Shown here piece by piece: positions 1 through 32,224 of a stretch of 32,224 nucleotides of DNA (position 1 is its first letter; every line of letters begins with the position of its first letter). Position numbers and translations under genes: made by a program. Origin of the DNA: a virus (Duplodnaviria > Caudoviricetes); the IMG/VR virus record IMGVR_UViG_3300025162_001865, positions 1 to 32,224 of that record. One strand, written 5' to 3'. Below the pieces are notes generated by a model. The model was not told the origin of the DNA. It did not search any database and saw nothing but the letters and a program-made list of their open reading frames with translations.

Positions 1-1734
1 ATGAGAAAGAATTGGTTTTTTATTCTTCTTTTATCTATTGCTGCTTTGTCTTTAGCTGGAACTGCTGCTTATTTTTCCGTTTTTGGAATATCTAAATTGT
101 TTATGGCAGCTGGAATGGGAATTATAATATTAGCATCATCATTAGAATTTTCTAAATTGGTTACAGTATCTTATGTTTATCGTTTTTGGAAATCTATTAA
201 AAAAACAATAAGGTGGTTTTATGTATTTGCTGTTGTTTTTATTATGTTATTAACATCCATAGGTATTTATGGATTCTTAACAAGTGCATATCAAAAATCT
301 GCCAATAAAATAGAAATAAGAGATTCTCAAATTAAAATAGCAAATAACAAAAAGACATTATTCGTAAATCAATTAGATAGAATAAATAAAACAATAGAAA
401 GTGATAATAATCGTATTACTCAATTAAGTAATATTCGTGGATTACAAGAAAGAAGAATTGACACTTTATATAAAAGAAAACAAGTATCAAATGCTAGAAG
501 AACAGAAACATCTATATCTGGAGCAGATGAACAAATAAAATTTTTAAATTCTGATATTACAGATAAAATGAAACAAGCTAATTCTGTAAATGATTCTGTT
601 GCTTATTACGATCAAAAAATAGTAGAATATAAATCATCTGATGTATCCAATGAAGTTGGACCATATAAATTCGTTGCGGATTTAACTGGAATATCAATGA
701 ATAGAGTTGTAAATATCGTTGCTATATTGATTATATTAGTATTTGATCCACTTGCTATAGCTTTATTAATTGGTGTAAATCAATTAACTATGATTGATAA
801 AAAAGAGGAAGATGAAGAAGAAAAGAAAGAACATAAACCTCTTTTAAAAAGAATAAGATCAATTATTAAAAGAACACCAAAAGTTGAAAAGGAAGAAATA
901 CCAAAAGTTGAAAAGGAAGAAATACCAAAAGTTGAAATAGAAAAATCGGTATTAAAAGAAGAAGAGCCGGTAAAAGAAGTAAAAATTGTAAAAAAAGAAA
1001 CAGTAGAACAAAAACTTCCATTAAATTTTGATGAAGAAGAAATAGAAGATAAACCTGAGATTGAAAAAAAAACTCTGGTTGGGGAAGATTACTCCGAAAA
1101 TATTACAGAAAATGAAACTGAAGAAGATTTTGAAGAAGAAATAATACCATTAGATACAAATAATCTATCAGTTGGACAAATAGTTTCACATGATATATTT
1201 GGCAAAGGTAAGATATTAGAAGTATATCCAAATCAAAAAGCCAAAATAGCTTTTTTTAATTTGGGTGTAAAAGAACTTAATACCGAATTTGCAAATCTGA
1301 AAGAAATAAAAAGAAAAAAAGTTGATAAAGATTGGTTTGATGAATATACTGAAATAATAGCTGAAACAGAACCTAAAAAAAAAGATGATATCTATGTAAG
1401 AGAAAAGGAGATCAACGGTGCAACTTTATTAGAACTTACTACAAATAAAGTTGAACACGATGAAGAAATTCCTTATGTTGAAATGAAAATTGGGGATATT
1501 CCTATTGAACCAGAACAAATTGAATCTAAACCAGAACTAATCATTGAATCACAACCACAACCAATAATTGTTGAACAAATTATTGAACCACCTGTTATTT
1601 TACCAGAAATACCCATTGAAAAAAAAAGCGATGATGGGATTCAAAGTATAACATTTGATACAAGAGTAATTGATAATAATTATAGATCAGGACCAAGAAT
1701 AAGATTCACAAAAGATAGAAGAGGAAAAATTTAA
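1..1734 (+). CDS. Membrane protein: N-terminal TM helices, coiled coil, further TM segment, acidic C-terminal region
   Basis: 577 aa ORF; hydrophobic stretches at aa ~5-95 and ~237-260; E/K-rich tail. Confidence 0.75.
   Translation: MRKNWFFILLLSIAALSLAGTAAYFSVFGISKLFMAAGMGIIILASSLEFSKLVTVSYVYRFWKSIKKTIRWFYVFAVVFIMLLTSIGIYGFLTSAYQKSANKIEIRDSQIKIANNKKTLFVNQLDRINKTIESDNNRITQLSNIRGLQERRIDTLYKRKQVSNARRTETSISGADEQIKFLNSDITDKMKQANSVNDSVAYYDQKIVEYKSSDVSNEVGPYKFVADLTGISMNRVVNIVAILIILVFDPLAIALLIGVNQLTMIDKKEEDEEEKKEHKPLLKRIRSIIKRTPKVEKEEIPKVEKEEIPKVEIEKSVLKEEEPVKEVKIVKKETVEQKLPLNFDEEEIEDKPEIEKKTLVGEDYSENITENETEEDFEEEIIPLDTNNLSVGQIVSHDIFGKGKILEVYPNQKAKIAFFNLGVKELNTEFANLKEIKRKKVDKDWFDEYTEIIAETEPKKKDDIYVREKEINGATLLELTTNKVEHDEEIPYVEMKIGDIPIEPEQIESKPELIIESQPQPIIVEQIIEPPVILPEIPIEKKSDDGIQSITFDTRVIDNNYRSGPRIRFTKDRRGKI
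877..937 (+). repeat. In-frame 24-bp tandem repeat (PKVEKEEI x2.5)
   Basis: ccaaaagttgaaaaggaagaaata at 877 and 901, partial copy at 925. Confidence 0.9.
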
Positions 1735-1982
1735 TCTTTCTTAATTTCATTATACCATCTCCTATCACCCCATCTACCACACACCCCACAAGTATAAGTA
1801 ATATGACCATGTCCTCTATCATTTTCCCAAGTAATAGCATTTTTACCATCCAACGTAGTATGATCACACAAATCTTTTAAATTCTCAATTTTTTCTTTTT
1901 TAAAATTAATGATATCTTTTAAAGCTTTGATTTCTTTCTTGAGTTTTTTTAATTTTGTTTCGTTTTCGAAATATTTGTTCAT
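1731..1982 (-). CDS. Hypothetical protein with C-terminal CxxC
   Basis: 83 aa ORF, CDH...TCGVCG. Confidence 0.6.
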   Translation of the reverse strand: MNKYFENETKLKKLKKEIKALKDIINFKKEKIENLKDLCDHTTLDGKNAITWENDRGHGHITYTCGVCGRWGDRRWYNEIKKD

Positions 1983-1993
1983 AATTTTATTTA

Positions 1994-3076
1994 TTATAAT
2001 TTATCAAACCAATCAGGGTCTTCTGCTTCATTTTTTTCTATTGGTTGAGTATTAAAATCAGAAAAACAAGTGCATTCCGACTTAATATTTAAGCATGTTG
2101 CACAATATCCAGTTGGAAATTTTAATGGGTCAATTTCATCTAATTCGTGTTCTTCTAGTGGAATATTTGGAACATTACTACCTTTCATTTCATTTGGAAC
2201 AGGATTATTTCTTTCTAATTCTGATTTTAAAAATGTTTCGTCTTGTTCAACTTTATTGACACGAATATTAATCAAATCACCATAACTTTCATTTAACTCA
2301 AACCCAATCCAATTACGATTATATTTTTTACAAACTTCTGCAACAGTACCTGAACCCATAAAAGGATCCAATACAATATCATTAGGATCTGTAAGAAATT
2401 TAACGAAAAATTCAGGTAAATCTGGATGAAATGGAGCAGGATGTTTTCCTGCTGTTTCTCCTTTTAATACACCAGCATTATTGAAATTAAAAACAGTAGA
2501 TGGTTTTGTTCCTAATGGATTTTCCTTAATCATTTTTTTATTTCCAATAGTGGTTAACCCATTTTCATCTACTACTTCATTAAATGCTACTGGTTGTTTA
2601 TATCTCTTTATAGTGCTTTCAGCATATGGAACTCTTACATTATCTACTCTGGTTTTTATTTTTGGTGAATTAGTAAAATGAAAAATATATTCCATTCTAT
2701 CATTCAATCTATCACCACTCGTAGGTAATCCGTTTTTCTTTGCCCAAATATATCTTTCATATAGTTTTAAATTAGTATCTTTGCAAATACGAATAACCAA
2801 CTCAAATACATATAAATCTCTGAACCCACCAATTACCTTATCATTAATATTCAGGATAAATGAACCATCTGGAGTTAAAGATCTAGATATTTCTTTTGCT
2901 AAAGGTAAAAACCAATCATTATAATTCCTAGGCGATAATGTATTTACATTTTTGCCATAATTTTTTACATCGGCGTATGGCGGCGAAGTTACGACTAAGT
3001 TTACAAAATTATCAGGTAGTGTTTTAGACAATTCTATTGCATCTCCAAAGTATGTTTTATTTATATCCATTAACAT
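1994..3076 (-). CDS. DNA methyltransferase, N4-C/N6-A, beta class
   Basis: TSPPY catalytic motif; HPAPF and VLDPFMGSGT SAM-binding motif; IGFEL. Confidence 0.92.
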   Translation of the reverse strand: MLMDINKTYFGDAIELSKTLPDNFVNLVVTSPPYADVKNYGKNVNTLSPRNYNDWFLPLAKEISRSLTPDGSFILNINDKVIGGFRDLYVFELVIRICKDTNLKLYERYIWAKKNGLPTSGDRLNDRMEYIFHFTNSPKIKTRVDNVRVPYAESTIKRYKQPVAFNEVVDENGLTTIGNKKMIKENPLGTKPSTVFNFNNAGVLKGETAGKHPAPFHPDLPEFFVKFLTDPNDIVLDPFMGSGTVAEVCKKYNRNWIGFELNESYGDLINIRVNKVEQDETFLKSELERNNPVPNEMKGSNVPNIPLEEHELDEIDPLKFPTGYCATCLNIKSECTCFSDFNTQPIEKNEAEDPDWFDKL

Positions 3077-3265
3077 TCTCCTATTTTTTCTATTGTTACT
3101 CTAAATAAATTTGTTTTTGATCCAATTTCTCTTTGTGATGTATCAAATATTTTTTTTGTTGTTTCCATATTTTCTCATTATTTTTTAATTATATAAATTA
3201 TTTATCAAAATGTTTTTTAAACTTTTTATTTTGGACCCCCTATATTTAATATATAATATTAATCT

Positions 3266-3341
3266 GGAATTATTGGTTTTGAGTCATCGAAACATAAGGT
3301 CACTTCTGAATTGTGGTAAACAATGAAAAAACTGATAGTTC
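3266..3341 (+). promoter_or_regulatory. Putative structured 5' leader, similar to 28493-28563
   Basis: gaattattggtttt pairs with aaaactgatagttc; sequence blocks shared with the leader at 28493. Confidence 0.5.
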
Positions 3342-3370
3342 AAAAATAAAAAATAAAAGAAAGGAAAACT

Positions 3371-4087
3371 ATGAAAGAAGGTTTAACTGAAATCGTTGTT
3401 GTCGTGGACAAAAGCGGTTCAATGGAGTCAATTAGAAAAGACACAATCGGGGGATTTAACGCATTCCTCAAATCACAAAAAGAAATCGAAGGAGAAGCAA
3501 CTATTACATTGGTATTATTTGATACCGCTTATAATGTAATATACCAAAGCATCAACATTCAAACAGCTGCAGAATTAACAGAAAAAACTTACATTCCAAA
3601 TGGTGGAACAGCTCTTTACGATGCTTTCGGTCAAGCTATGAAAATGACCAAAAAAAGAATTGAATCTTTACCAGAAGAAGAAAAACCATCCAAAATTTTC
3701 TTCGCAGTTCTAACTGATGGTGAAGAAAATTCAAGTAAAATCGTAAATAAAGAAGGTCAGAGAAAATACACAAAAGAATCTATTTTTGAAAAAGTAAATC
3801 AACTTCAAAAAGGAAATTATATATTTATCTATTTGGGTGCAAATCAAGATGCAATGCAGGTTGGAACAGGTATGGGTTTTTATGCTAACAATACCGTTAG
3901 TTATTCAGCAGATTCTAGAGGAATGTCAGCATCGATGGATTCTATGAGTAATTATTCAAAATCTTATAGAGTATCTAATTTAAGTTCACAAGATTTTGCA
4001 GCTCAGGCTGATTTAGGAACTTTATACGAACAAAGCTTAGAAAAACAGGATAAGGAAGAAGAAAAGAAAGAAGAAGTCAAACCGTAA
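3371..4087 (+). CDS. von Willebrand factor A domain protein
   Basis: MIDAS motifs DKSGSM, GGTALYDA, LTDGEEN. Confidence 0.9.
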   Translation: MKEGLTEIVVVVDKSGSMESIRKDTIGGFNAFLKSQKEIEGEATITLVLFDTAYNVIYQSINIQTAAELTEKTYIPNGGTALYDAFGQAMKMTKKRIESLPEEEKPSKIFFAVLTDGEENSSKIVNKEGQRKYTKESIFEKVNQLQKGNYIFIYLGANQDAMQVGTGMGFYANNTVSYSADSRGMSASMDSMSNYSKSYRVSNLSSQDFAAQADLGTLYEQSLEKQDKEEEKKEEVKP

Positions 4088-4104
4088 TTAGATCGGTAAT
4101 ATAG

Positions 4105-4130
4105 AAAAAGGGGTTAATCACCCCTTTTTT
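4105..4130 (+). terminator. Intrinsic terminator
   Basis: aggggt-taatc-acccct followed by T run. Confidence 0.8.
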
Positions 4131-4204
4131 ATTAAACTTTAATGAAAATTTTTGATAAAAATATAAAACTGAGAGAAATTTTAAGAAACTATTAAAAAAT
4201 TATA

Positions 4205-4426
4205 ATGTATCCAGATAAATGTTATTTATTGCGATTTGTCAATAATCCTCTTAATCATAAGATTGGTACAGAGGGATTCGAAATGATTTGTCGTGATCCA
4301 GAGACACTATCAAGATTGGTGAATTCTCACAATGGAATTAAAAAAGTTAATCCAAAAAATGTATTTACTCTTGAAATAAGAACGAAATATTGTTATCAAA
4401 TATATGAATATCTTTATTTTGAATAA
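4205..4426 (+). CDS. Hypothetical protein
   Basis: 73 aa ORF in co-oriented run. Confidence 0.5.
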   Translation: MYPDKCYLLRFVNNPLNHKIGTEGFEMICRDPETLSRLVNSHNGIKKVNPKNVFTLEIRTKYCYQIYEYLYFE

Positions 4427-4445
4427 AATGAAAATTGAATAATTT

Positions 4446-4680
4446 ATGGAAGATATTGAAGATTGTAGACCGGATGAACCAAATTTACCACCAAAGAGAA
4501 TAGAAAATGTAGGTGAAGAATTTATGGATTGGGCTGAAAAATACTGGTCGTTTAAAAGAATTGTAAGAAAAGGTATTAGTTCATTAGATATTGGATGAAA
4601 GTTGTCCATATGATTTTTACAGGCAATATTTTGTTAATAAAATAAATGAACTTGTTGAAGATAAAATAAAAAATGGATAA
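4446..4680 (+). pseudogene. Frameshifted small gene
   Basis: MEDIEDCRPDEP... stops at TGA 4596; another frame continues ILDESCPYDFYRQ...KNG to TAA 4680, abutting next ATG. Confidence 0.55.
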
Positions 4681-4878
4681 ATGAATGTAATAGAAACTGC
4701 ATTAAATGAAAATCTTCTAAAATTTAAAGTAGCCTGCAAAAGTGAATTAACAGATGGAGATATAAAAGTATTATTTAGAAACTTTGAAATAACAAGTGAA
4801 AAAGAAATAGGGGAACTTGTTAATATTTTACAACAATATAGACCAACATTGTATAAATGGTTTAACGAAAATATATAA
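4681..4878 (+). CDS. Hypothetical protein
   Basis: 65 aa ORF, tightly packed. Confidence 0.6.
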   Translation: MNVIETALNENLLKFKVACKSELTDGDIKVLFRNFEITSEKEIGELVNILQQYRPTLYKWFNENI

Positions 4879-4880
4879 AG

Positions 4881-5126
4881 ATGAGTTCAGAACAAAAAGA
4901 ATCAAGAGAAAACCATTTGTATCATAAAAGAGTGGTTGAAGGATATCCACTGGTTGATAAAATGTTTGATAATTTCGATAATGATATTATTAGAAAAGAA
5001 ACAATTGATGAAATTTTATCACACCAAACAATTGATGAAACTAAATCTATAATTGTTCAATGGTATGCTACAAAACCAAAAGTTAGAAAATTAGTAAAAG
5101 AATTTATAAAAAAATATAAATTATGA
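4881..5126 (+). CDS. Hypothetical protein
   Basis: 81 aa ORF. Confidence 0.6.
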   Translation: MSSEQKESRENHLYHKRVVEGYPLVDKMFDNFDNDIIRKETIDEILSHQTIDETKSIIVQWYATKPKVRKLVKEFIKKYKL

Positions 5127-5290
5127 CAGAAGAAGAAATGTTAAAAGATAATTGGATAATCGGTCCATTAGAGAAAGATAATATCATCAATGACTTAAAA
5201 ATAATAGATATGTCAAAATGGACTAAGCAAGATATAGAAAATTATGTAAAAACTTGTCAATTTAAAAAAACCATATCACACTTAATATAA
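5123..5290 (+). CDS. Hypothetical protein (55 aa, not in ORF track)
   Basis: ATGA overlap with previous stop; MTEEEMLKDNWIIG... Confidence 0.55.
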   Translation: MTEEEMLKDNWIIGPLEKDNIINDLKIIDMSKWTKQDIENYVKTCQFKKTISHLI

Positions 5291-5296
5291 AAAATT

Positions 5297-5710
5297 ATGA
5301 AAAAATTTTTATTATTACTACTGTTGATTTTATCAATATCTTGTCAACATATAGAAAATAAACAATCTGTTGCACCAAAAAAAGATACAATTGTAAGTGC
5401 TCCTAAAATTGTTTTTGTTGTTATAGGAAAGGGAATAGATTTTGATAAAATGGAAATTGATACTATCATAAATAAAATAATCCATAGTGATAGTGTATTA
5501 GAATTAAAATCAACAAGTCCTGAAATTTATACAAAACCACAAATTATTAAAGCTTATAGAGTAGAAGATATAACTTGTCCGTATTTAAAAGAAAAATTTA
5601 AAAAATATGAACCCGGTTATGTTGTATTTCAATATAATGATAAATTACTTGTTAAAGCAAAAGATGGTGTAATTAAAATATATCATTATAATTTAAAAGA
5701 AATAAAATAA
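5297..5710 (+). CDS. Putative lipoprotein
   Basis: MKK + hydrophobic core + LSISC lipobox-like Cys. Confidence 0.7.
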   Translation: MKKFLLLLLLILSISCQHIENKQSVAPKKDTIVSAPKIVFVVIGKGIDFDKMEIDTIINKIIHSDSVLELKSTSPEIYTKPQIIKAYRVEDITCPYLKEKFKKYEPGYVVFQYNDKLLVKAKDGVIKIYHYNLKEIK

Positions 5711-5711
5711 T

Positions 5712-6191
5712 ATGAAAAAAGCTTATGCCGTAGTTTATAATGAAGATTCTTTTGAAGGTATTTCAGTACCTTTCGAACTAAAAGAAACTCTTGAATTTTT
5801 AAGAGATCAGGGAGAAGAATTAATCACTGATGTATTCGATAATTATGAAAGTTACAGAGATGAAGAAGTCGATATGGCACACTATACAAAAGATGGTAGT
5901 GATGGCACATATGATATATCATCAGCAATGGAATTAAGAGGTTGGTTTCTTTCTAGATTCAAAAGAAAAATACAAAAAGATAGAATATCTGAAAATATTC
6001 TAAATAAAATAAATAATCTGGAAGAAATTCCAATTAGTCCTATATTATCCGATGACGAAGCCAGAATAATTCTGGAAGATGTTATTGATACATTAATAGA
6101 AGTTGGAAATGGAACAACAGACGAACAACTTCATAAAGCAGCAGATAAATTATTAAATTTTAGAGATAACTGGTTAGATAAAGTATTATAA
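5712..6191 (+). CDS. Hypothetical protein
   Basis: 159 aa acidic ORF. Confidence 0.7.
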   Translation: MKKAYAVVYNEDSFEGISVPFELKETLEFLRDQGEELITDVFDNYESYRDEEVDMAHYTKDGSDGTYDISSAMELRGWFLSRFKRKIQKDRISENILNKINNLEEIPISPILSDDEARIILEDVIDTLIEVGNGTTDEQLHKAADKLLNFRDNWLDKVL

Positions 6192-6192
6192 A

Positions 6193-6573
6193 ATGGAAAA
6201 TAAAGTAGAAGTCTATAAAGACAGTAAAGGAAAATTACATGAAAATCGTAATGAATATTATTCGGCAGAATTAAAAATAATGCACGAAGCGAACATTGAA
6301 AATTGGGAACATTGGTTAGAAATGGTTAAAGATGATCCTGAAAATTTTTATAAAATAATGATGAATTTTATAAAAATAATTGAATCCAAAACTCCAGAAG
6401 AAAATCAAAAATCTTTTCAAGAAAAAATAGATTTTATAAAAGAAGCGAAAAGAATTGAAAACGAAAATGAAGCTGAATCTGGAGAACCTTTTTCCGGAGA
6501 ATCAAATTGGAACGCAAGTCCGGGAGATTGGTTGGGTATATATGCACAAGATTTACAAATTCCTAATTGCTAA
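6193..6573 (+). CDS. Hypothetical protein
   Basis: 126 aa ORF. Confidence 0.7.
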   Translation: MENKVEVYKDSKGKLHENRNEYYSAELKIMHEANIENWEHWLEMVKDDPENFYKIMMNFIKIIESKTPEENQKSFQEKIDFIKEAKRIENENEAESGEPFSGESNWNASPGDWLGIYAQDLQIPNC

Positions 6574-6575
6574 AT

Positions 6576-7049
6576 ATGGTATCCGAAAAATTTAAAGAAG
6601 CATTTCTTGGTGGAGGATCTTATACTCAACAAGAATGTATGTGTGGTAGAGTACATTTTTGTAGTCCGGAAAATTCTATTGGTGATTTTGAAGATGGTGA
6701 ATATGATAGATTAAAACAACTTCAAAATAAATATCCAAAGAAATATATCGAAAGTAATGATGATTGTATATCTTATTTAGAAATGAACGGTAATCCTGTT
6801 ATTTGGGATTGCCCCTGCGGAAATGATGTTTGGTACGAAAATCTAGTATGGGATAGTAGAAATTCTATTATGAATTATCTTAAAATTAGATTGGGTGAAA
6901 TGGAAAGACAAACATGGGAACTTAGTTCAAATGTTAAAGAAATTACAGATTTTGATAATGGTGTAAAACTTACTTACGAAGAATTTATCAATAAAATGAG
7001 AGAAAGAAAATTAAATATGATATTACAAAATGAGCACGAAGATTTATAA
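6576..7049 (+). CDS. Hypothetical Cys-rich protein
   Basis: CMCGRVHFC and CPCG motifs; ATG at 6576 preferred. Confidence 0.7.
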   Translation: MVSEKFKEAFLGGGSYTQQECMCGRVHFCSPENSIGDFEDGEYDRLKQLQNKYPKKYIESNDDCISYLEMNGNPVIWDCPCGNDVWYENLVWDSRNSIMNYLKIRLGEMERQTWELSSNVKEITDFDNGVKLTYEEFINKMRERKLNMILQNEHEDL

Positions 7050-7668
7050 CGCATTCAAATTTAATGGAACACCTGAACAATTAATGGTTATTCTTAAAGA
7101 TATTAAAAAAGAATACACAGAACAATGTAAAAATGATCTATCCAAACTTAAATTAGATGAAATAGAATTTAATAAGAAAAGATATCCATTTCTTGAAAAA
7201 GATATGTACTTGAAAGAATCTGATTTTCCAGATTTTACTCTAAGTAATATTATTGAAAGAGAAACTATTATAGGGGAACGCAGTCCACTTAATATAGATG
7301 CATCCGCTGTTGTTTATTTTCATGATGGAATATTTGTTCAATTTTTTGGACTACCCGACTCTATTATAAATAAACACCCAATGTTCGAAGATTATCATTA
7401 TCAAAATCAATCTGATATGAGTAATTATGATGAAGATAAAGAACCCATAGAATCAATGACAGAAGAAAGATTACAAGAATTAAATATGGATTGGATTGAA
7501 AGAAGAGATACTTGGGACGAAATATTGCCTTGGAGTGATCCGGTTCCATCAAATAATGGACTCATATTTAGTTTTATTCCAAATCATTACGAATTGTCAA
7601 TGTTTTGTAGAGATTTGAAGTGTGTACACGACATTATAGAAAAGAAATATCAAGAAAAATTCAAATGA
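7030..7668 (+). CDS. Hypothetical protein
   Basis: 212 aa ORF (MSTKIYNAF..., DYHYQNQSD). Confidence 0.7.
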   Translation: MSTKIYNAFKFNGTPEQLMVILKDIKKEYTEQCKNDLSKLKLDEIEFNKKRYPFLEKDMYLKESDFPDFTLSNIIERETIIGERSPLNIDASAVVYFHDGIFVQFFGLPDSIINKHPMFEDYHYQNQSDMSNYDEDKEPIESMTEERLQELNMDWIERRDTWDEILPWSDPVPSNNGLIFSFIPNHYELSMFCRDLKCVHDIIEKKYQEKFK

Positions 7669-7702
7669 TTTTTTTATTCCAAATGAAAGTTGTATTTTTG
7701 TA
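7669..7702 (+). promoter_or_regulatory. Bacteroidota sigmaA-type promoter TTTTTAT-N15-TAnnTTTG
   Basis: TATTTTTG at 7693-7700; same architecture at 8233, 12973, 14296, 18533, 19481, 21101. Confidence 0.7.
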
Positions 7703-7719
7703 ATCTAAACTTAAGTCAT

Positions 7720-7938
7720 ATGAAGAAAATCACAACAGACAAAGAGACCTACATTAAAAAAGTAGAAACAGGAACTTGGAAACCAAACGGAAAACCTGAA
7801 TGGGATAAAAATTACGCTGGTAAGGTGAAAGCTAAAATTCCACTCAAAGGTAAAGATGAAAACGGTGATAAACGTTTTGAAGAAGTTGAAATTATAATCA
7901 AAGGATTCTTTTTCACACCATTTTCAGGACAAAGGTAA
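7720..7938 (+). CDS. Hypothetical protein
   Basis: ATG at 7720 downstream of promoter motif. Confidence 0.65.
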   Translation: MKKITTDKETYIKKVETGTWKPNGKPEWDKNYAGKVKAKIPLKGKDENGDKRFEEVEIIIKGFFFTPFSGQR

Positions 7939-7939
7939 A

Positions 7940-8162
7940 ATGCAAAAAGGAGATAAATATAAATGTATCAAAACCATCAATAATTTATTTGAATGGAATT
8001 TATTCAAAGAGGGTGATACATATGAAGTTATTCACGTTGAAGAAATAATGTGAAGAAATAATGGGAACAACTCTTGTTACTTTGAATCACATTCTATACG
8101 CAAATGAATACCTTGAGGAAGAATTGGATTCCATTAAAGAAAATTTTGAATTAGTAAAATAA
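7940..8162 (+). pseudogene. Small gene broken by a 13-bp tandem duplication
   Basis: tgaagaaataatg at 8038 and 8051; removing one copy gives a continuous ORF MQKGDKYKC...FELVK. Confidence 0.7.
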
Positions 8163-8208
8163 AATAAACTTTTTCTTTTTATCCGATTATAATAAAAATG
8201 AGATGAAA

Positions 8209-8242
8209 TTTTTTTATCTCGAACAAATTACATAATTTTGTA
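8209..8242 (+). promoter_or_regulatory. SigmaA-type promoter upstream of leader/tRNA array
   Basis: TTTTTAT-N15-TAATTTTG (8233-8240). Confidence 0.65.
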
Positions 8243-8306
8243 ATCTGAATTGGAAAAAATAGACTTTTTAAGTTAAATATATAAACAATACAAACAAAGA
8301 AATAAA

Positions 8307-8423
8307 ATGTTGATGAATATTCAAATATTAACCACACGACCTGAAACAAGGACGACAGTCACAACTACCCCAGTGGTAGAAGAGACAGCGTATGCTCCGG
8401 GTGTTGGTAAAATATTTGATTGA
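8307..8423 (+). CDS. Putative attenuator leader peptide MLMNIQILTTRPETRTTVTTTPVVEETAYAPGVGKIFD
   Basis: 38 codons; codons 9-28 only Thr/Arg/Pro/Glu/Val/Ala; many GC-ending codons; overlaps antiterminator strand. Confidence 0.8.
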   Translation: MLMNIQILTTRPETRTTVTTTPVVEETAYAPGVGKIFD

Positions 8424-8474
8424 AAATCCCCTCATCAATATAGAAAAACGAAAGTTTTTCAACCCTACACCCGG
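8397..8474 (+). promoter_or_regulatory. Putative antiterminator helix
   Basis: ccgggtgt (8397-8404) is the reverse complement of acacccgg (8467-8474), which includes the terminator 5' arm. Confidence 0.75.
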
Positions 8475-8498
8475 AATCGAAAGAAACCGGGTTTTTTT
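8469..8498 (+). terminator. Intrinsic terminator (attenuator)
   Basis: acccgg-aatcgaaagaaa-ccggg followed by 7 T. Confidence 0.85.
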
Positions 8499-8516
8499 AT
8501 GTTCTTTAAATTTCTT

Positions 8517-8620
8517 GGGTGAATTAAATGATAAGTAATCGAAGTCATGAACCGATGAAAATCATCAGGTGGCTGGTAGTCGTAGACTATTCAGTATTGG
8601 TTCAAGTCCATTTTCATCCA
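8517..8620 (+). ncRNA. tRNA-like RNA (104 nt) without a canonical anticodon arm
   Basis: gggtgaa/ttcatcc acceptor-like stem; T arm tgg-ttcaagt-cca; two internal hairpins. Confidence 0.55.
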
Positions 8621-8636
8621 CAACCATAGAATAACG

Positions 8637-8648
8637 GTTCTTTGACAT
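8637..8648 (+). promoter_or_regulatory. boxA-like antitermination element
   Basis: gttctttgacat; related gttctttaaa at 8501 and gttctttgaaa at 11629. Confidence 0.6.
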
Positions 8649-8663
8649 CTTGGAATAAAATAA

Positions 8664-8749
8664 ACTCGATTCGGCTAGAGGCTTAGGCCATCAGACTTTC
8701 AATCTGATAGAGATTTTTTCTCTCAGGGGTTCGAATCCCCTATCGAGTA
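8664..8749 (+). tRNA. tRNA-Glu(TTC) with long variable arm
   Basis: actcgat/atcgagt; tcaga-ctTTCaa-tctga; 17-nt variable region with gaga/tctc stem; agggg-ttcgaat-cccct. Confidence 0.85.
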
Positions 8750-8831
8750 CACAATCAATCTAAATTTTCAGATTCGATATAAATTATGACTATGTAATTT
8801 TTTATATATAAAAATAAAAATAAAAATAGTC

Positions 8832-9761
8832 ATGAATAAATGTTTAAATTGTGGTAAGGATGTAAAAAATAAATATTGTAATTCTAAATGTAGAAATCAA
8901 CATAAACCAACTATATATGTACCTACTCAGGAAAGTATAGATAAACAAAAAGATACGGTTTCTAAAAAGTGGAAAATTTTTTATGTTAAATGTTATAAAT
9001 GTGGAAAAGACTTTGAAATTAAAGAATTTAATGTTGAAAAACTAAAAAAAGATAAATACTATTGTTCCAGATCATGTGCAAATAGTAGAAAACACACGGT
9101 AGAAACGAAAGAAAAAATAAGATTGAAGAATAAAAATCAAGTTCCTTGGAATAAAAAAAATAAAATATTAATAAAATGTCCAGTTTGTAAAAAAGATTTT
9201 CAAATCTTACCAAAATCAAATAGAATTTATTGTTCTAAAAATTGTTATTTGAAAGATAATAATTGTTCATTTAGAAGAAAATCATCAGGTGGAATAAGAA
9301 AAGGTTCTGGAAGAGGTAAATGTGGTTGGTATAAAGGATTTTGGTCGGATAGTAGTTGGGAATTAGCTTGGATAATTTATAATATTGATCACAGAATTAT
9401 ATTTGAAAGAAATTATAAAGGATTTGAATATTGTTTTAACAGCAAAAAATATAAATTTTATCCGGATTTTAAAATAGATAGTAAATTTTATGAAATAAAG
9501 GGTTATATCGACAGTAAAAATAAATCAAAAATCGAACAATTTAATGATGAATTAATTATTATAGATAGGATAGGGATTAAACCTTATATTGAATATGTAA
9601 TAAAAAAATATGGAAAAAATTATATAGAATTATATGAAAATAATCCACATAAAATAAAAAATAAAAAATGTTTAATATGTGGAAATGAATGTATGAATAT
9701 GTATTGTTCCAGAATTTGTTCTGGGAAAGGTATTAAAAATACTACAAAAATACCAGTGTAG
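8832..9761 (+). CDS. Free-standing homing-type endonuclease, Zn-finger repeats + PD-(D/E)XK domain
   Basis: CxxC...YCSxxC repeats; SSWE...YPDF...YEIKG. Confidence 0.75.
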   Translation: MNKCLNCGKDVKNKYCNSKCRNQHKPTIYVPTQESIDKQKDTVSKKWKIFYVKCYKCGKDFEIKEFNVEKLKKDKYYCSRSCANSRKHTVETKEKIRLKNKNQVPWNKKNKILIKCPVCKKDFQILPKSNRIYCSKNCYLKDNNCSFRRKSSGGIRKGSGRGKCGWYKGFWSDSSWELAWIIYNIDHRIIFERNYKGFEYCFNSKKYKFYPDFKIDSKFYEIKGYIDSKNKSKIEQFNDELIIIDRIGIKPYIEYVIKKYGKNYIELYENNPHKIKNKKCLICGNECMNMYCSRICSGKGIKNTTKIPV

Positions 9762-9833
9762 CCGACTGAAGCTACGAACTTCAGAGATCGTAATTGGAGC
9801 TGTCAAATGTGGGTTCGAATCCCACCACTGGTT
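9752..9833 (+). tRNA. Atypical D-armless tRNA-Arg(ACG)-like
   Basis: accagtg/cactggt; only 7 nt before ctgaag-ctACGaa-cttcag; 24-nt region; gtggg-ttcgaat-cccac. Confidence 0.7.
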
Positions 9834-9839
9834 CAAAGG

Positions 9840-9908
9840 GGGGTAGTTTGGTAATATTGGGTAAGGTAAACGCGTAACTGAATGATGGTTCAATTCCATC
9901 TTACTCCA
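9840..9908 (+). ncRNA. tRNA-like RNA, acceptor + T arm, no clear anticodon arm
   Basis: ggggtag/ttactcc; gatgg-ttcaatt-ccatc; contains cgtaactg. Confidence 0.55.
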
Positions 9909-9914
9909 CATTAT

Positions 9915-9989
9915 CTGGGTGTTCCACAGATGGCTATATGGACTTGTTTCGGAGACAAGTGTTCGCGAGTTCGAATCTCGCTACCCAGA
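9915..9989 (+). tRNA. tRNA-Pro(CGG)
   Basis: ctgggtg/tacccag; cttgt-ttCGGag-acaag; gcgag-ttcgaat-ctcgc. Confidence 0.85.
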
Positions 9990-10001
9990 CAAAAAAATAA
10001 A

Positions 10002-10063
10002 CTAGGTGTAGTCCCGTAATTGTGACAATATGTCCTCTGTCAGTTCAAGTCTGACCACCTAGA
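10002..10063 (+). ncRNA. 62-nt anticodon-less mini tRNA-like RNA
   Basis: ctaggtg/cacctag; gtc-ccgtaattgt-gac; gtcag-ttcaagt-ctgac. Confidence 0.65.
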
Positions 10064-10079
10064 CAAAAAATTAATATTT

Positions 10080-10268
10080 ATGATAAATGATTATGACATA
10101 AATGAAAAAATTATAGATTCTGATGGTAAAGAATGTATAATATATGAGAAAACTTCAAATTCTATTCTTGTTCATATTGAAAAGAAAAGAAAAGAGGGTA
10201 TAAATTGTAATCAATGGTTCACCATTGAATCATTTGAAAAAAGATTTATAAAGAAAAATGATTTATAA
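10080..10268 (+). CDS. Hypothetical protein inside tRNA array
   Basis: 62 aa ORF filling the gap between tRNAs. Confidence 0.6.
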   Translation: MINDYDINEKIIDSDGKECIIYEKTSNSILVHIEKKRKEGINCNQWFTIESFEKRFIKKNDL

Positions 10269-10272
10269 AAAT

Positions 10273-10345
10273 GTTCCCGTAGTATAACGGATAAAATTTC
10301 TGACTACGGGATCAGGGGATGAGAGTTCGAATCTCTCCGGGAACA
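10273..10345 (+). tRNA. tRNA-Arg(ACG) with 8-nt anticodon loop
   Basis: gttcccg/cgggaac; tctga-ctACGgga-tcagg; gagag-ttcgaat-ctctc. Confidence 0.75.
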
Positions 10346-10351
10346 CAAAAT

Positions 10352-10427
10352 GGTGGTGTATCGTCCTAGTTTCCTAAACTAGTAAAACGTAACTGGATTG
10401 ATGTGGGTTCGAATCCCATCACCATCA
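10352..10427 (+). tRNA. Atypical D-armless tRNA-Arg(CCT)-like
   Basis: ggtggtg/caccatc; 7 nt then ctagt-ttCCTaa-actag; 20-nt region with cgtaactgga; gtggg-ttcgaat-cccat. Confidence 0.7.
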
Positions 10428-10449
10428 CAAAATGGTTAAGATACTAAAT

Positions 10450-10520
10450 GCCGGTGTCGTATAATGGTATTACAAGGCTCTTGTAAAGCTTGAACGGTGG
10501 TTCGATTCCATCCATCGGCT
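10450..10520 (+). tRNA. tRNA-Thr(TGT)
   Basis: gccggtg/catcggc; aggct-ctTGTaa-agctt; T arm. Confidence 0.88.
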
Positions 10521-10580
10521 CTAATTTCGAAAATTATTTTGGGCTCTTAAATTTTTATATATAAAAATAAAAATATAAAT

Positions 10581-11312
10581 ATGTGGAGTCAAGAAGAATT
10601 GAATAAAACAATAAAATTAGCGAAAAAGGGAATAACATATAATGAAATTGGGAAAATATTGGGAAAAACAGGACATGCTATAAAGTGTAAATTTTTAAAA
10701 AATGGTTTAATAATAACTGATTTTAAAGAAGTAAAAAAATATAAAATTGTTAAATGTTTAAATTGTGGTAATGATATAAAAGGTAGTGTTCGAAAATTTT
10801 GTAATAGTAGTTGTTCAGCAATTTATAACAATAAAAAAAGAGATATAAAAATCAATGAAAAAATAAGAGAAACATTAAAAAATCCAAAACAAATAAAAAA
10901 AATATATTGTTTAAATTGTGAAAAAGAATTATTTAATAAAAGTAGAAAATATTGTAATGGTGTATGTTTAAATGAATTTAGATATAAAAATTATATAGAA
11001 AAATGGAAAAATGGTGAAGTTGATGGAATGAGTGGTGATGATCAAATTTCAAAGTATATTAAAAAATATTTATTAATAAAATATGAATATAAGTGTTCAG
11101 AAGATGGTTGGAATAAAGTAAATCCGTTTACAAAAAAGATACCATTAGAAGTTGAACATATAGATGGTAATAATAGAAATAATAAAGAAGAAAATTTAAA
11201 ATTATTATGTCCTTGCTGTCATTCACTTACAAAAACATATAAAGGTGCAAATAGAGGTAACGGCAGACATAATAGATTAATTAGATATAGAAAAAATGCT
11301 GATGTAGTATAA
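10581..11312 (+). CDS. HNH homing endonuclease with HTH and Zn-finger repeats
   Basis: LEVEHIDGNNRNNKEENLKLLCPCCHS. Confidence 0.88.
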   Translation: MWSQEELNKTIKLAKKGITYNEIGKILGKTGHAIKCKFLKNGLIITDFKEVKKYKIVKCLNCGNDIKGSVRKFCNSSCSAIYNNKKRDIKINEKIRETLKNPKQIKKIYCLNCEKELFNKSRKYCNGVCLNEFRYKNYIEKWKNGEVDGMSGDDQISKYIKKYLLIKYEYKCSEDGWNKVNPFTKKIPLEVEHIDGNNRNNKEENLKLLCPCCHSLTKTYKGANRGNGRHNRLIRYRKNADVV

Positions 11313-11369
11313 TGGTCATTATTCGTGCCTTGTAAACATGAGATGGTGGTTCGACTCCACTCATCAGCT
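11298..11369 (+). tRNA. tRNA-Thr(TGT), second copy
   Basis: gctgatg/catcagc; cgtgc-ctTGTaa-acatg; ggtgg-ttcgact-ccact. Confidence 0.8.
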
Positions 11370-11374
11370 CAAAT

Positions 11375-11448
11375 GCCGGTGTAGTATCAATGGTCTAAAA
11401 CGCCTGATTGGTAATCAGGAAATTCGAGTTCGAATCTCGACACTGGCT
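11375..11448 (+). tRNA. tRNA-Thr(GGT)
   Basis: gccggtg/cactggc; cctga-ttGGTaa-tcagg; T arm. Confidence 0.88.
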
Positions 11449-11459
11449 CAGTTAAAAAT

Positions 11460-11545
11460 AGGACTATGGTGTAATTGGTTAAACATCCCACTCCTACAAA
11501 GTGGAGACGAGAAGTGTAATCCCGGTTCGAGTCCGGGTAGTCCTA
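11460..11545 (+). tRNA. tRNA-Val(TAC) with long variable region and C33
   Basis: aggacta/tagtcct; ccact-ccTACaa-agtgg; 16-nt variable region; cccgg-ttcgagt-ccggg. Confidence 0.78.
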
Positions 11546-11551
11546 CTACAA

Positions 11552-11626
11552 GCGATTGTAGCTCAGTTGGTTCAGAGTATCTGCCTTACAAGCAGAGGGT
11601 CCGGGGTTCGAATCCCTGCAGTCGCA
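11552..11626 (+). tRNA. tRNA-Val(TAC), canonical
   Basis: gcgattg/cagtcgc; tctgc-ctTACaa-gcaga. Confidence 0.92.
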
Positions 11627-11647
11627 CAGTTCTTTGAAAGAAAAAAT

Positions 11648-11770
11648 GGGGAAGTAGTTTAATGGATTCGTTTTCAATGATTTCAAGGCCAGAATCATTG
11701 GCGGTATTATGAATCGGGCAGAACGGTTAAATCGAGAATACTCGATGTTTGTAGGTTGAAGTCATCCACA
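11648..11770 (+). ncRNA. Structured RNA beginning like a tRNA, with a long inserted hairpin
   Basis: ggggaag-ta-gttt-aatgg start; caatgatt/aatcattg and atcgag/ctcgat stems; no matching 3' acceptor strand. Confidence 0.4.
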
Positions 11771-11773
11771 TTT

Positions 11774-11847
11774 GTTCCCTTAGCTCAACGGCTAAGAGTG
11801 TCTCCTTGACGTGGAGAAGGTTATAGGTTCGAATCCTATAGGGAACA
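11774..11847 (+). tRNA. tRNA-Val(GAC)
   Basis: gttccct/agggaac; tctcc-ttGACgt-ggaga; atagg-ttcgaat-cctat. Confidence 0.9.
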
Positions 11848-11862
11848 CAAATTAATTAAATT

Positions 11863-11937
11863 GGGGGTTGGGACTGCTAGGGTGGTCATCTCGCTTGCAC
11901 CGAGAAAAACAGAGGGTTTCGAATACCCTAACCTCCA
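11863..11937 (+). tRNA. tRNA-Ala(TGC)
   Basis: gggggtt/aacctcc with G3:U70; tctcg-ctTGCac-cgaga. Confidence 0.85.
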
Positions 11938-12007
11938 CTATTTTTTTAGAGTTCGAGTTGGAAAATTTCCACTTTTTTATATTAATATATACTTAAAAAG
12001 AAAGTAT

Positions 12008-12877
12008 ATGATGAAATGTAAAAATCCAGATTGTGGAAACGAACCAGAAGGTGAAAAAATTTATTGTTCTTTGAAATGTAGAAATATTTATGTAAATAAA
12101 TATCTAAGAGATTATGATAAAAACAGAGAATCATTAGAAAAAATAAGAATAGAATTATTATTTGATTATTTAAAAAATCCAAAACATTGTAAATTTTGTG
12201 GTGAAAAGATTCCATATGAAAAAAAGAGAAATAATTATTGTAATCAATCATGTTCGGCAAAATTTAATAATAAATTTAAAATTGGAAAAAAAACGAATTT
12301 GAGTAAAGAAGGATTAGAAAATATACTATTATCGACAAGAAAAAGATTTGGAACAGATGAATATTATTCTAATCCAAAAAAATGTTTGAATTGTGATGAT
12401 ATATTATCGTTTCAAAAAAGACATCAATTATATTGTAATTGGAATTGTAAAAAAGAATATTATTCAAAAAATAAAAACAATTATGAATTATATCATTCCT
12501 TGACTAATTTTAAATTTGAATTGAAAAAATTTAAAAATGAATTTGATTTTAGTTTAATGGAAAAATATGGTTGGTATAAAGCAAAAAATAATGGTGATAA
12601 TATAAATGGTGTAAGTAGAGATCATAAAATTTCAATAAAAGATGGATTCAGAAGATTAATCAATCCTTTATTACTTGCTCATCCATCTAATTGTGAATTA
12701 ATTTTAAATAAACACAATCAAAGTAAATGCGACAAATGTTCAATAACTATCGATGATTTATTAAGAAAGATAAAAGAATTTGATAATAAATATGGAAAAT
12801 ATTACAAAGAAGAATTAAAAACTTATATAAGTTTGGATGAATTAACAGAGTTGTATAAATTTTATTCATATAACTAG
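12008..12877 (+). CDS. HNH-like homing endonuclease with Zn-finger repeats
   Basis: CxxC..YC repeats; SRDHKISI...HPSNCELILNKHNQSK; ATG 12008 chosen because the TTG extension overlaps tRNA-Ala. Confidence 0.78.
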   Translation: MMKCKNPDCGNEPEGEKIYCSLKCRNIYVNKYLRDYDKNRESLEKIRIELLFDYLKNPKHCKFCGEKIPYEKKRNNYCNQSCSAKFNNKFKIGKKTNLSKEGLENILLSTRKRFGTDEYYSNPKKCLNCDDILSFQKRHQLYCNWNCKKEYYSKNKNNYELYHSLTNFKFELKKFKNEFDFSLMEKYGWYKAKNNGDNINGVSRDHKISIKDGFRRLINPLLLAHPSNCELILNKHNQSKCDKCSITIDDLLRKIKEFDNKYGKYYKEELKTYISLDELTELYKFYSYN

Positions 12878-12946
12878 GTGTATATCAGTTGGTAGATTAC
12901 ATGATTTGGGATCATGTGGCCGAGAGTCCGAGCCTCTCCACCTAGA
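12874..12946 (+). tRNA. tRNA-Pro(TGG)
   Basis: ctaggtg/cacctag; catga-ttTGGga-tcatg; variant T loop tccgagc. Confidence 0.85.
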
Positions 12947-12998
12947 CAATTTTTTATTTCAGTAAAACTTTATACTTTTGTAAAAATATATAGTGAAT

Positions 12999-13052
12999 AT
13001 GAAAACTAGAAAGGAAAGTGTCTTTTAGGTAAAAAATAAACTTAAAAGACAT
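12999..13052 (+). promoter_or_regulatory. uORF MKTRKESVF(TAG) with start-sequestering hairpin
   Basis: tgtcttttaggt pairs with acttaaaagaca, reaching ATG 13051. Confidence 0.6.
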
Positions 13053-13371
13053 GAAAGACAGATTAGAGTACAAAATAACCACTAGCAGGTATGTTTACAA
13101 TCGTTTAAGAAAACGTATTCTTGAAGATAATGGTGAACTTCATTGTGCAAGATGTGGATATCATGACAATGAAAACAGAACCGGTAAATATTATGGTGGT
13201 TGTGTTCGACTTGGATATCTTGGTGGTGATTACAAAAAACCAATAGAATACTGGAGTATTAGTAATCCAAACTGGAAACTTGTTTCTAAAAAAAGGAAAC
13301 AGTGGATGGTTAAAAAAGTAAAGAAAGAAGATTTTTCTTGGGTAAGACCTTCTTTCGATTTTGTTTTTTGA
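13051..13371 (+). CDS. Small basic protein (CxxCxxH; WK...RKQW)
   Basis: 106 aa, K/R rich. Confidence 0.7.
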   Translation: MKDRLEYKITTSRYVYNRLRKRILEDNGELHCARCGYHDNENRTGKYYGGCVRLGYLGGDYKKPIEYWSISNPNWKLVSKKRKQWMVKKVKKEDFSWVRPSFDFVF

Positions 13372-13382
13372 AAATAAAAAAT

Positions 13383-13437
13383 ATGAAAAAGAAAGGAGAT
13401 TTTCATTAGGTGTTATAAAAAATAATACCAATGAAAA
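13383..13437 (+). promoter_or_regulatory. uORF MKKKGDFH(TAG) with start-sequestering hairpin
   Basis: ttttcatt-a-ggtgttat pairs with ataatacc-aatgaaaa, covering ATG 13431. Confidence 0.6.
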
Positions 13438-13670
13438 TGAAAATAAACAGAAAGAGGTTAGAGAATGCTCTAACTAGCAAAGAATTTAAAATTTACTGGA
13501 AAGGTATTGAACCTTATCCAGAATGTTTTTGTACTACCCATAAAAGATGTAAAAGACCAAGACATGGTTTAAGACCATATCACAACAAAGCTGGAATGTG
13601 TAGATATGGAAACTCACATAAGTCTTGGAAAAATTACAGAAAAACTCAATATCGAAATATTAATATATAA
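13431..13670 (+). CDS. Small basic protein (SWKNYRKTQY)
   Basis: 79 aa, K/R rich, Cys/His cluster. Confidence 0.7.
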   Translation: MKMKINRKRLENALTSKEFKIYWKGIEPYPECFCTTHKRCKRPRHGLRPYHNKAGMCRYGNSHKSWKNYRKTQYRNINI

Positions 13671-13685
13671 AAAGAAAACGATAGA

Positions 13686-14192
13686 TTGATTCAATTTATT
13701 AAAACCACAATACAAGAGTTTTTAAATGAAAAACATCAACAAAATAATTTTTTGAAATGGTTTGGTAATAGTAAAGTTGTTGATAAAAATGGATATCCAT
13801 TAGATGTTTATCATGGTTCACAATCTGAATTTAGTGAGTTTGATGGTGATTCTTATTTTACTGACGATTATATGAACGCGGATGGATATGCCGGGGGTGA
13901 ATATGTATATGAGGTTTATTTGTCGATAAAAAATCCATTGGTAATAGATGCAAATGGTAAAAAGTGGGATGATATTGAAACCCCTTATGGAACAAGTACA
14001 GGAGAAGTTGTTGGAAATGTAGATAGAAAAAAATATGATGGTGTAATATTCAACAATATAAAAGATAATTGGATTGATGATGTAGATTATCAAGACCCAT
14101 CAATTGTTTATGTTACATTTTCATCAAATCAAATCAAATCAATTGAAAATGATGGAACTTGGGATGTTGCAGATAATGATATTTATTCCTAA
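13686..14192 (+). CDS. ADP-ribosyltransferase-like (ART-PolyVal-like) protein
   Basis: WFGNSKVVD...P..VYHGS...FD...YFT...YEVYL.IKNPL...YDGVI...NQIKS pattern; TTG start. Confidence 0.7.
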   Translation: MIQFIKTTIQEFLNEKHQQNNFLKWFGNSKVVDKNGYPLDVYHGSQSEFSEFDGDSYFTDDYMNADGYAGGEYVYEVYLSIKNPLVIDANGKKWDDIETPYGTSTGEVVGNVDRKKYDGVIFNNIKDNWIDDVDYQDPSIVYVTFSSNQIKSIENDGTWDVADNDIYS

Positions 14193-14195
14193 TAT

Positions 14196-14267
14196 GCTGG
14201 TGTAGTTCAGTAGGTAGAATGAGGCTCTCGTAAAGCTTAGACGATGGTTCGAACCCATTCATCAGCT
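14196..14267 (+). tRNA. tRNA-Thr(CGT)
   Basis: gctggtg/catcagc; aggct-ctCGTaa-agctt; gatgg-ttcgaac-ccatt. Confidence 0.88.
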
Positions 14268-14332
14268 CATGTTTTTTTATTTCAAGAAATTCAATTATCT
14301 TTGTATTGAATTAAAAGTAAAGAAGCAATAAT

Positions 14333-14569
14333 ATGGATTATAGAAAAGAATTTACTAAAAAGACGGGTGAAAATCCTAATGTACCGGGCAACTCATACCA
14401 TGATTTTAAACAAACTTATGTTGAATATATAGAACTCACTCTTAAAGATTTGGAGGAACTGATTATGGCACAAGATGAGTATATTCAATATTTAGAAAAT
14501 CCTTTGGATTTAGGACATGGACAAAAACTTATTAACAAAATTAAAAAACTTAAAACTAAGATAACTTGA
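14333..14569 (+). CDS. Hypothetical protein
   Basis: 78 aa ORF after TAnnTTTG promoter. Confidence 0.65.
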   Translation: MDYRKEFTKKTGENPNVPGNSYHDFKQTYVEYIELTLKDLEELIMAQDEYIQYLENPLDLGHGQKLINKIKKLKTKIT

Positions 14570-14623
14570 ATACTATGAAACCTCAGATAAGTTTTTTGGA
14601 AATGAAATTGCAACAATTTTAGG

Positions 14624-14842
14624 ATGGAAACTTGTATTGCTTGTGGTAAATGTTGTAAAAAGAATTGGTTAGTTCGTTTATCCAGTCAAAGAGAAAAAGA
14701 TTTATTTGGAGATAAGGTTGTTTTTGGAGAATTTATTTGGACCAATGAATGTCCTTATTTAATTGATAATAAATGTTCTATACATGATGAAAGACAACCT
14801 TTTTGTTGTAAAGAATATTTTTGTGAGGGAAATTTAGAATGA
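14624..14842 (+). CDS. YkgJ-like CxxCxxCC cysteine-cluster protein
   Basis: CIACGKCC...CPYL..NKCSIH...PFCC. Confidence 0.75.
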   Translation: METCIACGKCCKKNWLVRLSSQREKDLFGDKVVFGEFIWTNECPYLIDNKCSIHDERQPFCCKEYFCEGNLE

Positions 14843-14843
14843 T

Positions 14844-15107
14844 ATGGGAGTTAAGAAAATAATTAAGTATAAAGAACTTCCATTTGAAATTGGTAAAACT
14901 TATACTACTAAATTTCAAACAGGAGAAAAATTTTTATTAACTAATATAAAATACAATACAAAGGGTGATAGAATTGGTTTTGATGGGATTTATGAAAAAT
15001 GTTATCATATTGGAGAATGTGGATTAGGTCCAGATAGATTAATTCCAGATAAAATTGAGGATGGTTTTATTGAAGTTTGTGATTTTTGTAATACACCAAT
15101 AAAATGA
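14844..15107 (+). CDS. Hypothetical protein
   Basis: 87 aa ORF. Confidence 0.65.
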   Translation: MGVKKIIKYKELPFEIGKTYTTKFQTGEKFLLTNIKYNTKGDRIGFDGIYEKCYHIGECGLGPDRLIPDKIEDGFIEVCDFCNTPIK

Positions 15108-15433
15108 TATTATACAGACCGGTAAATAAATTAGAATTGGATTCGATTGTGGAAAGTGAGTGGACTAAATTTCCACCACGTTTACCAGAACAACCTATTT
15201 TTTATCCAGTTTTGAGTTTGGAATATGCTAAGAAAATACATAAGTGGAATATTGATGCTTATGGAAATGGTTATATTGTTGAATTTGAAATTGATAACAT
15301 GTTTTTAGTTATACATCATATTGAAACTCATAATGTTGGTGGAAAAGATGATAATGAATTTTGGATTAAATCAGAAGATTTGAATAATTTTAATAATCAT
15401 ATAATAGGAAAAATAAAATTAGTTGAATTATGA
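15104..15433 (+). CDS. Conserved protein of the family often annotated ADP-ribosylation/crystallin J1
   Basis: LYRPV...FPPRLPEQPIFYPVL...WN...VGG....EFWI motif recalled from that family. Confidence 0.65.
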   Translation: MILYRPVNKLELDSIVESEWTKFPPRLPEQPIFYPVLSLEYAKKIHKWNIDAYGNGYIVEFEIDNMFLVIHHIETHNVGGKDDNEFWIKSEDLNNFNNHIIGKIKLVEL

Positions 15434-15729
15434 AAGAAGTAAAAGAAGTAATTTGGTTGAAGATAAGTGATGCTGGTGGTTTTTCTGGTATATCTAAAGG
15501 CACTACAATGGCTGATATTGATAAACATATTTCTGATAGAGAAATTAACAAACTTTTAGGAAAAGGTAATTGGAAAAAATTGGATGAAATAAACGATGAG
15601 AATAATTTAACTGATGCTGCTATAGAATTTATGAAATCAATCGGATGGGTTGAAAAAGATGATTTTTGGAAATCCAATGGTGATGTTCATGCTCATTGTT
15701 TTGAAAGGATTGAAGATGAAAAAAATTAA
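15430..15729 (+). CDS. Hypothetical protein
   Basis: 99 aa, ATGA overlap. Confidence 0.65.
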   Translation: MKEVKEVIWLKISDAGGFSGISKGTTMADIDKHISDREINKLLGKGNWKKLDEINDENNLTDAAIEFMKSIGWVEKDDFWKSNGDVHAHCFERIEDEKN

Positions 15730-15952
15730 ATTAAACGGAAAAGAATACGATTGTGAAGTTCGTGATGGTGTTCGTTATGTTGATGGTATGAATCCTGATG
15801 AGTTTGTGAATTATCTTGTTAAAAATGGAGATTGGACAGCTTTAAGTGATTTAGCGAAAATTGGAATGAAAGTTATTAAAGATATTAAACAGAACAAAAT
15901 ATCATCTTATCAACAAATTGCAGATGAATTATATTTAAAGAAAGTAAATTAA
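15716..15952 (+). CDS. Hypothetical protein
   Basis: MKKIKLNG..., start at 15716 preferred. Confidence 0.6.
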   Translation: MKKIKLNGKEYDCEVRDGVRYVDGMNPDEFVNYLVKNGDWTALSDLAKIGMKVIKDIKQNKISSYQQIADELYLKKVN

Positions 15953-16173
15953 TGGCAGAACACATTTTTGATATTGATGGAACTTTAGTAAATTATCATG
16001 ATAATTCTTGGATTGATGGAGCTAAAGAAATGTTGCTAAGGCATACCAAAAAGATGAAGAATTTTGAAGGTAATCACCAGTCAATGAAATCTGGCAAATT
16101 TGATTATGATTATACTCCATTGTTCAGATTTTTACAATCAAAAGATGGAAAAGTTGTAAAACAAACTGACTAA
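15952..16173 (+). CDS. Truncated HAD-like protein
   Basis: IFDIDGTLV motif I only, 73 aa. Confidence 0.5.
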   Translation: MAEHIFDIDGTLVNYHDNSWIDGAKEMLLRHTKKMKNFEGNHQSMKSGKFDYDYTPLFRFLQSKDGKVVKQTD

Positions 16174-16439
16174 TTTTATATATAAGTATCATGCCTAAAA
16201 TAAAATTATCGGACATATTGAAAAACGGTGAAAATTTCAAAATTAGAAAACTTGATCCAACCCAGATTTTATACAAATGTGTGAATCTGTAAAGAAAGAA
16301 CAAGAAATGTCGAAGAAAAATAAGAAAGGGTGAATTATATGCCAAAAGCACAAGACACCTCATCATTGAGGACAGGAAGAAAGTTATAGGGTCTCGCGAA
16401 GAACGCCGACGCATCAAACATTCTCATAACTTTAATGAA

Positions 16440-16826
16440 ATGTTTACTTTCTTTTTACGGTCTTACCGAAGTGGCTTATTGGATTTTTGTGGTTCATCCG
16501 TAGAAGTTAAGTTCGATTCTAATGGACTTGATGGTAAAGTTTCCTTTAAATTATTTGAGAATGGACAGATGAAGTTGGATAACTTATCCAGTTGTCATTC
16601 TAATGTCCTAAAAGGTGTAATCATCGGTAAAAAATCGTGGGGACTTCATGTAAAAATGTGGTCAGAGGGAATTTCTGATGGTGATTTCCGAATATGTGAA
16701 ATTATAAATGATTTTACTAATAAAAAAATATATATTCCAGAACCATTAATGATTGATTTTGAAAACACTATAAAAAAGAATATCAAAAAGAAGTTAGTCC
16801 ATTTATCTATCCATAATTCGACTTAA
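16440..16826 (+). CDS. Hypothetical protein
   Basis: 128 aa ORF; ATG lies in a hairpin. Confidence 0.6.
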   Translation: MFTFFLRSYRSGLLDFCGSSVEVKFDSNGLDGKVSFKLFENGQMKLDNLSSCHSNVLKGVIIGKKSWGLHVKMWSEGISDGDFRICEIINDFTNKKIYIPEPLMIDFENTIKKNIKKKLVHLSIHNST

Positions 16827-16860
16827 ATTTTTAATATATAAAAAGAAAATGATGTTGTAA

Positions 16861-17604
16861 ATGGATAATAGAATAATATGGATTTATGGTTTAATTGACC
16901 CAAGAGATAATGAAGTTAAATATGTCGGAAAAACTTTTAGATTAGAACAAAGATTCAAAGACCATTTAACTGAAAAAAAGGTAAATACATTAAAAACTGC
17001 TTGGATTAAAAAATTGAAAAAATTGAATTTGATTCCAGAATTGTTTATTTTAGAAGAAACTAATACTAAAGAATGTGATTTGTTAGAAATTTATTGGATT
17101 AGTCAAATGAAAAGCTGGGGGTTCAATTTGAAGAATATGACTAAGGGTGGTGATGGTTCGTATGGTGTTAAACCTTGGAATAAAGGATTAAAAAGTGTTT
17201 TTCATCACAGTGATGAATCAAAAAAGAAAATGAGTGAAAAAAGAAAGGGAAAGGAACTTACTTGGTTGAAAGACAGAAAAATATCAGATGATGAAAAAAG
17301 AAAAATGAGTGAATATAGAAAAGGAAGAAAATTAGGAAAATATAAGAGTAATGGTAATTATAAGAAAGTATATTGTTATGACACGATAGGAAATCTTATA
17401 AAAATTTATAAATCCGGGAAAGATACAGAAAATGATGGATTTGATTCTGGTATCGTTTCAAAAGTTTGTAGAAAAATTAACAAAACTCACAAAGGTTATA
17501 TATTTTCATTAATTGAAATAAAAAATTTCAATCCAAGTGATTATGTCAAAAATGTTTGGAAATTTGGAAATAAAAAGAAAGGAACAGAAAATGGAAACAA
17601 TTAA
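16861..17604 (+). CDS. GIY-YIG-like homing endonuclease with NUMOD3/NUMOD1-type repeats
   Basis: WIYGL.DPR...KYVGKT; E.YWI; N.T.GGDG; HSDESKKKMSE repeats; C-terminal VYCYD..GNLIK. Confidence 0.82.
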   Translation: MDNRIIWIYGLIDPRDNEVKYVGKTFRLEQRFKDHLTEKKVNTLKTAWIKKLKKLNLIPELFILEETNTKECDLLEIYWISQMKSWGFNLKNMTKGGDGSYGVKPWNKGLKSVFHHSDESKKKMSEKRKGKELTWLKDRKISDDEKRKMSEYRKGRKLGKYKSNGNYKKVYCYDTIGNLIKIYKSGKDTENDGFDSGIVSKVCRKINKTHKGYIFSLIEIKNFNPSDYVKNVWKFGNKKKGTENGNN

Positions 17605-18271
17605 AATAGAAATAAGAGCATCCGAGGGTGGAAATGATTCTAAATTATTGGTTAAAGATTTAACTGATATTTATACAAAATCATGTCGTAATAAAAACTT
17701 CAGTTATAAAATTGAGGAAAGAGATGGTTTTGCTTCAATATGAATTACAGGAAATGGTATTAAATCGTATTTTGGTAATGAAAGTGGATCTCATTGTTTT
17801 GTAAGAGTTCCGCCAACGGAAAAGAATGGTAGAGTCCAGACCAGTTTCGTTACCGTTGCAATTATGAATCCTGAGGTCAATACAGATTTCCAGTTGAATC
17901 ATAAAGAGATAGTGAAGCAATATACCTGTTCACGCGGAAATGGTGGTCAAAACGTAAATAGATTGAAAACTTGTGTGGTTTTAACTCATATACCAACCGG
18001 AATAATGGTGAGATCTGAAGAAACTAGAAATCAGGGTAAAAATGAAGAATTAGCTTATAAAAGATTGTATGAAAAATTAAAATCTATTGAAGATAAGAAA
18101 AATTATGAAAAGAATAAAGATTATCGTAATAATCAGATTGGAAATGGAAGTAGAGGTGGTCAAAAAAGGAGAACTTATCGAATAAGAGAAGATATAGTAT
18201 TAGACCACATTACTGGAAAAACTTGTCGATGGAAAGATATATTAAAAGGTAAAATAGAATTACTTTTTTAA
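17591..18271 (+). CDS. Class I peptide chain release factor-like (PxT, GGQ), no domain 1, in-frame TGA at 17741
   Basis: IEIRASEGG; ESGSH..VRVPPTEKNGRVQTS..TVA; GNGGQNVNR; THIPTG; RTY; 226 codons if TGA is read through. Confidence 0.88.
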
Positions 18272-18286
18272 AATATATAAAATATT

Positions 18287-18508
18287 ATGACATATAATAA
18301 AGGAGATATTTTGAAATCAAAATTAAATACACCAACTAATAAAATGTTTGTTATGCTTACAGATCAGGTAAATACGATGTATTGGGTTGTTGTTTTGTTT
18401 AATAATTTGAATGATGTGTGTGTTGGTGATACAACGAATGGTATCGATATTGAAGATCTTGAAATATCATCTATTAATGAAATGGCAACTTTTATAGTAT
18501 CTTTGTAA
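18287..18508 (+). CDS. Hypothetical protein
   Basis: 73 aa ORF. Confidence 0.55.
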   Translation: MTYNKGDILKSKLNTPTNKMFVMLTDQVNTMYWVVVLFNNLNDVCVGDTTNGIDIEDLEISSINEMATFIVSL

Positions 18509-18580
18509 TTTTTTTATTCCATTTAATTGTTATATTTTTGTATAAAATAAGAAAAATGATAATTTTTTAAACATTGATAT

Positions 18581-18994
18581 ATGAAATCAAAAGAAAAATT
18601 TTCTCGTATTATTCTTGCTTTTCTTAAAGATAACAAAAACAAAAAATTCACCGTTAAAGAGATAGGTGAATCTTGTTTTTGTGGTCAAGGAATGGAATAT
18701 CATCACAATGTATCTGAATTTCTCACTTGGTTAAACGAAATGGGTTATGTTAGATGGTTTTTTAATGGTGTTGAAACTCGTAGGAAAGATATAAAAGAAA
18801 AAGTGATTGGTGGTCTTTATCAATATAAATGTGGAGATGGAATTTCAACAAATGATAAGATTTTGGATCTTTGGAGAAAGGACACCTTAGATTTTTTTGT
18901 ATTCTGTTGTCCCGGTGATAAAGAATATGTTGATTATGTTTTATCTATGGGATATGGGAGTGGTTATTTCAAAATTAAATTATTAAAGATATGA
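18581..18994 (+). CDS. Hypothetical protein, possible winged-helix
   Basis: ILAFLK...FTVKEIG...L.WLNEMGYV pattern. Confidence 0.55.
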   Translation: MKSKEKFSRIILAFLKDNKNKKFTVKEIGESCFCGQGMEYHHNVSEFLTWLNEMGYVRWFFNGVETRRKDIKEKVIGGLYQYKCGDGISTNDKILDLWRKDTLDFFVFCCPGDKEYVDYVLSMGYGSGYFKIKLLKI

Positions 18995-19185
18995 TACACA
19001 TAGAAAAAATTTCAATCATTTTTTTTAGAGCATTTGTCATAGCAATGCTAATTATAAATTGGAATCCAAAAGCTTACTGGGGATTACCATTTGGAATACT
19101 TATTGGGTTTCTTAGTGAAACTAGATGGATGACACATACTGATATTTTGAAAAACAAAAATAAAAATGAAGAAAAAGACAGTTAA
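18991..19185 (+). CDS. Small membrane protein
   Basis: Two hydrophobic segments. Confidence 0.55.
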   Translation: MIHIEKISIIFFRAFVIAMLIINWNPKAYWGLPFGILIGFLSETRWMTHTDILKNKNKNEEKDS

Positions 19186-19456
19186 TTTGGTTACAGCATA
19201 TCATATTGATATCTTCTGTAAAATGAATGATTGGCAGGATATCAAATGTGGTGGTTCTCCTACACTTGGTTTCGATTTTTATGTATCTGGAAATAAGGTT
19301 AAATGGGAGAAAGATATTAAGAAACTTCTAGAAAAATACAATCATAAGTATGAGTCAATCAATATTAGAAAAATTACAGATTTTAGAGAAGATTGGATTT
19401 GGACCTTCGAAAGAATAGAAGAATGTATTAGCAAAGAAGATCCTTATAGCTGGTAA
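19166..19456 (+). CDS. Hypothetical protein
   Basis: 96 aa ORF. Confidence 0.6.
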   Translation: MKKKTVNLVTAYHIDIFCKMNDWQDIKCGGSPTLGFDFYVSGNKVKWEKDIKKLLEKYNHKYESINIRKITDFREDWIWTFERIEECISKEDPYSW

Positions 19457-19513
19457 TTTTTTTATATTATAGAACATTCGTATCTTTGTGTTGTCAAATT
19501 AAAACAACCAGAG

Positions 19514-19909
19514 ATGGAAAATCTATTTACAAAGGCGTTAGAAAAGACCAAACCCGATCTTGTCGAAGTTGTTAAACGGAGAAACGCTGAAAAACAGGAT
19601 CAAATTAAAAGGGATATTCAGGAAAAAGAAAACCATGATAAATGGTTAGAAAGAAAAAGGTTAGAAAATAAAACCAAAGAACTGAATGTTTCAAGGAAAA
19701 ACAAAATTAAGGATATGTTAAAAACCCTTAATGGGCTTCCACCTTATGATAGTTGCAGTAATATTTGTTATTTGGATGGTTATTATAGTCAATCTATTCC
19801 CGGAAAACCGGGTAATAAAGAATATGATGTTGCAATGGAAGAACTTATAAAAGAGTTTGGACCTGAAAAGAATTGGGATCGTTTTATGGATAAAGAATTA
19901 AAATGGTAA
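19514..19909 (+). CDS. Hypothetical protein
   Basis: 131 aa ORF between promoter and terminator. Confidence 0.7.
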   Translation: MENLFTKALEKTKPDLVEVVKRRNAEKQDQIKRDIQEKENHDKWLERKRLENKTKELNVSRKNKIKDMLKTLNGLPPYDSCSNICYLDGYYSQSIPGKPGNKEYDVAMEELIKEFGPEKNWDRFMDKELKW

Positions 19910-19929
19910 TTTAATATTAAATTTTCGTT

Positions 19930-19965
19930 AAAAACGGGATTAGATGAAAATCAATCCCGTTTTTT
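19930..19965 (+). terminator. Intrinsic terminator
   Basis: aaaaacgggatt...aatcccgttttt. Confidence 0.8.
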
Positions 19966-19991
19966 AATATATAGAAAGAAAAAAATAATCA

Positions 19992-20354
19992 ATGTTAATT
20001 AAAGGAAAAAATGTTTTAGTTATAGAAGATAACGAAGAACACATGAGAATAGCAGAACAATATTTAAAGTCTTTAAAAGCAAAGGTTTATAAATGTTTTA
20101 CTGGGGAGAACGCTATTGATATATTCAAAAAGAAAAAAATTGATTTGGTAATTATCGATTATAGACTTCCTTATAAAAATGGATTAATGATAACTAATGA
20201 GATGAAATCATTAAAAAGTGTTCCAATTATATTAATATCTGGTCAGGATGATATAATTCAAGATATTGATTATGTTAAAAGATTTAAATTTGATGAAGTT
20301 ATTCCTAAACCATATCATAAACAAACACTTGTTGATATAATTGAAAAATTATAA
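19992..20354 (+). CDS. Stand-alone response regulator receiver (CheY-like)
   Basis: LVIEDN, DLVIIDYRLP..NG, PIILISG, KP motifs. Confidence 0.9.
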   Translation: MLIKGKNVLVIEDNEEHMRIAEQYLKSLKAKVYKCFTGENAIDIFKKKKIDLVIIDYRLPYKNGLMITNEMKSLKSVPIILISGQDDIIQDIDYVKRFKFDEVIPKPYHKQTLVDIIEKL

Positions 20355-20407
20355 TTTTTAAGACTTTTTTATAATTCGTGTGTATAAAAGTAAAAATAAT
20401 TATTTTT

Positions 20408-21076
20408 ATGTATACGAATTTTTTCTTTTTTGACATTGAAACAACATCAAAATATGGTGATTTTAATACACTTAAATTAAATGATCCAAGAGGATCCGAA
20501 TTGTTTACCAAAAAGTGTGAAAGAATGGCTGATTTTGATGAATGGAAAGGTAAAACAGTCGAAGAACTTTATGTAAATAAATCTCCCTTATTAGCTGAGC
20601 ATGGAAAAATTATATGTTTATCTTTTGGAATGTTTAAAGATTCAGCTTCAGATACTCCAATTATCAGAACTTTAATAAATGATAATGAAGAAATTCTAAT
20701 GGCTGAAATAAAACAACTATTTGATAAAGTTAGTAAATCTGGAAAAAGAATATGTGGGTATAATGTTAAAAATTTCGATGTTCCTTGGATTATTAGAAAA
20801 TTATACAAATACAATTTAGATATTCCATCAATTATTAATGTAATAGATAAAAAACCTTGGGAAACAGGTATTATTGATTTATATTCATATTTCGTTAAAT
20901 ATACTTCTATGGATGAAGTTGCTTATGATTTGGGTATAGAATCATCCAAAAATAATTTAGATGGATCCAAAGTTCATGAGTATTATTGGATTAAAAGAGA
21001 CAATCAATCTATTATGAATTATTGTGAGCAAGATGTCAGGGTATTAGTTGATATTTCTAGAAAAATAAAATTATAA
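20408..21076 (+). CDS. 3'-5' exonuclease related to PolB proofreading domain (DEDD)
   Basis: FFDIET, GKIICLS, CGYNVKNFDVPWI, YCEQDV. Confidence 0.85.
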   Translation: MYTNFFFFDIETTSKYGDFNTLKLNDPRGSELFTKKCERMADFDEWKGKTVEELYVNKSPLLAEHGKIICLSFGMFKDSASDTPIIRTLINDNEEILMAEIKQLFDKVSKSGKRICGYNVKNFDVPWIIRKLYKYNLDIPSIINVIDKKPWETGIIDLYSYFVKYTSMDEVAYDLGIESSKNNLDGSKVHEYYWIKRDNQSIMNYCEQDVRVLVDISRKIKL

Positions 21077-21128
21077 TTTTTTATTTCGAATCTTATTTCT
21101 TATCTTTGTATTCTAATTAAAAACCATT

Positions 21129-21338
21129 ATGGCTCAAAATCATATTTTGAAAGTTGTTAAGGGTAATGTTGAGGTTTATAACTTACAGACAATGAATAAA
21201 GTAAGAACCGTATATAAAGGCGGTGATGCCACCATTGCTCAATGGTATGATGAAATAAATGAATCGGTTTCGGTTCAACTTCATAATGGTAAAGTGAAGA
21301 TAATAAACAAATTTGGAAATATAATAAGAACCATATGA
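21129..21338 (+). CDS. Hypothetical protein
   Basis: 69 aa ORF after promoter motif. Confidence 0.6.
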   Translation: MAQNHILKVVKGNVEVYNLQTMNKVRTVYKGGDATIAQWYDEINESVSVQLHNGKVKIINKFGNIIRTI

Positions 21339-21538
21339 AAATTTTCTTTAAACAAACGACAAAGGGGGGAAGTTATTCTGTGGATGTTCCTCTCTATAAT
21401 AGAGGAACTGAATTGGGAATTGATTTTGATGGATGTAAAAATCAACTTTTTCTTGAAGATGTTACTATACGTCAAGCAGAAAGAATGATTCGTCAATTAC
21501 AAGAATATATTGATGGTAAAAAATCAGAAACTATTTAA
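21335..21538 (+). CDS. Hypothetical protein
   Basis: 67 aa ORF. Confidence 0.6.
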   Translation: MKIFFKQTTKGGSYSVDVPLYNRGTELGIDFDGCKNQLFLEDVTIRQAERMIRQLQEYIDGKKSETI

Positions 21539-21549
21539 TTTTATTTTAC

Positions 21550-21891
21550 ATGGAAAATTTAGAAAAATTTAATTTAGAAAAATATCTTGCAGAGAATAAC
21601 GAAGATAAAGTATTCAAACACATTTACTTTTTACCATTTATGGTTTGTGATAAATTTTCATATCACGAAGAATATTATGTAGTAAAAGGTGGTGAAGTTT
21701 TTCTTATTCAAGAAAGTCAAAGAGGTAAATCAGATTTTCTTTATCCAACTAATGATACATTAGTAGAAACATGTGGTAGAGGAATTCCATGTGGTAAATT
21801 TAATGAAAAGAAAAAATATCCAAAAGTTGTAAAATTCTTTGATATAAAGGATTTCAAAAATGTAATGAAAAGTGTTTTGAAAAATGATTAA
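21550..21891 (+). CDS. Hypothetical protein
   Basis: 113 aa ORF. Confidence 0.6.
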   Translation: MENLEKFNLEKYLAENNEDKVFKHIYFLPFMVCDKFSYHEEYYVVKGGEVFLIQESQRGKSDFLYPTNDTLVETCGRGIPCGKFNEKKKYPKVVKFFDIKDFKNVMKSVLKND

Positions 21892-22257
21892 TTATTTTTG
21901 AATAAATTGATCAAATTTTAATAATCTATTTTCTTTTTTCAATTTATCTTTTTCTTTATTTATATGGTTCTGAATTTTATCAAGAGCTTTCTTTTTATCT
22001 TCAGGACTTTTTATTTTATTATAAGTATCAATTGCATCTTCTTCATCAGCTATTCCTGACATAACCAATTCATCATAATATGAATCATTTTCCTGTTCAT
22101 GATCCATAGCAATTTCGGTAGCTGTATCTTCATCTGAAGTGTGTTCTCTTTCAACTTTTTTACCAACTTCAATTTCATCTGGTTTATAATCATCTGGTTT
22201 TTTTCCATCAGATTTTCCACCGTGTAAATGTTCTTTCCATTTTTTAATTTCAGACAT
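21892..22257 (-). CDS. DUF5661-like phage protein
   Basis: G.KVE.EH......A.EIAMDH..E...YY..L motif. Confidence 0.65.
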   Translation of the reverse strand: MSEIKKWKEHLHGGKSDGKKPDDYKPDEIEVGKKVEREHTSDEDTATEIAMDHEQENDSYYDELVMSGIADEEDAIDTYNKIKSPEDKKKALDKIQNHINKEKDKLKKENRLLKFDQFIQK

Positions 22258-22367
22258 ATAAAAAAATTCAATTTTTTTTGAAATATATAACTATATATTA
22301 AAATTAAACTAATAAAAACGGAAAAACTATAATAATAAGTAATTTTCCTAAAAACTAAACGATAAAG

Positions 22368-23606
22368 ATGAAAAAGAATAATCAGAATCTAATTATTAGT
22401 GACAACAACAGCTCAATCTTAACCGCATTAAAATATAATGGGAAAAGTAAATCAATTGATGATTTTAATGTATTAGAAGAATATTACAATCAATTTAAAG
22501 AACAACCTCACACTATTCAAATTGTTCATGATGAATGTGAATTTTTTAAATTAGATTTTATAAAAAAAGAAATAGTAAAAGAATTTCCAAAATCAAAAAT
22601 AATATTTAGAGATTCTTATTATGATGTGAAGAAAAATGTCAATCAATCCAGTAGAGAAGTTTGGTTGATTGAGCAAGGATATATGATGAACATATATTCT
22701 AGTTCTTCATCTGTTTTTTATACCAATCCTGAATTAGATGTGGCTCTAGATAAAGATACTGAATTAATCAGTTCAAATTGTTTAGTGTGTCCTCCACCAG
22801 AATCAAAAAATAAAAATCCAAATATAGAAAGAAAACTATATGATATTTTTAATAAATCTGTGGTATCAGAAGTTCTTAAAAATTCTGTTGGTTTAATTAG
22901 TATGGATAATAGCAGTTCCTTATATGTAAGAGAATTTACTTTAGATAAGAAAATAAAAATACCTGATTTAGATCTTTATTATGGTGAAGATTTTACAGAT
23001 TTTAGTAAAAAGTTAATCAGAAGATTAACAAAGGATGATAAAGGGTTAGTTTTATTACACGGAAAACCCGGAACTGGAAAAACATATTATATTCGTTATC
23101 TTCTTCAAAAATTAACACAAATAAACAAAAAAGTTTTATATTTTCCTCCAACAATGGTTGACTCTATCACAGATCCGTCTTTTTTCAACTTTATAACCGA
23201 CTGGACAATGGAAAATGGTAAAAGGACTATATTACTCATTGAAGATGCCGAACCTCTCCTAGCGTCTAGGAACAACAATCGTAATCTTGGTATTACAAAT
23301 CTTTTAAATTTAACTGATGGTATTTTAAATGATATCTTATCCATTCAAATTATTGCTACATTTAATACAGATTTAGGTGAATTAGATGATGCTCTATTAA
23401 GACCAGAAAGACTTATTGCAAGGAAAGAATTTACTAATTTATCTCTTAAACAATCGAAATTAGTTGCTGAAAAATTAAAATTGGATCCAAAAATAGTGAC
23501 AAAAGAAATGTCATTAGCTGAACTTTATGCTATGAAGAAAAATAAAGAAATAATGAGTCATGGTATAAAACAGGAAAAACATATGGGGTTTAAAATAGGT
23601 GGATAA
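22368..23606 (+). CDS. AAA+ ATPase
   Basis: GKPGTGKT Walker A, LLIEDAE Walker B, LLNLTDG, ALLRPERL. Confidence 0.9.
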   Translation: MKKNNQNLIISDNNSSILTALKYNGKSKSIDDFNVLEEYYNQFKEQPHTIQIVHDECEFFKLDFIKKEIVKEFPKSKIIFRDSYYDVKKNVNQSSREVWLIEQGYMMNIYSSSSSVFYTNPELDVALDKDTELISSNCLVCPPPESKNKNPNIERKLYDIFNKSVVSEVLKNSVGLISMDNSSSLYVREFTLDKKIKIPDLDLYYGEDFTDFSKKLIRRLTKDDKGLVLLHGKPGTGKTYYIRYLLQKLTQINKKVLYFPPTMVDSITDPSFFNFITDWTMENGKRTILLIEDAEPLLASRNNNRNLGITNLLNLTDGILNDILSIQIIATFNTDLGELDDALLRPERLIARKEFTNLSLKQSKLVAEKLKLDPKIVTKEMSLAELYAMKKNKEIMSHGIKQEKHMGFKIGG

Positions 23607-23608
23607 AA

Positions 23609-23662
23609 TGTCATACACATTATGACAAAATGACACAAATTTGAATTGGCATACATTTTGAA
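23609..23662 (+). promoter_or_regulatory. Putative sigma54-like (-24/-12) heat-shock promoter with TGTCA/TGACA boxes
   Basis: tgtca 23609, tgaca 23623 and 23631; tggca-tacatt-ttga 23647-23661. Confidence 0.55.
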
Positions 23663-23709
23663 ATAGTTTTATCAAATAGTTAAAAAATAAAACGAAAGGA
23701 GATAAAACT

Positions 23710-24144
23710 ATGAGCTTAATTAGATTTAATCAAAACAGACCTCTAAGTTATTTAGAGAAATTCTTTGAAAACGATGATTGGTTTTCATTAAGAAAATTAA
23801 ATGATTGGTATGTTGGTGACAATGGTAAAGTAAACATTAAAGAAAATGAAAATGATTATACCATTGAAGTAAGTGCACCGGGATTTACAAAAGAAGAATT
23901 AACAGTTAATATCAGTGATGGTATTTTAACAGTTAGTGGAGAACACACCAATGAATCAAAAGATGAAAAAGAAAATTTTTCTCGTAGAGAATTTTCAAAA
24001 TCATCATTCAGTCGTTCTTTTAGAATTCCTGAAGATGTAGATGAAAATGGTTATGATGCCAAATTCGAAAATGGAATCTTATCATTAATGGTAATGAAAC
24101 CAAAAGAATTACCAAAGGTTGAAAAGAAAATCGAAATCAAGTAA
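23710..24144 (+). CDS. Small heat shock protein (Hsp20/alpha-crystallin)
   Basis: VNIKE...APGF.KE...GILTVSG...RREF...FSRSF.IP...AKFENGIL; C-terminal IEI. Confidence 0.93.
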   Translation: MSLIRFNQNRPLSYLEKFFENDDWFSLRKLNDWYVGDNGKVNIKENENDYTIEVSAPGFTKEELTVNISDGILTVSGEHTNESKDEKENFSRREFSKSSFSRSFRIPEDVDENGYDAKFENGILSLMVMKPKELPKVEKKIEIK

Positions 24145-24148
24145 ACCA

Positions 24149-24176
24149 AAAAAGTCGGGGAAACCCGACTTTTTTA
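24149..24176. terminator. Bidirectional intrinsic terminator
   Basis: aaaaagtcggg-gaaa-cccgacttttt between convergent genes. Confidence 0.85.
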
Positions 24177-24177
24177 T

Positions 24178-25209
24178 TTAAAATTTACCAATTGTTTCTT
24201 CTGGTTTATCTATTTTGAAAATTGGGGCTATGGCATCTCTAGTTTTATTTAATTGATCTGGTGTAGTTTTATCGTTAAAAATAGTTTTTAATAAAGTTTC
24301 TTTTCCTTTAGTATTTTTTCCAGATGCTGTCATTTTTGATACTACATTTTGAGTATTTTTATCTTCTACACTATTTGTTTCTGTTGTTCCAGATACTGTT
24401 GGTTTGAAAGCTTTTAATTTCTTTTGCATTACACCATAAAAATTATTTTTTATGACATTTATATTTTCTTGTTTTAATGTATCTATTGGTTGATTTGATG
24501 TTGTAGCAGTGGCTGTTGGTTCTGCCGGGGCTGCTGGATCAGCTTCAAATATTTTATTATAATCATCATAAGACATTATATGTTTTTCTGTTGAATTTCC
24601 TCTAATTGCATTGTTTGATTGTTGTTGGTTTGCAGGTGCTGGTGTTTCTGCTGGTTTTGCTTCTGGTTTTGCCGGTGTTTCTGGTGTGTTAGTTTTAGGT
24701 GGATCTGCTGTAAGATCTTTATAATTATTTATTGATTTATCAACTTCATCCATTGGATATTTAGCTTTAGTTGCAAAGTTTTTTACTAAGGCGTTTACAG
24801 CATTTGGTAAATTTTTAACAAATGCATCGGTGGTATCAAAATTATACATAGCTGAAAGATTAGGATCGTCAAAAACAGAATTTGGTTTTAATCCATATTT
24901 TAATTTCATTTCATTTAAAGCTGGAAAAGTTGAAACTTGAATTTCATAATTTAATTTTCTAATTTGATCAATAGTGGTTGCGTTTTTCATACTATCTTCA
25001 AAATATGTACTATATGGTTGAAGAATATTACTATTGAAAATTGATAAAGTATTATTCCAATCCTTGGATGTTTCTAATTTTTTTGTAAAATTTCCAAGAC
25101 TATCTTGTAATTTTTTATTAACACCTTTAAAAAATCTATTAATTTTTTGTAAAGCATCCCAGAATTTTCCTTCGTTTGTAAATTCTTCAAAATTTTTAAT
25201 ATTTTGCAT
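24178..25209 (-). CDS. Hypothetical protein, possible virion internal protein
   Basis: N-terminus IKNFEEFTNE; P/A/T-rich linkers. Confidence 0.65.
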   Translation of the reverse strand: MQNIKNFEEFTNEGKFWDALQKINRFFKGVNKKLQDSLGNFTKKLETSKDWNNTLSIFNSNILQPYSTYFEDSMKNATTIDQIRKLNYEIQVSTFPALNEMKLKYGLKPNSVFDDPNLSAMYNFDTTDAFVKNLPNAVNALVKNFATKAKYPMDEVDKSINNYKDLTADPPKTNTPETPAKPEAKPAETPAPANQQQSNNAIRGNSTEKHIMSYDDYNKIFEADPAAPAEPTATATTSNQPIDTLKQENINVIKNNFYGVMQKKLKAFKPTVSGTTETNSVEDKNTQNVVSKMTASGKNTKGKETLLKTIFNDKTTPDQLNKTRDAIAPIFKIDKPEETIGKF

Positions 25210-25648
25210 TTTCTTGATATTTTTTTATTTTATACTTTTTATTAGTTAAGTATTTAATATATTCATCTTTCATTTTATCAACAAATTTATTATCATCACA
25301 ATCTTTTATTTTAATATCATATATTATATCATCGTTGATACTTATAGCTACATTAAATGATGATGTATTGTAGGTTCCTATTATAATATCTCCATTATTC
25401 ATTATAATACTTAATGAACTTCTTTTCTTTTCTTTATGTATAGAAAAATCATCTGTTTGTAGATTTCCATTTATTTTCTTTGGGTGAATACTTTTTTTTT
25501 TATCAGATTTATAAATTACTAAAGTAAAATCGTTTATAATTTTATCAATAAATTCTTGTGAAGAATTACCAACTTTTATACTAATATCATTCAAATCTAT
25601 TGTTTCATAGATTTTTTTAAGTATATCAAAATCATCAAATTTTATCAT
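25196..25648 (-). CDS. Hypothetical protein
   Basis: 150 aa ORF. Confidence 0.65.
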   Translation of the reverse strand: MIKFDDFDILKKIYETIDLNDISIKVGNSSQEFIDKIINDFTLVIYKSDKKKSIHPKKINGNLQTDDFSIHKEKKRSSLSIIMNNGDIIIGTYNTSSFNVAISINDDIIYDIKIKDCDDNKFVDKMKDEYIKYLTNKKYKIKKYQENAKY

Positions 25649-25657
25649 TTAAAATTA

Positions 25658-25931
25658 TTATTTTTCTATAATACAATTATGAGTTATATTGTTCCAAGGT
25701 TTTACACTCACAATATCAATATCATGACCTAAAACTTGATATATTATTTTTTTTTGCTGAATTTGGGTCGTGAGATTTAGTTATAACTAAATGAGGTTCT
25801 GTTATACCTCTACCTTTTCCTTTTGCTGGTTCATCTGATATCATTAGAATGTATCCATAACCATAACCAATTTCAGCATTTGTAATCAACTTGTAATTTT
25901 CGTTCAATTTAAATTCCTCTAAATGTTTCAT
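25658..25931 (-). pseudogene. Gene frameshifted in an A9 homopolymer (or sequencing error)
   Basis: MKHLEEFKLNE...; with one A fewer at 25747-25755 it continues KKIIYQVLGHD...IEK to TAA 25658. Confidence 0.5.
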
Positions 25932-26020
25932 AAAACTAGTTTTCTTTTTATATATTAATTTTGGACTTTGATTTTTAATATATAATTTCAATATTAATTT
26001 AAAAACAAAAAAATTAACAC

Positions 26021-27346
26021 ATGACGAAAATTTTCAAATTAAACTCTCTGGAGAAGGGAGATGATTTCATTAACATTATTAGTGATAAAGACCTTTTAGT
26101 ATATGAAGATATACAAGGTAGCCGTATTTTTGTTAAATACGATGGTCAAAAATTTATTATCAAACCAAAAAATTTAAGAAATGATAATCTTAATTTCATT
26201 GATTTGGCAATTCAAAAATTTTATAATCAAGCTTATTATTATTTCAATTCTTTACCACAATATGTAACAGATTTGTTAAATCCAAATTGGTGGTTCTGTT
26301 TTGAATATTTTCCTGATATGCATCCTGCAAACATTGAATATAAAAGAGTTCCAAAGAATAATCTTATACTTGTTTGTATAGTAAAAGGAAACAAATATAG
26401 ATATAATTATGATGAATTACTTGAGTTTTCAAATCTTTTAGATGTTGATGCTATACCTGTTATATTTAAAGGTAAATTAAGTTCAAAACAATTAGAAATT
26501 ATATCTTTGTTTTTAAATACTTCTGAAGATGATTTAAAATTTGTATTTGGTGAAAATAACTTTTCTAAATTTTTCTATAATCTTTTGAATCCAAATTTTA
26601 CTAATTCATTTTTAATGCAGGATGATGAATTTAATGAAAATTTAGAGAAGATAATAATGAAAATAGATGGAAATGATGAATACTCTTTTGAGTTATTGAA
26701 TCCATTGTATAAAAGAATGTCATTCAAAAATGATACTGATTATGTTGAAATATATACTCAAATTATACTTAACTTTTTAGAATTTTGTCAATTAATTGAT
26801 CTTAAAAAATGTAAAGTTAAAGCTAATACAAAAGATGAAATTTATATTGAATTAATTAGTCAAATATTTAATGATTATATGGAAAATATAAAGAAAGATA
26901 TTGATAATTGGAATATTATAATACCAGACTTTTTTGCTGATGAAAAATTCAAATTAAATACAGATATGTTATTGAATAAGAAAACAATAGAATTTGTAAA
27001 ATCTAGTAAAAAGATTGAATATATGTTAAAAGTTATTTTAAGTTCATTTAGTTATAAAAGAAAAAAACCGATTGGTGTATTTAATGATCAAACCGTTATT
27101 TTATTTAATGAATTTGTTGATAAACTTTCAAATCACATTGATAAATTAATGAATATAAATAGAGAATATAATCTTCAAAAGAATGATTTATTAAATTTTG
27201 GTGATTATTTTAAATTGAAATTTAATATTGATACTGATGGCAGATTATATCCCGATACAACAGCACCACCAAAAGAAACTGGTGATGATAAGGATAAGGA
27301 TGTTAAAAAAGGTGTAACAAAAAAAGATGGTGTTATTAAAAAATAA
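26021..27346 (+). CDS. Protein with degenerate RNA-ligase-like N-terminal domain
   Basis: VYEDIQGS (cf. EKxDG), FCFEY, IPVIFKG, LEKIIMK (cf. EGxVxK). Confidence 0.5.
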   Translation: MTKIFKLNSLEKGDDFINIISDKDLLVYEDIQGSRIFVKYDGQKFIIKPKNLRNDNLNFIDLAIQKFYNQAYYYFNSLPQYVTDLLNPNWWFCFEYFPDMHPANIEYKRVPKNNLILVCIVKGNKYRYNYDELLEFSNLLDVDAIPVIFKGKLSSKQLEIISLFLNTSEDDLKFVFGENNFSKFFYNLLNPNFTNSFLMQDDEFNENLEKIIMKIDGNDEYSFELLNPLYKRMSFKNDTDYVEIYTQIILNFLEFCQLIDLKKCKVKANTKDEIYIELISQIFNDYMENIKKDIDNWNIIIPDFFADEKFKLNTDMLLNKKTIEFVKSSKKIEYMLKVILSSFSYKRKKPIGVFNDQTVILFNEFVDKLSNHIDKLMNINREYNLQKNDLLNFGDYFKLKFNIDTDGRLYPDTTAPPKETGDDKDKDVKKGVTKKDGVIKK

Positions 27347-27348
27347 AA

Positions 27349-28116
27349 TTAATATCCCTCTAAAGTTATAAAACCACTATTTCCAGTTCCAAGTAATGTT
27401 ATACTTGTAGTAGTTATATTACTTACAATAGAAGTATAGTTTTGTGATAATATTTGAGGAATATAAGTAAAAGATATAGGATATGTATAAGTACAGGATC
27501 CTGATAAATCATCGCAATAAATTATAACTTTTTTAAAAGTACTCTGTTGAAAAGGTTGTGAAAATATAGCTGATCCTGTTGTTGATCCTGTTAAAGTCGT
27601 TTGTGTTCCATAAACATTGAATCCAGAATGAACCCACATTATACTAAGTGGATCTCCTTCACTGAATGATCCCACTATGCTTATTTCCATAAATGCAAAT
27701 TGATAGTAATTGGAAATTAAAGTTGCGTCAGAACCTGCCACACATATCATATAATTAATTCCTTGCCTATCTGATATTTGTATTAAATCATTGGTTTTAA
27801 CATTACTCCAAACATAACTATCGTCATGACTGGTATCATCAATTTTATTTATGTATATATAAGAAGAATCTCTATATAGTGCACCAGTATCGGCATAAGT
27901 AGACGACCAGTGATAACGAAACATTGGATTAATACCACTTACACCAGAACTTCCATTAGTAGATGATATTCCTGAACTTCCACTAGTAGATGATATTCCT
28001 GAACTTCCACTACTACCTATTCCAGATGTTCCTGCTGTTCCTGAAACCCCACTGGTTGTTTGTCCATCTTGTTCTCTTAGATTACCAAGAATAGAATCAT
28101 ATTTAATACCACTCAT
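27349..28116 (-). CDS. Gly/Ser triplet-repeat protein, possible fibre/decoration protein
   Basis: SGVSGTAGTSG...SGSSGISST repeats; beta-rich C terminus. Confidence 0.6.
   Translation of the reverse strand: MSGIKYDSILGNLREQDGQTTSGVSGTAGTSGIGSSGSSGISSTSGSSGISSTNGSSGVSGINPMFRYHWSSTYADTGALYRDSSYIYINKIDDTSHDDSYVWSNVKTNDLIQISDRQGINYMICVAGSDATLISNYYQFAFMEISIVGSFSEGDPLSIMWVHSGFNVYGTQTTLTGSTTGSAIFSQPFQQSTFKKVIIYCDDLSGSCTYTYPISFTYIPQILSQNYTSIVSNITTTSITLLGTGNSGFITLEGY
27947..28012 (-). repeat. 27-bp in-frame tandem repeat
   Basis: gaacttcca(t/c)tagtagatgatattcct twice plus a partial copy. Confidence 0.85.
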
Positions 28117-28191
28117 ATATTTTTCTTTTTTAGTATATATAAAAAAATGAACATGATTTATTTTATATATACTAAAAAATAAATTTAATAT

Positions 28192-28434
28192 ATGGCAGGA
28201 TTTTTAGATGATGGTAAATATATAGAAGTTGTTCATTCTGGTTTAACTTATATTGGATATGCTTGGCCGGGAACAGTTTCATCTGATCCTAAATGGAGAT
28301 TAAAAAGAATTGTTATTGTTGGCAATTTAACTAAAATAGAATATGCTCTTCCAGTTAGAGGTTCAAATTCTTTAACTGATTATTTTATTTTTAAATGGGA
28401 TGATAGAGCAAGTGGAAGTATTACTTGGGGATAA
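28192..28434 (+). CDS. Hypothetical protein
   Basis: YIGYA.PG...SDP.W.LKRI...WDDRAS. Confidence 0.65.
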   Translation: MAGFLDDGKYIEVVHSGLTYIGYAWPGTVSSDPKWRLKRIVIVGNLTKIEYALPVRGSNSLTDYFIFKWDDRASGSITWG

Positions 28435-28492
28435 AAATTTTTAAAACATTTTTAGTTCATTGAAATATATCAATATGATATAATATCTTTTT

Positions 28493-28563
28493 GGAAATAA
28501 TGAGTTTTGAGTAATTTTGGTTGCTTGAAGATTGTGTAAAAACGTCAAAAAAACTTGTTTTTC
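28493..28563 (+). promoter_or_regulatory. Putative structured 5' leader, similar to 3266-3341
   Basis: tgagtttt/aaaacttg closing stem; shared gttttgagt.at and attgtg..aaa blocks. Confidence 0.5.
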
Positions 28564-28592
28564 AAAAATAAAAAACAAAGAAGGAGGTAATT

Positions 28593-29615
28593 ATGATTAC
28601 ACAAAATTATGGCTTGGTACATCCGAGCTGCGAAGTATTAGTAAATGGTCAAAAGCGTAAGCTTTATGACAAAAACAAAAACAAAGTTTATCTTAACAAC
28701 GGAGACGAAATTCAATTAAAAGTTTTCAATCCACTATCAACTAGAGTTGGTTTTCAATTAAAAATGAATGGTTATGAATCGGATAACGCTGTATTGGTCG
28801 TTAACCCCGGTCAAACTGCTGTTATCGAAAGATTTATTGGAACCAATAGAAAAATAAAATTCAATACCTATACTGTGGATAAAAACAATCCACAATCTAA
28901 ACAGGCTACTAAGGAAAATGGTAAATTAGAAGTGATTTTTTATGCTGAATCAACAGCTAATAATTGGGTTCAACCTATAACAATTAATCCAATTATTAAC
29001 CCAATAATTCAACCTATAATTAATCCACCTTATTATCCATATAATCCACCTTATACACCACCATACAATCCATATCCTATTTGGTATCAAGAACCAACAA
29101 ATATTTGTAATGGAAGTACTAGTAATGGTGTATTATATAGAACAACAACAGACACTTTTTCTTCAAGTGGTGGTAAAGCTTCTAGTGCGAACTTTGGATC
29201 AGCATCATCCAATTTTAATTATGATACTGATTCTGGGTCACTTAATTTGAAAGGAGATTTGAATATAGATGGAAATATAAGAATGAATGGTAAATTATTA
29301 AATTGTGATTTACATGAAACCGGTAGAATAGAAAAAGGAAATAAATCTAATCAACATTTTTCTCAAGTAGAATTTGTTTGTGGTAATATTATTAAAACTT
29401 ATCTTTTCAAATTATTACCATATTCAGAAAAACCTATATCTACACCTACTCAAACAACATCAAATCACAATCCATATATTATTCAGCAACCAACGTATAG
29501 TAATACTTATATTAGATCTGAATTCAGGGAATATTGTCCTAATAAAAGATGTAATTATAGAGTGCGAAAATCGAACTGGGGATTTTGTCCAGTTTGTGGT
29601 ACTAAATTAGATTAA
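28593..29615 (+). CDS. Hypothetical protein with Pro/Tyr-rich linker and C-terminal Zn ribbon
   Basis: INPI/PPY repeats; CPNKRC...FCPVCG; AAGGAGG upstream. Confidence 0.75.
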   Translation: MITQNYGLVHPSCEVLVNGQKRKLYDKNKNKVYLNNGDEIQLKVFNPLSTRVGFQLKMNGYESDNAVLVVNPGQTAVIERFIGTNRKIKFNTYTVDKNNPQSKQATKENGKLEVIFYAESTANNWVQPITINPIINPIIQPIINPPYYPYNPPYTPPYNPYPIWYQEPTNICNGSTSNGVLYRTTTDTFSSSGGKASSANFGSASSNFNYDTDSGSLNLKGDLNIDGNIRMNGKLLNCDLHETGRIEKGNKSNQHFSQVEFVCGNIIKTYLFKLLPYSEKPISTPTQTTSNHNPYIIQQPTYSNTYIRSEFREYCPNKRCNYRVRKSNWGFCPVCGTKLD

Positions 29616-29618
29616 AAG

Positions 29619-29646
29619 AAAAACCCAGTCATTGACTGGGTTTTTT
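29619..29646. terminator. Bidirectional intrinsic terminator
   Basis: aaaaacccagtca-t-tgactgggtttttt. Confidence 0.85.
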
Positions 29647-29648
29647 AT

Positions 29649-29698
29649 TTATAAGGTTTTAACCTTATAATTACGTTTTATAAGGTTAAAACCTTATA
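29649..29698. repeat. Pair of palindromes in inverted orientation
   Basis: ttataaggtt-tt-aaccttataa and ttataaggtt-aa-aaccttata. Confidence 0.85.
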
Positions 29699-30014
29699 GA
29701 TGATTACCATCTGGTAATGGTGCAGTTTGTTCTACTTGAATATTATCTAAACTAAATTCACTTAGAGTATCAGTATTTTCAATACCTACAACAGCTTCAT
29801 TGGTTTCTAAATTATCTAAACTAAATTCGTTTAATCCTTCAACTTCAGTATTTTCATCCTTAGCTGCATTTACTTGTCCTTCTAATTCTTTAGAATGGGC
29901 TTCTTGTAGTTTCTTCAAAAATTCTGTTCTGAATTTCTTCTGACGATTTTTGATATTTTCTTTATAAGCTACAACCTTAGCTTTTCTTTTCTTGTTTGTT
30001 CTAGATTTTGGCAT
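29694..30014 (-). CDS. Hypothetical protein, basic N terminus and acidic C terminus
   Basis: MPKSRTNKKRK...; EFSLDN twice. Confidence 0.7.
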   Translation of the reverse strand: MPKSRTNKKRKAKVVAYKENIKNRQKKFRTEFLKKLQEAHSKELEGQVNAAKDENTEVEGLNEFSLDNLETNEAVVGIENTDTLSEFSLDNIQVEQTAPLPDGNHL

Positions 30015-30015
30015 G

Positions 30016-30855
30016 TTATTTAAGATTATTTTTTAAAACATTTAATTTATCAAAAAGTTCAACTTCAAACTTTTTATACATTGTTTTAATGAAACTATTA
30101 TATCTCACATCATTACTTTCAGTTTCTTCATTTTCTAAAATAGATTCAGGAATTTTAGACATGAATTTTAAGTTTTTATCAGCTCTTTTTAATTGTTTAA
30201 ATGCAATTTCACCACCTAATTTTTTATTAATATCACCGGGAAGATTCATTCTTGAAGCCATTAATTCATTTTCTAATGTTTTTACTCTTTCATATGATGT
30301 TTTTAATTCTTCAACATATGATATTGGTTCATCATCTGAATATGAAATATAAATAACTTGATCTTTCAATAAAACTCTTTTAAGTTTTTCATCTTGAGGG
30401 TATTGTATCCAATCCATTGATACATTTTTTTCAATTTCTGTTGGTACAATAGTTAATGGATCTAAAAGTTGTAAATCGAGAATATTTTTTTGTTTTTCAT
30501 CAAATATTATTTCAAATGCTAAAAATCCATCTATAAGTAAAATTTTTATATAATGATACATTTGAAGTTCTTCAATATAATGTGGAAAAGGAGTAATTAC
30601 TCTTTTTAATTTTTCTAAAATTTTATCAGTCATTATATTTACATAATTTCTGATTTCATCTTTAGTAGATAATTGTCTTAATAATTTTCTTTTATCCAAA
30701 TAAGTTCTGTCTTGATAAGATATTTCTTTATATCCTCTTAACCAATTTATTAATTCTTCTACATTTTCTGGTGTTAATGTAATATCATTCAATTTTATTC
30801 CATTATTATTTTGAATAATAAAACAAGATCCAATTTTTGTTTGTCTTTCTTTCAT
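30016..30855 (-). CDS. Truncated portal (T4 gp20-like) paralog
   Basis: IDGFLAFEIIFD...LDP...W.QY...QVIYISY...SYVEEL...LEN resembles the portal core of T4-like phages; only 279 aa. Confidence 0.55.
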   Translation of the reverse strand: MKERQTKIGSCFIIQNNNGIKLNDITLTPENVEELINWLRGYKEISYQDRTYLDKRKLLRQLSTKDEIRNYVNIMTDKILEKLKRVITPFPHYIEELQMYHYIKILLIDGFLAFEIIFDEKQKNILDLQLLDPLTIVPTEIEKNVSMDWIQYPQDEKLKRVLLKDQVIYISYSDDEPISYVEELKTSYERVKTLENELMASRMNLPGDINKKLGGEIAFKQLKRADKNLKFMSKIPESILENEETESNDVRYNSFIKTMYKKFEVELFDKLNVLKNNLK

Positions 30856-30919
30856 TGTTTTGTTGATTATTTTTTGTTGTTTTGTTGATTGTTTTTTTGT
30901 TGTTTGTTTTTTGTTGTTT

Positions 30920-31459
30920 TTATTCTGATAATCTTATTAAGGCAAAAACGGAATAATTAATGATATCATAATAATTAGCTTCTAATCCCTCTGATATTTG
31001 TGTTTTTCCATCATTATCTTCTATTTGTTTTATTCTTAAAAGTTTCTGTAAAATTAAATCGGTAATACTACTTACTCTCATTTCTCTCCAAGCCTCACCA
31101 TAATCGTGATTTTTATTCATCATCAATTCAAAAGCTTCATTAGTTTCATTGTTATAAATATCTATAAAATCTTGATTTGATAATTTATTATCAATTTCCT
31201 GAGAAGGAAATTTTAATTGAGTTATAGCCATTACTGAATAATTTATCATACCGATATATTCAGATTCAACTCCTTCATTTACCTTTGATGTCTTTTTTTC
31301 TTCCAAACTTCTAATTCGTTTGGCTTTAATGAAAATTTGATCAGTCATTGATGATGATCTAAGTATTCTCCAAGCTGGACCATAATCATTCATTTTCTTT
31401 GTAAAGAGATCTAAACATTTAAATATAATTTCTCTGTATTGTTTTATTGTATCTATCAT
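30920..31459 (-). CDS. DUF1599 (nucleotide modification associated domain) protein
   Basis: Two repeats of K..DYG.AWR..R.SS.TD.I..K..RI. Confidence 0.8.
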   Translation of the reverse strand: MIDTIKQYREIIFKCLDLFTKKMNDYGPAWRILRSSSMTDQIFIKAKRIRSLEEKKTSKVNEGVESEYIGMINYSVMAITQLKFPSQEIDNKLSNQDFIDIYNNETNEAFELMMNKNHDYGEAWREMRVSSITDLILQKLLRIKQIEDNDGKTQISEGLEANYYDIINYSVFALIRLSE

Positions 31460-31531
31460 TTGAAAAAATGGAAATAAATGGTAATTTTTTAATTATATAT
31501 AATTTAAGGAAAAAAAAGTTTTAATTAAAAA

Positions 31532-32224
31532 ATGTTAAAAACATATAAATATAGAATCTATCCAACACAAGAACAAAAAGAACAAATGCAAAAAATTTTT
31601 GGTCAGGTTAGATTTGTATATAATCTTGGTTTAGAAACAAAAATATCTGCTTATACAGGAAATAAAAAGAATATAGATATGTTTGATTTAAATAATCAAA
31701 TTAAAGAACTTAAAGACAATGAATGCCCTTGGCTAAAAGAGTCGCCTTCACAAGCATTACAAGCATCTATAAGAAATCTTGATAATGCCTACACTAATTT
31801 TTTCAGAGGTAATGGGTTTCCTAAATTCAAAAATAAACATGGAAAACAATCATTTCAATTACCACAGGGAGTATATTTAGAAAACGAAAAACAAATTTTC
31901 ATACCTAAACTAAAATTGATTAACATAGATTTACATAGAATATTTAAAGGTGAAATAAAAACAGTAACAGTATCAAAATCAACAACAAATAAATATTTTG
32001 TTTCGATTATGGTTGAAACTGGAGAATTAAAACCAGAAAAGAAACCGATAAAAATAGGAACCAGTGTCGGAATAGATCTTGGGATCAAAGATTTCGTAAT
32101 TACATCAGATGGAAAGAAATTCGAGAACAAAGATTTCTTCAAATCAACGATGCAAAAATTAAGAGTAGAACAGCGTTCATTATCAAGAAAAAAGAAAGGT
32201 TCAAATCATTATCTGAAACAAAAA
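31532..32224 (+). mobile_element. tnpB: IS200/IS605-family TnpB, runs off the window end
   Basis: MLKTYKYRIYPT..Q...FG..RFVYN; SQALQ...L..AY.NFF...GFPKFK; RuvC-I VGIDLGIKDF; LSRKKKGSN. Confidence 0.9.

Follow-up and report, generated by a model that had tools for sequence, protein, structure and literature searches.

A candidate leader-peptide attenuator ahead of a phage tRNA array, with control codons for the amino acids of the array

Introduction

Enterobacterial leader-peptide attenuators of amino-acid operons include thrL, the ilvGMEDA leader, trpL and hisL, of which thrL and the ilvGMEDA leader are multivalent. The E. coli pheM–pheST attenuator senses charged tRNA for one amino acid, and its output is a synthetase.

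T-box riboswitches bind uncharged tRNA directly, tRNA status choosing between terminator and antiterminator (PMC4695836, available part). The Anabaena trn operon is a long tRNA array induced by translation stress and co-regulated with rtcB (PMC8421152, PMC10272220; available parts). The presence of tRNA genes in phages has long lacked an agreed explanation, and phage tRNAs are described as countering host tRNA depletion (PMC10264068, available part), which supplies a reason for making them on demand; the main text of that article describes no regulation, and the strings ‘attenuat’, ‘leader’ and ‘promoter’ are absent from it. We found no described case of leader attenuation of tRNA genes in a literature coverage that mostly excludes subscription papers and supplements.

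Here we show a conserved layout in which a short leader ORF, matched in content to a phage tRNA array and with its matched codons clustered 5′ of an antiterminator strand, precedes that array. The window analysed, 32,224 nucleotides of a viral record (IMGVR_UViG_3300025162_001865), comes from a large lake phage, whose host group is probably Bacteroidota. The module resembles thrL/ilvGMEDA-type leaders in its short ORF, in a cluster of control codons that spans several amino acids, in its predicted alternative pairings (2:3 and 3:4, and putatively 1:2) and intrinsic terminator, and in having the stall site immediately 5′ of the antiterminator strand. Unlike those leaders, it would govern tRNA genes, involves six amino acids of unrelated pathways and, in a phage, would belong to a set of parallel modules that partition the code; Rfam Thr, His, Leu and Trp leader families have no match up to E 5 in 7900–14500. 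With pheM–pheST it shares leader-peptide attenuation ahead of a translation-supply component, but differs in its tRNA output and its several amino acids. A T box was rejected, with no Rfam T-box match in 7900–14500 and the codons sitting in a conserved reading frame. The Anabaena operon offers the likeness of a stress-induced tRNA array and an HNH neighbour theme, but a repressor acting on repeats at the promoter controls it and it is not amino-acid specific (PMC8421152, available part, in whose main text ‘attenuat’ and ‘leader’ are absent). In long tRNA arrays repressed by TrcR, direct repeats lie over the promoter and are the repressor's binding site.

A conserved leader ORF encodes the amino acids of the array

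The leader region comprises the following elements.

8233–8240, +: Bacteroidota-type −7 promoter-like octamer TAnnTTTG (motif match; putative function)
8262–8284, +: second, phage-type promoter-like motif, GACT, 9–14 nt, ATATATA (motif match; putative function)
8307–8423, +: leader ORF, kept in frame in five complete orthologues
8331–8390, +: control codons 9–28, comprising 14 different codons (codon content)
8331–8343, +: predicted strand 1 (anti-antiterminator), pairing with 8397–8408 if untranslated (fold prediction)
8397–8408, +: antiterminator strand, codons 31–34, pairing with 8461–8475 (complementarity, predicted fold)
8432–8441, +: 10-nt complement of the start region 8307–8316 (fold; both arms conserved in orthologues)
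8443–8460, +: hairpin 3′ of the stop codon and 5′ of the terminator (compensatory changes at two pairs, seven loci)
8469–8498, +: intrinsic terminator with GC stem, internal loop, tetraloop and 7 T (fold; one compensatory pair)

A sequence-only reading had proposed the unannotated ORF, and we confirm it as 38 codons plus TGA; codons 9–28 indeed specify no residues other than Thr, Arg, Pro, Glu, Val and Ala, which are the amino acids that the tRNA array serves. Across the ORFs of the window these six residues account for 27% of codons, giving the 20-codon run p about 7e-11; a run as long is reached by just 2 of 38,760 six-residue sets, and with no window chosen 23 of 37 leader codons fall within the set (p 7e-6). 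The start context is A-rich (A at −3 and −6), without a Shine–Dalgarno sequence.

Leader, antiterminator and terminator are kept in six orthologous loci, the conservation that the same reading had asked for, and the sole length change among the complete leader orthologues is a one-codon indel. Amino-acid changes exceed synonymous ones in all four pairwise leader comparisons with the frame retained, and substitutions mostly remain inside the six-residue set. Between the window and G005, a syntenic relative, 4 of 24 conserved leader residues carry synonymous changes, whereas the share over 15 protein genes is 37% (p 0.03).

The octamer at 8233 is present as reported, but with 60 matches in the window such sites are common, and their enrichment before ORFs is not clear (7 sense versus 3 antisense). 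The octamer is retained in three of five orthologues examined (L455, L390 and G005) and missing from L431 and L479. The GACT/ATATATA motif occurs four times in the window versus 0.5 in shuffles; the copy at 8262–8284 is kept in every orthologue reaching that far, and five of eight matches in G005 precede its five leaders.

The tRNA array and its inserted ORFs

Downstream, ARAGORN makes 13 calls, of which 11 show an unambiguous anticodon, and the 14 anticodon-bearing tRNAs originally counted require the inclusion of three atypical Arg genes.

8517–8623, +: tRNA-like element without a clear anticodon (fold z −2.75; conserved in L366)
8664–8750, +: tRNA-Glu(TTC), long variable arm (ARAGORN, Rfam, fold)
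8832–9761, +: cysteine-rich ORF inside the array, with a promoter-like motif of its own at 8788 (Pfam, YacG at E 0.005 only); likely a homing endonuclease
9752–9834, +: atypical tRNA-Arg(ACG)-like RNA lacking a normal D arm (Rfam, fold)
9838–9909, +: degenerate tRNA-like element (Rfam 20 bits, below cut-off)
9915–9990, +: tRNA-Pro(CGG) (ARAGORN, Rfam)
10001–10066, +: degenerate tRNA-like element, acceptor and T arm (orthologue comparison, fold)
10273–10346, +: tRNA-Arg(ACG), 8-nt anticodon loop (ARAGORN)
10352–10427, +: atypical tRNA-Arg(CCT)-like RNA, likewise lacking a normal D arm, built as 9752–9834 (Rfam)
10450–10521, +: tRNA-Thr(TGT) (ARAGORN, Rfam)
10581–11312, +: inserted ORF resembling an HNH endonuclease (HNH_3 at E 0.002, below cut-off)
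11298–11627, +: tRNA-Thr(TGT), tRNA-Thr(GGT), tRNA-Val(TAC; long variable arm, C33) and tRNA-Val(TAC) (ARAGORN, Rfam)
11774–11938, +: tRNA-Val(GAC) and tRNA-Ala(TGC) (ARAGORN)
11861–12877, +: third cysteine-rich, putatively endonuclease-like ORF (weak treble-clef match only)
12874–12947, +: tRNA-Pro(TGG) (ARAGORN, Rfam)
14196–14268, +: tRNA-Thr(CGT), 3′ of a TAnnTTTG site (12973) and three ORFs (ARAGORN)

The anticodon loop of the Arg(ACG)-like RNA at 9752–9834 is kept in L366, with a compensatory stem change. The tRNA-Arg(ACG) at 10273–10346 has an 8-nt anticodon loop versus 7 nt in three orthologues; contigs of runs X1, X2 and X3, compared over 9740–10560 only (the leader lies outside), show no difference there, and X1 may be the source. 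The tRNA-Ala(TGC) folds as a cloverleaf, yet is absent from the Rfam matches. The motifs inside the array, phage-type at 8788 and TAnnTTTG at 12973, may allow the attenuator to be bypassed, and tRNA-Thr(CGT) may be transcribed separately.

Predicted terminator–antiterminator switch

As claimed, 8397–8404 is the exact reverse complement of 8467–8474. The terminator described as strong is present but moderate, its hairpin (−11.3 kcal/mol, with internal loop) ranking among the weaker of 21 modules' terminators (−9.3 to −17.5 kcal/mol); a strict terminator scanner misses it. The leader region as a whole is unusually stable (fold z −4.8; 0 of 200 shuffles equally stable), with an antiterminator duplex of −20.3 kcal/mol (shuffle p 0.01), and predicted folds hold mutually exclusive antiterminator and intrinsic terminator with one shared strand. 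Across orthologues the main stem of the antiterminator hardly varies, so covariation provides no test of it. The 8443–8460 hairpin is a candidate pause hairpin, and pairing of 8432–8441 with the start region would block re-initiation.

Ribosome-masked folding, a model that assumes a footprint length, gives full-length terminator probabilities of 1.0 for the untranslated window leader, 0.0–0.4 with the A site at codons 4–27 and 0.9–1.0 from codon 28. Modelled stalling on the matched codons thus frees the antiterminator, as the sequence-only reading had envisaged; a modelled stall at the unmatched codons 4–8 also opens the switch. That reading's further use of CCG (codon 31) as a control codon is rejected on the same masked folds: the codon sits within the antiterminator, and a ribosome there masks the strand, favouring termination.

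In full-length equilibrium folds seven modules hold terminator probability at or above 0.8 across all control codons, and four of five window orthologues drop mostly to 0.5–0.7; there the switch appears only if the transcript ends before the terminator's 3′ arm. With such a shortened transcript the untranslated leader is 0.98 antiterminated in the window and 0.01–0.13 in five orthologues; the full-length window fold terminates (1.0). The leader–terminator duplex reaches shuffle p ≤ 0.01 in six of eight modules found through tRNA clusters and not through the search pattern; in G006 the poly-Lys leader's duplex is not significant (p 0.95) and the poly-Gln leader gives p 0.13.

Leader content follows array content by amino acid

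G005 carries five leader–terminator–tRNA modules (His/Lys/Phe/Ser/Trp; Gln/Asn/Ile/Met; Tyr/Leu; Thr/Arg/Pro/Glu/Val/Ala; Gly/Met/Asp/Cys/Arg), together covering all 20 amino acids, and G006 splits the amino acids among its modules differently. Covariation of leader with array, suggested earlier as a check, holds by amino acid within and between phages: in G005 and G006 alike the actual pairing of leaders with arrays comes first among 120 possible ones, and in G002 and G001 first of 2, whichever of three codon windows is used (one being the whole leader), and 0 of 200,000 shuffles reach the observed match over 11 modules. Across 13 modules, 119 of 143 codons (83%) at offsets −14 to −4 from the antiterminator are matched, against 29–30% expected; at offsets 0 to +12 the figure is 32 of 123, that is, background.

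The proposed tuning of codon to anticodon fares less well, the match being firm by amino acid but weak as a strict one-to-one relation. The window leader matches 8 of 11 array anticodons exactly (p 0.03–0.09), and among 13 other modules only the window's orthologue, module 4 of G005, gives p < 0.05. General one-to-one tuning is rejected. Arg codons do track the isoacceptor split, CGA and AGG preceding ACG/CCT arrays and AGA preceding TCT arrays, and 7 of 8 are readable by their own array (4.9 expected); L370 has two Arg codons, of which its array reads only one, and Ser codons are readable in only 4 of 10 cases. Some array calls in G005 have no control codon in the leader (module 1, Arg-TCG, Leu-GAG and Asp-GTC; module 5, Leu-CAG, Leu-TAG and Val-AAC). 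A 35-tRNA cluster in G004 lacks a comparable leader.

Proposed mechanism and alternative explanations

Conservation, covariation and modelled stalling support the core of the original proposal, a leader-peptide attenuator with control codons matching the downstream tRNAs. The leader probably works as a ribosome-coupled transcription attenuator that would admit RNA polymerase to the tRNA block when matched codons are decoded slowly. A ribosome reaching codon 28–29 or further is predicted to cover 8397–8408, allowing the terminator to form; one held up to codon 27–28 would leave that strand free to pair with 8461–8475, blocking termination. The signal would be the supply of charged tRNA for six families and the output a larger amount of those very tRNAs, which would make the loop one of negative feedback. 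In our best reading the phage probably puts trp/thr-type attenuation to a new use, as feedback on the supply of tRNA, and the window module would be one of about five jointly monitoring the full set of 20 amino acids, like the five modules of G005.

A ribosome cannot distinguish cleaved, diluted and uncharged tRNA, and the cause of shortage is therefore not set by the sequence. The switch might be a general ribosome-stress attenuator, opened by any stall (antibiotic, ribosome damage, toxin) with the codon match secondary or inherited. The opening modelled at codons 4–8 fits this, as do Bacteroidota genomes in which a like terminator/antiterminator layout with mixed-composition leaders precedes TROVE/Ro60, RtcB and tRNA arrays (41 of 58 loci in genome contigs examined, with 17 further Pseudomonas matches left out) and the response of the Anabaena array to general translation stress (PMC8421152, available part). 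We nevertheless judge it unlikely, as it leaves unexplained five leaders each matching its own array in one genome, the different partition in G006 and the positional clustering of matched codons; a general response can coexist with specific sensing as a side response. Somewhat less likely again is an amino-acid starvation sensor that responds to uncharged tRNA in the manner of thr or ilv leaders, with tRNA loss irrelevant in nature. Uncharged tRNA is the classical leaders' signal, and the phage leaders match their arrays better at the level of amino acids than of codons; against this, the six residues share no common biosynthetic pathway, Arg codons are divided between modules together with their isoacceptors, and an output of tRNA rather than biosynthetic enzymes would help little against a missing amino acid.

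The internal motifs at 8788 and 12973, and the several modules that always terminate in equilibrium folds, would suit a leader that serves as a small protein with a function of its own, or as a structural RNA that is not translated, with a constitutive terminator and tRNAs made from internal promoters. This is very improbable given the excess of amino-acid over synonymous changes in a kept frame, changes mostly confined to the six-residue set, and residue content that tracks the array.

If the attenuation reading is right, these phages make tRNAs on demand, favouring replenishment over constant codon compensation, and leader-peptide attenuation extends to tRNA genes as regulated output; each of the five leaders of one genome would indicate the tRNA families in short supply in an infected cell or when a given defence nuclease acts. 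More tentatively, and in our view with rather less than even probability, these jumbo phages might possess a genome-wide tRNA homeostat of some five ribosome-read leaders that divide the genetic code among them, each turning on its own tRNA block alone, evolved to detect and repair the selective destruction of host tRNAs that anti-phage nucleases cause in infection.

Searches for related leaders

Blastn of 8200–8800 against 50,697 GenBank phages gave no match, and a pattern from the leader's 3′ codons found 119 viral loci, none with a leader preceding a tRNA array. A looser triple pattern found 120 loci, in which three distinct sites are leaders before tRNAs (L127 and L139/L192/L208, counted as two sequences, together with one match inside a tRNA array). 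Alignment search of viral contigs with the leader returned G005 as the sole match. L456 is identical to the window across 18,496 bases and so is not independent. The 79-aa ORF at 13431 matched two loci, one weak but adjoining the G004 tRNA array. Among 87 distinct pattern sites, 44 GC-rich and 7 others (three of which end within 332 bases) have no tRNAs downstream, and 36 do.

Leader codons and their match to the tRNA array

The sequence-only reading proposed that a short leader, rich in codons for the tRNAs behind it, controls a terminator in front of the array. The leader ORF, its 8-nt complement to the terminator region and its codon run are all present as described:

8307–8423: leader ORF, 38 codons; codons 9–28 encode only Thr, Arg, Pro, Glu, Val and Ala
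8397–8408: antiterminator strand (codons 31–34), pairing with 8461–8475; 8-nt complement at 8397–8404 and 8467–8474
8469–8498: predicted terminator

These six amino acids account for 27% of window codons, and the matched run has p of about 7e-11; taking the whole leader, with no window chosen, 23 of 37 codons match (p 7e-6). The terminator, described as strong, is only moderate (−11.3 kcal/mol), and CCG, listed as a control codon, is codon 31 and lies within the antiterminator. Pairing of codons with array anticodons is firm at the amino-acid level and weaker codon by codon: codons 9–28 comprise 14 different codons (9.7–10.9 expected, p 0.0005–0.01) and exactly match 8 of 11 anticodons (p 0.03–0.09), both effects recurring, among 13 other modules, only in the orthologue from G005, a close relative. 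Modules m1 and m5 of G005 include some array tRNA calls that have no control codon in the leader.

Covariation across modules

The window and G005 (211 kb) are syntenic. Seeking modules from its listed tRNA clusters, and inspecting upstream sequence afterwards, we found five leader–terminator modules, four mechanically and a fifth, whose leader ORF continues through the terminator, by reading the sequence. Their sets (His/Lys/Phe/Ser/Trp; Gln/Asn/Ile/Met; Tyr/Leu; Thr/Arg/Pro/Glu/Val/Ala; Gly/Met/Asp/Cys/Arg) between them account for every one of the 20 amino acids; Arg is divided, AGA codons preceding a TCT array and CGA and AGG codons an ACG/CCT array. The tRNA-bearing regions of another phage genome, G006 (519 kb, complete), partition the code differently, and include nested poly-Gln and poly-Lys leaders, placed immediately upstream of four clustered Gln and five clustered Lys tRNAs.

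The predicted covariation of leader and array is borne out: scored with unfiltered ARAGORN sets, the pairing of leaders with their own arrays ranks 1/120 in G005, 1/120 in G006 and 1/2 in each of phage genomes G002 and G001, with the same rank for the whole leader, codons 2 to k or the last 12 codons. Of 200,000 shuffled pairings across 11 modules, none does as well as the real one; modules of related phages are partly dependent, and the within-genome tests are unaffected by kinship. Over 13 modules, matched codons are concentrated 4–14 codons ahead of the antiterminator strand, where they account for 119 of 143 positions; the fraction is 50 of 104 in the stretch upstream of this and 32 of 123 from the strand onward (29–35% expected).

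In G005, a ribosomal protein L7/L12 gene (L487, 16045–16422) separates the Gln/Asn/Ile/Met attenuator from its tRNAs. A Val/His/Leu codon-rich leader plus terminator in G006 (L491, about 4130–4260) stands ~1.8 kb upstream of the first tRNA and has none directly behind it.

Conservation of the leader

A search pattern combining the antiterminator and the terminator matched 21 viral and 96 metagenome stretches, which together with the window come to 87 distinct sites; 36 have tRNAs downstream, and a short ORF crosses the antiterminator at 35 of these, the remaining site being cut by a contig end. Six leaders are orthologous to that of the window (L455, L390, L431, L479, L392 (partial) and L366, the G005 copy), and Glu/Arg/Pro/Thr/Ala/Val arrays follow wherever enough sequence lies behind them. 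The reading frame is preserved, the rare codons CGA, AGG, GTC, ACC, GTG and GAG are retained in 5/5 complete orthologues, and more substitutions alter the amino acid than leave it unchanged. Synonymous change amounts to 4/24, below the 37% seen in neighbouring protein genes (p 0.03; 15 ORFs compared, those among 33 for which an orthologue exists). Together these features point to constraint on codons and RNA, rather than on a protein.

Composition of the array

Fourteen anticodon-bearing tRNAs had been counted, of which 11 are clear (four Thr, three Val, two Pro, one Glu and one Ala) and three, the Arg genes, are atypical. Further features of the array span are:

8664–8750 and 11460–11546: tRNA-Glu and tRNA-Val, each with a long variable arm that orthologues share
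9752–9834 and 10352–10427: tRNA-like RNAs of unusual build
10273–10346: tRNA-Arg(ACG)
13686–14192: ART-PolyVal domain gene, directly 5′ of tRNA-Thr(CGT)

In two of the atypical Arg genes the normal D arm is missing, but a 7-nt anticodon loop (ACG in one, CCT in the other) persists, and orthologues show compensatory changes in the stem. The unusual build is a short linker, then the anticodon arm, with a D-loop-like motif behind the arm, and is also seen at L483, L480, L487, L364, L370 and L431. Scanning gave 10 distinct sequences, nine with this build, with ACG, CCT, TCT, GAT or TAT loops; in G005 and L370 the anticodon falls within the amino-acid set of its own module, and in L431 the linker and the stretch 3′ of the anticodon arm have changed as a pair. 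The anticodon loop of tRNA-Arg(ACG) has 8 nt versus seven in three orthologues, unchanged in contigs of the same region from three sequencing runs (X1–X3, X1 possibly being the window's own source); this tRNA is possibly decaying, or possibly a frameshifting tRNA.

Predicted switch

With the ribosome modelled as masking the transcript to 12 nt from the first base of the A-site codon, terminator probability was 0.0–0.4 at codons 4–27 and 0.9–1.0 from codon 28, consistent with the proposed stalling model. This switching edge falls where the matched run ends, and shifts to codon 29 with 9-nt masking. The untranslated window leader has a terminator probability of 1.0 in the full-length fold, and the terminator always forms in full-length folds of seven other modules. 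In folds of transcripts ending before the terminator's 3′ arm, 20 of 21 modules capture its 5′ arm (at least 0.7 for most control codons) up to the point where the ribosome approaches the antiterminator; for the poly-Lys leader the value rises no higher than 0.4. Such a modelled pattern would be expected of a kinetic antiterminator. The antiterminator core is present by search design or orthology in 13 of the 21 modules; six of the remaining eight have a significant duplex.

The start region of the leader is predicted to pair with 8432–8441, which would restrict re-initiation. The hairpin at 8443–8460, with two compensatory pairs across loci, may be a pause site. The layout, its conservation, the leader–array covariation and the codon positions are observed and the structures predicted, while leader translation, ribosome–polymerase coupling, the signal sensed and feedback are inferred. 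We consider it likely that the window module is a codon-family-specific attenuator; host anti-phage nucleases are a tentative candidate for the selective trigger, somewhat less likely than not. Promoter-like motifs within the array span, at 8788 and 12973, may let distal tRNAs escape the attenuator. All five G005 leaders have a GACT...ATATATA motif upstream, which may be their common promoter, and account for 5 of the 8 G005 matches to it.

Relation to known systems and probable origin

The thr and ilv leaders are multivalent attenuators. The window module probably works alike, and falls outside those families in that it would govern tRNA genes and matches neither an Rfam leader model nor a T-box model. 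An Anabaena tRNA array is induced by translation stress via promoter repression (PMC8421152). Phage tRNAs have been proposed to offset host tRNA depletion, regulation forming no part of the proposal there (PMC10264068). We found no description of leader attenuation of tRNA genes in the literature searched, whose coverage is incomplete. The module is real, conserved and strongly covarying, and would be a variant of known leader-peptide control with a different output.

The same antiterminator–terminator pattern occurs at 58 loci in 185,579 species genomes, 41 of which were examined. Nine carry Bacteroidota labels, with a short ORF across the antiterminator in eight and downstream tRNAs in six; tRNAs follow none of the 32 others. 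At Bacteroidota loci L516, L517 and L548, the attenuator layout leads into TROVE/Ro60 genes, with RtcB beyond one and tRNAs further on. Leaders in Bacteroidota genomes are, by eye, of mixed composition. The phage modules were likely derived from such host translation-stress leaders and then specialised. Four Acidobacteriota loci (L505, L523, L540 and L552) have the same layout, with short leaders rich in Thr, Lys and Arg before a gene that, by eye, resembles aspartate-semialdehyde dehydrogenase.

Likely host and setting

Shine–Dalgarno motifs are rare before window genes (3 of 32, versus 1 in a control interval) and in G005 (10 of 239 genes, versus 13 in the control). Bacteroidetes genes likewise go without them, according to PMC6847099, and the host is therefore likely Bacteroidota. 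Near-identical DNA is present in lake and freshwater DNA runs. The window (32 kb, 27% GC) encodes a methylase, Hsp20, an AAA ATPase, endonuclease-like ORFs and a split release-factor-like gene; the last, at 16861–18271, forms two ORFs (PCRF and RF-1 domains) adjoining a GIY-YIG endonuclease.
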